Positions 1 to 58,098 of a stretch of 58,098 nucleotides of DNA are shown one piece after another; within the stretch, counting starts at the first letter, position 1; each line of letters starts with the position of its first letter. The translations under genes were made by a program, and so were the position numbers. The notes beneath the pieces were generated by a model. The model searched no databases. It worked only from the letters and a program-made list of their open reading frames with translations, and had not been told where the DNA came from. The DNA comes from Candidatus Dormiibacterota bacterium (GTDB lineage: Bacteria; Chloroflexota; Dormibacteria; Aeolococcales; Bog-877): contig DAHVMY010000005.1 of assembly GCA_027319585.1 (NCBI GenBank), positions 1-58,098 of the forward strand, written 5' to 3'.

Positions 1-57
1 TTACGGCCGCCGCCGTGGGTCGGTCGACGATTCCCTACGCGGTCAACCAGGCATTCT

Positions 58-345
58 ATGCGCAGAGTTTCTTCGCCCCGGTGCACCTGCTCGTGCTGCT
101 GGCCTGGCTCTTGCTGCTGCTGGCCGAGGCTGGCCGCCTGCCCCGGGGTCAAGGAGGTGTACACCACCACCGGGGATGTGGACTTCATCGCCAAGGTGGC
201 GCTGTCCGACCTCGAGGAGCTGGCTCAGCTCGTGCAGGAACACCTCGCCAAGATCGACGGCCTTGTGTCCACCAGGACCCACCTGGCGATGCGTCGCTAC
301 AACCCGGAGGAGATCTCCGCCGCCTTCGACCTCGGCGTCGACTGA
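58..345 (+). CDS. Lrp/AsnC ligand-binding domain protein (5' end aberrant or truncated)
   Basis: PGVKEVYTTTGDVDFIAKV...IDGLVSTRT is a typical AsnC ligand-binding domain; residues before about nt 127 do not resemble the family. Confidence 0.7.
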   Translation: MRRVSSPRCTCSCCWPGSCCCWPRLAACPGVKEVYTTTGDVDFIAKVALSDLEELAQLVQEHLAKIDGLVSTRTHLAMRRYNPEEISAAFDLGVD

Positions 346-366
346 GCGCTTGCCCCTCTCGGTCTC

Positions 367-1074
367 TCACAGGCCGGCCGTACCGATCAGGTGGCCTATC
401 AACGCCGTCACCGCCATCGCCGCACCACCCCCGAGGAGCACCCTCAGCGCCCCGCGGCGCCAGTCGGCGCCTCCGCCCAGCGCTCCCAGCGATCCCAGCA
501 CCGCCAGAGCGATCAGGGCGATCGCGACCAGCGCGATCACGCGGCCGGCCGCGGGGGCGACCAGGGTGGCCAGGATGGGCAGCACCGCACCGCCCGAGAA
601 TGCGGCCGCCGACGACGCCGCTGCCTGCACCGGACGGGCCCGGCCCTGCTCGGTTATCCCCAGCTCGTCTCGGGCGTGCGCGCCCAGGGCATCTCGGCGC
701 ATCAGCTGGAGCGCCACCTGGCGCGCCAGCTTGGGCTCCACGCCCCGGCTCACATATATGGCCGCCAACTCCGTCAGCTCTCCCTCGGGGTCGTCGCGCA
801 ACTCCTTGCGCTCACGCGAGAGGTCCGCACGTTCGGAATCACGCTGGCTGGAAACCGATACGTACTCCCCGGCCGCCATCGACATCGCGCCGGCCGCCAT
901 CCCGGCGATGCCGGCCAGAAGCACCTGATGCACGGACGAATTCGCGGTCGCCACGCCGAGCATGAGGCTCGCGGTGGAGACGATCCCGTCATCGGCCCCA
1001 AGCACCGCGGCCCGCAGCCAGCCGGTGCTTCCAGACCGGGGCTCTTGCCTGGGAACAGCCGGCGAGGAGCTCAC
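367..1074 (-). CDS. VIT1/CCC1 family Fe/Mn transporter
   Basis: LRAAVLGADDGIVS, GAMSMAAGEYVSVSSQ and HARDELG motifs. Confidence 0.92.
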   Translation of the reverse strand: MSSSPAVPRQEPRSGSTGWLRAAVLGADDGIVSTASLMLGVATANSSVHQVLLAGIAGMAAGAMSMAAGEYVSVSSQRDSERADLSRERKELRDDPEGELTELAAIYVSRGVEPKLARQVALQLMRRDALGAHARDELGITEQGRARPVQAAASSAAAFSGGAVLPILATLVAPAAGRVIALVAIALIALAVLGSLGALGGGADWRRGALRVLLGGGAAMAVTALIGHLIGTAGL

Positions 1075-1129
1075 CGGCGCGCTGCCGATCGACCAGAGGC
1101 GGCGTAACCGGGCCGGGACACGCGCTCGC

Positions 1130-3637
1130 CTAGCCCACCGCGCTCTGCACCGTGCCCTGCACCTCCTCCACGTACCGGTGCAGGCGCTCGGTCATCTCGC
1201 CCACCTCGGCCCCCGAGGCGATCACCCGGTACCGGGGCGTGTCGGCGTCCGGGAGCACGAGCACATACCCCGATTCATAGAGAAGCTTGAGACCATCGGT
1301 GAGATCAACCCGCTCGTGGCGGTGAGCCTCGGCCAGCCGGCGCATGACCTCGCCCTTGACCTCCCAGGGACACGGAACGGCGACCTCCTCGTGGAACCCC
1401 ATCGGTAGCTGGCGCCGAACCTCGGAGAGGGAGGTGTCGAGTTGAGCGCTCATCTGGATGGTCGCCAAGAGTGCGAACATGGCGTCGTAAGCGGCGAGGT
1501 GGTCGGGCCAGACGAACCCTCCCAGACCATCCGCGCCCAAAACGGCCTGGCTGCGGGCGGCCGCCCGCACCACTGAGGCCAGATCCGCGCGGCAGTGGAT
1601 CAGCCTGCCGCCGGCCTCCTCAACGATCTGCTCCAGTTGCCAGCACGCCGACACCGGGGCCACGATCGCGGCCTCCGGGCGGGTGCGCAGCGCCATCCAC
1701 GCCATGAGGCAGATCGCCTCCTGATGCGCGAAGATCTGGCCGGCGTCGTCGATCAGAAAGAGCCGCTGCCCCGGAGGGTCGACCCGAGCGCCGAAGTTGG
1801 CCCCGACCGTCTTGGTGATGCTGGCCGCCTGTTGCAGCTCCTCGTCGGGGTCGCGGGGGACCGGGGACGCGAAGGCCTCCTCCTCAAAACCGGAACGCAG
1901 GGAAACCGTCTGGATCTGGGCCTCATGGAGCAGATGCGGCAGCGCCACCGACGAGCTCCCGAAGCCGAAGTCGATGAGCAACCGTGGGTGGACGGCCCGC
2001 ACCTTCTCGAGGTCCAGCGCAGCCAGGGTGTCCGCCTGGTAGGCGGAAAGCACCGCCTCCGGATACCCGATCTCCTGAATCTCGCGCGGCACAACCCGCC
2101 GGAAGTCCTCCCGGAAGAAGGTGTTCTCCAACTTGCGCTCCTGGCGCCGGTCCAGGGCCATCCCCTGGCCGTCCAGGACCTCGATGTCGGCGGACCGGTT
2201 GTCGACCGGAGAGGCGACGATGTGGACCGCGCCGGCAGCGGCTGACCCCCTGGTGAAGTGGCAGGTGACCGGCACGGGCAGCTCGCTGAGGTCCATCACC
2301 CTGGCTCCGGCCGAGAGCATGCCCGAGATCATGGCGCGCTTGATCATCCGGGAACCCGGGCTCCGGTCCCGGCAGATCGCGAGCTGGGATCCCCGAGGGT
2401 GGGTGGCGGCCCAGGCGGCCCCCAGACGCGCACACCACTCCGGAGTCAGCTGCACGTTGATCAGCCCGGTGAGCCCGGCGGAGCCGAACAGGGCCGACCG
2501 CCAGGTGCCCGCCCATATCACCGACTCGTGGACCAGCGACCCCGGCTCGATCTCCTTGCCCGGCCAGATGCGCACCCCCTGCTCCACCACCGCTCCCGCG
2601 CCGATGGTGCAGTCGTCACCGATCACGCTGCCGTCGTCCAGGAGGACCTCTGGCTTGATGGTGGCAGCGCTGCAGACCACCGCCTGGCGCAGACGGCTGC
2701 GCTCACCGAGATAGACCTGCGGCCAGATCACCGAGTTGCTGAGCTTGGCGCCCTGGTCGACCACCGCGAAGCGGTCCAAAACGACCGGGCCATTGAGGAA
2801 GACGTCCTCGCCCACCACGCAGTCGCGGCCGATGAAGGCCGGCCCGACGATCTCGGCTGAGGCCGCGATCTCCGCCCCCTCGCTGACCCACTGGGAGTCG
2901 CCGACCCGCCGGCCGGAGATCTCGCACTGGACCCGGCCCTCCAGGGCGTCCCAGTTGGCCTGGAGGTAGCTCTGGATGCTGCCGATGTCGCACCAGTAGC
3001 CGCGGCCCACCACCGCCCACACGGAGTCCTGGCGGCGGAGCATCTCGGGAAAGACATCGGAGGACCAGTCGCACGGTTGGTCCTCGGGTATGTAGCTCAG
3101 AACCTCGGGATCGATCACATAGATCCCGGTGTTCACCTGGTCGCTGAAGACCTCACCCCAAGAGGGCTTCTCCAGGAAGCGGTCGATGCGCCCCTCGGGC
3201 GACGTCACCACCACGCCGTACTCCAGGGGGTTGGCCACCTTGGAGAGGACGATCGTCGCCCGTGACGCCCGGTCGCGGTGGAACGCGATCGCCTGGCTTA
3301 GGTCGATGTCGGTCAGGGCGTCCCCGCTTATCACCAGAAAGGTGCTGTCCAGCAAAGCCGCGGCATTCTTGACGCTCCCCGCGGTCCCCAGCGGGCGGTC
3401 CTCCACCGCGTACTCCAGCTGCATCCCCAGCTCCTGACCGTCCCCGAAGTAGTTGCGGATCGAGGCCCCCAGGTACTGGAGGGTGATGACCACCTCGGTG
3501 ATCCCGTGCCGGCGCAGCAGCCGCAGGACGTGCTCAAGGCAGGGCCGCCCCACCACCGGCACCAGCGGCTTCGGCCTCCGGCTGGTGAGCGGCCTAAGTC
3601 GGCTGCCCTCGCCTCCAGCCATCACGACCGCCTTCAA
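1130..3637 (-). CDS. Mannose-1-phosphate guanylyltransferase fused to a phosphomannomutase-like domain
   Basis: N-terminal [19 protein letters not shown]-transferase, hexapeptide repeats, C-terminal phosphohexomutase-like region; GGAGG RBS. Confidence 0.9.
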
Positions 3638-3695
3638 CGTCGACCTCCTGGGTTCACCGCGATCCTGACGTCGACCAGCCCGCCGATAGCAGAGA

Positions 3696-4808
3696 TCATA
3701 CGGACAGCTGCCGACCCCGGCGGCGCCGTTCCCACCACCACATGGCCAAGATCACGGCCATCGACGCCCCCACGGTGACCGCTGCGGTACCCACGACCTC
3801 AGCCGTCTGGCTGGCGCCCGCATAGACCGGGGGACCCGGGAGGGTCTGGAGCCGGTGCAGGAACAACCCGCGCGGCCCCGCCGCCGCGACCAGCCCGGAT
3901 GGGTGGGTGGCGTAGAGCGGCCCCAGGGCGGCCAGGGCGACGACCTTCCCGTCCGCGGTCGCCGGAGCGGCGCGGTACCACGTGAAGCCCGCGTCCGGGG
4001 TGAGCAGCGTCCCGAACCCGGAGGTGGCGACATAGGCGGCGTCGGGTCCCACGCCCAGGAGCGCGTTGAGCCGGGGCACGCCGGCCACCCCGCCGTATGG
4101 CAGGAGCTGGAAGACCGGGGTCCAACCGGTTCGGTAGTGGGCGTAGATCATCCCCGCCTGATCGCCGGCCAGGAGGATTCCGTCACCCATCTCCGCCAGG
4201 ACGGGCCGGTCGCCGAGGTGAGGAGCGCCACGGCTGGAACGGATCCGTCCGCTGGCGTTGACCAGCTCGATGCCCAGTCTGGTCGCGATCACAAAGGGTT
4301 GCCCGGGCACAACCGGCGGCGCGACCGCGGTGACAGGATTCCCAGGAGCTGACCCCGCGACCCTGTGGAGGGCTGACCGCAATCCCCCCAGGTACAACCC
4401 TGCGGTGGTCGCCGCCAGCGCCAAGGGCTGGGATCCCGAACTGATGGCCAGCCCCCTGGGCTCTCCTGGGAGCCGCTGGAGGAGACGGGCGAGACCTGGA
4501 AGCCGAAGCCGGTAGAGAGCCCCGTCGGTGTTCAGCGCCAAGCCCTGGGATCCGGCGGCCGCCACGAACTTCGCCCCCTGCGGACTGCCGCCTCCAACCA
4601 GCTTGCCGCTTAGGGCGTCCAGCCAGTAGGCGCGGCCCGCCATGATCACCAAGGTCGTCGACTCCGAGTTGGATGCGATGGCTTGGAGAGCGCGCTGGGG
4701 CCCGGGCGCCCTGGTCCACCAGGCCGTGGCCGCACTGACCGGGCTCAGCGACCCCGTCGCGATGGCGGCGGCCAACACGGTCAATCCGGCGCCTTGGCCC
4801 AATCTCAC
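3696..4808 (-). CDS. Secreted beta-propeller-like protein with C-terminal membrane anchor
   Basis: Signal peptide ending in VSA-A, BNR/Asp-box-like TPDAGFTW, C-terminal TM helix followed by RRRR. Confidence 0.65.
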
Positions 4809-4811
4809 CGA

Positions 4812-5714
4812 TCAGCCACCGTAGAGCCCGCTGACCACGACGGCCAGCACGTAGAAATCGGCGACGATGTGGACCAGCATCGCGGGCAGCAGGCTGCGAC
4901 TCCTCATCGACATCCAACCCCACAGCCAGCCGAGCGCGATGACGATGGGCACGAAGCTGAAGGCCGGCCCCTCGTACTGGATCGCCAGGTGGGCGATCCC
5001 GAAGATGAGTCCCTGGGTTATCACCGCCGCCGCCGGGCTCTGCTGGCGTTCCAAAGCCGACATCAAGACTCCCCGGAACTGGATCTCCTGGGCGATCGCG
5101 CTGGCGGCGTTGGCTATCCCCAAGAAGACCGCTGCGGAGCCGCTGAGCGCGAGCAGCGGGACTCCCTCCCGCCCCAGCAGGGGAGCCGGGAGCGCGAACC
5201 CGATCAGCAGAAAAAGCAGGGTGCCCACGATGCCGAAGGCCGCCATGAGAAGGGTGGGCCGGACCCACAGCCGCAAGTTGGGCCGGGGTCGGGGCGTGAG
5301 GTAGTGAAACCCCACCGCCATTCCCAGGGCCAGCAGCAGTTCGGCAACCCCGGCCGCGGCATTGCGGGTCAGCCCGTCAGGCACTCCCAGGATGGCGGGC
5401 GCCGGCCCCGAGTAGCTGGTGAGCCAGAGCCAGACCGAGAAGGGAAGCGCCAGGGTCAGGAAGGCGAACGCCAGGGGGGCACTGCGCCGCAGCGGGCGCC
5501 AGAGCAGGGTGACCGCGGTCACGGCGGAGAAATAGCCGCTGAGACGCCAGCCATCGGGATCTACTCCCTGAGGGTCACCGAACACTCGCGGCAACAGCAG
5601 GACGACCGCCGCTCCCGCGAGGATGAACACCAGCTCGCCGCCCCCGGGACCGACGCCCTGAACCGAGGGGGCGGGCCGCCGGAGCCAGCCACGCACGGCG
5701 GGATCGGCAGCCAC
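4812..5714 (-). CDS. CPBP (Abi/CAAX type II) family intramembrane protease
   Basis: Multi-TM; QEIQFRG (EExxFRG variant), FGIAH and HIVAD motifs. Confidence 0.8.
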   Translation of the reverse strand: MAADPAVRGWLRRPAPSVQGVGPGGGELVFILAGAAVVLLLPRVFGDPQGVDPDGWRLSGYFSAVTAVTLLWRPLRRSAPLAFAFLTLALPFSVWLWLTSYSGPAPAILGVPDGLTRNAAAGVAELLLALGMAVGFHYLTPRPRPNLRLWVRPTLLMAAFGIVGTLLFLLIGFALPAPLLGREGVPLLALSGSAAVFLGIANAASAIAQEIQFRGVLMSALERQQSPAAAVITQGLIFGIAHLAIQYEGPAFSFVPIVIALGWLWGWMSMRSRSLLPAMLVHIVADFYVLAVVVSGLYGG

Positions 5715-5737
5715 CTCTCAGCAGGCGGTCGCTGGGA

Positions 5738-6337
5738 TCAGGGTTGGGGTTGCTCCTGGGGCTCTGCGGTGGCTGGCTGGCTGCCGTTGGTCCCTGGTTG
5801 CGCCGGCGGCTGGTAGTCCCCGAGGGGCATGTCGAGGTCCTCCCCGCGCAGCCGGTCCACCAGGTCATAGACCTTGTCCTGGACCGTGCCGGAGAAGAGG
5901 AAGGCCGCCCCGGCGCTGGCGAGGATCCCGGCGGCCAGCCACTTCCTGGAGATCCTTCTGCGATGGGCCTTCGGCGGCTTGATCCCGGTCTTGGCCAGCG
6001 AGCTCTGGACCTTGCGGCGGGTGTCCGGCGGCAGGGACTTGGTCGCCTCGTATGCGGCCTGGACCACCTTCTCAGCGAGGTCGGCCGAGCGCCCCCGAGC
6101 CTGCTCGACGGCCTCCGCGGCTCGCCGCTGGGCGGTGTCGGCGACCGGCTGCACCTGGGAGGCGATCCGGCCAGTGAACTCGGGCAGCTGGTGGGCAGCT
6201 GCCACCATCGCCGGGGTGACCGCCGCGCCCGCCGACTTCACGCCGGTCCCCAGGACCTCGACCACGGCTCCGGCCGCGTCGGAGGCGGTGGATCCGAGCC
6301 TCTCCATAGGCCGCTGCTGCTTGCGTGAGAACCTCAT
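5738..6337 (-). CDS. Hypothetical Ala-rich helical protein with one TM segment
   Basis: AGGAGG RBS, GC3-rich codons, basic patch then TM helix near the C-terminus. Confidence 0.7.
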   Translation of the reverse strand: MRFSRKQQRPMERLGSTASDAAGAVVEVLGTGVKSAGAAVTPAMVAAAHQLPEFTGRIASQVQPVADTAQRRAAEAVEQARGRSADLAEKVVQAAYEATKSLPPDTRRKVQSSLAKTGIKPPKAHRRRISRKWLAAGILASAGAAFLFSGTVQDKVYDLVDRLRGEDLDMPLGDYQPPAQPGTNGSQPATAEPQEQPQP

Positions 6338-6410
6338 GGCGGCTCCTCCTATGTCTTACCTGTATGTCGAGTGTAGTCCAGGCGCGGGCTGGAAACATCG
6401 GGGAAGCGCA

Positions 6411-7247
6411 TCAAGGCTCACTCCTGCGACCAGAGCCAGCGACGACCGGGGGGAAGTGCTCCAGCGGGCCATGTCCGGATCCCAGCCCGGGCGCATGACG
6501 GATGGCGGTGGCGACGTACGCCTTGGCCTGGCGCACGGCCGGCTCGAGGCCGTCGCCCAGCGCCAGGCGAGCCGCGATCGCGGCCGAGAAGGTACAGCCG
6601 GTCCCATGGGTGTGGACCGAGTCGATGCGCTCGCCCGGGAGGCGCACCAGCCCTTGATCGGAGACGAGCACGTCAGTCGGCGGCCCCGGGGCATGACCGC
6701 CTTTGACCACCACCGCGGACGCGCCCATCTGCAGGATCGCCTGCCCGGCGGCGATGGCCTCCTCCTCCGACTCGACCCTCCGGCCGGTCAGAGCCGCGGC
6801 CTCGGGCCAGTTGGGGGTGACCACCTGCGCCATCGGGATCAGCTGCTCGCGCATGATCGCCACCGCGTCCGGTTCCAGGAGGGTGGCCCCGCTCTTGGCC
6901 ACCATGACCGGGTCCACCACCAGCGGCCCCCAGGAGCGCTGGCGCAGTTGCTGGCAGACGGTGGCGATGTGGGGCGCAGAGAAGAGCATGCCGGTCTTGA
7001 CGGCCCGTGGACGCAGGTCTTGGTCCAGCGCCTCAAACTGGGCGATCAGGAACTCCTGGGGCAGCCCGTGAACCGCCAGCACCCCCAGGGTGTTCTGAGC
7101 CGTGAGGGCGACCGCGACGCTCACCCCGTACACCCCGCAGGCGGCAAAGCTCTTGAGATCGGCCTGGATCCCGGCCCCACCGCCGCTGTCGGTGCCGGCC
7201 ACGGTGGCCGCGATCGTGGTGCGGGGGAAGTCGGTGGCCGGCATCAT
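6411..7247 (-). CDS. thiD: Hydroxymethylpyrimidine/phosphomethylpyrimidine kinase
   Basis: AGTDSGGGAGIQADLK, VKTGML, DPVMVAKSG and THGTGCT motifs; ATGA overlap with upstream stop; true start is inside the longer track ORF. Confidence 0.95.
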   Translation of the reverse strand: MMPATDFPRTTIAATVAGTDSGGGAGIQADLKSFAACGVYGVSVAVALTAQNTLGVLAVHGLPQEFLIAQFEALDQDLRPRAVKTGMLFSAPHIATVCQQLRQRSWGPLVVDPVMVAKSGATLLEPDAVAIMREQLIPMAQVVTPNWPEAAALTGRRVESEEEAIAAGQAILQMGASAVVVKGGHAPGPPTDVLVSDQGLVRLPGERIDSVHTHGTGCTFSAAIAARLALGDGLEPAVRQAKAYVATAIRHAPGLGSGHGPLEHFPPVVAGSGRRSEP

Positions 7248-8719
7248 CGGTAGGCGACCCGGGGAGTCTGCACGCGCCCAGCTTCCAGCCGGTGCAGCAG
7301 CACGTAGGCGAGGGCGGTCACCAGCAGCCCCACCAGGCCACTGATGTCCACGGGCTGGCCCAGGAACAGCCGCTGGGCCAGGGGTGAGACGAACCCCCAC
7401 TCCCCCGGCGGCGGGGGTTCGTTGAAGAAGAGGATCGTCGCCAGGGTCCCCACCCCGAACGCCGCCAGCGTTGGCCAACGGAATCCGCCCTGGAACCAGT
7501 AGCCGCGACGCGCGACCAGCTGACGCGGGTCCGGGCTGCGGGCGCTCCGATAGCTGTCGAGGATCACAACCATCGCCCAGGCTGGAAACCAGACGTAGGT
7601 GAGGGTGAGGAAGTTGACGTAGTTGCCCTGGAAGCCACTGCCGGCGAACAGCACCAGGCTGGCGATCAGGCTTCCGACCACCCCCACGACCGTCGCCGCC
7701 ACCCAGCGCCTGAGCCTGATCCCGATGGCCAGGGCGCACAGCGCGGCGGAGTAGACGTTGAGGTAGTTGGAGCTGAGCTCCGCCACCACGATGAAGGCGG
7801 CAAAGCAGTAGGCGAAGGCGAGCGGGACCGAGCTCACGATCAGGTTGGGCAGAAGCCGGCTGGGGTCCGCGGTCTGGATCGCCGCGCCCAGCAGTCCGCA
7901 GCCCACCAGGCTCGTCAGCGTACCCCCGCCACTCGCCATGGCGACTCGCCACGACGAGGAGTGGGCGGGTAGATACCGGGAGTAGTCGCCCGCGTAGGTG
8001 ACCCAGGAAACCACGAGGGCGAAGGTGAGGGTGAAGCCCAGGGCCATCGCGGCCAGATGGGGACCGAGGCTCAGCTGGCTCTGCCGCAAGAGATCCCAGT
8101 GGGGGAAGGTGAAGAGCGCCAGCGCCGCGCACACGATCAGGAAGGCAGGGACCTGGACGTGCTGGACGACCGAGATGGTGCGGTGCCCGTAAACCGCCAC
8201 CAGAAAGGAGACCAGTGCGATCCCCGCCAGCAGCAGACCCGCCATCAGGTCGGAGGAGCCGTGGAAGACGGGCAGCGCGCGAGTGGTGGTGACGGCAATG
8301 GCGCAGTCGTACGCGAACCAGCCGACCGCGATCACCATGGTGAGGAACCCGCCGACCACCGCCCCGCGGCGTCCGAAGACCATCCGGGACTGGACGATCT
8401 GGGGCGCCCCGCTGCGGACCCCCGTCACCGAGAGCAGGCCGAGCAGAGCAGCCCCGGCAAGGGCGCCGGCGATCAGGACCACCGCCGCGTCCCAGAAACC
8501 AAGTCCAGCCGCCGAAATCAGCAGCGCTCCCGCGTAGAGCGAGAAGAAATCGGCCAACGCCCCGCCCCAGATGAAGAACAGCTCCCGCGGCCGGCCGTGA
8601 CGGCTCTGCTCTGGAACCGGCTCCAGGCCCCTCAGCTCAACGCGCAGGAACTCGTCGTCATCGGCCGGAATCGACGCGTCCACCTCCCGGCGGTCACTCT
8701 CGATGGTCGTCTCTGTCAT
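7244..8719 (-). CDS. NCS1/cytosine-permease family transporter, probable thiamine-precursor uptake
   Basis: About 12 TM helices, SWVTYAGDYSRYLP motif; lies between a TPP riboswitch and thiD; GGAGG RBS before ATG 8719. Confidence 0.88.
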   Translation of the reverse strand: MTETTIESDRREVDASIPADDDEFLRVELRGLEPVPEQSRHGRPRELFFIWGGALADFFSLYAGALLISAAGLGFWDAAVVLIAGALAGAALLGLLSVTGVRSGAPQIVQSRMVFGRRGAVVGGFLTMVIAVGWFAYDCAIAVTTTRALPVFHGSSDLMAGLLLAGIALVSFLVAVYGHRTISVVQHVQVPAFLIVCAALALFTFPHWDLLRQSQLSLGPHLAAMALGFTLTFALVVSWVTYAGDYSRYLPAHSSSWRVAMASGGGTLTSLVGCGLLGAAIQTADPSRLLPNLIVSSVPLAFAYCFAAFIVVAELSSNYLNVYSAALCALAIGIRLRRWVAATVVGVVGSLIASLVLFAGSGFQGNYVNFLTLTYVWFPAWAMVVILDSYRSARSPDPRQLVARRGYWFQGGFRWPTLAAFGVGTLATILFFNEPPPPGEWGFVSPLAQRLFLGQPVDISGLVGLLVTALAYVLLHRLEAGRVQTPRVAYR

Positions 8720-8759
8720 CACCACCTCCTGGCCAAACACGGGCTCGGAGCCGACAGGA

Positions 8760-8848
8760 CGAGGCTTCCCGACGCTGGTACTAACCAGATCCGGTGTTCA
8801 GGGTTGGCATCATGCCTCTCAGCGCCCTGTCGGCGCACCCCTAGCTGG
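8760..8848 (-). promoter_or_regulatory. TPP riboswitch (THI element)
   Basis: Minus strand CTAGGGGTGC..GCTGAGAG..AACCC..GGATCTGGTTAGTACCAGCGTCGGGAAG matches the THI-box consensus; upstream of thiamine salvage genes; TATACT -10 near 8868-8873. Confidence 0.93.
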
Positions 8849-8962
8849 GAATCGGAATCCCGAGCAGAGTATAGACGGAACCGGAGCTGGCGGCAGGCAG
8901 CAACGAAGGGTGAACTCAGCCCGGGTTTACTTCGGCTGTCGGACTACACTCTGAAATTGTGA

Positions 8963-8975
8963 TTCGGATTCCGAA
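8963..8975. promoter_or_regulatory. Probable MarR operator palindrome
   Basis: Perfect TTCGGA-T-TCCGAA between a TACACT -10 and the marR start. Confidence 0.5.
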
Positions 8976-8979
8976 ACGA

Positions 8980-9513
8980 ATGGCAGGCCCGACATCGTCC
9001 GGCCCAACCCCCCGGGAGCTGCTGGTCCAAGAGTTCATCGAGTCCCAGTGGCGGCTCAGCCGCCTGATCAGGGCCTCGGTCCTGAGCAGGATCGAGGCGG
9101 AGTCCACCGATCTGGCGAACCTGGCCGCCTCGATCACCCCGCACCAGCGCCAGGCGGTGATGGTGCTGGCCCGGCTCGGCCCCCGCTCAATGGGGGAGCT
9201 GGCCCGCGATCTGCTCATCAGCGCCAGCAGCGCCACCGAGCTGGTCGACCGCCTGGTGGACAGGGGGTGGGTGGAGCGAGAAGCCGATCCCGGTGACCGC
9301 CGTTCGGTGGTGATCCGCCTGACCGAGCGGGCGAGCGAGCCGGCGGCGGAGGTGGACCGGATGCTCCTCGAGGAGGTGGCGAAGCTGCTCGCCCCGCTGG
9401 GGGACGCCGAGATGGCGGAGTTGGTTCAACTGCTGCGGCCATTGGCGGCTCAGGCCTCCAACCGACCCCGACCGAGCGCCCGGCGCCAGCCACCCAGCGA
9501 GCCCGGGCAGTGA
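8980..9513 (+). CDS. MarR family transcriptional regulator
   Basis: wHTH with SATELVDRLVDRGWVER..DRRSVVIRLT. Confidence 0.92.
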   Translation: MAGPTSSGPTPRELLVQEFIESQWRLSRLIRASVLSRIEAESTDLANLAASITPHQRQAVMVLARLGPRSMGELARDLLISASSATELVDRLVDRGWVEREADPGDRRSVVIRLTERASEPAAEVDRMLLEEVAKLLAPLGDAEMAELVQLLRPLAAQASNRPRPSARRQPPSEPGQ

Positions 9514-11804
9514 GGAGGTTCTTCACCGCCCTGGGCCGACTCTCCGTTCGCTTCCGAGTGCCCGTGGTGTTGGCATGGGTGGTCATCGCGATCGTCTGCA
9601 TCCACGCGCTGCCAACCCTGGCGTCGGTCAGCAAGGACAGCAACTCCGCCTTCTTGCCCAGCTCCGCTCCGTCAATGAAGGCCGCCCGACTCGCCAGCCC
9701 GTTCCAGAGCTCAAAGCTCGCGGCCTCCACCCTGGTGGCGGTGAGCGACCAGGGGCCCCTCACGAGCCGCGACCAGGCCGCGATCAGCCGCTTCGAAGCC
9801 GAGATCTCCCACCTGCCCAAGGTCAAGCTGGTCCGTGACCTCGGCACCTCACCCAACGGGGTGGCCAGACAGGCCCTGATAGAGGCCGCCGTTCCCGCCT
9901 TCGGAGGCGGCGGTGGGCCGGCTTTGGTGGCATCGATCCGAGATCGCTTCGCAGCGGCGAGCGTACCCGGGCTGACGTACTACCTGACCGGCGACCTGCC
10001 CACCGTCATCGACAGCCAGCAGTCGTCCAAGAACTCCCAGAAGTTGACCCAGCTCTTCTCGGTGCTGTTCATCCTGGCCCTGCTCTTGGTCGCCTTTCGG
10101 TCCGTGCTCGCTCCCCTGGTCACCCTCCTGCCGGCGGCACTGGTCCTGGCGCTCTCTGGGCCAGTGGTGGCAGAGGCGACCCACATCGGAGTCCAGGTGT
10201 CGGTAATAACCCAGGTCATCCTGATCGTCCTGGTGCTGGGTGCCGGAACCGACTACGGTCTCTTTCTGGTCTTCCGGGTCCGCGAGGAACTCCGGGGAGG
10301 GCTCGCGCCCCACGATGCCGTGATCACCGCGGTCAGCACCGTGGGAGAGTCGATCACCTTCTCGGCGTTGACCGTGATCGCGGCCCTGCTGAGCCTCACC
10401 CTGGCTCAGTTCGGCCTCTACCAGAGCCTGGGGCCGGCTCTGGCGATCGGGATCGGGCTGATGCTGCTGGCGGGCTTGACGCTGCTCCCGGCGCTGCTGG
10501 CGATCTTCGGCCGAGCCGTGTTCTGGCCCACCGACACCCGCCCCGAGGCCCGACCGCGAGCCAGCATCTACAGCCGGCTGGCGGGGGGAGTGGTCCGACA
10601 TCCCGCCTGGATCCTCATCGGCGGGGTGGTGGTCTTCGGGGGACTGGCGCTCGGCAACCTGACCAGCACCACCGCCGGATTCGGCAACACCAATGCCCCC
10701 GCCGGAACCGATTCGGCAGCAGGCGCAGCCGTGCTCGCCAAGGACTTTCCCGCCTCCAACGTCCAGGACACGGCGGTTTTGTTCCGGCTGCCGAGGTCGG
10801 CATGGTCCGACCCCGCCCAGCTCAGCACAGCCCAGACCGCCCTTCAGAGCTCCGGCCGGTTCAAGTCGGTGATCGGGGCACTCACGGCCTCTCACCTGAG
10901 CGCCCAGCAGATTGCTGAGCTCCACACCACTCTGGGGGCTCCGAGTCGCCTTCCCGAGATCGAGCCCGCCGGCTACGCCGTCCCGGCGGCGGCCTACAAC
11001 GCCTACCGCGCCCTGGCGCAGTTCATCAGTCCAAGCGGTCGCACCGTGCAGTTCTCGACTTTGCTGCAGCACAACAACGACAACTCCGCCCGAGCGCTGG
11101 CGGCGGTGCCGCGGGTGCGAGCGACGGTGGCGGCAGTGGGCCGCCGGATCGGGGCGACGGACGCAGGCGTGTTCGGAGTGCTGCCGTTCGCCTACGACGT
11201 GCAGAACCTGTCCAACAGCGACCTCCTGCGCATCATCCCGCTGGTGGCGGTGCTGATCGCGCTGCTGCTGGCGATCGTCATGCGCAGCCTGATCGCCCCG
11301 CTGTACCTGGTGGTGAGTGTGGTCCTCTCCTATCTGGCGGCCCTGGGACTGGTGGCGGTCATCTTCGTCCACCTGGCAGGCGAGGATGGGATCAACTTTC
11401 TCCTTCCCTTCCTGATGTTCGTGTTCCTGATGGCGCTGGGGTCCGACTACAACATCCTGGTCATGACCCGCATCCGCGAGGAGGTGCACACCATGCCGCT
11501 GCGGCAGGCGGTGCGTCGGGCGGTGGGGATGACGGGGACCACGGTCAGCACCGCCGGGCTGGTGTTGGGGGGCACGTTCGCGGTTCTCGCCATCGCAGGG
11601 GGTGGCTCCGGCGGTGGCACGGAGATCGAGCAGATTGGATTCGGGATCGCCGCCGGGGTCTTCATGGACACCTTCGTGATCCGGACCCTGGTGGTGCCCT
11701 CCCTGGTGGCACTGCTCGGACGCTGGAACTGGTGGCCGTCACCTCTATCCCGGCGCCACCCGCCAGTGACACTACGCGAGCTCCCGGCTCGAGCCGAGTC
11801 CTGA
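9510..11804 (+). CDS. MMPL (RND superfamily) transporter
   Basis: Two MMPL repeats, GAGTDYGLFLVFRVREE and ALGSDYNILVMTRIREE. Confidence 0.93.
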   Translation: MRRFFTALGRLSVRFRVPVVLAWVVIAIVCIHALPTLASVSKDSNSAFLPSSAPSMKAARLASPFQSSKLAASTLVAVSDQGPLTSRDQAAISRFEAEISHLPKVKLVRDLGTSPNGVARQALIEAAVPAFGGGGGPALVASIRDRFAAASVPGLTYYLTGDLPTVIDSQQSSKNSQKLTQLFSVLFILALLLVAFRSVLAPLVTLLPAALVLALSGPVVAEATHIGVQVSVITQVILIVLVLGAGTDYGLFLVFRVREELRGGLAPHDAVITAVSTVGESITFSALTVIAALLSLTLAQFGLYQSLGPALAIGIGLMLLAGLTLLPALLAIFGRAVFWPTDTRPEARPRASIYSRLAGGVVRHPAWILIGGVVVFGGLALGNLTSTTAGFGNTNAPAGTDSAAGAAVLAKDFPASNVQDTAVLFRLPRSAWSDPAQLSTAQTALQSSGRFKSVIGALTASHLSAQQIAELHTTLGAPSRLPEIEPAGYAVPAAAYNAYRALAQFISPSGRTVQFSTLLQHNNDNSARALAAVPRVRATVAAVGRRIGATDAGVFGVLPFAYDVQNLSNSDLLRIIPLVAVLIALLLAIVMRSLIAPLYLVVSVVLSYLAALGLVAVIFVHLAGEDGINFLLPFLMFVFLMALGSDYNILVMTRIREEVHTMPLRQAVRRAVGMTGTTVSTAGLVLGGTFAVLAIAGGGSGGGTEIEQIGFGIAAGVFMDTFVIRTLVVPSLVALLGRWNWWPSPLSRRHPPVTLRELPARAES

Positions 11805-11829
11805 TCGGACGTCCAGCGCCCGGCCGCGA

Positions 11830-13365
11830 TCAGCCGGCCCTCTGCACCTCGGGTTCGTTGCCCGCCACCGGGGTCCGGGGGCTCGAAGCCGTCGCGTCCG
11901 CGCCATCGGCCCAGCCCGCCCTCCGGTTGCCGTACACGACCAGGACCACCACCAGCGCCAGCAGCGGGATCTGGGCGAGGTACTCATCCAGGCTCCGCCA
12001 GCTCAACCAGAAGGCGGCGAGCGTCAGCACGGCAGCTGCGATGCGCCATCGCGGCCAGAAGACACCCCAGGCCCAGATGGCAGCGATGGCCAAGCCGGTT
12101 GCTACCAGCCAGTCGATCCGGGGCGGGGCCGACCAGAACCGGGCCAGGACCAGCTCCGACGGCCCCGAGCCAAGGGGGAAGGTGTGGGCCCGGAGGCTGT
12201 TGTAGACGGCGACCAGCGCATCCGGGTAGCGCACCAGCAGCGGCACCACCGCCACCAGGAGCGTGGCCCCAACCCCGAGGCCGCGCTTGAGCCATTGCGG
12301 CCGGTCGGCACAGAGCAGGACGTAACCGGGGAGGAAGAACCAGGCCAGCTCATTGCTGCCGAGAGCCAGCCCCAGGCAGATCGCGGACAGCCACGGGCGT
12401 CTCAGAAAGACCACGCTGAGGGCCAGGAGCACGTAGGCGAACGCCTCCGCATTGCCGTTGGCGGCAAAGTTCACCGCTGACCCGTTGAGGAAGTAGCTCA
12501 GCAGGAGCAGCCCGCCGGCAGCTGGCCACAGTGGTCCGGCCACGACCACCAAGACCACGAGAAGAACCGCGATCGGGATCAGAGTCCACAGAGCACGGGT
12601 TGAGGGTGACGCCGAGGCGACCGGCACCACCGCCAAGGGATCCAGGGGCGGCTTGCCCAGGGGCGAGAACAGCCGCTGACCGCCGTGGTCGGGGCTGTTG
12701 GCGGCGGCCAGGATCTGAGCCGGGGTCGGGTAGACCTTCACGGAGGCGAGCGGGCCCACCCGGTAGGGGGTGGCCAGCAGCGGCGAGAGCCCCAGGCTCT
12801 GCAGGCACGGGATCTCGGCGACGTGGTACGGATCGGCTCCGGCTGATATCGCCCGGGCCCCACAGACCGCCATCGCGTTGGCGTCGTCGACCAGCAGGTG
12901 ATGGTCCGCCACGGCGCGACCGATGCCGGTCGCCACCACCAGCATCGCCAGGACCCCGAGCAGGGGGCTCGCCCAGAGCAGACGGTGGGCCCTCAGCCGC
13001 CTCAGCCAGGCCGGAAACGGCCGGCGCAGCGCCAGCGCCACCAGCACGCAGAAGCCGGCGAAAGCCAGGTACTGGATGATCAGGTTGGCCAGCAGAGCGG
13101 AGCGACCGGGAACCCGCTCGGCCAACCACAACCAGTTGGAGAACTTGAAGGCTCCATAGGCGATCACCAGGATCCCCACGCGGTCAGCCAGCTCACCCCG
13201 GGGTTGCCACACCGGGCTCAACCGCCTTGCCCAGGCGCCTAAACGGTTCAACGGTGCCATTCTGCCGGGTCGAGCCAGGACGCCAAGCCATCGAGGCCAG
13301 GGTGGGACGCCTGGGTCAGCTTTGGATTCGCGGTCACCAGGCCGACGGAGCGGAGTCGAGGCCAA
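11830..13365 (-). CDS. Polytopic membrane protein, GT-C/GT87-like glycosyltransferase candidate (start uncertain, possibly near 13260)
   Basis: Many TM helices, loop DD motif, G.DPY and PP motifs reminiscent of GT87/DUF2029. Confidence 0.55.
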   Translation of the reverse strand: MASTPLRRPGDRESKADPGVPPWPRWLGVLARPGRMAPLNRLGAWARRLSPVWQPRGELADRVGILVIAYGAFKFSNWLWLAERVPGRSALLANLIIQYLAFAGFCVLVALALRRPFPAWLRRLRAHRLLWASPLLGVLAMLVVATGIGRAVADHHLLVDDANAMAVCGARAISAGADPYHVAEIPCLQSLGLSPLLATPYRVGPLASVKVYPTPAQILAAANSPDHGGQRLFSPLGKPPLDPLAVVPVASASPSTRALWTLIPIAVLLVVLVVVAGPLWPAAGGLLLLSYFLNGSAVNFAANGNAEAFAYVLLALSVVFLRRPWLSAICLGLALGSNELAWFFLPGYVLLCADRPQWLKRGLGVGATLLVAVVPLLVRYPDALVAVYNSLRAHTFPLGSGPSELVLARFWSAPPRIDWLVATGLAIAAIWAWGVFWPRWRIAAAVLTLAAFWLSWRSLDEYLAQIPLLALVVVLVVYGNRRAGWADGADATASSPRTPVAGNEPEVQRAG

Positions 13366-13471
13366 TGTGAGGTGCCGGCGTCAATGCCCCGGCGGCGACC
13401 ACATCCCGCGCGGCGACGAGCTCCCGCTCACGAGCTGGGCCCGCGGACCCACGCCAGGAGGCGCCGTCGCC

Positions 13472-14980
13472 TCACCCCTGGGCGAGTGCCGCCAGGAACC
13501 GGGACAGCAGATCGGCGCCGAACCCACTGGGCTCGGGGTAGCCAGGGCGGATGCGGAAGGTGCGGCGGCCATCCTCGAGCCGCTCCGCGCGCAGGTACAG
13601 GGCGCGGTTCGGCCCGGTGTCGGGAATGCCTGTGGCCAGAGTGAAGAAGTGACTCACCACGATGACGGTCACCTCCGCTTCGAGCAATGCAGTGATCACC
13701 TGGCGGCCGATCTCGGACCCCTCCGCCTCGTTGGTGCCGCTCAGGGGCTCGTTGAGCAGGAGCAGCGCTCGCGGCCTGAGCCGTCCCGCGGTCTCCGCCA
13801 AGCGCGCCAGATCGCTGTCAAGGCGGCCGCTGTCCAGGCCCGCCTGCTCGCCGCGCACGAAGTGGGTCTGCAGGGTCGAGGCCAGCCCAGCGGAGTACTC
13901 CTGGGCGGCTACGAACATGCCCGCCTGCAGCATCAGTTGGGCCACGCCCACGCTGCGCAAGAAAGTCGACTTACCCCCGGAGTTGGCTCCCGTGACCACC
14001 AGCAGGCGTCGACCCACGGCCTCGACGTCGTTGCCCACAAGGGGGGCGTCGGCCCGCAACACCAATCCGGCATCCACCAGCTGGCGGCACCGGAATCCCG
14101 CCTCCATCCGGGAAAGCGGTTCCGGCCAGCACAGAGTTGCGCCCCTCGCCTCAAGCGCGCGCTGCAGGTTGGTGCAGGCCAGGTAGTAGCCCACCTCGAA
14201 TCGGAGTTTCACGAAGAACCCGAGGACATGGTCGGCGGCCTGTGCGACCGCGTCGACGCCCGAATTCATCCCTCGATCGACCAGATCACTGAGCGCCTGC
14301 ATGCCGGCATCGTCACGCGGAGCGATCTGGAAGGAGTACTGCGTGCGCTCGCCCAACCCCAGGCGCTCCGCCCACCCCCTCCTGGACTCGGATGGCAGAC
14401 GCAACACCAGCTCCTGCAGCTGGTTGCCCGGCCCCAGTCGGCCGCTGATGGTCTGGGCCTCGCTGAGCCGGTGTAGCCCGCCCAGGCACGAATCGAGCGT
14501 TCCCAGATAGACGTCGTCCAGATCGCTGCTGAGCGCTGCCGCCAAGGCTCTGACTCCGGCGGAGGACTGTTGGGAGAGCCCTTCCTCCGCCAATTGGCGC
14601 AGCTGCCGGAGCAGCGGGACCAAAAGATCCAGCGACTGGGTTGCGCGCCTCAGCGCGTGAGCCGGGCGCCGGCTGGCCAGGGCCCAGATCCGGCGGTCAC
14701 CCTCGATAGCTGCCACCGCCAGGGAGTAGAGAGCGTAGAAGTTGCCCGGGCTCGCCAGACAATCTCGCAGGACCGCCTGGCGATAACTGATGTCGCCGGG
14801 AGACGTGAGGCTGTTCAAGGTGACCCGCCGGGCCACGTCGCGCAGAAACGGGTCCCCGGCGGCCATGGCTGTCCAGATCCAATCCAACCCAAGATCCAGC
14901 TCCAGGTCGTCAGCCCCGGGGGGTGGGTCGGCCAGCGGGTCCGACCCGCCCTCCGGTCCGAGGAGGTTCACCGTCAGCAT
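13472..14980 (-). CDS. Stand-alone MutS ATPase-domain protein B (MutS4-like)
   Basis: Walker A GANSGGKST, Walker B variant LLLNE, VSHF; no mismatch-binding or Smr domain. Confidence 0.88.
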   Translation of the reverse strand: MLTVNLLGPEGGSDPLADPPPGADDLELDLGLDWIWTAMAAGDPFLRDVARRVTLNSLTSPGDISYRQAVLRDCLASPGNFYALYSLAVAAIEGDRRIWALASRRPAHALRRATQSLDLLVPLLRQLRQLAEEGLSQQSSAGVRALAAALSSDLDDVYLGTLDSCLGGLHRLSEAQTISGRLGPGNQLQELVLRLPSESRRGWAERLGLGERTQYSFQIAPRDDAGMQALSDLVDRGMNSGVDAVAQAADHVLGFFVKLRFEVGYYLACTNLQRALEARGATLCWPEPLSRMEAGFRCRQLVDAGLVLRADAPLVGNDVEAVGRRLLVVTGANSGGKSTFLRSVGVAQLMLQAGMFVAAQEYSAGLASTLQTHFVRGEQAGLDSGRLDSDLARLAETAGRLRPRALLLLNEPLSGTNEAEGSEIGRQVITALLEAEVTVIVVSHFFTLATGIPDTGPNRALYLRAERLEDGRRTFRIRPGYPEPSGFGADLLSRFLAALAQG

Positions 14981-16626
14981 CGGAGGGAGCGGCGCAGCTG
15001 TGGGTACGTCAAGCCGTGTCGCTCTGCCAGCACCAGCGCGTGGGCGATGCCGTTTGCAGGCTGGCGCAGCAGCCGGAAGGTGCGCACGGCAGGGTCCTGG
15101 GGATCCACCTGGCTCACCATGCTGACCGTGCCCGGACCAATGCTCGCGAGCTCATCAATGAAGGTCACGTAGACCCCTACCACGCCTCGGGCGACCAGCC
15201 CCTCGATCACAGCTCGGCCCAGCCGGCGGCCGTCTTCCAGGCTGGCAGAGCTGAAGGTCTCGTTGAGAATGACGACGGAGTGTGCGGTGGCGCGCTCCAT
15301 GATGTCGGCCATTCGGACCAGATCATCCTCCAGGCGCCCGCGGAGATCCTCCAGCCTTTCCTGCCTCTCAAAGTGCGTGAGCAGCTCATCGCACAGCCTG
15401 AGGGTGGCCCGCCGACCCGGGACCGGGCAGCCCAGCGCGGCCAGGTGGTGAAGCTGACCGAAGCTGCGGGCAAAGGTCGTCTTGCCCCCCTGGTTCGGCC
15501 CGGAGACGATTAGGAGACGCTCATCACCGACCAGTTCGAAGTCGTTGGTGACCACGCTCAACCCGCGCTTGGCGAGCTGCGCCGCGAGGCTGAGATCGAA
15601 GGCCCCCACAGCCCGCTCGGATGTGGTGCCAGCTTCCACCTCTGGGTAGCAGAAGTCGAGACCGAGCTGTCGCAGAGGCTGGATCCAATCGCGGTAGGCC
15701 AGGTAGAAGTGAAGCTGGCGATCAATCGCCAGCACGGTGGGGTCGGTGAAGTTCTGGTGCCGGGCCCGGAATGCGTGGAGCGCCGCGAACGCCTGCGGGA
15801 ACAGGCGGGCGACCAGATCGAGAATCCGCTCCTCGACGCCGCTCAATTGCGGAGCCACGCGCAGCTGAAAGAGATGACTTCGAGAGGCTCCCGATCGAAA
15901 GCGCGCAAACGTGCTTTGCAACTCAGCTCCGTAGTCGGCCTCCCCCGTGAAGCGGCGGACTGTGACCCGGGCCCCGAGGATCTCCACCACATACTCCACC
16001 TGGTCCAATTGCGCCCGAACTTCAGCGGCCGCCTGCGCGGCCTCGATGAACGCAGCCGAGCGGGTCAACTCTTGCAGGAAGCTTCGGCATCGCCGCAGCC
16101 CGGGCGACCGTATGTCCAGCCCCTGGAGCCCGCCGGCGAGGTCTTGGACCGCGCCGAAGTAGGTGGTGGCTGATGCCAGAAACCAAGCCGCCTGTTGAGG
16201 CTGATGGTGCCCGCCCTGGCTCTGGGCCAGCAGCTCCCGGCAGTCGCTCATGGCAGCGCAGAAGGAGGTCAGGGCCGTGGCGACGCGCCCGTCCTCCAGA
16301 TCGCGAAAGACCGCCTGACGGTACCGGATGGTCGCTGTGGATGTGGCCCGGGTCAGGAACAGAGGATGTAGATCCCACTCCTCATGCGAAGACGCCACCT
16401 CCTCCACCAGCTGCAGCAGGCCGAGGTCGCTCGCGGTCGTGGGGTCTGACAACCGGCCCGGATCCGACGCCCGCGACGGGTCCTCGAGAAGGCTCAGCCG
16501 GGGTGGGGCCGCGTCGTCACGCGGCAGCTGACTCGGGGCAGGCTCCGGCCTCGGGGCCGTCACCGCCGACTTCATCGCGCCCTCCCCGACGGGTGGCGTC
16601 GAGTCGAGGGGAAGTTCACCGACCAT
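14974..16626 (-). CDS. Stand-alone MutS ATPase-domain protein A (MutS4-like)
   Basis: Walker A GPNQGGKTT, Walker B variant VILNE; stop overlaps partner's start; GGAGG RBS. Confidence 0.88.
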   Translation of the reverse strand: MVGELPLDSTPPVGEGAMKSAVTAPRPEPAPSQLPRDDAAPPRLSLLEDPSRASDPGRLSDPTTASDLGLLQLVEEVASSHEEWDLHPLFLTRATSTATIRYRQAVFRDLEDGRVATALTSFCAAMSDCRELLAQSQGGHHQPQQAAWFLASATTYFGAVQDLAGGLQGLDIRSPGLRRCRSFLQELTRSAAFIEAAQAAAEVRAQLDQVEYVVEILGARVTVRRFTGEADYGAELQSTFARFRSGASRSHLFQLRVAPQLSGVEERILDLVARLFPQAFAALHAFRARHQNFTDPTVLAIDRQLHFYLAYRDWIQPLRQLGLDFCYPEVEAGTTSERAVGAFDLSLAAQLAKRGLSVVTNDFELVGDERLLIVSGPNQGGKTTFARSFGQLHHLAALGCPVPGRRATLRLCDELLTHFERQERLEDLRGRLEDDLVRMADIMERATAHSVVILNETFSSASLEDGRRLGRAVIEGLVARGVVGVYVTFIDELASIGPGTVSMVSQVDPQDPAVRTFRLLRQPANGIAHALVLAERHGLTYPQLRRSLRC

Positions 16627-16660
16627 GCCGGCCTCCGAACCGCGGACCAGGATAGGGATC

Positions 16661-16710
16661 GGTAGAAGCCATTAGCCGATCGCGGCGGCATACGCGGGCC
16701 TCATCGCGCT
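16661..16710 (-). promoter_or_regulatory. Fluoride riboswitch (crcB motif)
   Basis: Minus strand GCGCGATGAGGCCCGCGTATGCCGCCGCGATCGGCTAATGGCTTCTACC: P1 CGCG/CGCG, GAUGAGGCC loop, P2 GCC/GGC, UAAUG, pseudoknot strand GGCUUC and UAC tail. Confidence 0.88.
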
Positions 16711-16912
16711 GGTGCCTTGATTGTCGCACCGGACCGGCCACCGCCTTAAGCGCAGGGCGTCAGGGTGCGCGAGCGGCTGATGGTGCGAGGCCCGGCGCAC
16801 CCGCCCACTCGCCCCAGACGGCTGCTCCTTGCGGAGACGAAAGCGGTCGGCCTGGGCGCTCGGCGCCTTGGCGTCGCCGTGCTTGGCCCGCGCCGAACTC
16901 GATAATGGGGAC

Positions 16913-17371
16913 ATGGACGAGGATCCCCTGGTCTTCACGGACCGCTGGGCGGTTCGCCAGTACGAGGTCGACTCCTACGGGCATGTGAACAACGCCGTCT
17001 ACTTGAACTGGGCTGAGGAGATCGCGGCGCGGCACGCTGAGCGCAGCGGGTTCGGCTCTGCCTGGGCCAGCGCCCACGGCGGGGCATGGGTCATCCGCCG
17101 CAACGAGATCGACTATCACCTGCCCGCCCGCTATGGCGACGAATTGGTTCTCACCGTGCGGGTGGAGGCCGTGCGGGGCTCCCGGGGCCAGCGACGCACG
17201 ACCATCGTGAGGGCGGCTGACTCGCAGCTCCTGGCAGAGATCTTCACCGAGTGGGTGTGGATTCGCCTACGGGATGGACGGCCGGCGCCGGTACCCGCGG
17301 AGCTGGTGGGCCTCGCCGCCGCGACCACCAAGCAGACGCTTGAGCGACGCAGCCTGAAGCGGCCCCGATAG
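16913..17371 (+). CDS. Acyl-CoA thioesterase (4HBT/YbgC-like hot-dog fold)
   Basis: VDSYGHVNNAVYLNWAE motif; probable leaderless start (GATAAT-N6-ATG). Confidence 0.88.
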   Translation: MDEDPLVFTDRWAVRQYEVDSYGHVNNAVYLNWAEEIAARHAERSGFGSAWASAHGGAWVIRRNEIDYHLPARYGDELVLTVRVEAVRGSRGQRRTTIVRAADSQLLAEIFTEWVWIRLRDGRPAPVPAELVGLAAATTKQTLERRSLKRPR

Positions 17372-17534
17372 CAGCTCGCCGGATCCCGCGGCCGTATAAT
17401 CTGGCCTCCATGTAGAGACAGCCCCGACCTCGGCTCGGCACCGCCTCCGGCGGTGTCAACCAACCGTTGACCGTCGAGTCGAGTGGCTCTGGCGTGCGGC
17501 CGCATCCGCATCCCTCCTTCACGGAGCTGCTCTC

Positions 17535-18734
17535 ATGCATTCCAGCTCGCTGTTCACCCCGCACCGCGGCGGGGATCTTCGCCGCCTCTACCTGATCGCC
17601 CTGGCCGAAGCCGCAGCCGGGGCGGCGGCGGAGGTGGCACTGGTCCTGCGGCTCACTTCGGCAACCGGCTCGGGATGGGTTGTGGCCGGCCTGTGGCTGG
17701 CTCAGGCCGTTCCCGCGATCGCCCTCTCGCCCTGGGCCGGGCTCGTGATAGATCGCGTCGAGACGGTCGTGCTGCTCCGTATGGTGACGGCCGCGCAGGC
17801 GGTGCTGCTGGGGCTGCTGGCGCTCACTCCCGGTGTCGGCGCGGTGCTCGGTCTGGGCTGCCTCCTGGGGCCCACGGCCTCGGTGGCGAGCGCCGCCGGA
17901 TTCGCACTCTTGGGGGCGATCCCTCAGCAGGGTCGGCGCCCGGGGCGCACCAGCCCCTTGGCGCTGCTGCAGGCGGCGCAGTGGATTGGCGCCACCACCG
18001 GACCGTTGGCCGGAGCCGGCCTGGTGGCCGCCTGGGGAAGTCGCTGCACCCTCCTTCTGGGCGCGGCTGTGTTCCTCGGCTGTTCTTCGGCTATGGGGAC
18101 TCTCGGATCCAGACGCCCTGGCCGCGGCCCCAACTCGACCCAAGACGCCCCCTGGGCCGGTTTCCGCCTGCTCCTCTCGGACCGAAGGCTCAGGGACATG
18201 CTGGCCCCGGTCGCGTGCGTCATTCTGGCGGTGAATCTGGGAGTGGTGATCGATGTGTTCCTCGCCACCCGCGATCTCCACGCCGGCGCCCTGGGCTACG
18301 GAGGCCTGGTGGCCGCCTGGGGAGCGGGGATGATCGCGGGGACCCTGGTTGGGGGGAGGGCGTCAGGGGAGAGCTTTTGGAGGGTGATCGCCGCCGGTGG
18401 CCTGCTCGCCGGCGTGGGGCTCGCCGCCGCGGGGGCCAGCCCCAGCATCGGGTGGGCCATCGCCGCCTACCTGGTGGGCGGGGCCGGCAACGGCCTGGAG
18501 GCGACTGCGGCGCGCCTGCTGCTCCAGACCAGGGCACGCTCGCAGGATCAGGGGCGCGCCTTCGCCGCCTACTCGGCCTTCGGCAGAGGTGCGGCGATCG
18601 CCGGAACCGTCGCCGGGGGCCTGGCGCTGGCGCCGCTCGGACCCCGGCACGCCCTCGAGCTGGCCGGGGCTCTGGCTGTCATGGCGGCAGTGGCCCTGCT
18701 GGGCCAACAGCGAAAGCCAGCGATGGCGGGCTGA
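17535..18734 (+). CDS. MFS transporter
   Basis: About 12 TM, AGLVIDRV motif-A-like segment, QGRAFA. Confidence 0.85.
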   Translation: MHSSSLFTPHRGGDLRRLYLIALAEAAAGAAAEVALVLRLTSATGSGWVVAGLWLAQAVPAIALSPWAGLVIDRVETVVLLRMVTAAQAVLLGLLALTPGVGAVLGLGCLLGPTASVASAAGFALLGAIPQQGRRPGRTSPLALLQAAQWIGATTGPLAGAGLVAAWGSRCTLLLGAAVFLGCSSAMGTLGSRRPGRGPNSTQDAPWAGFRLLLSDRRLRDMLAPVACVILAVNLGVVIDVFLATRDLHAGALGYGGLVAAWGAGMIAGTLVGGRASGESFWRVIAAGGLLAGVGLAAAGASPSIGWAIAAYLVGGAGNGLEATAARLLLQTRARSQDQGRAFAAYSAFGRGAAIAGTVAGGLALAPLGPRHALELAGALAVMAAVALLGQQRKPAMAG

Positions 18735-18759
18735 TCAGCCCAGAATGGTCAGCCCTGGG

Positions 18760-19731
18760 TCACCAGGCGTAGGCCTCGGGAGCCGCCCCGCCCGGGCCCG
18801 GGAAGATCTCATCCAACTTGGCCAGGGTCTCATGGTCAAGGCGGATCTCCAGCGCCCGCAGCGCCCCCCGGAACTGGTCGATCGTGCGGGGGCCGATGAT
18901 GGGCGCGGCAACCCCCGGCTGGTGCAGGAGCCAGGCCAGGGCCACGTCCGCGGGCTTCTCCCCCAGCTGCCGGCAGAGGTTCTCATACGCCTCCAGCTGG
19001 GAGCGGTGCCGCTCCACCCTCTCGACGTTTTGGGGATCCGCGCGTCGCCCCTCCTGCTGCTTCTCGAGCGCGCCGCCCAGGATGCCGGAGGCGAGCGGGC
19101 TCCAGGGAATCACCCCGAGCCCGTACTCCCGGCACGCCGGAAGGACTTCCAGCTCGATGTCCCGGGCCAGCAGGTTGTAGAGCGACTGCTCACTGATCAG
19201 CCCCAGGTAGTGCCGCGCCCGCGCCTGCTCCTGGGCCCGGGCGATGTGCCAGCCGGCGAAGTTGGAGGAGCCTGAGTAGATGATCTTGCCCTGCTGTCTC
19301 AGAACCTCGAAGGCCTCCCAGATCTCCTCCCAGGGGGTGTCGCGGTCGATGTGGTGCATCTGGTAAAGGTCGATGTGGTCGGTCCGCATCCGCTTCAGCG
19401 AGGCCTCGCAGGCGGCCCTGATGTGGCGGGCTGAAAGCCGCCCATCGTTGGGCCAGTCGGACTTGCTGGCGTAGAGCTTGGTCGCGATGACCACCTTCTC
19501 CCGCCGCTCCCCACCCTGGGCAAACCAGTTGCCCACGATCTCCTCGGTGAGGCCCCAGTGGACGGCGCGCCCGTAGGCGTCGGCGGTGTCAAAGAAGTTG
19601 ATGCCCAGCTCCAGAGCGTGGTCCATGATCCGGTGGGCCTCCTCCTCGCTGGTCCGCGGTCCGAAGTTCATGGTGCCCAGGCAGAGCGGGCTGACGCGAA
19701 GACCGGAGCGGCCGAGATGAACGTAGTCCAT
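18760..19731 (-). CDS. Aldo/keto reductase
   Basis: LGRSGLRVSPLCLGTMNFG, FFDTADAYG, IDLYQMH, PWSPLASG. Confidence 0.93.
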   Translation of the reverse strand: MDYVHLGRSGLRVSPLCLGTMNFGPRTSEEEAHRIMDHALELGINFFDTADAYGRAVHWGLTEEIVGNWFAQGGERREKVVIATKLYASKSDWPNDGRLSARHIRAACEASLKRMRTDHIDLYQMHHIDRDTPWEEIWEAFEVLRQQGKIIYSGSSNFAGWHIARAQEQARARHYLGLISEQSLYNLLARDIELEVLPACREYGLGVIPWSPLASGILGGALEKQQEGRRADPQNVERVERHRSQLEAYENLCRQLGEKPADVALAWLLHQPGVAAPIIGPRTIDQFRGALRALEIRLDHETLAKLDEIFPGPGGAAPEAYAW

Positions 19732-19960
19732 GCATGTCTCCCGAGCAGAGCGAGGGGTCGCCAACAGTTCCCAGCCATTGTGGCATATGCGAACAAATGT
19801 CCCGGGGCCAACGACCATGCCGGCACCGGGAGGTCGGCCAGCCGACCCGGCACGCAGACAGCGTGGGCTCGGGGACGGGCCCTCGCCGGGGCATGGCGAT
19901 GGTCGCGCTGAGTCGACCTCGAGAGAACCCCCGCGGACTGAGGCCGACCATACTTGGGAG

Positions 19961-20941
19961 GTGAGATACCTGGAGTTGGACGGTGCCCGGCTGTCGGTGG
20001 TGGGCCTGGGCTGCTGGCAGTTCGGGGAACGCGGATGGGGATACGGTGAGGAGTTCGGCCCCAAGGACTCCCTCGCCATCATCCACCGTGCTCTGAAGTT
20101 GGGAGTCACGGTGCTGGACACCGCCGAGCTCTATGGCTCCGGCGCCAGTGAGGCTCTGGTCGGCACCGCCCTCGAAGGCTGGGACCAACCCGTCTTCGTG
20201 GCTTCCAAGTACCTGCCGCTGCTTCCGCTTCCGGATGTCATCGTGGCCCACTGCCGGCGCAGCCTGGCACGGCTGAACCGCCCCGAGATGGATCTATATC
20301 AGCTGCATTTCCCGAATCCCGTCATCCCTCTTGGGGCGCAGATGGCGGGCCTGCGGCGGGTGCTTCGAGAGGGGCTGAGCCGCCACGTCGGGGTCAGCAA
20401 CTTCACCCTGTCGCGGTGGCGGCGGGCGGAGCGCATGCTGGGCTCCCCGATCATCTCGAATCAGGTGCGGTACAACCTCTTGCAGCGCAAACCCGAGCGT
20501 GACCTGCTCGATTACGCCAACCGCAGCAGCCATCTCGTGATCGCCTACAGCCCCCTGGCGCAGGGGGCGCTCAGTGGCCGCTATCGCCCGGGCCAGGTGC
20601 CCGCCGGAGTACGCCGGACCAACTGGCTTTTCACCGACGAGGGCCTGCGCGCCGCAGAGCCCGTGGTGGAGTGCCTGCGGGAGGTCGCGGCCGGGCATGG
20701 CGCGACCCCCGCTCAGATCGCGCTCGCGTACCTCATCGCCCAACCCCGGGTGCTCGTGATTCCGGGTGCGAAGTCGATCGCGCAGCTCGAGGCCAATGTC
20801 GCCGCGGCTGACATCGAGCTCGCCGAGGACGAGCTCCTGGCGCTGAGACGCGCGGCCGACCTGTTTCAGCTCTCCAGAGGCAGGGCCGCCACCCAGATGC
20901 TGGGCGGCCTGGTGCGCCGAGCCGGTTCGCCGACCACCTGA
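19961..20941 (+). CDS. Aldo/keto reductase
   Basis: GLGCWQFG, LDTAELYG, DLYQLHFP, AYSPLAQG; probable leaderless GTG start. Confidence 0.9.
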   Translation: MRYLELDGARLSVVGLGCWQFGERGWGYGEEFGPKDSLAIIHRALKLGVTVLDTAELYGSGASEALVGTALEGWDQPVFVASKYLPLLPLPDVIVAHCRRSLARLNRPEMDLYQLHFPNPVIPLGAQMAGLRRVLREGLSRHVGVSNFTLSRWRRAERMLGSPIISNQVRYNLLQRKPERDLLDYANRSSHLVIAYSPLAQGALSGRYRPGQVPAGVRRTNWLFTDEGLRAAEPVVECLREVAAGHGATPAQIALAYLIAQPRVLVIPGAKSIAQLEANVAAADIELAEDELLALRRAADLFQLSRGRAATQMLGGLVRRAGSPTT

Positions 20942-20952
20942 CCAACGGGCCG

Positions 20953-23856
20953 GTGACGGCTTGTTCACCCACCGTCGCACGGCTGCGATCTGAAATCGGG
21001 CAGCCAGGGCGCAGAGTTTCCGCTGGAGGACGGCTCCTCCCCATGCCGCCGCCCAGATCTGGAGACGCGTCCATCAAGCAAGGCCTCCACGGCGCGACCA
21101 AGCCCACCAGGGGTGCCCTGGCCCTATCTCCACCAGCGGACCTGCTCTCATTGGTCCGCTGGACCTTCTTGGGCATGGCGCTGCTCGCGCTCGCGGTCGC
21201 CCTCGGGGTGGCAGCCCTGCTGCCCCCGGGCGGCCAGTTTCGATTGCTGCTGAGCGCGGGCGGCGGCGCCTGGCTCGGCGTTGCCTGGGTGACCGGCTAT
21301 CGCCTGGGCCGCTTCCATTGGGGCATGGAGCTGGTCAACCTGCCGGCGCTGTTCCTGATCGTCCAGGGTCTGGGGAATCCCATCTATGCGCTGGGAGTGC
21401 TGGGCACCGGAGCCACCATGCGCTCCCTGTACGCCAGCCGCCGAGGTGCCGGCGTGGTCGTGGCCGGATACTCGGTGCCGTACCTGGCCGCGGTGTGGCT
21501 CAGCCGACCCGGGCCCCGGCAGGTGCCGCTGGCCTTTCCGGTCCTGCTCGGAGAGGCTGGCCTGGTGTTGGCGGTCGCGGTCGGGCAGCTGCTGCGGGCC
21601 GCGGTCGATCGCCACCAGACCGTGCTGGCACGATCTCAGCAGCTGGGCAAGGCGGGGCTCAGCCTCTCGGCCTCGCCCGGTCCCGACGCGATCGTGCGCA
21701 CGGCCGTGCGCGCCGCCCAGGAACTCGCGGCGGGCGCCGGGCCGGTGGAGGTTGCGCTGGTACGGCTGGCGGGACCGCGCCTCACGGTTGTTCCACCCTC
21801 GCCCATGCGCGACCAGATCCCGGCCGAGACCCCTCTGGACCCGTCCTCGATCCCGGACTCGGTGCTGCGGATCCTGCTGGGCCAGGCAACCCTCGACCGG
21901 CAGGAGTCGTCGTCGTTGCAGATCCGCTCCCTGCTGCACTTCGCCCCGACCAACCGCCATCTGGCCGTGCTCCCCCTCAGCCCCTCAGGGGAGGGACGCG
22001 GATCGCTCCTGATCGCAAGCCCCACGCCGCTCGACCCGGACCTGGAAGAGGCGAGCCGGATCCTGGCCACCCAGACCTGGATGGCGCTGGCGCGCTCCGA
22101 ACTGAGTCAGAGCATCCGGCAGAGTGAGGCCCGGTTCAGAGGGTTGGTGCAGAACTCCACCGATCTGGTCGTCGCGGTTGATGAAGGTGGCCAGATCACC
22201 TATGTCAGCCCCTCGCTTGAGGCCTTTCTGGGCAGGCCGCTGCGGGGGCTCAACCTCGACGCCGACAGCGACACCATCCATCCCCAGGATCTCCGTCGCT
22301 TCCGGGCCGCGATCCAGGACGCCGCCTCACGTTCCGACACCACGGCCATGCCCGACCTCAGGGTCCGGCGTGCCGCCGGCGACTGGAGGCTGCTGGAGGT
22401 TCAGGCGACCAATCTCACCCAGGACCCGGATGTGCGCGCGCTGGTGCTGACGGCCCGTGACGTCACCGAGCGCAAGGCGCTCGAGGAGAAGCTCCGCCAC
22501 CAGGCGCTGCACGACCCACTCACCGGTCTGGCGAACCGCCTGCTGCTGCGGGACCGGATTGAGCATGCCCTCCACGCCCGCCGCAGCCGGCTGCCGCTCG
22601 GCCTGCTGGTGCTGGATCTGGACGACTTCAAGAACATCAACGACAGCTACGGGCACGCGGCCGGTGACGAGGCTCTGCTTGAGGTCACCCGGCTGGTGAA
22701 GCTGTGCCTGCGCCCGGCGGACACCTTCGCTCGGCTGGGCGGCGACGAGTTCGCCATCCTGCTGGAGGAGTTGCCCGACCCCAGCCGCGCCCAGGTGGTG
22801 GCGGAGCGGATCGGGGCGGTGCTGCAGGCGCCGGTGAAGCTTCCCAACCGAGCTGAGGTGAGGGTCACCGCCAGCATCGGGGTGGTGACCTGCGAGGAGG
22901 GAGGGGACCCGGATGTGCTGCTCCGCAACGCCGACATCGCCCTCTACGCGGCCAAGGGGGAGGGCAAGGGACGCAACGTCCTGTTCGAGGACTTCTTGCA
23001 TGAGCGGGCGATGCAACGCATGCACGTGGAGAGCGGGTTGCGCCGAGCGTTGGAGCGGGACGAGCTCCGCCTGCACTATCAACCGATCGTGGCTGCCGGA
23101 GGTCGCCTCCTGGTGGGGATGGAGGCCCTGCTGCGCTGGGATGACCCCGAGGAGGGCCTCATCCTGCCGGACGCCTTCGTCTCGGTGGCCGAGGCAACCG
23201 GTCTCATCGTGCCCCTGGGGCGGTGGGTCCTGAGCGAGGCCTGCCGGCAGCTCCAGCGCTGGAACCTGGCCCTCCGCGAGGGCGACGCCCTGACCATGGC
23301 GGTGAACCTGTCGGCGCGCCAGCTGCAGGAGGAGTCGCTGGTCGCCGACGTGGAGGTGGCCCTGGCGAGCGCCGCCATCGCCCCCAGCCAGCTGGTGCTG
23401 GAGGTGACCGAGAGCACCATCGCCACCAATCCCGCGGAGGCGATCGCGCGGCTGGTCAGCCTGCGCCAGCTGGGAGTCCGCGTCGCGATCGACGACTTCG
23501 GCACCGGGCATTCATCGCTGGCGCAGCTGCAGCTGCTGCCGGTCGACGCGATCAAGGTCGATCAGTCCTTCGTCCGCGGCCTGGTCGACGATCCCACCGC
23601 GGCCGCCGTGGTGCAGAGCGTGGTGGATCTGGGGAGGGCGCTGAAGCTCGAGGTGATCGTGGAGGGCGTGGAGACCGAGCAACAGGCCGAGGTCCTGGCC
23701 AAGCTCTGTCCGGAGGCCCTGCTCCAGGGGCACCACTTCTCACCGGCGCTGGCTCCCGGAGACCTCAAGCGGTGGGCCCTGGCCGCCGAGCGCGCCGACC
23801 CGCCCCGGCGCCGGCGCAGCCGCGGCAAGTCCAAGGTGGCCGTGAGCCCGACCTGA
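20953..23856 (+). CDS. Membrane PAS-GGDEF-EAL diguanylate cyclase/phosphodiesterase (start uncertain)
   Basis: TM region, GAF-like region, PAS, HDPLTGLANR, RPAD I-site, GGDEF, EAL, DDFGTG. Confidence 0.93.
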   Translation: MTACSPTVARLRSEIGQPGRRVSAGGRLLPMPPPRSGDASIKQGLHGATKPTRGALALSPPADLLSLVRWTFLGMALLALAVALGVAALLPPGGQFRLLLSAGGGAWLGVAWVTGYRLGRFHWGMELVNLPALFLIVQGLGNPIYALGVLGTGATMRSLYASRRGAGVVVAGYSVPYLAAVWLSRPGPRQVPLAFPVLLGEAGLVLAVAVGQLLRAAVDRHQTVLARSQQLGKAGLSLSASPGPDAIVRTAVRAAQELAAGAGPVEVALVRLAGPRLTVVPPSPMRDQIPAETPLDPSSIPDSVLRILLGQATLDRQESSSLQIRSLLHFAPTNRHLAVLPLSPSGEGRGSLLIASPTPLDPDLEEASRILATQTWMALARSELSQSIRQSEARFRGLVQNSTDLVVAVDEGGQITYVSPSLEAFLGRPLRGLNLDADSDTIHPQDLRRFRAAIQDAASRSDTTAMPDLRVRRAAGDWRLLEVQATNLTQDPDVRALVLTARDVTERKALEEKLRHQALHDPLTGLANRLLLRDRIEHALHARRSRLPLGLLVLDLDDFKNINDSYGHAAGDEALLEVTRLVKLCLRPADTFARLGGDEFAILLEELPDPSRAQVVAERIGAVLQAPVKLPNRAEVRVTASIGVVTCEEGGDPDVLLRNADIALYAAKGEGKGRNVLFEDFLHERAMQRMHVESGLRRALERDELRLHYQPIVAAGGRLLVGMEALLRWDDPEEGLILPDAFVSVAEATGLIVPLGRWVLSEACRQLQRWNLALREGDALTMAVNLSARQLQEESLVADVEVALASAAIAPSQLVLEVTESTIATNPAEAIARLVSLRQLGVRVAIDDFGTGHSSLAQLQLLPVDAIKVDQSFVRGLVDDPTAAAVVQSVVDLGRALKLEVIVEGVETEQQAEVLAKLCPEALLQGHHFSPALAPGDLKRWALAAERADPPRRRRSRGKSKVAVSPT

Positions 23857-23947
23857 CCGAGCCGCGAAGGACCCGGGTGGGGAGCATCGCCGCCCCGCGC
23901 TCCCCGTCCCCGCCCAGGTTCTGTCAGATCGCGCCCAGCGCCAGGCC

Positions 23948-24565
23948 TCAGTCCAGATCGCCCAGCGCCCAGTGCTCGATGCGCTTGCGGAAGAAGAACA
24001 GCGCCCCGATGGCCGCCACCGCGACCGCCACCGCCAGCAGCTCGGCGGCGGTGCCGATCGTGCCGCTCAGGTGGCGGTAGGCACGGCCCAGTTCAAAGCC
24101 CAGGAGGCCGTAGGCGGTGGCCCAGGCGATGCCCCCGAGCGCATTGAAGAGAAGGTAGGTCCGGTAGGGCATCTCCCCTGCCCCGGCCAGGATGGCACCG
24201 AAGGTGCGCAGCACCGAGAGGAACCGCGCCACGAAGACCGCCAGGGCCCCGCGACGCTTGAAGAATCGGTCGATCAGGAGCAGGCGCCGGTGGTCGAGCC
24301 CCACATGGCGCCCCCACCGCTCCAGCACGCCCCGACCCAGGGACCGCCCCAGGCCGTAGCCGAAGTTGTCGCCCAGAATCGCGCCCACGGCCGCCAGCGC
24401 GATCACCACCGGCAGGCTGAGCCTGCCTGTCTCGGCCGAGTACACCGCCGCCAGGATAAGGGTGGTCTCGCCAGGAAACGGCACCCCGGTGCTCTCCAGG
24501 AGGGGAGCCGCGACCACGGCGAGATAGCCGTAGGTGTGAATCAGGTGGTCGGCGGAGAAGCTCAA
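23948..24565 (-). CDS. DedA family membrane protein
   Basis: ESTGVPFPGE, GDNFGYGLGR and VARF motifs. Confidence 0.92.
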   Translation of the reverse strand: MSFSADHLIHTYGYLAVVAAPLLESTGVPFPGETTLILAAVYSAETGRLSLPVVIALAAVGAILGDNFGYGLGRSLGRGVLERWGRHVGLDHRRLLLIDRFFKRRGALAVFVARFLSVLRTFGAILAGAGEMPYRTYLLFNALGGIAWATAYGLLGFELGRAYRHLSGTIGTAAELLAVAVAVAAIGALFFFRKRIEHWALGDLD

Positions 24566-25431
24566 GCGCGCTGCTGGGACTGCTCGAAGAGGGACGGCTC
24601 AGCGCCGAGCCTGGGGTATCCCAGCCCCAGAAGGCGTGCCATCTGCAGCCCGTTCACCACGGCGTAGTTGTCGCGGTTGTTGTTGAACAGGACATGCAAC
24701 TCACTGACCTGCGCCGCCAGCGCCGCGATCCGGCCGCGCCACTCCTCCAGCTCCTCCTCCTGGTAGAGATAGTCGAAGCGATCGCCGGAGGTGGGGCCGG
24801 ACCGATACCAGGTGCTTCGGTTGCGACCGTGGAATCGGATCACCGTAAGGCGCGGGTCGGTGACCTCAGCCAGGACCGGGAACGATCCGGTCCCCAGCTG
24901 AGGCTCGTCGACCACGCAGAGGGAGAGTTGCGCCTCGCGCAAGAGCTCCAGAACCGCGGGAACGACGCCCTCCTCCGCCCAGCTGCGGTGGCGGAACTCC
25001 ACCACCACCAGGTCGTCGGGGTGGCGATCCCGAAGTCGGGCCAGCCGGTTCATGTTCTCAGGGCCGGCGGTGAACCAGGGGGGGAACTGGTAGTGGATCG
25101 CCCGCAGCTTGCCGGCCGTGCGCAGCGGCACAAGCGATGCCGCAAAGGCCTGCTCCTCTGCTGCGGTCGGCTCGCGAGGCGCCCCCCGCTCGCGCTCGTG
25201 ATAGGTCAAAGAGCGGTGGGCCTTGAAGTTGAACCAGAATCCGGGAGGGGTGGAGCTCGCCCATGCGGCGGTGCGCGCGGGAGGGGGAATCGCGTAATAG
25301 CTGCTGTCCACCTCGACCAGGGGGAAGAACCTGGCGTAGTAGCGGAGCCGGTCACGGGCGGGCAGCCCCGCCGGGTAGAAGTTGCGGTGGTCGCTCCAAT
25401 TGCAGGTCCCCACCCGGACCTCAGCCGCCAT
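24562..25431 (-). CDS. DUF72 domain protein
   Basis: VEVDSSYYAIP, QFPPWF, VEFRH, RFHGRN, FNNN. Confidence 0.9.
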   Translation of the reverse strand: MAAEVRVGTCNWSDHRNFYPAGLPARDRLRYYARFFPLVEVDSSYYAIPPPARTAAWASSTPPGFWFNFKAHRSLTYHERERGAPREPTAAEEQAFAASLVPLRTAGKLRAIHYQFPPWFTAGPENMNRLARLRDRHPDDLVVVEFRHRSWAEEGVVPAVLELLREAQLSLCVVDEPQLGTGSFPVLAEVTDPRLTVIRFHGRNRSTWYRSGPTSGDRFDYLYQEEELEEWRGRIAALAAQVSELHVLFNNNRDNYAVVNGLQMARLLGLGYPRLGAEPSLFEQSQQRA

Positions 25432-25486
25432 GCCCGTATGTTCGCAGCTGGGTGCGCGACGAGGATGGATCGATTAGCTTATCCCC

Positions 25487-25879
25487 ATGAGAAAGCTGTC
25501 TTCGGCCCAAGTCGATTTCCTCCGCCGGCGCCAGTTCGCCCACCTCGCCACCATCAATTCCGACGGTAGCCCCCAGGTGACCGCCCTGTGGGTCGACACC
25601 GATGGGGAGGCGGTCCTCATCAACACCGCCAAGGGCAGGGTCAAGCACCGCAACCTGGTCCGCGATCCCCGACTGGCGATCTCGATCGTGGACTTCGAGA
25701 ACCCCTACGCCAGCCTCACGATCTCGGGTCGGGCGGAGTTCATCGACGAGGGCGCGGTGGAGCACATCCGCTCCCTCCAGGAGAAGTATCACGGCAACCG
25801 CGACTTCCACCTGGAGCCGGGCGAGGAGCGGGTGATCATCCGCGTCGTGCCCGAGCGGATCGGGGGCAGCGTGGCCTAG
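25487..25879 (+). CDS. PPOX-class (putatively F420-dependent) oxidoreductase
   Basis: AHLATINSDGSPQVT, K.RNLVRDPR. Confidence 0.88.
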   Translation: MRKLSSAQVDFLRRRQFAHLATINSDGSPQVTALWVDTDGEAVLINTAKGRVKHRNLVRDPRLAISIVDFENPYASLTISGRAEFIDEGAVEHIRSLQEKYHGNRDFHLEPGEERVIIRVVPERIGGSVA

Positions 25880-26874
25880 GGGCGGACCGGGCCCCCGCCC
25901 GTCGGCTCGGCGGCCCGCGCGATTCGCTCCAGGTCATCGTCGGTGAGGCTGACCGAGGGCGCGCCGATCCAGCCGTCGACCTGCTCCGGCGAGCGGGCCC
26001 CCACGATCGCGCCGGTCACCCCTTCCCAGGCGAGGGTCCAGGCGACCGCCACCGCGGCCACCGTGGTGCCGAGCCGCTCCGCGATCGGGGTCAGGGCGGA
26101 GGCCAGCTCGAGGTTGCGGGCGAGACGTTCCCCCTGGAACTCGGGATCTCGCGAGCGCCAGTCGTCCGGCCGCAGAGAGGCGGCGCGGTCCCATGAGAAG
26201 GCCCCGGTCAGCAGGCCCGCCTGCATGGGGCTGTACACGATCACCCCGGTCGAATGCCGCCGACACCAGGGAATGACGTCGGCTCCCGCTTCCCGGCGGA
26301 TCAGGGAGAAGGGGGGCTGGAGGGAGTCGACATGGCCGATGGCCTCGGCACGCTCCAACTGCTCCGAGCTGTGGTTGGAAAGGCCCACCGCGCGCACCTT
26401 GCCCTCCTGCTTGAGTTCCAGCAGGCAGCCCCAGTACTCCTCCAGCGGAGTCCCGTCCGTCGCCGGCCAGTGCATCTGATAGAGGTCGATCCGCTCCAGT
26501 TGGAGCCGCCGCAGCGAGCCCTCAAGCTCCGTGCGGATCGAATCCGGACGGCCGACCTCGCGCGGCTCCTTGGTGCGGTCGTGCGGATCCCAGACCAAGC
26601 CGCACTTGGTGAAGACGTACGGCCGGTCGCCTTGGGGCAGGTCGCGCAGCGCCCGCGCCACCACCTCCTCCGAGTGGCCCAGGCCGTAGACCGCCGCCGT
26701 GTCGATCCAGTTGACCCCGAGCTCCAGCGCGCGATGGATTGCGGCGATGGACCGCTCATCGTCCTGAGCGCCCCAGGAGAACGCCCAGTCCCCTCCGCCC
26801 ACCGCCCAGGCCCCGAAGCCCACCCTGGTGATCTCCATGCCCGTGGTGCCCAGGACCATGCGGGGAATGTCCAT
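25876..26874 (-). CDS. Aldo/keto reductase
   Basis: GFGAWAVGG, WIDTAAVYG, DLYQMHWP, YSPMQAGLL. Confidence 0.92.
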   Translation of the reverse strand: MDIPRMVLGTTGMEITRVGFGAWAVGGGDWAFSWGAQDDERSIAAIHRALELGVNWIDTAAVYGLGHSEEVVARALRDLPQGDRPYVFTKCGLVWDPHDRTKEPREVGRPDSIRTELEGSLRRLQLERIDLYQMHWPATDGTPLEEYWGCLLELKQEGKVRAVGLSNHSSEQLERAEAIGHVDSLQPPFSLIRREAGADVIPWCRRHSTGVIVYSPMQAGLLTGAFSWDRAASLRPDDWRSRDPEFQGERLARNLELASALTPIAERLGTTVAAVAVAWTLAWEGVTGAIVGARSPEQVDGWIGAPSVSLTDDDLERIARAAEPTGGGPVRP

Positions 26875-27072
26875 CAGCCTCTCCCTTGCCAGTGCCCGCC
26901 ACCGCCAAGCCCAAGAATATAGGAGAGCGCCGGTTGCCCCGATCAGGCGACGGGCCGTCGCGGCGCGCCGACTCTTCGGAAGTGGACTGGCGGCAGCGAA
27001 GGTCCAGGCATCGGTGACCACCGCCAGCCCGGGGACCGCTCCGATCGACTATGGGAGTACGATCGGCGAGAT

Positions 27073-27399
27073 ATGAAGGTCGTGCGGAACCACGGACGCG
27101 CCCGCCGTCGAATGCTCATCGGCGCGGTGGCCCTCACTGCGGTCGAGTGGGTTTATGTCGCCAGCCGGCGCGGCCGGGTGCTGGCCCTGGACACGGTGGT
27201 GAGCTGCCGAGGCGGACACCGGTTCACCACCTGGTGGATTCCCGGCGCCTCGGTCAAGTCGTTGCGGCTCGTCTTCTGGCGGATCCAGTTCTGCCCGGTC
27301 GGACGCCATTGGAGCCTGGTCGGCCCGGTCCGGGTGTCGACCCTGAGCGAAGGGCAGCTGCGCGAGGCACAAGCCCAGCACGACTGGCGGCTGCCCTGA
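27073..27399 (+). CDS. Hypothetical small protein, N-terminal TM plus CxxGH...CPxGxH putative zinc ribbon
   Basis: Coding-like codon usage; paired Cys/His motifs. Confidence 0.65.
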   Translation: MKVVRNHGRARRRMLIGAVALTAVEWVYVASRRGRVLALDTVVSCRGGHRFTTWWIPGASVKSLRLVFWRIQFCPVGRHWSLVGPVRVSTLSEGQLREAQAQHDWRLP

Positions 27400-27510
27400 G
27401 GGCCAACCGCAGCGGTCCCGGCCCGGTCGCCGCCGGGACGTCACGGGGGCGGGGGAAGCCAAGCCGGACCCTCGCCAGACGGCCGGCTGATTGGCGGTCG
27501 CTACGATTGA

Positions 27511-29397
27511 GTGAAAGTGGAACCTCAACCGGTCGTGGCTGACCACCCGTTGGCGAGCGACCCCCTCGACCTCAACCTGGTGATGGCGACGGTCAACGGC
27601 TCCGGCAGCCAGTCGGCGAACCTGGCTTTGACCCGGGCTCTCTTCGAGATGGGCCTGGGGGTGGCCCCGAAGAACATCTTCCCCTCGAACATCGAGGGCC
27701 TGCCGACGTGGTTCTTCCTACGCGCCACCGAGGCGGGACACCTGGGGGGACGCCGCCAGGCGGACCTGCTGGTCGTCCTGAACCGGGCGACGTACCAGCA
27801 GGACCTCGGGCGGCTGCGCCCGGGTGGTGTGCTGATCTACGAGCAGGCCTTCGGTGATCCGGGATCGGGTGGGCCCGAGGGCCTGGTCCCGTACCCTGTC
27901 CCCTTCGCCAAGCTGGCCAAGGAGGCGGTCGCCGATCCCGACCTCCGCAAGTACCTCACCAACATGATCTACGTGGGGGTGGTGGCCGAGGTCCTGGGCA
28001 TCCCCCAAGAGGCGTTGACAGCTGCTCTGGAACGCCAATTCCGCCGCAAGCCCAAGGCGGTCGCCTCCAATCTCGAGGCGATCGGCATCGGGCGCGCCTA
28101 TTTCCGGGAGATGTTCGGAAGCAGCGCCTCCCTCAGGGTGCGGCCGGCCGAAACCGCGAGGGGTCGGCTGCTGTTGGAGGGCAACGAGATTATGGCCCTC
28201 GGTGCGCTCATGGGTGGCTGCACCGTGTTCGCGTGGTACCCGATCACCCCGAGCTCGTCGGTCGCCGACCACCTGACCGGGCTGGCCGAGCGGACCAGGG
28301 TCGATCCAAAGACCGGCGAGCGCCGGATCGCCATCGTCCAGGCCGAGGATGAGCTGGCGGCGGCCGGGATGGTGGTGGGAGCGGGATGGGCCGGGGCGCG
28401 CGCCATGACCGCGACCTCCGGGCCCGGCATCTCCTTGATGGCGGAGTTCGTCGGTCTCGCCTATTACGCGGAGATCCCGGCCGTCATCGCCGACATCCAG
28501 CGCGTGGGGCCGTCGACCGGCCTGCCCACCCGGACCATGCAGGGAGACCTCCTCTTCACCTACACGCTCTCCCACGGGGACACCCGCCATCCGGTCCTGC
28601 TCCCGGGCAGCGTGCTCGAGGCCTACACGATGACCCAGGACGCGTTCGACCTGGCCGATCGGTTGCAGACCCCGGTATTCATACTGTCCGACCTCGATCT
28701 GGGCATGAACCTCTGGATGTCGGAGCCACCCCCGTATCCGCAGCGCGGCTTTGATCGGGGCAAGGTGCTGAGGGTGGAGGACCTGCAGCGGCTGAGCCGG
28801 TTCGAGCGCTATCGCGATGTCGACGGCGACGGCATCGCCGCGCGCACCCTGCCGGGGACGCCCCACCCGCTGGCCGCCTACTTCACCAGAGGGAGCGGAC
28901 ATGACGAGGGCGCCCGCTACACCGAGAGCGAGGAGGTCTACCCCCGCGTGATGGCACGGCTGCGTCACAAGCTGGAGGAGGGGATCGAGCGGCTGCCCCA
29001 GCCCGAGCTGGACGTGGACCCCGGGGCCGAGGTCGGCATCATCGCCTATGGCAGCTCCGATGCCGCGGTCGTGGAGGCGAGAGAGGAGTTGCGTCGGCTG
29101 GGTCTTCCGACCGCCTACCTCAGACTGCGATCGGTGCCTCCGGGGAGAGCGGTGTCCGAGTTTCTGGCCCAGCATGAGCGGGTCTACCTGGTGGAGCAGA
29201 ACCGGGACGCCCAGATGCTGGGGCTCCTGCGCATGGAGCTGCCTCCCGAGTTGACCGGGAGGATCCGCCCACTCCTCCACTTCGACGGCTTTCCCCTCTT
29301 CGCCGACGATGTCGTGGAGATGCTGGCCGAGCGGGAGCAGCTGGGGCCCCGGACGACCCCGAGCCCCGAGCTGGTCGGCACCAGGGGGCGCAGCTGA
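27511..29397 (+). CDS. korA: 2-oxoacid:ferredoxin oxidoreductase alpha subunit (gamma-alpha fusion; substrate unassigned)
   Basis: NGSGSQSAN, YPITPSS, QAEDE, TSGPG, QRVGPSTGLPT. Confidence 0.9.
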   Translation: MKVEPQPVVADHPLASDPLDLNLVMATVNGSGSQSANLALTRALFEMGLGVAPKNIFPSNIEGLPTWFFLRATEAGHLGGRRQADLLVVLNRATYQQDLGRLRPGGVLIYEQAFGDPGSGGPEGLVPYPVPFAKLAKEAVADPDLRKYLTNMIYVGVVAEVLGIPQEALTAALERQFRRKPKAVASNLEAIGIGRAYFREMFGSSASLRVRPAETARGRLLLEGNEIMALGALMGGCTVFAWYPITPSSSVADHLTGLAERTRVDPKTGERRIAIVQAEDELAAAGMVVGAGWAGARAMTATSGPGISLMAEFVGLAYYAEIPAVIADIQRVGPSTGLPTRTMQGDLLFTYTLSHGDTRHPVLLPGSVLEAYTMTQDAFDLADRLQTPVFILSDLDLGMNLWMSEPPPYPQRGFDRGKVLRVEDLQRLSRFERYRDVDGDGIAARTLPGTPHPLAAYFTRGSGHDEGARYTESEEVYPRVMARLRHKLEEGIERLPQPELDVDPGAEVGIIAYGSSDAAVVEAREELRRLGLPTAYLRLRSVPPGRAVSEFLAQHERVYLVEQNRDAQMLGLLRMELPPELTGRIRPLLHFDGFPLFADDVVEMLAEREQLGPRTTPSPELVGTRGRS

Positions 29398-30425
29398 TGG
29401 CGGTCGCCACCAGGTCCAACCGCCTCGGGCTGACCCGGGAGGATTACAAGGGGCTCGCGACCACGCTCTGCGCGGGATGTGGCCACAACTCGATCACCAA
29501 TCACCTGGTGAAGGCGCTGTTCGAGAGCGGGGTCGATCCCTACCGCGTCGCCAAGATGAGCGGGATCGGCTGCTCCTCCAAGGCGACCGCGTACTTCATG
29601 GAACGCTCGCACGCCTTCAACGCCGTCCACGGGCGGATGCCCGCGGTCACCACCGGCGCTGCGGTCGCCAACCGCCAGCTCATCTATCTTGGGATCTCCG
29701 GCGACGGTGACACCGCCAGCATCGGGCTCGGACAGTTCTGCCATCTGGTTCGGCGCAATCTCGACTGCACCTACTTGGTCGAGAACAACGGCGTCTACGG
29801 TCTGACCAAGGGCCAGTTCTCGGCGACCGCGGACCTCGGCTCGGTTCAGAAGCGGGGCGCGGTCAACGAGTTCGAGACCATCGACATCGCCGCGCTGGCG
29901 GTTCAGCTCGGGGCCTCCTTCGTCGCCCGCAGCTTCTCGGGAGACGGCGCCCAGCTGGTGCCGCTGCTGCGAGCAGCCCTGGCGCACCGGGGCGCGGCGA
30001 TCCTGGACGTCATCAGTCCCTGCGTCACCTTCAACGACCATGAGGGCTCGACCAAGAGCTACGCCTACCTCAAGCAGCATGACCTGGTGCTTCAGGAACT
30101 CGACTTCATCCCGCACCAGCAGGAGGTAGAGGTGTCCTACCCCGAGGGCGAGGTGGTCGACGTGGAGTTGCACGACGGCTCGCGGCTGCGGTTGCGCAAG
30201 CTGGGGCCGGACCACGACCCCACCGACCGTCTGGCCGCCCTCACGGTCCTCGACCAGGCCCGGCGCTCGAAGGAGGTGGTGACCGGGTTGCTGTACATCA
30301 ATCCGCAGGCTCAGGACTTCTGCACCCGGGAGCGGCTGGGCGCCATCCCGCTGCGCGATCTCGGGGAGGCGGAGCTCAGACCAGACCAGGAGCTCTTTGA
30401 GGAGCTGATCGCCTCCTTCGGGTGA
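29397..30425 (+). CDS. korB: 2-oxoacid:ferredoxin oxidoreductase beta subunit
   Basis: CAGCGH, SGIGCSS, TPP-binding GDGD..NN, SPCVTFN. Confidence 0.9.
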   Translation: MAVATRSNRLGLTREDYKGLATTLCAGCGHNSITNHLVKALFESGVDPYRVAKMSGIGCSSKATAYFMERSHAFNAVHGRMPAVTTGAAVANRQLIYLGISGDGDTASIGLGQFCHLVRRNLDCTYLVENNGVYGLTKGQFSATADLGSVQKRGAVNEFETIDIAALAVQLGASFVARSFSGDGAQLVPLLRAALAHRGAAILDVISPCVTFNDHEGSTKSYAYLKQHDLVLQELDFIPHQQEVEVSYPEGEVVDVELHDGSRLRLRKLGPDHDPTDRLAALTVLDQARRSKEVVTGLLYINPQAQDFCTRERLGAIPLRDLGEAELRPDQELFEELIASFG

Positions 30426-30533
30426 GCCGTGAGCCCCCGCCGGTCTTCTCTAAGTGCTGTCTAAGGCGCAGGCCGCAACCCTCCGGTAGCTTGGTGAGCA
30501 TCACCTGGGGCAGCCATCAAATCGGAGGAGCAC

Positions 30534-30968
30534 ATGCACAGTCTCGTCAGAACGACGCTGGCGGTGGCGGCGGGCGCGGCGGTCGCCAGCATCGGCGGAG
30601 CGATCGCGGTCTCAGCCGCCACCTCGAACCCGGCTTCCTCCCCCAGCAGCCCGCACGGCCTGCACCGGGGCTGGCACCATCTGCCGCGGATGGCGGGGGT
30701 GATCACTGCCGAGTCCTCCAGCGGCGGCCTCTTCGGAAAGGGCGAGTTCACGGTCACCGCACCTGACGGGAAGACTCTCACCCTCTCCCTCACCCCGAAG
30801 GCCACCATCTGGCTGTACCACGGCCCCGGTGTCAAGCCAACCCGAGAGGCTGTGAGCGACCTGGCCAAGGACGAGGTGGTGGTGGTCACCGGGCGAGGCC
30901 TCTTCAGCAGCCGCCACCTGGCCCGCCACGTCCTGGACCTGGGGATTCAGGCCACCTCCCCTGGCTGA
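30534..30968 (+). CDS. Hypothetical secreted protein (OB-fold/DUF5666-like)
   Basis: GGAGG RBS, signal peptide, His-rich linker, beta-rich C-terminus. Confidence 0.65.
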   Translation: MHSLVRTTLAVAAGAAVASIGGAIAVSAATSNPASSPSSPHGLHRGWHHLPRMAGVITAESSSGGLFGKGEFTVTAPDGKTLTLSLTPKATIWLYHGPGVKPTREAVSDLAKDEVVVVTGRGLFSSRHLARHVLDLGIQATSPG

Positions 30969-30976
30969 GCCCCACC

Positions 30977-31010
30977 GCCCGGGCTGCCTCCTTCGGGGGG
31001 TGGCCCGGGC
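30977..31010 (+). terminator. GC-rich hairpin with cUUCGg loop between convergent genes
   Basis: 15-bp stem with GU pairs, GCCCGGGCTGCCTCC-TTCG-GGGGGTGGCCCGGGC; no U-tract. Confidence 0.5.
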
Positions 31011-31047
31011 GACCGATGGCCGCCCGAACACTGGCCGCGGCCAGCTC

Positions 31048-32223
31048 TCAGCCGTAGGTGTAGCCGGCCGGTAGCGGCCTTGGCGGTTCGGGCCCGACGT
31101 AGATCGCCGACGGGCGGATCAGGCGGTTGTGCGCCGCCTGTTCGCAGATCGCGGCGGTCCAGCCCACGGTGCGGCTGCTGGCGAAGGTCGGGGTGAACAT
31201 CTCCCGGGGGATCCCCGCGGTGTTCATGACCACGCCGGCGTAGAACTCCACGTTGGTGTAGAGCCGGCGCCCCGGCTTGAGCTCGTTCAGCACCAGCAGC
31301 GCGGTCTGCTCCACGTGCTCGGCGAACCGTGCCTGCTCGCCCCCCATCTCCAAGGCGACCTGGCGGAGCAGGGTGGACCGGGGGTCATCGGTCTTGTAGA
31401 CCCGGTGCCCGAAGCCCATCAGGCGCTCGCCGGACTCCACCTTCTGGCGGAGATACGCGTAGGCCCGGTCCGCGGTCCCGATCTCGTCAAGGGTCTGCAG
31501 TGCGCGCGAGGGCGCACCCCCATGCAGCGGCCCCGACAAGGCCCCGATCGCCCCCACCAGCGCGGATCCCATGTCGGCCCCGGTCGAGGTGATCACCCGG
31601 GCGGTGAAGGTGGAGGCGTTGAAGCCGTGGTCCATGGTCAGGATCAGGTACTTCTCCAAGGCCCGTGCATGGTCCGCAGGAGGACGTTCCCCGGTCAGCA
31701 TCTGGAGGTAGGCGGCGGCGTAGCCCAGATCCGCGTCGGGCCGCACCGTGGGCTTGCCCTGGCTGGCCCGGAAGAGTCCCATCAGCAGCACCGGGACCAG
31801 CGCGGTCATGCGCAGCGCGTCCTCCCGCACCTCCTCAGGTCCTATGTCCAGCACCGGGCGGAGCCCGAGCCGGTCCGCGGCCAGAGAGACCGCCGTCCGG
31901 AGCGCGTTGAGAGGGACGAAGGGGCTGCCGGCCGCCAGCTCCGGCAGCAGCTCCGCCAGACCGGTGGGGAGCGTCCTCAGGGCTGCGGTGCGCTCGCGAA
32001 ACGCCGCCAGCTCCGACGTGTCCGGGAGATGGCCCATCACCAGCAGATGCCACACCTGTTCGAAGGAGAGCTCGGCGGCCAGCCCGGCGGCGTTGTAGCC
32101 GCGGTAGTGGAAGAAGCCCTCCTCGCCCCGGACGTCACCGATCTCGGTCTCGGCGACCGCCACCCCCTCGAGGCCGGGCGGGGCCAGTTGGGGAGGCGCC
32201 GGCTCCGTCGCCGCGTCGCTCAA
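31048..32223 (-). CDS. Citrate synthase (citrate/2-methylcitrate synthase family)
   Basis: GLEGV, DHGFNASTF, GPLHGGA, GFGHRVY, NVEFY; TTG start overlapping upstream stop. Confidence 0.92.
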   Translation of the reverse strand: MSDAATEPAPPQLAPPGLEGVAVAETEIGDVRGEEGFFHYRGYNAAGLAAELSFEQVWHLLVMGHLPDTSELAAFRERTAALRTLPTGLAELLPELAAGSPFVPLNALRTAVSLAADRLGLRPVLDIGPEEVREDALRMTALVPVLLMGLFRASQGKPTVRPDADLGYAAAYLQMLTGERPPADHARALEKYLILTMDHGFNASTFTARVITSTGADMGSALVGAIGALSGPLHGGAPSRALQTLDEIGTADRAYAYLRQKVESGERLMGFGHRVYKTDDPRSTLLRQVALEMGGEQARFAEHVEQTALLVLNELKPGRRLYTNVEFYAGVVMNTAGIPREMFTPTFASSRTVGWTAAICEQAAHNRLIRPSAIYVGPEPPRPLPAGYTYG

Positions 32224-32375
32224 TGCGCGCCGGAGTTGGTGGGGTCGCTCGGGTGCGGCTGCTGGGCCTCCGCGCGAGCCGCCTGCCGGAAGAGCACCAC
32301 CCACGCCACCAGAGATCCCCCGGCGATCAGGGTCAGCACCGCGAGGGGCAGGGCCACCTGCATTGCGTCAAGCAT
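32220..32375 (-). CDS. Small single-TM protein (51 aa), absent from the ORF track
   Basis: AGGAGG RBS and ATG; MLDAMQVALPLAVLTLIAGGSLVAWVVLFRQAARAEAQQPHPSDPTNSGAH; TTGA overlap with citrate synthase start. Confidence 0.65.
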   Translation of the reverse strand: MLDAMQVALPLAVLTLIAGGSLVAWVVLFRQAARAEAQQPHPSDPTNSGAH

Positions 32376-32528
32376 CGTGAAACTCCTCCTAACAGGAGTA
32401 TTCTATCCCTCGTGCTGAACTAAGCGAGCGTCGCATGGGCGGCCCTGGCCGTCCCGGTCCCTGCCGCCACGGCCCGCGGTGCAACGCATCGCCTGGGCTC
32501 TGATTTCGGACCCGCTCGAGGAGCAGCC

Positions 32529-33737
32529 TTGACCCCCCCTGTCCTGGACCCACGCCGCGCTCGCCTGGCCCTGTTCGGCCTGGTCGGAGCCAGCTTCGCC
32601 GACGCCCTGGGGGCGACCATGATCCTGCCGGTGGTGCCCCTCTTCCTGCGCCAGGCTGGGGCCTCCTACGCGGAGATCGGTCTGGTCGCGGCCGCCTTCT
32701 GGGGCGCCGGGCTTCTGGTCGGATATCCCATCGGTCGGCTGTCGGACCGGCTCGGCCGCAAGCGGCTGCTCGTGATCAGCCAGGTGGTGTATGCCGCCGC
32801 CACCGCCACCTTTGCCCTCAGCCCCTCCCCGCTCTGGTTCCTGGCCCTGCGCGCGCTCCAGGGGGGAGCCGCCGGAGCCGCCAACGTGCTGGCCATGGCC
32901 GCGGTGGCGGACGTGGTGGTCCCGGAGCGGCGGGGGCGGGCCTACGGATCGCTGACCGGCGCCTACATGACCGGGACCATCGTCGGCCCCCTGATCGGGG
33001 CGACCCTGTTCACGCTCTCGGTCCCGCTGACGTTTCTGGCCTCGGCCGCGGTGGCGCTGGTGGTGGGGGTCATCATCGCCTGGACGCTGCCCGGTCGCGC
33101 CGCGGTGGTGGCGGCCAGAGTTCCGCTCCGCCTGGGGGCAGCGGTCTGGCGCAACCGGGCGGTGCTGGGGATCCTGCTGGCATCCGCGGCCCTGGGCCTC
33201 TTGATCGGGATGTACGACACCCTCTGGAGCCTGCTGATGCACGCCCGCCACGCCACCGATTTCGAGATCGGCCTCTCGTTCACACTGTTCGGCCTGCCGT
33301 TCGCGCTCGGGTCCTGGCCGGCGGGCTGGTTGGCGGACCGCGTGGACAACCGCTGGCTGGTGTTCATCAGTCTGGTCGCGGCCGCGGCATTTGCGGCCAC
33401 CTACCCCTTCCTACCGTCTCCCGGCTGGCTCATCGGTCTCGGGGTGTTCGAGGGGATCTTCACGGTGACCGGGGCCCCCGCCCGGCTGGCGATGCTCTCC
33501 CGCCAGGTGCGCCCAGATGAGATGGGGAGCGTCCAGGGAATCTATGGCTCGGTCCAGGTCGGGGCATCCGCGGTCGCCTCCGCCCTCGCCGGGGCGCTGT
33601 TCGGGATCGCCCTGCCCCTGCCCTTCGTCGCGACCGCGGCGGTCATGCTCTTGGCAGCGCTCGGGCTCTGGCCGCTCTGGCGGGGGGTGCAGGGGCGGCC
33701 GCAACATTCCGCGGCCGCCGCTCCGGCCAGAAGGTGA
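32529..33737 (+). CDS. MFS transporter (DHA1/TetA-like)
   Basis: GRLSDRLGRK motif A, LRALQG, GPLIG motif C. Confidence 0.9.
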   Translation: MTPPVLDPRRARLALFGLVGASFADALGATMILPVVPLFLRQAGASYAEIGLVAAAFWGAGLLVGYPIGRLSDRLGRKRLLVISQVVYAAATATFALSPSPLWFLALRALQGGAAGAANVLAMAAVADVVVPERRGRAYGSLTGAYMTGTIVGPLIGATLFTLSVPLTFLASAAVALVVGVIIAWTLPGRAAVVAARVPLRLGAAVWRNRAVLGILLASAALGLLIGMYDTLWSLLMHARHATDFEIGLSFTLFGLPFALGSWPAGWLADRVDNRWLVFISLVAAAAFAATYPFLPSPGWLIGLGVFEGIFTVTGAPARLAMLSRQVRPDEMGSVQGIYGSVQVGASAVASALAGALFGIALPLPFVATAAVMLLAALGLWPLWRGVQGRPQHSAAAAPARR

Positions 33738-33771
33738 GTGGGGCCCGGCACCTTCTGGTGCCGGGCCCCAC
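33738..33771. terminator. Perfect 15-bp hairpin between convergent genes (bidirectional terminator candidate)
   Basis: GTGGGGCCCGGCACC-TTCT-GGTGCCGGGCCCCAC. Confidence 0.6.
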
Positions 33772-33786
33772 GGGATCCGCCATGGT

Positions 33787-34407
33787 TCAGTTGGTGGGCA
33801 GAACGATCCGCCGGAAGGTGGCGTTGGTCACATCCGCGAAGGAGGTGTAGAGCGCCGCGATCGCGGTGATGATCCCAAAGTAGCCGCCGATCTTGGTGAA
33901 CCCGGTGCCTCCGCCCCAGCCCCAGGCTCCGAAGGCGAGCAGGAAGAAGGTGATGAACAGGAGCAGGAAGACCACCTGCACCGCCCTGGTCCCACCCAGG
34001 GAGGCCACGAACATGTAGAGGGTGAACACCCCCCACATGAACAGGTACAGGCCGATGATGGGGCTGGCGTCGGCCGGGGTCACCGTCTTGGCCCAGACCC
34101 CCACCAGCAGGTAGTAGCTGAACCAGAAGGCGCCGTACGAGCTGAAGGCGGTGGCGGCGAAGGTGTTGCCGCGTCGAAACGCCCACATCCCCGCCAGGAG
34201 CTGGCCGAATCCGCCGTAGGCGGCGGCCATCGGCAGGACGGCGGTGGTGGCGCCGGCTCCGATGATCCCCGCGTTGATGAATGACAGCAGCATGGTCGTG
34301 AGGCCGAACCCGGCCAAGCCCAGAGGGGCGGGGTCGGCGATTGCCGGAGTCGCCTCCTGGGTGTGCATCACCGGCTGCGGGCCGGCGGTCGGATTGTTGG
34401 CAGCCAT
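33787..34407 (-). CDS. satP: Acetate uptake transporter (SatP/YaaH/GPR1-FUN34 family)
   Basis: ADPAPLGLAGF and NTFAATAFSSYGAFW signatures; downstream of acs. Confidence 0.9.
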   Translation of the reverse strand: MAANNPTAGPQPVMHTQEATPAIADPAPLGLAGFGLTTMLLSFINAGIIGAGATTAVLPMAAAYGGFGQLLAGMWAFRRGNTFAATAFSSYGAFWFSYYLLVGVWAKTVTPADASPIIGLYLFMWGVFTLYMFVASLGGTRAVQVVFLLLFITFFLLAFGAWGWGGGTGFTKIGGYFGIITAIAALYTSFADVTNATFRRIVLPTN

Positions 34408-34471
34408 CAGTTGACTCTTGAGCCTCCGTTTACTAAGCGCTGATGAATCAGGGTCGCCGCTACTCCCGTCG

Positions 34472-36436
<1,965 letters not shown>

Positions 36437-36527
36437 ATCGCCCTCCTGTCTGCTGGCTGCGGGCACCCTTCACAGGTGTGAGCTCCCTCCCCCAATCGGG
36501 ACTCCGACACACGACTCGTCAGGCTGC

Positions 36528-36556
36528 AGGTTAGACACCACCCCGCCAGGCTTCAA
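36528..36556 (-). promoter_or_regulatory. Sigma70-type promoter of acs
   Basis: TTGAAG-N17-TAACCT on the minus strand. Confidence 0.6.
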
Positions 36557-36567
36557 CGCCCGCGCGG

Positions 36568-36618
36568 CAAACGGTCACTTTTGGGCCTGTCAGCGGTTGG
36601 TTTCCGGCGCTGAGCGGT
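36568..36618 (-). promoter_or_regulatory. Triple LytTR-type direct-repeat box upstream of the acs promoter
   Basis: ACCGCTCA-N13-ACCGCTGA-N14-ACCGTTTG, resembling the YehT/BtsR ACC(G/A)CT(C/T)A-N13 repeat; adjacent LytTR gene. Confidence 0.65.
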
Positions 36619-36660
36619 GCTCAACTTGCGCGCCGCCAGCACCCGGGGGATGATGCGGCC

Positions 36661-37848
36661 ATGCCCTGGCAGTTGGTCGTCTTTTCGGAGATCGCCCTGA
36701 CCACCGCCGCCGCCGTGGTGGTGACACGCCGACTGGGGCGGCGCGCCCACGCCTTCGACACCGACGCGGAGCGGGCGACGATGAGGACCCTCGCCTTCGC
36801 CACCCAGGCGGTGTCGACCCTGCGACAGGGATTGACCGCCAAGACCGCCGCCAAGGTGCTGCGCTCGTTGGTCCCGCAGTCGGCGGGGTTGGCGGCCGCG
36901 CTCTACGACAGCCGTCAGCTGCTGGCGTTTCAGGCAGTGGCGGGCAGCCGGGCCGAGGGCCACCTGAGGCACCTCCCGAAGGAGGGGCGCGAAATCCTGG
37001 CCTCCCTCTCCACCGGGCGCACCCAGCTGGTCAAGCTGCACTCCGGCGAATCCTCGGCGGGGTGCCCGCTCAAGGTGGCGGTGGTCGCACCGATCGGGCT
37101 GGAGGATCGCCCGGTCGCCTGCCTGGTGACCTTCCACGCCGGCGAACCCAGCCCGGCCCAGCTGCGGATCACCACGGATCTGGCCGAGCTGCTGGCGACC
37201 CAGCTCCGGCTGCAGCGGGCCGACCAGCAGCAGGCGGCGCTGGTGCGTTCCGAGCTGCGGGCGCTGCGGGCACAGATCTCGCCCCACTTCATCTACAACA
37301 CGCTGGCCACCATCGCGAGCTTCGTGCGCACCGACCCGGAGCGGGCTCGGGAGCTGTTGACCGAATTCGCTGACTTCAGCCGACGGGCGTTCTCCGGTCC
37401 GACGGCTGAGTTCACGACTCTGGCGGACGAGCTGGTGTACGTCAACCAGTACCTGACCCTGGAGCAGGCCCGCTTCGGCAGCCGGCTGGCGGTGCGGTAC
37501 CACATCGAGCCGGAGGTGCTCAGCACCGTGGTCCCGACCCTGCTGGTGCAGCCGCTGGTGGAGAACGCGGTCAAGCATGGGATCGAGCGACGGCCTGGCA
37601 ACGGCACCATCGTGATCGAGGCCGACGACCAGGATGATGAGTGCCTGATCACGGTCCGGGACAACGGGGATGGGTTCGCGACTCCGCTCGACCTCGGCGA
37701 GCACCCCGGCGCGCTCGCCAACATCAACCGCCGTCTCAACCAGATCTTTGGTCCCGCCCACGGTCTGGAGATCGAGTCCGCGCCGGGCTCGGGGACCTCG
37801 GTCAGCGTGCGGATACCCAAGTACCGGCCCGGCGTCAAGGCGTCGTAG
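36661..37848 (+). CDS. LytS/YehU-type sensor histidine kinase
   Basis: LRAQISPHFIYNTL H-box, QPLVENAVKHG, DNGDG; only one N-terminal TM plus a GAF-like region. Confidence 0.92.
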   Translation: MPWQLVVFSEIALTTAAAVVVTRRLGRRAHAFDTDAERATMRTLAFATQAVSTLRQGLTAKTAAKVLRSLVPQSAGLAAALYDSRQLLAFQAVAGSRAEGHLRHLPKEGREILASLSTGRTQLVKLHSGESSAGCPLKVAVVAPIGLEDRPVACLVTFHAGEPSPAQLRITTDLAELLATQLRLQRADQQQAALVRSELRALRAQISPHFIYNTLATIASFVRTDPERARELLTEFADFSRRAFSGPTAEFTTLADELVYVNQYLTLEQARFGSRLAVRYHIEPEVLSTVVPTLLVQPLVENAVKHGIERRPGNGTIVIEADDQDDECLITVRDNGDGFATPLDLGEHPGALANINRRLNQIFGPAHGLEIESAPGSGTSVSVRIPKYRPGVKAS

Positions 37849-37850
37849 CT

Positions 37851-38600
37851 TTGGAGCAACGCTTCCGGGCCCTGGTGGTGGACGACGAGGCGCCCGCTCG
37901 GGGCGAGCTCTGCTACCTGCTGCGTCAGGCGCCCCGGGTGGCGGACGTCCGGGAGGCTGAGGACGCCAGCGGGGCCATGGACGCGCTCACGAGCGACGGC
38001 GCGGACGTGGTCTTCCTGGACATCCAGATGCCGGGGCTGGACGGCCTCCAGCTGGCGCAGCTGTTCGCCGCTGTGGAGAGCCCGCCTCCGGTGGTCTTCG
38101 TGACCGCCTTCGCGGAGCACGCTGTGGACGCATTCCAGCTGGCCGCCTTCGACTACCTGCTGAAACCGGTGCGCCAGGACCGGCTCAATCTCACCCTGGA
38201 GCGGTTGGCGATCTGGGCCCAGCAGAAGGGGCGCCGCGGCCCGGACTTCGCCGACGGCCAGTCGCTCGACGACCGGCTGGCGGTCACCCACCGGGGGCGG
38301 ATCCTGCTGCTGCCGATCTCGGAGATCCGCGCCGCCGAGGTCTCCGGGGACCGGCTGGCCCTGATCACCCCCGACGGGCGCTTCCTGGCCCGCTTGCGGC
38401 TGCAGGAGCTGGAGGAGCGGTTGGCCCGTCAGGGATTCATGCGCGTGCACCGCCACTACCTGGTCAACCTCCGGCACGTGGCGGCGGTGGAGGCCTTCGT
38501 CAACAACACCTACCTGCTGCGGATGGAGGGGATCGGGGACCTCACCGTCCCGGTGTCGCGCCGTCACGGCCCCCAGATCCGGCAGGCGCTGGGGCTCTGA
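37851..38600 (+). CDS. LytTR family response regulator
   Basis: VVDDE, FLDIQMP, DYLLKP receiver; FMRVHRHYLVN LytTR domain. Confidence 0.93.
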   Translation: MEQRFRALVVDDEAPARGELCYLLRQAPRVADVREAEDASGAMDALTSDGADVVFLDIQMPGLDGLQLAQLFAAVESPPPVVFVTAFAEHAVDAFQLAAFDYLLKPVRQDRLNLTLERLAIWAQQKGRRGPDFADGQSLDDRLAVTHRGRILLLPISEIRAAEVSGDRLALITPDGRFLARLRLQELEERLARQGFMRVHRHYLVNLRHVAAVEAFVNNTYLLRMEGIGDLTVPVSRRHGPQIRQALGL

Positions 38601-38601
38601 G

Positions 38602-38958
38602 GTGGCGAACCCCGACCCCTCTTGGGGGGCGGTGCGGGACCGGGGGCCCGAACCGCAGGCGTCGCGGCTGCTCGAATTCGAGGAGCAGACCGCAGTCGGC
38701 ACCCTCTACCTGCAGGCGCTGATGCGCCGCCAGCTTCGCCTCAGCCTGACTCTGGCCTTCATCTTTGTCGCCTACCTGTTCGCGCAGCCGCTGCTATCCA
38801 CCTGGTTCCCGCAGTGGGCAACCGTGCGTGTGCTGGGGGTGCCCCTGCCCTGGCTGGTCCTGGGGGTGGGCTCCTACCCCATCCTGATCTGGCTCGGCTC
38901 GATCTATGTCCGCCGCGCCGAGGAGGTCGACGATGAGTTCACAGACCTCCTCAGCTGA
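38602..38958 (+). CDS. DUF485-like small membrane protein (SSS partner)
   Basis: Two TM helices directly upstream of a solute symporter. Confidence 0.75.
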   Translation: MANPDPSWGAVRDRGPEPQASRLLEFEEQTAVGTLYLQALMRRQLRLSLTLAFIFVAYLFAQPLLSTWFPQWATVRVLGVPLPWLVLGVGSYPILIWLGSIYVRRAEEVDDEFTDLLS

Positions 38959-38967
38959 GCGCTTCGG

Positions 38968-40860
38968 TTGAGCCCGTCCGCGGCCGCGGTCCTGGGGCTG
39001 CTCGCGATGGCCGGGGTGAGCCTGGGCGCGGGGATGTTCGCCCGCCGCTTCGCCCACACGACCTCGGACTTCATGGTGGCGGCCCGGGCGGTGCCACCCA
39101 GGCTCAACGCCGCTGCCATCAGCGGGGAGTACCTGAGCGCGGCCTCCTTCCTTGGCGTGGCTGGACTGGTCATGCAGTACGGGTACGACGTCCTCTGGTA
39201 TCCGGTCGGGTACGCGGCCGGATACCTCCTGCTGCTGCTGTTCATCGCGGGCCCGCTGCGACGCTTCGGCGCCTACACCATCCCCGACTTTGCCGAGGGG
39301 CGGTTCGACAGCCCCCGCTTCCGCCAGCTGGCGGTGGGGCTGGTGCTGGTGATCGGGTTCTTCTACGCGCTCCCCCAGGTGGAGGCGGCGGGGATCACGG
39401 TGGAGACTGCCTCCGGCCTGCCCTACTGGGTGGGGGTGGCGGTGGTCTCGGTGGTGGTGGTGGCGGCGGTGACGGGAGGCGGCATGCGGGGCATCACCCT
39501 GGTGCAGAGCCTCCAGTTCGCCGCCAAGATCTTCGCGATCTCGCTGCCGGCGTTCCTGCTGCTGCTGCACTTCGGAGGCCCCGGGGCTGCGTTCGCCCGG
39601 ACCGCGGGTGATCTGGCACGGCTTCCCACCAAGGTCAGCTACACGGTGGCTAGGGGGGAGATCTGGCAACTCCCCGCACGGACAGAGATCCGCGTCAGCC
39701 GGCCGACTCCGGTGGAGTGGACGTCCCAGCCGGCCGTGCGCTCCCCCGGGGCGGTGACCGCCGAGATCTCGGGAGGAGCTCCGGGTCCAGGGGTGGCCGC
39801 CAGCGGCAACCGGGGGGTGGTGGTGGTCAGCTCGCGGATGGCCTTCCCGAAGGGGACGTTGGTCTTCGAGGCGCCCGGGCAGGTCACCCTGGGAGCGGGG
39901 GAGCCGGCTCCCTTCGGCGCCGCCACGCCCACCAGCACCAACCGGGCCTGGGCGGACCCCTTCGGACCCCTGGCCGGAGGCAGCGGCCACTCCCTGCTCT
40001 TCACCTACTCCCTCATCCTGGCCATCCTGCTGGGCACGATCGGACTACCGCACATCCTGGTGCGCTTCTACACCAACCCCGACGCCCGGGCCTCCCGCCG
40101 CACCGCCCTCTTGGTGCTGGTGCTCCTGGGCGCCTTCTACATCTGGCCGCCGGTCTACGGGGCGCTGGGACGGGCGCTCGATCCCGCCCTCTACGGCAGC
40201 AACCTGACCGACTCCGTGGTGCTGGTTCTGCCCAGCCTCCTCGGGGGCTGGCTGGGCCAGCTCCTGCTGGCCGTGGTCTCGGCGGGAGCGTTCGCGGCCT
40301 TCACCTCGACCTTGAGTGGGCTGCTGGTCTCGCTGGCCGGAGCTCTCGGCCACGATCTCTACGGCCGCTGGTGGCGGCCGGCGGCGTCGGCGTCGGCGCG
40401 TCGGCGCGCCTTCCAGGTGGCCGCGGTTGTGGCCGGAGCCGGCGCCGGCGGGTTGGGCCTGCTGGTGGGCCAGTTCAACATCAGCGTCCTGGTGGGGTGG
40501 GCGTTCGCGATCGCGGCCAGCTCCTTCTTCCCCCTGCTGGTCCTGGGCATATGGTGGCCCCGGCTGACCACCGCCGGAGCTGCGGTCGGAGTCGCCGCCG
40601 GAGGCCTCCTCTCCACGCTCGCCATCGGGACCACCATGGTGGCCACGGTGGTCCCCCCCTTGGAGCTGTTCCTGGCCCGGCAGTCCGGCCTGGCGGTGGT
40701 GCTGGAGCAGCCCGCGATCGTCACCGTGCCCCTGGCCTTCCTGGCCATGGTCGGGATCTCCTGGTGGCGGCCCGGCCCTCCCGCCCTGGCGGCCGCCAAA
40801 ATGGTCCAGCTCCACGCGCCGGAGCTCCTGGGCCTGCGCCGGGACTACATCCCGGAATGA
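38968..40860 (+). CDS. Sodium:solute symporter, ActP-like
   Basis: AISGEYLSAASFLG, GLPHILVRFYTNPD; about 100-aa beta-rich loop insertion. Confidence 0.9.
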   Translation: MSPSAAAVLGLLAMAGVSLGAGMFARRFAHTTSDFMVAARAVPPRLNAAAISGEYLSAASFLGVAGLVMQYGYDVLWYPVGYAAGYLLLLLFIAGPLRRFGAYTIPDFAEGRFDSPRFRQLAVGLVLVIGFFYALPQVEAAGITVETASGLPYWVGVAVVSVVVVAAVTGGGMRGITLVQSLQFAAKIFAISLPAFLLLLHFGGPGAAFARTAGDLARLPTKVSYTVARGEIWQLPARTEIRVSRPTPVEWTSQPAVRSPGAVTAEISGGAPGPGVAASGNRGVVVVSSRMAFPKGTLVFEAPGQVTLGAGEPAPFGAATPTSTNRAWADPFGPLAGGSGHSLLFTYSLILAILLGTIGLPHILVRFYTNPDARASRRTALLVLVLLGAFYIWPPVYGALGRALDPALYGSNLTDSVVLVLPSLLGGWLGQLLLAVVSAGAFAAFTSTLSGLLVSLAGALGHDLYGRWWRPAASASARRRAFQVAAVVAGAGAGGLGLLVGQFNISVLVGWAFAIAASSFFPLLVLGIWWPRLTTAGAAVGVAAGGLLSTLAIGTTMVATVVPPLELFLARQSGLAVVLEQPAIVTVPLAFLAMVGISWWRPGPPALAAAKMVQLHAPELLGLRRDYIPE

Positions 40861-40876
40861 GCCCGCCGGAGGGCGG

Positions 40877-41873
40877 TCAGTAGCCGGCGGCCAGGTCCAC
40901 CCGGTTGCGGAGCTGCTCGCCCATGGCGAAGCGCCGCAGCTGCTCCGCGAACAGCTCCGAGGTGCGCCGGGAAAAGTTCGGCGAGCTCCAGCTGATGTGC
41001 GGGGAGACGTGGATCCCGGCTGCCGACCACAGGGGCGAGGTCGGCGGCAGCGGCTCCTCCTCGAACGCGTCCAGGTAGGCCGCCCGGAGCGGCCCCGTCC
41101 CAAGCGCTTGGAGCAGCTCTGAATCCTCCACCAGCCCACCCCGGGCGATGTTGACCAGGCACGCTCCGTCGTGGAGGACCGCCAGCGCCTCACGGGAGAT
41201 GAGCCCCCTGGTCTCCCGGGTCAGCGGAGCCGCCAGCACCAGCGCGTCGGCGCCGTCGCATGCGGCAACCAGCTGTTCCGGTGCGAAGAGGTCGGTGACC
41301 AGCCCTGCCCCCCCCCGCCTCGGGGTGGCGGCGGACCGCCGTCAGACGGCATCTGAAGGGCCCGAGCCGCCGCGCGAGCTCGCGCCCGATCGCCCCGAAG
41401 CCGACGATCACCACCCTGAGGTCGCCGAGCTCGCGCAGTTGCAGGGACTCCCACCGGGCGCTGGCCTGCAGCGTCCGGATCTCCGCAAAGCGCTTGCAGT
41501 GGTGGAGCAGGCAGCCCACCACGAACTCCGCGATGGGAACAGCCACCACCCCGGCGGAGTTGGTGAGGATGACGTCGGGGTGGGGCGCCATGATCTCGTC
41601 CAGGTGGTCCACCCCGGCCGACACCGTGTGCACCCACCGCACCTCCGGATGCTGGCTGAGCGCCCTCTGCAGGGGATCCACCTCTTCGTTGGCCAGACGG
41701 CCACCGAAGAGCCTCCAGACGCAGTCGAAGTGCTCGTCTGGCGGAGCCTCACCGGAGGGCGCCTCGACCAGCTCCAGCCCGTCGAGCCCCGCCTTGAGTC
41801 GGACCAGGTCAAGATCCGGCTTGGGCATTCGGCCCACGATCAGGCAGCGAACGGTGGCGGTTGCCACACTCAT
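40877..41873 (-). pseudogene. D-2-hydroxyacid dehydrogenase, frameshifted in a G9 tract
   Basis: SAGVDH and GFGAIG in one frame, NIARG, LDAF and PH in another; span is 997 nt (3n+1); removing one G at 41308-41316 restores one ORF. Confidence 0.8.
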
Positions 41874-42014
41874 TCCCGGCCCACCGGCCGGCGGCACCCC
41901 CGGCCACCGCCCATCACCGCCGGCGCCGATGCCGCCCTCGGGTTCACCGCGTTCTCCTCCGGTCTGCTGCCTCGGCTCCGTGCGCACCTCCCCTGAGCGG
42001 GGGATGATGGGGGC

Positions 42015-42845
42015 ATGGAGCCGCTACCCATCCCCACGGTACCGCCGCAGTGGCTGCTGCGGCACCTCGGCGACTCCGACCTCAGGATCCTCGATATCCG
42101 CTGGACCCTGGCGGACGGGCCGGACGCTGCCGGATACGCCACCGGACACATCCCGGGCGCCTCCTTCATCGACCTGGACCGGGTTTTGGCGGGCCCACCC
42201 GGCCCTGGCGGCCGCCACCCGCTGCCGCCGCCCGATGAGTTCGGCCGGGAAATGCGCGAGGTAGGGATCAGCGTCGGCTCCCGGGTCGTCGTCTACGACC
42301 AGGTCACCGGTGCGGCGGCGCGGGCCTGGTGGCTGCTCCGAGCGGCCGGGGTGGCGCAGGTGGCGGTCCTCGACGGTGGGCTGGATGCGTACCTCCGGGC
42401 CGGAGGGGTCCTCAGCCAGCAGGTGCCGACGCCGACCCCCGGGAATCTTAGGGTTGAGAGTTTCTCCGGCCAGGTGTCAGCCGAACTGATCCCGCAGCTG
42501 CAGCAGCGGGGGTACTGGGTGCTCGACGCCCGCGCCGGTGACCGCTACCACGGCGCCCCCAACCCGCTTGACCCGAGGCCCGGCCACCTGCCCGGGGCCA
42601 GGAGCCTACCTTGGGCGGAGCTGTTCACAGAGGACTCGCGCCTCGACCATGAAGGAGCCCGGCGCCGGCTGCGGGAGCTGGGCCACTCAGGTCAACCCAT
42701 CATCGCCTACTGCGGCTCAGGGGTTACCGCCTGCGCCCTGCTGCTGGCGCTGGACGCCGCCGGGGCGCCGGAGCTTCACCTCTACCCGGGGAGCTGGAGC
42801 GAGTGGGCGGCCGACCCCGCCAAGCCGGTGGAGTGCCCAGCGTGA
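42015..42845 (+). CDS. sseA: Tandem-rhodanese sulfurtransferase (3-mercaptopyruvate/thiosulfate)
   Basis: GHIPGA, GRHPLP, CGSGVTA active-site loop, YPGSWSEW. Confidence 0.9.
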   Translation: MEPLPIPTVPPQWLLRHLGDSDLRILDIRWTLADGPDAAGYATGHIPGASFIDLDRVLAGPPGPGGRHPLPPPDEFGREMREVGISVGSRVVVYDQVTGAAARAWWLLRAAGVAQVAVLDGGLDAYLRAGGVLSQQVPTPTPGNLRVESFSGQVSAELIPQLQQRGYWVLDARAGDRYHGAPNPLDPRPGHLPGARSLPWAELFTEDSRLDHEGARRRLRELGHSGQPIIAYCGSGVTACALLLALDAAGAPELHLYPGSWSEWAADPAKPVECPA

Positions 42846-42860
42846 GCCGCTGCGGCTCGC

Positions 42861-43625
42861 TCAGCCGCTTCTGACGACCTTGGTGGCGCTCGCCTGCATC
42901 AGAGGGCGCATCACCACCTGGTCCAGGTTCACATGCGCGGGGCGGGTCACCGCAAAGGCAACCACGTCGGCAACATCCGCCGCGGTCAGCGGCTGCAGGC
43001 CCCGGTAGACCGCCCGGGCGCGCTCTTCGTCGCCCCCGAAGCGGTTCAGGGAGAAGTCGGTCTCCACCATCCCCGGACAGATCTCCGTCACCCGGACCGG
43101 CCGCCCCGCGAGTTCGAGCCGCAGGGTCTTGGTGATCGCGTGCACGGCGTGCTTGGCGGAGGTGTACCCCGCCCCGCCCTCGTAGACCTCGAGGGCGGCG
43201 GTGGAGGAGAGGTTGACGACGTGGCCCCGGCCCGAGCTCTCCAGAGCCGGCAGCAGCTGCTTGGTCATCGCCACCAGGCCCAGGACGTTGACCTCCCACA
43301 TCCAGCGCCACTGATCAAGATCCGCGGCGGCGACCTCGTCCAAGCCTCGGGCCCCGCCGGCGTTGTTGACCAGAACTTCGACCTCGGTCAACCCGACGCA
43401 GAATCGCGCGACGCTGTCCGGATCGCTCACGTCCAGGACCTTGGCCTCGCCGCCGATCTCAGCCGCCAGTGCCTCCAGCGGCGCCAGGCGCCGGGCCCCC
43501 ACCAGAACCCGGTAGCCCTCCTGCGCCAGCCGCCGAGCCACGGCCGCGCCGATCCCGGCTGAGGCCCCGGTCACGACTGCCCAGGGGCGATTCTCACCTG
43601 TCATCTCACGATGGTCGCACGTCAA
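42861..43625 (-). CDS. SDR oxidoreductase (YdfG-like); start may be ATG 43604
   Basis: TGASAGIG, NNAG, YTSAK, PGMVET.FS. Confidence 0.92.
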   Translation of the reverse strand: MTCDHREMTGENRPWAVVTGASAGIGAAVARRLAQEGYRVLVGARRLAPLEALAAEIGGEAKVLDVSDPDSVARFCVGLTEVEVLVNNAGGARGLDEVAAADLDQWRWMWEVNVLGLVAMTKQLLPALESSGRGHVVNLSSTAALEVYEGGAGYTSAKHAVHAITKTLRLELAGRPVRVTEICPGMVETDFSLNRFGGDEERARAVYRGLQPLTAADVADVVAFAVTRPAHVNLDQVVMRPLMQASATKVVRSG

Positions 43626-45679
43626 TCCCTGGCACTGCCACCCGGCGATCCGGCGCTTCGCTCCGGTCCGAGCTGGGCGACCAGCTGAACGGGATCGGTG
43701 GTCGGCAGCTCACATTGGAATCCGCGGCACAGAAAGGCGGTTGGGAGGCCTCCGAGCGAGGCCCGGTCCCGGACCAGCGGCGCCCCCTGGGCCGACTCCT
43801 CGCCGGCCCGGCCCACGGCAACGACGAGCTGGGGACGGTGGCGGCCGCGGACGGCTCGCACCAGTTCCAGATGCCCTGAGGGGGAAGGCGGCACCATCAC
43901 CGCCAGCTCCAGCATCCCCGCGCGATACAGCTGGGCACAGTGGAGCCAACCTCCCATCGCCTCCGGCGCCCGCTCCGCCAAGGGCGCGATCGCCGTGAGG
44001 GCCCGCTCGGCGCGCTCCATCCAGGCCGACTCGCCGGTCAGGGCGTGCAGCCGCAGGCAGAGCTCCACCATCAGGGAGTTGCCGGAGCGCACCGCCCCGT
44101 CCTCCAGCCCCCGGGGACGCGCCGGGAGCAGCGGGTCCTGATCGGCGGCCACGTCGCTCCACAGGACGCCCTCGGGGTCGGTCATCTCGCGATTGGCCTG
44201 GTCAGCGAGGTGGTGGGCCCATTCGAACCAGAGCGGGTCACCTCGCAACTCGTGCAGCTGCAGCGCCATCAGCGCGGTCTGGGCGAGATCGTCGAGCTGC
44301 GCTCCCAGCCGGCCCGGGCCATGGGCCACCAGGTGCGGAAGTCGGCCCCGCACACCGCCCGCCGCCTGCAGCAACAGCCTCGCCCCGACCTCCGCAGCCA
44401 CCCGGTACCGGCTCTCACCAGTGACCAGCCCCAGCTCCCCGAGGGCGGCGAGTGCGGCGGCGTTCCACGCCACCACCAGCTTCTCGTCCCGCGCCGGCTG
44501 GGGGCGAAGGCGGCGAGCCCGGAGCAGCCGGTCCCGCAGCCGCTGCACTGAGTCGGCCGTGCCCTGTGGATCAGACCAGCTGGCGGCCTGGAGCACGTAT
44601 CTGCCCTCCACGGTGGATTGGGGCTCGAGGCGGAAGAGCCGGCCCGGCTGCGAGCCATCGTCGTCGGCCGCCTCCACGAGCTCCGCCTCGGTCCAGAGGT
44701 AGGTCGCCCCCTCGCCGGCTGGAGTGTCGGCGTCGAGGCTGGCCGCGAACCCGCCGTCCGGGAGCCGCAGCTCCGCAAGGATGAAGTCGGCGGTCCGGCA
44801 GGCTGTGGTGAGCGCCTCGGCCCCACCCGTGAGCAGATGCAGGTGAAGGTAGCAGGCGATCAGCTGGGCCTGATCGTAGAGCATCTTCTCGAAGTGGGGG
44901 ACGCCCCAGTGGTCGTCCACCGAGTAGCGGTGGAAGCCACCGCCCAACTGGTCGTGAACCCCACCCATGGCCATCTTCTCCAGCGTCAGCTGGGCGGCGT
45001 TCAGCGCCGCCTGGTCGCCGGCCAGGGCCGCCCTGGTCAGCAGGAACTCCAGCAGCGGCGTCTGGGGAAACTTGGGAGCCCCACCAAGCCCCCCATGGAC
45101 GGGGTCGGTCGCCGCCACCAGCCGGCTCGCAGCGGCGGCCAGAGCCGGCCCGGACGGCGGGCTCGGGGCAGACCGAGGGATGGGCTGGGCGATGAGCGCC
45201 TGGCGGAGCTGCGCCGCCACCCGGTCAGCGTCCGAGCGCCGCGTCCTGTACAGCTCCGCCACCGCCTCCAGGACCCGCCCGAAGCCCGGCAGCCCGGCGG
45301 AGTCCCGGGCGGGGAAGTAGGTGCCGCCGAAGAAGGGACGGCCGTCGGGGAACAGGAACATGGTCATCGGCCAGCCGCCGGAGCCGGTCAGTGCCTGGAG
45401 CGCCTCCATGTACACGCGGTCGACATCGGGACGCTCCTCGCGATCGACCTTGATGGAGACGAAGAGGCGGTTCTGGAGTGCCGCCAGCTCCTCGTTCTCG
45501 AAGCACTCATGGGCCATCACATGGCACCAGTGGCAGGCCGAATACCCCACGCTGAGCAGGATCGGGCGGTCCTCCGCCCGGGCACGCGCGAAGGCCTCCT
45601 CCCCCCAGGGATACCAGTCCACGGGATTGGCCTGGTGCTGCCTGAGATAGAGGCTGGCTTCCTGCCCCAAGCGGTTCAC
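43622..45679 (-). CDS. YyaL/DUF255 thioredoxin-domain protein
   Basis: SLYLRQHQANPVDW, CHWCHVM, DREERPD, PHFEKMLYD. Confidence 0.93.
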   Translation of the reverse strand: MNRLGQEASLYLRQHQANPVDWYPWGEEAFARARAEDRPILLSVGYSACHWCHVMAHECFENEELAALQNRLFVSIKVDREERPDVDRVYMEALQALTGSGGWPMTMFLFPDGRPFFGGTYFPARDSAGLPGFGRVLEAVAELYRTRRSDADRVAAQLRQALIAQPIPRSAPSPPSGPALAAAASRLVAATDPVHGGLGGAPKFPQTPLLEFLLTRAALAGDQAALNAAQLTLEKMAMGGVHDQLGGGFHRYSVDDHWGVPHFEKMLYDQAQLIACYLHLHLLTGGAEALTTACRTADFILAELRLPDGGFAASLDADTPAGEGATYLWTEAELVEAADDDGSQPGRLFRLEPQSTVEGRYVLQAASWSDPQGTADSVQRLRDRLLRARRLRPQPARDEKLVVAWNAAALAALGELGLVTGESRYRVAAEVGARLLLQAAGGVRGRLPHLVAHGPGRLGAQLDDLAQTALMALQLHELRGDPLWFEWAHHLADQANREMTDPEGVLWSDVAADQDPLLPARPRGLEDGAVRSGNSLMVELCLRLHALTGESAWMERAERALTAIAPLAERAPEAMGGWLHCAQLYRAGMLELAVMVPPSPSGHLELVRAVRGRHRPQLVVAVGRAGEESAQGAPLVRDRASLGGLPTAFLCRGFQCELPTTDPVQLVAQLGPERSAGSPGGSARD

Positions 45680-46027
45680 GCCTCCACCTTAGGACAGCGC
45701 AAGCTTCTGACCCTGCGTCCGGATCGTCCCGGGACCGAGTGGGGGTGCCCCGGGTTGGCGACCGCGGATCGAGTCCGCGCGCCAAGGCGACGCCGTGATC
45801 CCCCATCGCCGCTTCGTTCCCAGTTCGAGCCGTGGTCCGCGGCGGGCCACCGTGACCGGTGTGGCTCGCCGGCCGCGCCCGCCCCGACTGCCGGCTCACT
45901 CGCGTGCCGGATCGCCCGCAAAGCATCGGAACCGGACCGACTCACGAGAGCCGGCGCACCGCGTCACGACCACGGGTCGCTCAGTACATGTCCCGGGCCG
46001 CCCCCGTCCAGTTGCGACAATCCGGAG

Positions 46028-46915
46028 ATGCCTGACAGCGAGGCTCCAAAGCCGCTCCTGCCCCTGCGCCTGGGGCTCGACGCCACCGCCGGCCTGCTGC
46101 ATCTGGTCGGGCCTGCCCGCTATCGCTTAGCCGACGCGGTGGGCAATGCCGCCTTCGCCCTGCTGCCCGCCCGCCGCCGCGCCACCATCGCCAACTTCCG
46201 ACTGGTCTTTCCCGACCTCGAACGTGGGCAGCGGCGCCGCCTCGCGCGCCGCAGCTTCTGCGAGTACTCGCGCACCGCCATCGACTTCCTCTGGGTTCAC
46301 CGGCTTCCGCGGGAGCGGCTGCTGCCAGCCTTCCGGGGCTTCGGGGAGGACCAGGTGCTGCACCTCAGGGCCGAGGGCAGAGGCGGGGTGCTGGTGCTGG
46401 CCCATCTGGGGGCCTGGGACGCCGGAGGGGCCTACGCGCTCGCCCGGGGAGTCCCCTTGACCGCGGTCATGGACGAGGCGGGCAACCCGGTGCTGCGTGA
46501 TCTGGTGGTCTGGGCGCGCGCCCAGATCGGGCTGCACGCGGTCCTGGCGAATTCGTCCGCACGGAGCCTGCTCAAGACCATCCACTCCGGGGGATGGGTC
46601 GCCCTGCTGGCTGACATTCCCGGCGCGACCCCCGCCGTGGAGGTGGACTTTCTGGGCTGCAGGACCAGGTTCTCCTCCGCCCCGGCACTGCTGGCGGCGC
46701 GCACGGGCTGCCCGCTGGTCGCGGTCGTGGCCGTCCGCTCCCCGTCGGGCGGGTATCTGGTGGAGGTTCACCCCCCCACCTACGTGACCCGCGACCAGGA
46801 ACCCGCGCAGGCGCTGCGCCCCATTTTGGACGTGTTCGAAGCGGCGGTGCGGCGCTGGCCGGAGCAGTGGTATCCGTTCGACGAGGGTCGGCTCTGGCCC
46901 AGCCATGACTCCTGA
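46028..46915 (+). CDS. LpxL/PatA-family lipid acyltransferase
   Basis: HLGAWD catalytic HxxxxD, ALLAD, PEQW; leaderless-type start. Confidence 0.85.
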   Translation: MPDSEAPKPLLPLRLGLDATAGLLHLVGPARYRLADAVGNAAFALLPARRRATIANFRLVFPDLERGQRRRLARRSFCEYSRTAIDFLWVHRLPRERLLPAFRGFGEDQVLHLRAEGRGGVLVLAHLGAWDAGGAYALARGVPLTAVMDEAGNPVLRDLVVWARAQIGLHAVLANSSARSLLKTIHSGGWVALLADIPGATPAVEVDFLGCRTRFSSAPALLAARTGCPLVAVVAVRSPSGGYLVEVHPPTYVTRDQEPAQALRPILDVFEAAVRRWPEQWYPFDEGRLWPSHDS

Positions 46916-48083
46916 GGGGCGGCTCGCGAACGGACTGCGGCTCGCCTGGCTGGGCCACGCGTCAGGCCACCGCGCCGATGGGCTGAGCAGCTATTCCGAG
47001 CAGGTCGCAGGCGGGCTCCAGGAGCGCGGAGCCGAGGTGATGTTCCATCACGCCGCCCGGGACGGCGCGATTGTCCCGGGCACCCCCGCGGAGGTGGTCG
47101 CCTGGCCGACCTGGAACTTCAAGACCGTGATCGTCCCGCGCCCCGGATTCCGGTCCGCCATGGCAGCCTGGCTGGAGACCAGGCGACCGCGGCTCCTGCA
47201 CTGCTCGTTGAGCATGACCCTCGATGACGGCTGGGTGGGAGAGCGGGCGCTGCGGCTGGGAGTCGGCACCGTGGCCACCTTCCACCTGCCCTTTGGCAGC
47301 CCCGGCACCACCCGGGCGGCGGTGATGCGCGAGCTGCACCGCTTCTGGGCCGGACGGTTGCGCGGCTATCAGCGGGTGATCGTCTTCGATCCCGACCATC
47401 GGGAGCGGCTGGCTCGAGTCGGGATCCCGCTCGAGCGACTGCGGGTGGTCCCCAATGCGGTGGACCTGCGGCGGTTCTCCCCGGGGGCGGGCACCCTGCG
47501 CGCTCAGCGCCTGGCCCGAAGCGAGCTGGTGGTCGGATACCTCGGACGGCTGGACCCGGAGAAGGGGATCCGTCCACTACTGAAGGCATTCGAGAGCGCC
47601 GGCCTGGGCCGGGACTCGCGCCTGCTCATCGCTGGAGAGGGTGTGCTAAAGGCGCTGGTGCAGCGCGCGGCGGCCCGTGATCCGCGCATCGTCTACCTGG
47701 GGCGGCTGGGGGGGGTGTCCGCCCGAGCCGACTTCTGGCGGTCCATCGACCTCTTCTGCCTGCCGTCAACCGCCGAGGGGCTGTCGATCGCGATGCTGGA
47801 GGCGATGGCTTGCGGCCGTGCGGTCGCCGTCACCCGCGCCGGGGGGCTCCAGGCAGCCGGCGCAGGCGCCTTCGAGCTATCGGAGCGCCGCCTGCAGGAC
47901 TCCTTGGTGACACTCCTCGAGCAAGTGTCCCGCGACCCTTCGCTGCTGGCGGATAAGGGGGCGCTGGCACGGTCCGAGGCGGTGCGTCATCATGGCAGCG
48001 AGGTGATGCTTGACCGTCTGTTGGCGATCTATTCGGAGCTGGGCGTGAGCCTGCCGGACGTGCGCCCGGGGCCGAGCCGGTGA
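46905..48083 (+). CDS. GT4 family glycosyltransferase
   Basis: GRLDPEKG, EGLSIAMLEAMACG (Ex7E). Confidence 0.9.
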   Translation: MTPEGRLANGLRLAWLGHASGHRADGLSSYSEQVAGGLQERGAEVMFHHAARDGAIVPGTPAEVVAWPTWNFKTVIVPRPGFRSAMAAWLETRRPRLLHCSLSMTLDDGWVGERALRLGVGTVATFHLPFGSPGTTRAAVMRELHRFWAGRLRGYQRVIVFDPDHRERLARVGIPLERLRVVPNAVDLRRFSPGAGTLRAQRLARSELVVGYLGRLDPEKGIRPLLKAFESAGLGRDSRLLIAGEGVLKALVQRAAARDPRIVYLGRLGGVSARADFWRSIDLFCLPSTAEGLSIAMLEAMACGRAVAVTRAGGLQAAGAGAFELSERRLQDSLVTLLEQVSRDPSLLADKGALARSEAVRHHGSEVMLDRLLAIYSELGVSLPDVRPGPSR

Positions 48084-48955
48084 CGGGGCAGGCCCGAACC
48101 GCCCTGGTCGTGGACAGCGGAGCCTGTCTGGCTCCTGCTCTGGGGGAGGCCCCGTGGGTGCAGATCGTGCCGATGTCGATCGAGATCGAAGGCCGGGTGC
48201 TCCGGGACGGGGTCGACATCACCAGTGACGAGCTGTACGCGCGCCTCCAGGATCCCGGGCCGCTTCCCACCAGCAGCTCGCCTTCGCCGGGCGACTATCT
48301 CAACGCCTTTCGCAAGTGCGAGGCGCCCGCGATCGTGTGCCTCACCATCCCGTCCCGCTTCTCCATGATGGGCAAGTCGGCGCGCCTGGCCGCCGACATG
48401 CTCCGCGAGGAACAGCCCAAGCGGCGAGTGGAGGTGATCGACACCGGGACGGCGGCCGGGGGGTTCACCCTGGTGTCCGAGGCTGCCGCCCGAGCCTGCG
48501 CGGAGGGGCTGGAGGTGGAGCAGGTGGTGGAGCATACGAAGGCGGTGGCTGAGACCGCCCGGGTCATCGCCGCGCTCGACACCATGAGGTTTCTGGTCCG
48601 CAGCGGACGGATCCCCGCCCTCGCCGGCCGCGGCAGCGACCTCCTGCACGTCCGTCCCGTGTTCGCCTTCACCGGCGGCGACGTCCGCCGGCTGGCGCTG
48701 GTGCGAGGCACCAACCGCGCCCTGCGCGTGGTTGCCCAGCAGCTGCGCGACCGGATGCCCCAGGGCGAGCCGGTGCGGCTCGCGGTCTTCTGCGGGGCGG
48801 CGCCGCAGGCGGCCCCCAGGCTTGAGGACCATCTGCGGGGGCTGTTCGACACCCAGGAGGTGGAGCGGCTCAGCCTCACCCCGGTGATCGCGTTGCACAC
48901 GGGTCCTGGACTGGTGGGTGCGGCCGGGGTCGTCGACCGCCCCCCGCCCTCCTGA
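48080..48955 (+). CDS. DegV family fatty-acid-binding protein
   Basis: VVDSG, PTSSSPS, LVRSGR, HTGPG. Confidence 0.9.
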   Translation: MTGQARTALVVDSGACLAPALGEAPWVQIVPMSIEIEGRVLRDGVDITSDELYARLQDPGPLPTSSSPSPGDYLNAFRKCEAPAIVCLTIPSRFSMMGKSARLAADMLREEQPKRRVEVIDTGTAAGGFTLVSEAAARACAEGLEVEQVVEHTKAVAETARVIAALDTMRFLVRSGRIPALAGRGSDLLHVRPVFAFTGGDVRRLALVRGTNRALRVVAQQLRDRMPQGEPVRLAVFCGAAPQAAPRLEDHLRGLFDTQEVERLSLTPVIALHTGPGLVGAAGVVDRPPPS

Positions 48956-49641
48956 TGCCCGGGGCGGGGGCGCCCTGGACGCCGCTGGCAATCGCGCTGC
49001 TCTGGGCCGGAGCCTACCTCCTCGGGGGCATCCCCGTCGGGTGGCTCATGGGCAGGGCCGCCGGGGTGGACCTCCGCCAGGTCGGAACGGGCAAGATCGG
49101 GACCAGCAACCTGTTCCACACAGTCGGGCTGCTGCCGGCCGCCTTCGTCGGTCCGGCCCAGTTCGGACAGGGCTTGGTCCCGGTGCTCGCCGCGGATCTG
49201 CTGGGCGCACCGGCCTGGGTCGCCGGCGGAGCCGGCCTGGCCGCCGTCGTCGGCAACGGCTGGCCGATCTACTTCCGCTACAACGGGGGCCGGGGGGTGG
49301 GCACCGCCACGGGGGCGATCTTCCTGTGGTCCCCGGTCGGGGTGGCGTTCGTCCTCTTGCTGCTGGCGGTGAGCGGGATCGGGCACCGCAGTGGCCTGGG
49401 TGTGCTCGTCGCCTACCTGGGGCTGCCAGCGGTCCTGATTCTCGCCCGCGCCCCCACCGCCTACGCCGTGATCGCGGTGGGGATCCTGCTCTGCCTGGTG
49501 CTGCGCCGCTTTGAGGGGTACTACCCCCTGCACAAGGAACGGCGAGCGACCCAGGACAGCTTCATGCGCCGGCTGCTCGATGACTGGCGGCCCGGGCCTG
49601 AGGTTCCCGATCCCGGTCCCCCCGTAAACTCAAGGGCATGA
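48955..49641 (+). CDS. plsY: PlsY-like glycerol-3-phosphate acyltransferase (divergent motifs)
   Basis: YLLGGIP, GTGKIGTSN, GGRGVGT. Confidence 0.75.
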   Translation: MPGAGAPWTPLAIALLWAGAYLLGGIPVGWLMGRAAGVDLRQVGTGKIGTSNLFHTVGLLPAAFVGPAQFGQGLVPVLAADLLGAPAWVAGGAGLAAVVGNGWPIYFRYNGGRGVGTATGAIFLWSPVGVAFVLLLLAVSGIGHRSGLGVLVAYLGLPAVLILARAPTAYAVIAVGILLCLVLRRFEGYYPLHKERRATQDSFMRRLLDDWRPGPEVPDPGPPVNSRA

Positions 49642-51053
49642 GCGAGGAGCCGGTCCGCGTAGAGCGGGACTCGATGGGCGAGCTGGCGGTGCCGGCGCGC
49701 GCCTACTACGGCGCCTCCACCCAGCGTGCGGTGGTGAACTTCCCGATCTCAACTCTCCGCCTCCCCCGGCGCATGATCGCCGCGCTGGGTGCGATCAAGC
49801 GGGAGGCGGCCCGGGTCAATCTCGAGCTGGGCCTGCTGGACGAGGAGCGGGCGGTGGCGATCGCCACCGCCGCTGACGAGGTGGCCCAGGGTCGCTTCGA
49901 CCAGGAGTTCGTGGTCGACATCTTCCAGACCGGGAGCGGCACCTCGTCCAACATGAACGCCAACGAGGTCATCGCCAACCGCGCCCTGGAGCTGATGGGG
50001 GCCGAGCGCGGCGACCGGGCGACCATCCACCCCAATGACCACGTCAACCTGGGGCAGTCCAGCAACGACGTGTTCCCGACCGCGATCCACCTGGCGGCGC
50101 TCTCCGCCATGAGTGAGGAGCTGGTTCCCGCTCTGGAGCAGTTGCAGGCGGCGCTGGACCGCCAGCGCGAAGCGCTCTGGGGCATCATCAAGACCGGCCG
50201 CACCCACCTCCAGGACGCAACCCCGATCCGGCTGGGGCAGGAGTTCCTCGGCTACCGCGGCCAGGTGGAGCGCGCGCGCGCCCGGCTGGACGCCGCCAGG
50301 GGCCAGCTGGTGGAGGTAGCCCTTGGGGGAACCGCCGTCGGTACCGGAATCGGCTCCCACCCCGAGTTCGCGGCGCGGGTGATCAAGCGTCTGGCCGCCA
50401 CCTACGACCCCAACCTCAAGGAGTCGGAGAATCACTTCCAGGCCCAGTCCACCCTGGACGCGGTGGCCTTCACGTCCGGCGCGGTCCGGGGGGCCGCCGT
50501 CGCACTCCACAAGATCGCCAACGACATCCGCCTGCTCAGCTGCGGACCGCGGGCCGGGATCGCCGAGCTGAACCTCCCCGCCGTCCAACCGGGTTCGTCG
50601 ATCATGCCCGGCAAGGTGAACCCGGTCATCTGCGAGTCCGCGCTGATGGTGGTGGCCCAGGTGATCGGGTGCGACGCGACGGTCGCCATGGCCGCCACCA
50701 CCGGGTCTTTGCTGGAGCTGAACGTCATGCTCCCGGTAGCGGCCCACAACGTGCTGGAGGAGATCGAGCTGCTGGGGCGCGCCGCCGCGAACCTCGCCCA
50801 CAGCGCGATCGACGGGGTGACCGCCACCAGTCGCGGCCCGGAGCTGCTGGAGCGCGGCCTCGCCATCTGCACCGGGCTTGTGCCGGCGATCGGATACGAT
50901 GCCGCGGCGGCGATCGCCCACACCGCCTACGAGTCCGATCGCACCGTCCGTGAGGTGGCCATGGAGCGGTCAGGACTCTCCGCCGAGGAGATCGATCGGT
51001 TGCTGGATCCCGAACGGCAAGTGGTCCCCTCCCTGGATGCTCCCGGAGCCTGA
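49638..51053 (+). CDS. fumC: Class II fumarate hydratase
   Basis: QTGSGTSSNMN, QSSND, GRTHLQDA, GSSIMPGKVNP. Confidence 0.93.
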   Translation: MSEEPVRVERDSMGELAVPARAYYGASTQRAVVNFPISTLRLPRRMIAALGAIKREAARVNLELGLLDEERAVAIATAADEVAQGRFDQEFVVDIFQTGSGTSSNMNANEVIANRALELMGAERGDRATIHPNDHVNLGQSSNDVFPTAIHLAALSAMSEELVPALEQLQAALDRQREALWGIIKTGRTHLQDATPIRLGQEFLGYRGQVERARARLDAARGQLVEVALGGTAVGTGIGSHPEFAARVIKRLAATYDPNLKESENHFQAQSTLDAVAFTSGAVRGAAVALHKIANDIRLLSCGPRAGIAELNLPAVQPGSSIMPGKVNPVICESALMVVAQVIGCDATVAMAATTGSLLELNVMLPVAAHNVLEEIELLGRAAANLAHSAIDGVTATSRGPELLERGLAICTGLVPAIGYDAAAAIAHTAYESDRTVREVAMERSGLSAEEIDRLLDPERQVVPSLDAPGA

Positions 51054-51964
51054 AGCGCACCTGGTCGCTGGGTGTGGGACGACATGGAGCGGGGTGGCTC
51101 GTGATGTGCACCAGCTCGTCCCCCGGCCGGAGCGTCCAGGAGCGGCTGCGGACGGTCTGCTCGGCGGCGATGCAGCCGGTCGGCTTCTCGGACGTCTCAT
51201 GGTTGGCCTGTCGAGCGCCGCGGGCGAGGAGCGAGCGCCAAGCCCCTCCCCACCAGCACATGGCCCTCCCATACCGGTGCCGGTCGTCGGGCGTCACTCC
51301 TCGTTCTGGCCCCGCGTGTCACCACTGATGCGGTCGAGCGGTACCGCTTGCCGCTCGACTCCCACAGCGGAAGCTTGAGACCCGATCCCGGCTATGTCTG
51401 GCTCGGTAGTCACGACTGTCACCTAGAGTGCTGGCCAGCGGCTCATGAAGTCGACCCCGGCGTCGGCCGCCTGAGCATCGCGGGGAAGTACGAGCTTCTC
51501 GTCCCGTCGGGACTCCAAGTGGTCGGATCAGGTGGCCGGAAACACATCCCCTGTGGTGGTGTCGCGAGCGAGCCCCAGCCCGAGGCTGAAGATGGGGTGG
51601 GGCGGGCCACCGTGCCACCGACCCTTGGCGGTTTCGGGACAGTGGACGTAAGGTGTCAGAGGCGTCGCGTCCATCAAGGTGTGCCCCCTCTGACCGTGAG
51701 GCGACAAAGATTCCGTGTTGTAGTCCGGAGGGGGAGCGGGACTCGCAAACCATGACGTGACTCGGGCTCCGGTGCCAATCGCCTCCGGTTCCGTGTCGCA
51801 GCGCATCCCAGTCCCCAGTGACCGGCAATGGGCCCCTGTCCCGGGGTACGAGCCGACTCGGCCGTCCCCACGCTAACCAGGGTGAATCTCGGGACTCGGA
51901 GCAGGACGGTCATCCACCCTCAGGGAAGTCGGGCGGCAGCACGCTTCCGTGGGGCCAGAATTGT

Positions 51965-51986
51965 CACAACATCTGTAGTGTATAAT
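51965..51986 (+). promoter_or_regulatory. TATAAT -10 with adjacent imperfect palindrome (probable autoregulatory operator)
   Basis: CACAACA-TC-TGTAGTG followed by TATAAT, 6 nt before GTG 51993. Confidence 0.55.
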
Positions 51987-51992
51987 TGTTGC

Positions 51993-52676
51993 GTGAACAC
52001 GACTGACACCTCTCTACGGGCACACCGGGCCCTCTCGGACTGGACTCGAGTCGCCCTGCTGGAGGAGCTCCGCAAGGCACCGTCACCGGTCGACGCTCAG
52101 GCCCTGGCAGATCGAGTGGGGATACACGTCAACACGGTGAGGTTCCACCTGGAGGTGTTGGGGCGCGCAGGCCTGGTCACGTCCGACATAGAGCGTCGGT
52201 CGCGCAGGGGCCGGCCCCGGCGGATCTGGCGAGCAGTCGAGAATGCGGGACCCGAGGCTGGATACCGGATGCTGGCCGAGGTGTTGTCGGACTATCTCTC
52301 GACCTCCACTCCGAGCGCCGAGATGACCGGGTTGGAGATCGGGACCCGGTGGGGCACCGAGCTCGTACATGAGGACGCTCCCGAGAGTCGAGGGGGCCTG
52401 CCCCGCGTTCTCGGGATGCTGGCGGATCTGGGATTCAGCCCCGAGCTGGAGGAGGCGGACGGGGGCGCGCGCATCAACCTTCACCGCTGCCCGTTTTTGG
52501 AGGTAGCCGCCGGAAACAGCCCGCTCATCTGCTCTGCGCACCTGGGCTTGCTGCGTGGAGCCCTGGCAGAGGTGGGGGCCCCGGTCACGGTCTCGGAGCT
52601 GCACCCGCTGGTGGAGCCGCACCTGTGCGTGGCCCATCTCACCAGCACTGATACGGCGACCATGGTGGGCGAGTGA
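51993..52676 (+). CDS. ArsR/SufR-like HTH regulator with C-terminal Cys/His sensor domain
   Basis: HVNTVRFHLEVL..GRP wHTH; CPF..C..H C-terminus. Confidence 0.85.
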   Translation: MNTTDTSLRAHRALSDWTRVALLEELRKAPSPVDAQALADRVGIHVNTVRFHLEVLGRAGLVTSDIERRSRRGRPRRIWRAVENAGPEAGYRMLAEVLSDYLSTSTPSAEMTGLEIGTRWGTELVHEDAPESRGGLPRVLGMLADLGFSPELEEADGGARINLHRCPFLEVAAGNSPLICSAHLGLLRGALAEVGAPVTVSELHPLVEPHLCVAHLTSTDTATMVGE

Positions 52677-53008
52677 TGGCACCCTCGCTCCCGGCCACCG
52701 TGGGAGACCAGGCCATCGAGCAAGAGGCCTGGCAACGACTCCAGGAGGTCTACGACCCCGAGTTGGGCATCGACCTCGTGAACCTGGGGCTGGTGTACGG
52801 ACTGGAGGTCCGCGACGGCACCCTTCTGGTGATCATGACCCTGACCACCCCGGGCTGTCCGATGGGGGGCAGCATCCCTGACCAGGTTCGGTTCCAGCTG
52901 GAGACGATCCCGGAAGTCCGCAAGGTGGACGTCGAGCTGGTGTGGCAACCGGCCTGGGAGCCGGAGATGATGAGTGCCACCGCCAAGCGGATCCTGGGCT
53001 GGAGCTGA
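52676..53008 (+). CDS. SufT/DUF59 metal-sulfur cluster assembly factor
   Basis: DPELG..NLGLVY..TLTTPGCP signature. Confidence 0.9.
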   Translation: MAPSLPATVGDQAIEQEAWQRLQEVYDPELGIDLVNLGLVYGLEVRDGTLLVIMTLTTPGCPMGGSIPDQVRFQLETIPEVRKVDVELVWQPAWEPEMMSATAKRILGWS

Positions 53009-53014
53009 GCTCGG

Positions 53015-53251
53015 ATGGCCCACCTGGACGTGCGCGGCCTGATGGCGAGGGGGGAGGAACCGTTCGCGGCGATCATGGCGGCGGTCGCCAGCCTTTCACC
53101 GGGAGAACCACTCGAGCTGGTGGCACCACTCGACCCGGTGCCCCTGTATTCGGTGATGGCATCCCGGGGATACGGCCACGAAACGGAGGACCTCGGAGAA
53201 GGCGACTTCCGTGTGATCTTCAGCCCCACCCAGGCGCGGCTCGATGGGTGA
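53015..53251 (+). CDS. DUF2249 domain protein
   Basis: LDVR..GEEPF..I..AV..L..G..L.LVAP.DP.PLY. Confidence 0.82.
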   Translation: MAHLDVRGLMARGEEPFAAIMAAVASLSPGEPLELVAPLDPVPLYSVMASRGYGHETEDLGEGDFRVIFSPTQARLDG

Positions 53252-54140
53252 GATAGCAGCCACCGGAGTCGAGTTCATCTCATCTCAGAACGTCGGCTCC
53301 GGCACGGGGCCGGTCGCCCGAACCCTGAGCGATGCTCCCTCGCACCGGGTGCTCCTACTGGAGCTGACGCCTGGGCAGGAACTGCCGCCTCACCGTCCGG
53401 CCAGCCAACTCATCCTCTGTGTCCTCAGGGGAACAGCCGAGCTGTTCACCGGGGATACGACTCGGTGGTTGCTGGCCGGCGAGGTGGCCACTGTACCGGC
53501 CGGTGTCGCGCGAGGGGTGCGTTGCCCTGCCGGCAGGCTGGTCGCGCTGGCCGTCGTCACCCCCCCTCCCGCCGCGGACGAGCACCTGCCGGATGCGACG
53601 CTCGCCTGGCCCGTGCTACCTCCTGGACCCGACCCCGCGAGCATCATTCGCACAGAGCACCGAGAGCTCATAGAGGGGGTCGACCGGCTGCGCGTTCTGG
53701 CCCAGCGGATCTCGGAGAGCGACGTCGATGGGCTCGGTGAGGAGGTCGCAGCCGTCATCAAGTTCCTGGACCATGACCTCCTCCCCCACGCGAGCGCAGA
53801 GGAGCGCCTCATCTACCCCCAGGTGGGACGGCTGCTGAGGGCTGAGGACGGAGCGACAGCGACCATGGAATACGATCACCGGCGAATCGAGGGACTGACG
53901 GCGGATCTTGGACGAGCGGCTGCGAGTCAGAACTGGAATGAGGCCCGCTGGCTGCTCCAGCAGCTGGCGACGACGGTTCAGCTGCACTTCGACAAGGAGG
54001 AGGAGCTGTACCTTCCCCTGCTCTCCCGGCTCGGTCCGGAAGAGCGCGTGGCGCTGGTGCGGAGCCTGGCCGGAGGCCATTCGAATGAGCCCACGCCGTC
54101 GCAACCGGCGGAAAGGGGCGAGGGCAAACAAGGGAGATGA
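53244..54140 (+). CDS. Cupin-hemerythrin (HHE) fusion protein
   Basis: N-terminal cupin (PGQELPPH, VPAGV); H, HxxxEE, H, HxxxEE di-iron motifs. Confidence 0.8.
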   Translation: MGEIAATGVEFISSQNVGSGTGPVARTLSDAPSHRVLLLELTPGQELPPHRPASQLILCVLRGTAELFTGDTTRWLLAGEVATVPAGVARGVRCPAGRLVALAVVTPPPAADEHLPDATLAWPVLPPGPDPASIIRTEHRELIEGVDRLRVLAQRISESDVDGLGEEVAAVIKFLDHDLLPHASAEERLIYPQVGRLLRAEDGATATMEYDHRRIEGLTADLGRAAASQNWNEARWLLQQLATTVQLHFDKEEELYLPLLSRLGPEERVALVRSLAGGHSNEPTPSQPAERGEGKQGR

Positions 54141-54143
54141 AAG

Positions 54144-54812
54144 GTGAATGAGCTGAATTTCGAAGTTACCACGCGGTGGTCCGGAACCGGCCGAGACGCA
54201 CTCGGCACTGTCGAGACCGGGAATCAGGTTGTGGCCTGGTCCGTCCCCGAGGGGATGGGGGGTCGAGGCGAGGGGAGCAGCCCGGAGGAGCTCCTGGCCA
54301 GCGCGGTCGCGACCTGTTACACCGGTACTCTGAGTTCGCTCCTGAATCGTGATGGCCTGCCCTGGGAACGGGTTCAGGTGAGGATGCGAGAGCAGGTGGA
54401 CGGCTCGCCGATGCGGATCTCGGAGCTCTTGGTGACCCCGGAGGTTCTCGGCGGCGACCCCGCCCGCCATGACGACTACCAGGCCGCCGCCAATCTCGCG
54501 CGGGAGCACTGTTTCATCGGTAAGCACCTGCGCTCCGACGTGGACTACCGGGTGGGCTCGGTGTCGGTCCAGCCTGCCGAATCGGCCCAGGACGAGCTGG
54601 ACGTCCGCTCCCTGGCTCCCGCCCAGCGTCACCAGGTGATCTTCTCCACCATTGACCGCCTGGAAGCCGGCAAGAGCCTCACCCTCGTCAATGACCACGA
54701 CCCTCTGCCGTTGCGCTACCAGCTCGAGGCCACCAGGGGCGACTCGTTCAGCTGGGATTACCTGGAGGAGGGCCCGAAGACGTGGAAGGTCCGGATCGGG
54801 CGACGGTCGTAG
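54144..54812 (+). CDS. OsmC-family domain fused to DUF2249
   Basis: SPEELLASAVATCY and HCFI OsmC cysteines; C-terminal LDVR..RH..IF..NDHDP.PL. Confidence 0.8.
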   Translation: MNELNFEVTTRWSGTGRDALGTVETGNQVVAWSVPEGMGGRGEGSSPEELLASAVATCYTGTLSSLLNRDGLPWERVQVRMREQVDGSPMRISELLVTPEVLGGDPARHDDYQAAANLAREHCFIGKHLRSDVDYRVGSVSVQPAESAQDELDVRSLAPAQRHQVIFSTIDRLEAGKSLTLVNDHDPLPLRYQLEATRGDSFSWDYLEEGPKTWKVRIGRRS

Positions 54813-54814
54813 CA

Positions 54815-55027
54815 ATGAGCTCCACCGGCAAACTCGCCAGGATCCTGGACCAGGCCTTGCGGGAACTCGGTGATGCGGGCGAGGTGGAGAGTGCCTGCCG
54901 GATGGCGGCCTCTGCCTACGCGCTCTTGGAGAAGTGGGACCCCGTGGCCGCGGAGCGATTCACCGGGACTCTCCACCACCTCACCTGCGGGTTGCCACGG
55001 GAAGGTCGCGGTGTCCGCGCCAGCTGA
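54815..55027 (+). CDS. Small helical hypothetical protein
   Basis: Fills the operon gap; coding-like; contains Cys and HH. Confidence 0.65.
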   Translation: MSSTGKLARILDQALRELGDAGEVESACRMAASAYALLEKWDPVAAERFTGTLHHLTCGLPREGRGVRAS

Positions 55028-55340
55028 GGTGGCGACCGTTCGGGTCCCCGCAACCGCCCTCCCCCAACCGGGACTCCTTCGGCTCGAATGCGCGGAGAAG
55101 GTGCTCTGCCTCGCCCGCACGGATGGTGGTCACTGGTACGCGATCGACGATACCTGCACCCATGAAGACTGCTCCCTGAGCGCGGGGGCACTTGAGGGAG
55201 AGACGGTGGAGTGTCCCTGCCATGGGTCCTGCTTTGACCTCGCCACCGGGAACGTGCTGAATCTCCCGGCGGTACTGCCGGTGCAAACCTACCCGACCGC
55301 ACTGGACCATGACGACATCGTCGTCGAAGTGGAGCAGTGA
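55011..55340 (+). CDS. Rieske [2Fe-2S] ferredoxin
   Basis: CTH and CPCHG motifs. Confidence 0.88.
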   Translation: MSAPAEVATVRVPATALPQPGLLRLECAEKVLCLARTDGGHWYAIDDTCTHEDCSLSAGALEGETVECPCHGSCFDLATGNVLNLPAVLPVQTYPTALDHDDIVVEVEQ

Positions 55341-55380
55341 CTTGTATGGGGGCTGAAGTCAGCCCTGAGGAGGATGGACG

Positions 55381-55680
55381 GTGACGTACGTGATCGGCGA
55401 GACGTGTATCGACGTAAAGGACAAGGCCTGCGTTGAGGTGTGTCCGGTCGATTGCATCATCGGGACTGATGAGGACCGCATGCTGTACATCAACCCCTTG
55501 GAGTGCATCGACTGTGGGGCCTGTGTGGACCCGTGTCCAGTCGATGCCATTTTCGCGGAAGAGGATCTGCCGCCGGCATGGAGCCAGTACACGGAGATCA
55601 ACGATCAGTACTTCAAGGACCCCGCCGCGGCCCGGGCCCGGGTGGAGGCCCTCAAGCCGCGGGTGGCGCAGGGGGCCTGA
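55381..55680 (+). CDS. fdxA: 7Fe dicluster ferredoxin
   Basis: CxxxxxxxCxxxCP and CIDCGACxxxCP; GAGGAGG RBS. Confidence 0.9.
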   Translation: MTYVIGETCIDVKDKACVEVCPVDCIIGTDEDRMLYINPLECIDCGACVDPCPVDAIFAEEDLPPAWSQYTEINDQYFKDPAAARARVEALKPRVAQGA

Positions 55681-55682
55681 GG

Positions 55683-56234
55683 ATGCCTCCCCGGACCGTG
55701 CCTGACGAAGCCCTCGGGGTGGCGGCAGAACCTCTTACCGGGCAAGCGCAGAGCCAGAACTGCAATGAGCGCCTGGAAATCTCCATTGCGCTTGGACCGA
55801 TCGAGCCACGCGAGGCGACCACCATCCTGGAGGCTCTGGCGCGCTTGACCCAGGGCGCATCGTGGAGCCGGATCCAGCCGGCCCTACTCGCCTCCCAGGC
55901 GACCGTTCGGTCGCACCTGATTGTTCACCGGTTGGTCGCAGCGGCAGCCAACCAGGCCAGCTGCACGGCCCGGGCCAAGCAGGCCGACACTGTCGACGTG
56001 CGCTTCCTGGCCAGTGGGATCCGCCCCATCCGCGAGCTCGAGGAGACCCTGCGGATGCTGCGAACACCGTTCTCCATGACGGTCACGTCCACCGACCCGG
56101 ATTCGGGCCGGCTGAGGGCATGCTGGGATCTCGGGTGGGACGAGCCAACCGTGCTCATCCTGGGCGAGACTCCCCGTGACCGTCACGCTCGGTCGGAGCT
56201 CTGGGAATGCATGGAGCAGCTGGTTGGGGGCTGA
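55683..56234 (+). CDS. Hypothetical protein
   Basis: 183-aa ORF filling the operon; no recognisable motif. Confidence 0.5.
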   Translation: MPPRTVPDEALGVAAEPLTGQAQSQNCNERLEISIALGPIEPREATTILEALARLTQGASWSRIQPALLASQATVRSHLIVHRLVAAAANQASCTARAKQADTVDVRFLASGIRPIRELEETLRMLRTPFSMTVTSTDPDSGRLRACWDLGWDEPTVLILGETPRDRHARSELWECMEQLVGG

Positions 56235-56267
56235 TACGAGCGCCCTCGCGTAGCCGGAGTCAATGCT

Positions 56268-56720
56268 CTGAGCACGCTGCTGTGGACGCTTCTGGTCCTG
56301 GTTCATGTTCTGGCCGCCAGCTTTTGGGTGGGGGGCCAGCTGATGCTGGTCGTGGTGGTCATGCCAGTGCTGCGGAGTGGCGGGTCACCGGCGCTGGTGC
56401 GAGAGCTGGCCAGTGCCGCGGGACGGCGCTTCGCGGCCGTGACCAACTGGGTGCTTCTGCCTGTTTTGGTCGTCAGCGGGATTGCCCTCGCTGCCCTGAA
56501 CGGAGTGCGCCTCGACAACCTGACCACCACCGCTTTCGGAAGGGTTCTGCTGGTGAAGGCAGCCCTGGTGGGGGGTGTCTTCGCCCTGGCGTCAGTCCAC
56601 GGACTGGTGGCACATCGGTTGCCCAGAAACCGCACCCGACTTCTGGCGGCCGTGACCCTGTTCGGCTCAATCGCAATCCTTGGACTTGGGGCCACGCTCG
56701 CCGTCATCCCCGGCCCCTGA
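56268..56720 (+). CDS. CopD-like membrane protein (probable CTG start)
   Basis: LLVLVHVLAASFWVGG, SG..LA, FGRVLLVK motifs; TM1 lies upstream of the first GTG. Confidence 0.75.
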   Translation: MSTLLWTLLVLVHVLAASFWVGGQLMLVVVVMPVLRSGGSPALVRELASAAGRRFAAVTNWVLLPVLVVSGIALAALNGVRLDNLTTTAFGRVLLVKAALVGGVFALASVHGLVAHRLPRNRTRLLAAVTLFGSIAILGLGATLAVIPGP

Positions 56721-57998
56721 AAGGCCCGAGGTCTGCCGAGCCCCCGCGGGGGCTGGAGGTATCAGGCCGGCGGCACGCCGCCAGGCCAGGTAGTGCCAGA
56801 TCCAATTGATCAGGACCGAGGCACGGTTGCGGACCCCGAGGAGCTCCACTAGGTGCAGCGCCAGCCAGGCGAGCCAGGCCGCCGTGCCGGTGAGCCTGAG
56901 TCCGCCTCGAAGCTGCGCCACCGCCGCGCGTCGGCCGATGGTGGCCATCGTCCCTCGGTCGCGATACCGAAACGGCCGCGGCCGCTGGCCAGAGCGCATC
57001 CTCTGGAGCTGTCGTACCGCGTGCCGACCGGCCTGAATCGCCGGCTGCGCAAGCTGCGGCAGTTCAGCCGCACCGGCTCGCGCTCCGGACACGTCTCCCA
57101 GCGCAAGGACCTCCGGGCGACCTGGAAGTTGCAGGGACGGGTTGACTAGCAACCGCCCCGACGTGGTACGAGCCAGGCCTCGCAGCAACGTGGAGTCGGA
57201 CACCTCCACTCCGGCCGACCAGACCAGCAGCTCCACGGGTCTCGGCCCGGAGTCGAGAAGAACCTCACCCTCGCGCACCTGCCGCACGGCACCGCCAGTC
57301 ATCACTACGACCGAGCGCCGTTCCAGCGCCTCGGTTGCGTAGCGGGATAACGCCGGATGGAAGCTCGGGAGAAGCCGGGGAGCAGCTTCCAGGAGCTCGA
57401 TGCGGATGTCATCCCGGGCCAGTTCCGGGTAGTCCCTCCCCGCCAGGAGGTCACGGAGCTCCGCCAGTGCTCCGGCAGTCTCGACCCCGGTCGGCCCTCC
57501 TCCCACCACCACCAGGTGCACCGGACGGCGGTCAGACTCGGCAGCAGCTCGCTCCAGGGCATCAACGAGCCAAGTTCGCAGCCGGACCGCGTCCGCCAGG
57601 GTGTGGAGCGGAAGGCCGAAATTGGCTGCTCCGGGCACACCGAAGAACCTGGGGGTTGCTCCGGTGGCGAGCAGCAGGAAATCGTAGGGAAGGAGTCGCC
57701 CGCTGTCCAGCGTCACCAGCCGGCGGTCCCAGTCCACGGTCACCGCCGTGCCCTGGACGAATCTGCCCCGACCCATTCGGCGGAGCAGGCTGCGGATCGG
57801 AAAGGCGACATCCTCCACGTTGAGGCCACCGGTCGCGACCTGGTAGAGGAGTGGCTGGAAGGTCGTGTACGGCTGCCGTTCCACCAGCCAGGCATCCCAG
57901 CCCTGCTTGGCCAGCTCCCCCATCGCTGCCAGACCGGCGAACCCCGCGCCGATCACGACCACCGTGGGAGGCCGTTCACGAGCCGGTGGAGACTTCAC
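56667..57998 (-). CDS. ndh: Type II NADH dehydrogenase-like FAD-dependent oxidoreductase
   Basis: GAGFAG, FQPLLYQVATG, GGGPTGVETAG, AQPAIQAG, GTMATIGR. Confidence 0.88.
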   Translation of the reverse strand: MKSPPARERPPTVVVIGAGFAGLAAMGELAKQGWDAWLVERQPYTTFQPLLYQVATGGLNVEDVAFPIRSLLRRMGRGRFVQGTAVTVDWDRRLVTLDSGRLLPYDFLLLATGATPRFFGVPGAANFGLPLHTLADAVRLRTWLVDALERAAAESDRRPVHLVVVGGGPTGVETAGALAELRDLLAGRDYPELARDDIRIELLEAAPRLLPSFHPALSRYATEALERRSVVVMTGGAVRQVREGEVLLDSGPRPVELLVWSAGVEVSDSTLLRGLARTTSGRLLVNPSLQLPGRPEVLALGDVSGARAGAAELPQLAQPAIQAGRHAVRQLQRMRSGQRPRPFRYRDRGTMATIGRRAAVAQLRGGLRLTGTAAWLAWLALHLVELLGVRNRASVLINWIWHYLAWRRAAGLIPPAPAGARQTSGLSGAGDDGERGPKSKDCD

Positions 57999-58098
57999 TG
58001 GGGTCTCAGGACAATCGGGGCGTCGAGGTCCCGGCTCGCCCGTCTGGTATGGAGGCGCGAGCGGCCGAACGCCGTATGGCTCGCGTTGGGAGGAGGGT

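What the first reader, a model, noticed from the sequence alone, without database searches (positions are those of the whole stretch)
13472..16725. Fluoride-riboswitch-controlled tandem MutS-ATPase pair with no fluoride exporter
Seen: a complete crcB-motif aptamer (16661-16710, minus) lies about 35 nt upstream of two overlapping paralogous genes of about 500-550 aa. Each has a helical region and a MutS ATPase domain but no mismatch-recognition or Smr domain. No CrcB/Fluc or CLC-F gene is in the unit or the window. Established: fluoride riboswitches are ON switches, MutS-annotated genes have been noted among their targets, and paired MutS4-type genes have no assigned function to my knowledge. 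Inference: a heterodimeric ATPase clamp induced by fluoride, an uncharacterised tolerance or rescue system (for example for metal-fluoride-poisoned nucleotide enzymes, stalled ribosomes or DNA damage) rather than mismatch repair.
Basis: partly seen in the sequence, partly recalled or inferred. Interest (0 to 1): 0.85.

Follow-up and report, generated by a model that had tools for sequence, protein, structure and literature searches.

The report
Fluoride riboswitch controlling a MutS4 pair
A genuine fluoride-sensing RNA sits in front of two overlapping MutS-like ATPase genes, an association already noted in print and found here in many phyla, whose biochemical role in fluoride stress is still unknown.

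Summary
A crcB-motif fluoride aptamer lies at 16656-16717 (-), 29 nt before the ATG of two overlapping genes: A (14974-16626, 550 aa) and B (13472-14980, 502 aa). It scores 28.0 bits, below Rfam's 34-bit cut-off, but E is 1e-05. It forms all 12 tested pairs of a structure that covaries across 72 aptamers, pseudoknot included.

A and B are the known MutS4A/MutS4B pair: MutS core, minimal clamp and ATPase, with no mismatch-binding or Smr domain.

The link to fluoride is conserved. Of 77 homologous loci with upstream DNA, 52 carry a same-strand aptamer within 400 nt, and 12 more within 1.4 kb.

Both paralogues have an invariant Walker-B Asn-Glu instead of Asp-Glu. A has lost the catalytic His and B keeps it. 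A heterodimer model passes its controls.

No CrcB or evident CLC-F was found in this 86%-complete genome. No CrcB was found in its 7 congeners either, where the aptamers instead precede a hydrogenlyase-like complex, dynamin-like GTPases, CbbQ-type AAA+ ATPases and MarR regulators.

The mutS association has been in print since 2010 and the MutS4 pair since 2007, so this is a new member of a known kind. Its function remains open.

The parts
16656..16717 (-). Fluoride riboswitch aptamer (crcB motif): P1 16708-16705/16696-16693, P2 16686-16683/16678-16675, pseudoknot 16702-16697 with 16670-16665
   Evidence: RF01734 at 28.0 bits, E 1e-05, full model. Reading its row of alignment A3, it forms all 12 pairs that were tested for covariation on 72 aptamers. 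It scores 48.7 bits with the family-tuned model R1, of whose training set it was part.
16632..16636 (-). Shine-Dalgarno GGAGG, 5 nt before the ATG; complementary to the 3' pseudoknot strand
   Evidence: Read from the sequence. It pairs with 16670-16664 in the minimum-free-energy fold. SD pairing probability is 0.95 when free and 0.62 when the aptamer strands are withheld.
14974..16626 (-). MutS4A: 550 aa with a disordered N-terminus (1-39), helical MutS core/lever, a beta-hairpin clamp (212-225) and an ABC-type MutS ATPase (about 358-546). Walker A GPNQGGKTT, Walker B N455-E456, Phe489 in place of the conserved His.
13472..14980 (-). MutS4B: 502 aa with the same architecture (hairpin 177-194). 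Walker A GANSGGKST, Walker B N410-E411, His444 retained. Its start overlaps the stop of A by 7 nt.

Best explanation
This is a fluoride riboswitch that controls a self-contained two-gene operon, MutS4A-MutS4B, one module of a conserved fluoride regulon. Shown here: the aptamer and its covarying pseudoknot, the A-then-B gene order with overlapping stop and start, the MutS core-clamp-ATPase fold, the motif pattern, and the recurrence of the aptamer in front of homologous pairs across bacterial and archaeal phyla. Inferred: when fluoride accumulates, the aptamer folds and its 3' pseudoknot strand, which otherwise pairs with the GGAGG ribosome-binding site, is withdrawn, so A and B are translated in a coupled manner. 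They form an asymmetric heterodimer joined at the hairpin tips of their helical arms, with two unequal ATP sites: A lacks the catalytic His and B keeps it. Both carry Asn instead of the magnesium-coordinating Walker-B Asp. In E. coli MutS that substitution (D693N) lowers magnesium and ATP affinity and makes ATPase activity strongly magnesium-dependent. My committed guess for the task, at about 0.35-0.4, is an ATP-switched clamp on DNA or a recombination or replication intermediate. It would be needed when fluoride poisons magnesium-dependent phosphoryl-transfer enzymes, and its altered metal site would make it less prone than canonical MutS to trapping by magnesium- or metal-fluoride. The confidence given below is for the regulated heterodimer, not for that task.
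For: Aptamer: (28.0 bits, E 1e-05); on 72 aptamers 98.6% of cells pair, the pseudoknot helix 99.3%, 8 of 12 pairs change on both sides, 0 of 500 shuffles reach these values, and slid controls pair in 39-57% of cells.

Association: Rfam gathering-level scans of all 80 homologous loci gave 68 RF01734 hits in 51 loci. With model R1 added, the tally on the 77 loci with upstream DNA is 52 with a same-strand aptamer within 400 nt (38 at Rfam's cut-off, 14 with R1 only), 12 at 409-1358 nt, 2 elsewhere only, and 11 none. In the genus, all 6 congeners with a MutS4A match have a same-strand aptamer upstream of it.

Pair: B follows A in 77 of 79 loci with DNA after A. In 52 of 71 pairs the B start overlaps the A stop by 4 nt. 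No third gene recurs; the largest follower cluster has 5 members among 67 loci.

Motifs: Walker-B N-E in 77 of 77 A and 72 of 72 B. A has Phe in 77 of 77 where B has His in 68 of 72. These positions are anchored on Thermus MutS2 7vuf and on the genome's own MutS1, which has STF/DE/TH.

Fold: A's best Foldseek hits are MutS2 7qv3_w (3.5e-18) and 7vuf_D (6.5e-18, TMq 0.55), then MutS and MSH3. B's best hits are E. coli MutS and MSH2.

Heterodimer: ipSAE 0.69 (runs 0.70, 0.69, 0.68), best of 3 controls 0.00. That mark was reached by 58 of 80 solved complexes and 2 of 110 mismatched pairs. The runs agree in at least 96% of contacts and partner pLDDT is at least 81. MutS dimers are solved, so the pass may partly reflect likeness.

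D693N properties: PMC2857095, passages read. DNA-level effect: a MutS4 operon in M. smegmatis raised recombinant recovery, 27 of 36 versus 5 of 16 sequenced colonies (PMC5742357, sections 7 and 9 read).
Against: The aptamer is below Rfam's curated cut-off (28 versus 34 bits).

The switch logic is weakly supported in silico. The leader's fold is no better than shuffles (z -0.16). With the aptamer strands withheld, SD pairing probability falls only from 0.95 to 0.62, and the SD-to-AUG stretch barely changes, 0.75 to 0.72. Only 26 of 52 close aptamers have an SD-like site and in-frame start within 60 nt.

11 of 77 loci have no aptamer, and 2 loci have A without B.

Nothing here shows DNA binding. 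The confident predicted contacts are at the arm tips, not the ATPase heads, unlike the dimer interface I recall for canonical MutS, and this is a model. The recombination experiment is small and was done without fluoride. A's top structural hit is a ribosome-bound MutS2. The idea that the Asn makes the site fluoride-tolerant is pure inference.
Confidence: 0.75

Rival explanations
1. Translation rescue: MutS4AB acts like MutS2, recognising stalled or collided ribosomes that arise when fluoride impairs translation GTPases or energy supply, and splitting them with ATP.
For: A's best Foldseek match is B. subtilis MutS2 on a collided disome (7qv3_w, E 3.5e-18). The best sequence match of both A and B is Thermus MutS2. 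Like MutS4, MutS2 lacks domains I and II. No Smr-domain gene, and hence no MutS2, was found in this 86%-complete genome, so that role could be vacant.
Against: MutS4 lacks the Smr domain. I recall, without testing it here, that MutS2 also uses a KOW domain on the ribosome. The MutS2 hits are only marginally better than the MutS and MSH hits (3.5e-18 versus 2e-17), and B's best hits are MutS1 and MSH2. No ribosomal or translation gene was seen in the aptamer-controlled clusters.
Confidence: 0.15
2. Protein reactivase: MutS4AB is an ATP-driven remodeller that pries open enzymes locked by magnesium-fluoride(-phosphate) complexes, as part of an exporter-independent tolerance programme built from NTPase remodellers.
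For: In the window's genus, other fluoride aptamers precede CbbQ/NorQ-type AAA+ ATPases (2 of 20) and dynamin-family GTPases (5 of 20), and no exporter. I recall the CbbQ class acting as enzyme activases. NCBIfam names a roughly 508-aa MutS-family protein, KamC, as an aminomutase reactivase ATPase, and it is B's top NCBIfam hit (66 bits). Known fluoride-sensitive enzymes (pyrophosphatase, a PGM-like phosphatase) sit under neighbouring aptamers, and enolase lies in the M. yongonense island.
Against: The KamC link is only a precedent. B scores 66 and A 33 bits against a 300-bit cut-off. Ordinary MutS2- and MutS1-sized frames score 150-204 bits against the same model, while MutS4-type frames score 53-76. 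I found no paper in the library describing the reactivase. No client enzyme is consistently encoded next to the pair.
Confidence: 0.15
3. Fluoride-tolerant stand-in for mismatch repair: the pair replaces MutS1 when fluoride traps it.
For: The genome has a canonical MutS1 with D-E and T-H motifs. A solved MutS-ADP-BeF3 complex exists (1nne, listed), which shows that canonical MutS can be trapped by a metal fluoride.
Against: Neither A nor B has the mismatch-binding domain I or the connector domain II. The pair is common in Actinomycetes and in archaea, many of which, as I recall, lack MutS1/MutL. The MutS4 pair in this genome has no MutL-like gene beside it.
Confidence: 0.04
4. The RNA match is a chance or decayed look-alike, and the pair is not fluoride-regulated in this organism.
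For: The score is below Rfam's gathering cut-off. No promoter-like site was found. No RNA run holds the stretch.
Against: E is 8.3e-6 genome-wide. Reading its row of the alignment, all 12 pairs tested on 72 aptamers form, including the unscored pseudoknot with its own compensatory variant. Three other aptamers in the same genome share that variant and precede known regulon genes. The orthologous pairs in the closest congeners, G004 and G002, carry the aptamer at the same place.
Confidence: 0.03

Closest known systems
Fluoride riboswitch (crcB motif, Rfam RF01734)
   Same: Full-length match, P1 and P2, the conserved core, and the pseudoknot between the P1 loop and the 3' tail. It lies in the 5' leader of a gene class already listed among its targets (mutS, PMC2864571).
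   Different: It scores 28 bits, below the 34-bit cut-off. P1 has a flipped C-G closing pair, and the pseudoknot uses GAGGCC/GGCUUC instead of the consensus. No terminator-like site lies between the aptamer and the ATG, so control is probably translational or Rho-dependent rather than by the overlapping terminator described for many members.
MutS4A/MutS4B subfamily (Lin, Nei and Ma 2007, PMC2190696; Kim et al. 2017, PMC5742357)
   Same: Only the MutS ATPase domain is recognisable by sequence. There are two adjacent paralogues in fixed order with overlapping stop and start. They occur patchily in bacteria and archaea, including Thermoplasmata. The Mycobacterium island with enolase, an NADH-dehydrogenase/hydrogenase complex and MutS4AB has the same gene set that I find under fluoride aptamers.
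   Different: The passages I read in those papers do not connect MutS4 with fluoride. The window's overlap is 7 nt rather than the usual 4 nt. Placement on their tree was not tested here.
MutS2 (B. subtilis ribosome-collision sensor 7qv3; Thermus MutS2 core 7vuf)
   Same: Best structural and sequence matches. The core, clamp and ATPase are present and domains I and II are absent.
   Different: No Smr domain. A heterodimer of two paralogues instead of a homodimer. N-E instead of D-E, G-K/R-L instead of S-T-F, and the His lost in one subunit.
MutS1 / eukaryotic MSH heterodimers
   Same: ABC-type composite ATPase, lever and clamp architecture, and functional asymmetry between two subunits.
   Different: No mismatch-binding or connector domains. 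The clamp is reduced to one beta hairpin. The natural Walker-B Asn corresponds to the engineered E. coli D693N mutant (3k0s). Predicted confident contacts are at the arm tips.
KamC, lysine 5,6-aminomutase reactivase ATPase (NCBIfam NF052383)
   Same: A roughly 500-aa MutS-family ATPase without mismatch or Smr domains, named for acting on a protein rather than on DNA.
   Different: Far below the family cut-off (66 and 33 bits against 300). The KamC model is much closer to MutS2 and MutS1 than to MutS4.

Membership tests
Fluoride riboswitch (RF01734) | Covariance-model match (Rfam's curated 34-bit cut-off is operational, not structural) | tested here: inconclusive
   28.0 bits, below the 34-bit cut-off, but a full-length match with E 1e-05 locally and 8.3e-6 genome-wide
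Fluoride riboswitch (RF01734) | P1 and P2 helices with the conserved core nucleotides | tested here: met
   Rfam alignment. In alignment A3 the window forms 4 of 4 P1 pairs and 2 of 2 tested P2 pairs. P1 cells pair in 98.6% and P2 cells in 96.5% across 72 aptamers.
Fluoride riboswitch (RF01734) | Pseudoknot between the P1 loop and the 3' tail | tested here: met
   6 of 6 pairs form in the window (GAGGCC with GGCUUC). The helix pairs in 99.3% of cells, with GC/AU, AU/GU/GC and CG/UA exchanges, and 0 of 500 shuffles reach the observed values.
Fluoride riboswitch (RF01734) | Selective fluoride binding and fluoride-dependent gene control | not testable with these tools
   Needs in-line probing and reporter assays. 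The in-silico switch test was weak.
MutS4A/MutS4B | MutS ATPase domain without domains I and II and without Smr | tested here: met
   Pfam finds MutS_V in both and no other MutS domain. The models show only core, clamp hairpin and ATPase.
MutS4A/MutS4B | Two adjacent paralogues, with the stop of A overlapping the start of B | tested here: met
   7-nt overlap in the window. B follows A in 77 of 79 loci. A 4-nt overlap occurs in 52 of 71 pairs.
MutS4A/MutS4B | Placement in the MutS4A and MutS4B clades with the published reference sequences | not tested
   The reference sequences of Lin et al. 2007 were not available to me. Homologues do occur in Thermoplasmata and Mycobacterium, the taxa named in the papers.
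MutS2 | C-terminal Smr nuclease domain | tested here: not met
   No Smr in A or B and none in the genome
MutS1 (mismatch repair) | N-terminal mismatch-binding domain I | tested here: not met
   Pfam finds MutS_I only in the separate gene on contig C144, not in A or B
KamC reactivase (NF052383) | Score above the curated 300-bit cut-off | tested here: not met
   B 66.1 bits, A 33.1 bits

The most novel reading that the evidence does not exclude
In a lineage where no fluoride exporter could be found, fluoride tolerance may rest on a riboswitch-controlled set of NTP-driven machines: the MutS4AB clamp, dynamin-like GTPases and CbbQ-type AAA+ ATPases, together with a hydrogenlyase/Mrp-like membrane complex. 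In this reading MutS4AB, with its invariant Asn at the magnesium-coordinating Walker-B position, is a metal-fluoride-insensitive remodeller that releases DNA-bound or enzyme complexes locked by magnesium-fluoride. This would be a fluoride defence that repairs the damage instead of pumping the ion out.
Probability: 0.15. Interest if true: 0.85.

Novelty: new member of a known kind. Interest (0 to 1): 0.5.

Why it matters
MutS-like genes have been listed among fluoride-riboswitch targets since 2010. In the open literature I could search, nobody has said what they do, and a 2024 review of fluoride resistance that I searched for 'DNA repair' has no occurrence of the term.

This analysis turns that loose annotation into a defined object:
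- a two-gene, translationally coupled MutS4A/B heterodimer;
- an invariant Asn-Glu Walker B in both subunits;
- one degenerate ATP site;
- an aptamer in front of it in roughly two thirds to four fifths of homologous loci across many phyla.

It also points to a lineage where the pair can be studied without the confounding effect of exporters. No CrcB was found in 8 of 8 genomes of the genus, each of which carries 2-6 aptamers.

If the pair proves to act on DNA, ribosomes or poisoned enzymes under fluoride, it would reveal a cellular target of fluoride toxicity that is not yet recognised.

Tried and rejected
1. The default Rfam gathering scan of the window lists only a TPP riboswitch. The fluoride aptamer appears only with the E-value threshold.

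2. Leader folding is not informative on its own. The MFE is no better than shuffles (z -0.16), and the constrained-fold mimic changes SD-to-AUG accessibility little.

3. The promoter and terminator scan of 13000-17100 found 0 promoter-like sites and 1 terminator-like site inside gene B, which is chance level.

4. The KamC reactivase lead was rejected as a relationship. MutS2- and MutS1-sized frames score 150-204 bits on that model, and MutS4-type frames only 53-76. The literature search found only a note of a mutS-family gene in lysine-fermentation clusters (PMC3149608, one passage).

5. The 'intervening genes' between distant aptamers and MutS4A were rejected. L046, L052, L054 and L056 are Arg/Ser/Pro-rich frames that start in the aptamer tail. 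L084's is the N-terminus of a split MutS4A.

6. No recurrent third gene follows B. The conserved 511-aa membrane ORF after B is adjacent to the pair only in G004 and G002.

7. CLC-F: both CLC genes are closer to ClcA than to CLC-F. This does not exclude fluoride transport.

8. RNA evidence: no RNA holder was listed.

10. Papers not held: Baker et al. 2012 and McIlwain et al. 2021. My memory that Baker 2012 lists MutS among riboswitch-associated genes is recalled, not seen. Supplements are closed, so the Baker 2012 gene lists and the Kim 2017 supplementary tables may already contain the dynamin-like, CbbQ or MutS4 associations.

11. Literature searches: 'fluoride riboswitch' with 'MutS' gave 1 irrelevant paper, with 'mismatch repair' 0, and with 'dynamin' 0.


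Full report
OBSERVATION

A gathering-level Rfam scan of the whole window lists only a TPP riboswitch at 8750-8852 (-). With the E-value threshold on 16400-17000, RF01734 (fluoride, crcB motif) matches 16656-16717 (-) over the whole model at 28.0 bits, below the 34-bit gathering score, with E 1e-05. The genome-wide E-value is 8.3e-6.

The covariance model does not score the pseudoknot. In the window the P1 loop (16702-16697) and the 3' tail (16670-16665) are fully complementary, through a variant that differs from the Rfam consensus on both sides.

I aligned this aptamer with the three others in the same genome and 68 gathering-level aptamers from homologous loci (72 sequences). I then counted 12 pairs: P1, two P2 pairs and the pseudoknot.
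- 98.6% of cells pair.
- The pseudoknot helix pairs in 99.3% of cells, with GC/AU, AU/GU/GC and CG/UA exchanges.
- 8 of 12 pairs change on both sides.
- 0 of 500 shuffles reach the observed values.
- Slid controls pair in only 39-57% of cells.

Reading its row of the alignment, the window's copy forms all 12 pairs. The aptamer is real.

The two ORFs are as described: A is 14974-16626 (-), 550 aa, and B is 13472-14980 (-), 502 aa, with a 7-nt overlap. Pfam sees MutS domain V in each, a weak sub-cut-off AAA_22 hit on A, and nothing else.

WHAT THE PROTEINS ARE

Sequence search of the PDB recognises only the ATPase domain. The best match is Thermus MutS2 7vuf, at 2.8e-18 for A and 4.1e-12 for B.

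AlphaFold models built on alignments of 95 and 58 homologues are confident: pLDDT 86.5 and pTM 0.85 for A, pLDDT 88.3 and pTM 0.86 for B. Foldseek aligns them over about 525-550 columns to MutS-family chains.
- For A: B. subtilis MutS2 on a collided disome (7qv3_w, 3.5e-18), Thermus MutS2 core (7vuf_D, 6.5e-18, TMq 0.55, TMt 0.64), then MSH3 and E. coli MutS.
- For B: E. coli MutS and MSH2.

So both proteins consist of the MutS core/lever, a clamp reduced to one beta hairpin (A 212-225, B 177-194), and the ATPase. Domains I and II and the Smr domain are absent.

This is the MutS4A/MutS4B arrangement of Lin, Nei and Ma 2007. They describe adjacent genes with the stop of A overlapping the start of B, found in scattered bacteria and in Thermoplasma and Ferroplasma, with function 'not studied' (PMC2190696, passages read).

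THE PAIR ELSEWHERE

The family is large. 5397 of the 8000 scored candidates pass E 1e-3, and the nearest named relatives are 'MutS-related protein' entries from Candidatus Dormibacteria.

I fetched 80 loci from named genomes. They come from Actinomycetes, Dormibacterota, Chloroflexota, Bacillota, Desulfobacterales, Thermoplasmata, Nitrososphaerota, Bathyarchaeota and others.
- B follows A on the same strand in 77 of the 79 loci that have DNA after A. L021 and L033 lack it, and the L054 contig ends at A.
- In 52 of 71 pairs the B start overlaps the A stop by 4 nt.
- No third gene recurs. The largest cluster of same-strand follower ORFs has 5 members among the 67 loci with at least 600 nt after B, and it includes the NuoH-like ORFs that have their own aptamers.

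MOTIFS

Counts are, with A n=77 and B n=72.
- Walker A is invariant in both.
- Walker B reads Asn-Glu in 77 of 77 A and 72 of 72 B, where Thermus MutS2 and the genome's own MutS1 have Asp-Glu.
- The His of the T-H motif is Phe in 77 of 77 A and is kept in 68 of 72 B.
- The trans-acting S-T-F is G-(K/R)-L in both.

The engineered E. coli MutS D693N has lower magnesium and ATP affinity, an ATPase that depends strongly on magnesium concentration, and only partial repair activity (PMC2857095, passages read; structure 3k0s, listed).

A heterodimer model (A 62-550 with B) passes. ipSAE is 0.69 (runs 0.70, 0.69, 0.68) and the best of 3 controls is 0.00. That mark was reached by 58 of 80 solved complexes and 2 of 110 mismatched pairs. 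The runs agree in at least 96% of contacts, and partner pLDDT is at least 81. The confident contacts join the two hairpin tips and adjacent helices (A 207-275, B 174-258), not the ATPase heads. MutS dimers are solved, so the pass may partly reflect likeness. It is a model's confidence, not a measurement.

IS THE FLUORIDE LINK CONSERVED?

Gathering-level Rfam scans of all 80 loci gave 68 RF01734 hits in 51 loci (tally).

The window's own aptamer is sub-threshold, so I built model R1 from the 72-sequence alignment. I searched the 43 loci that lacked a close upstream hit.

The final tally covers the 77 loci with upstream DNA:
- 52 have a same-strand aptamer ending within 400 nt of the MutS4A match. 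38 of these are at Rfam's cut-off. 14 are found with R1 only, at 16.5-55.7 bits; the weakest, L040, has E 0.0014, and R1's E-values are rough.
- 12 have one 409-1358 nt upstream.
- 2 have aptamers only elsewhere.
- 11 have none.

One 'far' case, L084, is really adjacent, because its 'intervening ORF' is the N-terminus of a split MutS4A.

In the window's genus, all 6 congeners with a MutS4A match have a same-strand aptamer upstream of it: G001, G002, G004, G005 and G007 within about 430 nt, and G003 about 630 nt.

This association is in print. Weinberg et al. 2010 list mutS among crcB-motif targets (PMC2864571, passages read), and a 2020 review repeats 'DNA repair proteins' (PMC7266159, passages read).

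THE REGULON AROUND IT

Many loci carry two or three aptamers. I ran Pfam on the first ORFs after 30 aptamers that are not immediately in front of MutS4A.

| Family | Count |
|---|---|
| NuoH-like (NADHdh) | 7 |
| Dynamin_N GTPase | 4 |
| CrcB | 2 |
| Inorganic pyrophosphatase | 2 |
| His_Phos_1 | 1 |
| P-type ATPase | 1 |
| NUDIX | 1 |
| Usp | 1 |
| DUF1059 | 1 |
| No family | 10 |

The window's genome (2.08 Mb, 195 contigs, 86.09% complete) has four solid aptamers.
- One precedes the MutS4 pair.
- One precedes a dynamin-family GTPase on C99 (Dynamin_N 1.5e-29).
- One precedes a six-gene unit on C118: NuoH-like, two Mrp-antiporter-like subunits, a NuoC/D-type large subunit and a NuoB-ferredoxin subunit. 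This is the 'formate hydrogen lyase' class of Weinberg 2010.
- One lies upstream of a MarR regulator.

The Mycobacterium yongonense island described by Kim et al. 2017 contains enolase, an NADH-dehydrogenase complex, a hydrogenase subunit and MutS4A/B (PMC5742357, section 7 read). That is the same gene set. The sections I read do not mention fluoride.

NO EXPORTER

Pfam CRCB gives no match in the genome, in 0 of 7 congeners (78-95% complete), in 1 of 18 genomes of the family, and in 4 of 12 of the sister family. In the control set 11 of 14 genomes have it. The family-level tallies include the unpublished G013 and G016; the genus-level ones do not.

The two CLC genes match ClcA at 1.2e-24 and 4.8e-21, against 2e-07 and 3.4e-10 for the solved CLC-F. 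One has GREGP. The other has GREAAP aligned to ClcA's gating-glutamate motif, and keeps a Tyr that I take to be the central tyrosine. Neither has an aptamer.

All 7 congeners have 2-6 aptamers each. The 20 that are not in front of MutS4A were tested with Pfam.

| Family | Count |
|---|---|
| NuoH-like (NADHdh) | 9 |
| Dynamin-family GTPase | 5 |
| CbbQ/NorQ-type AAA+ ATPase | 2 |
| MarR regulator | 2 |
| Weak HAD-like ORF | 1 |
| No family | 1 |

None is an exporter. These are incomplete MAGs, and constitutive or unrecognised exporters cannot be excluded. According to a 2024 review, only about 15% of Flucs and 30% of CLC-Fs are riboswitch-controlled (PMC11139923, passages read).

HOW IT LIKELY WORKS

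The 3' pseudoknot strand is complementary to the GGAGG at 16636-16632, 5 nt before the ATG, and the minimum-free-energy fold pairs them. That suggests a translational ON switch.

The support is weak.
- The fold is no better than shuffles (z -0.16).
- Withholding the aptamer strands lowers SD pairing probability from 0.95 to 0.62, but the SD-to-AUG stretch changes only from 0.75 to 0.72.
- Only 26 of 52 close aptamers have an SD-like site and in-frame start within 60 nt.
- No terminator-like site lies between the aptamer and the ATG.

The protein's task is inferred, and I rank three possibilities.
- A DNA or recombination-intermediate clamp, about 0.35-0.4. As far as I recall, characterised MutS-family clamps bind DNA, and a MutS4 operon raised recombinant recovery in M. 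smegmatis from 5 of 16 to 27 of 36 sequenced colonies. That experiment was small and done without fluoride.
- Ribosome rescue like MutS2, about 0.15.
- A protein reactivase, about 0.15.

The genome also has a canonical MutS1, and no Smr domain was found. The pair is therefore an additional system and not the cell's only MutS.

COMPARISON AND VERDICT

The RNA meets the structural criteria of a fluoride riboswitch but not Rfam's score cut-off. The proteins meet the architectural and gene-order criteria of MutS4A/B and fail those of MutS1, MutS2 and KamC.

The association and the pair are both already published, so this is a new member of a known kind.

I could not see the Baker 2012 paper or its supplement.
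- The quantified linkage between the aptamer and the pair.
- The invariant Asn-Glu Walker B and the one-sided loss of His.
- The tip-joined heterodimer model.
- The recurrent dynamin-like and CbbQ-type partners under fluoride aptamers.
- A genus with fluoride riboswitches but no detectable exporter.

Noticed in passing
window 8750-8852 (-): TPP riboswitch, 62.8 bits (gathering score 54.3), E 5.3e-10. It is the only Rfam gathering-level hit in the window.
   Followed up: no
L001 (G000:C99) aptamer 1501-1563 (-), ORF 2-1480 (-); also L010, L014, L038, L053 and L092, L098, L103, L106, L108: Dynamin-family GTPases sit directly behind their own fluoride aptamers. This holds in the window's genome, in 4 of the 80 homologous loci (divergent from MutS4A) and in 5 of 7 congeners. 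A search for 'fluoride riboswitch' with 'dynamin' found 0 papers. I could not see the Baker 2012 gene lists.
   Followed up: partly
L093 (G002:C160) and L100 (G004:C83): CbbQ/NirQ/NorQ-type AAA+ ATPases (AAA_5 plus CbbQ_C) directly follow fluoride aptamers in two congeners. I recall this class acting as enzyme activases.
   Followed up: no
L110 (G000:C118:57200-66000): A six-gene formate-hydrogenlyase/group-4-hydrogenase-like unit lies behind a fluoride aptamer. It comprises NuoH-like, a 222-aa unknown, Proton_antipo_M, a NuoC/D-type large subunit, NuoB plus ferredoxin, and a second Proton_antipo_M. It faces a convergent MarR-family gene (L110:7686-8414, -) that lies downstream of its own aptamer. 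MarR genes also follow aptamers in G003 and G005 (L097, L104).
   Followed up: partly
G000-G007 (whole genomes of the genus): No CrcB was found in 8 of 8 genomes of the genus (78-95% complete), although each has 2-6 fluoride aptamers. In the controls CrcB is found in 11 of 14 genomes.
   Followed up: partly
window 11830-13365 (-): A 511-codon frame after gene B encodes a hydrophobic, multi-pass-looking protein with no Pfam or NCBIfam family. It is conserved at 63-82% identity in 6 of 7 congeners. It lies directly downstream of the pair in G004 and G002 and on other contigs than MutS4A in G001, G005 and G007.
   Followed up: partly
window 17535-18734 (+) and 9510-11804 (+): An MFS transporter lies divergent from the operon and an MMPL transporter lies convergent with it. 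Neither has an aptamer.
   Followed up: no
L063 150-1568 (+) and 3001-6101 (+): A MutS4B-like gene lies upstream of a complete MutS4A-B pair, which suggests two MutS4 pairs in tandem in one Actinomycetota MAG.
   Followed up: no
L032 1490-1566 (-) and L034 1-79 (-): Group II intron matches lie next to the fluoride clusters in two MAGs.
   Followed up: no
G015:C3 and G018:C7: In a sister genus the nearest same-strand aptamer lies about 7.6 kb upstream of MutS4A in both genomes. This could be a long fluoride-controlled operon or a coincidence.
   Followed up: no
runs X1-X3: The only runs the tool listed (added as 'same study', holding next to none of the stretch) carry the organism label 'mine drainage metagenome'. 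I recall that an acidic setting favours HF entry and metal-fluoride complexes.
   Followed up: no
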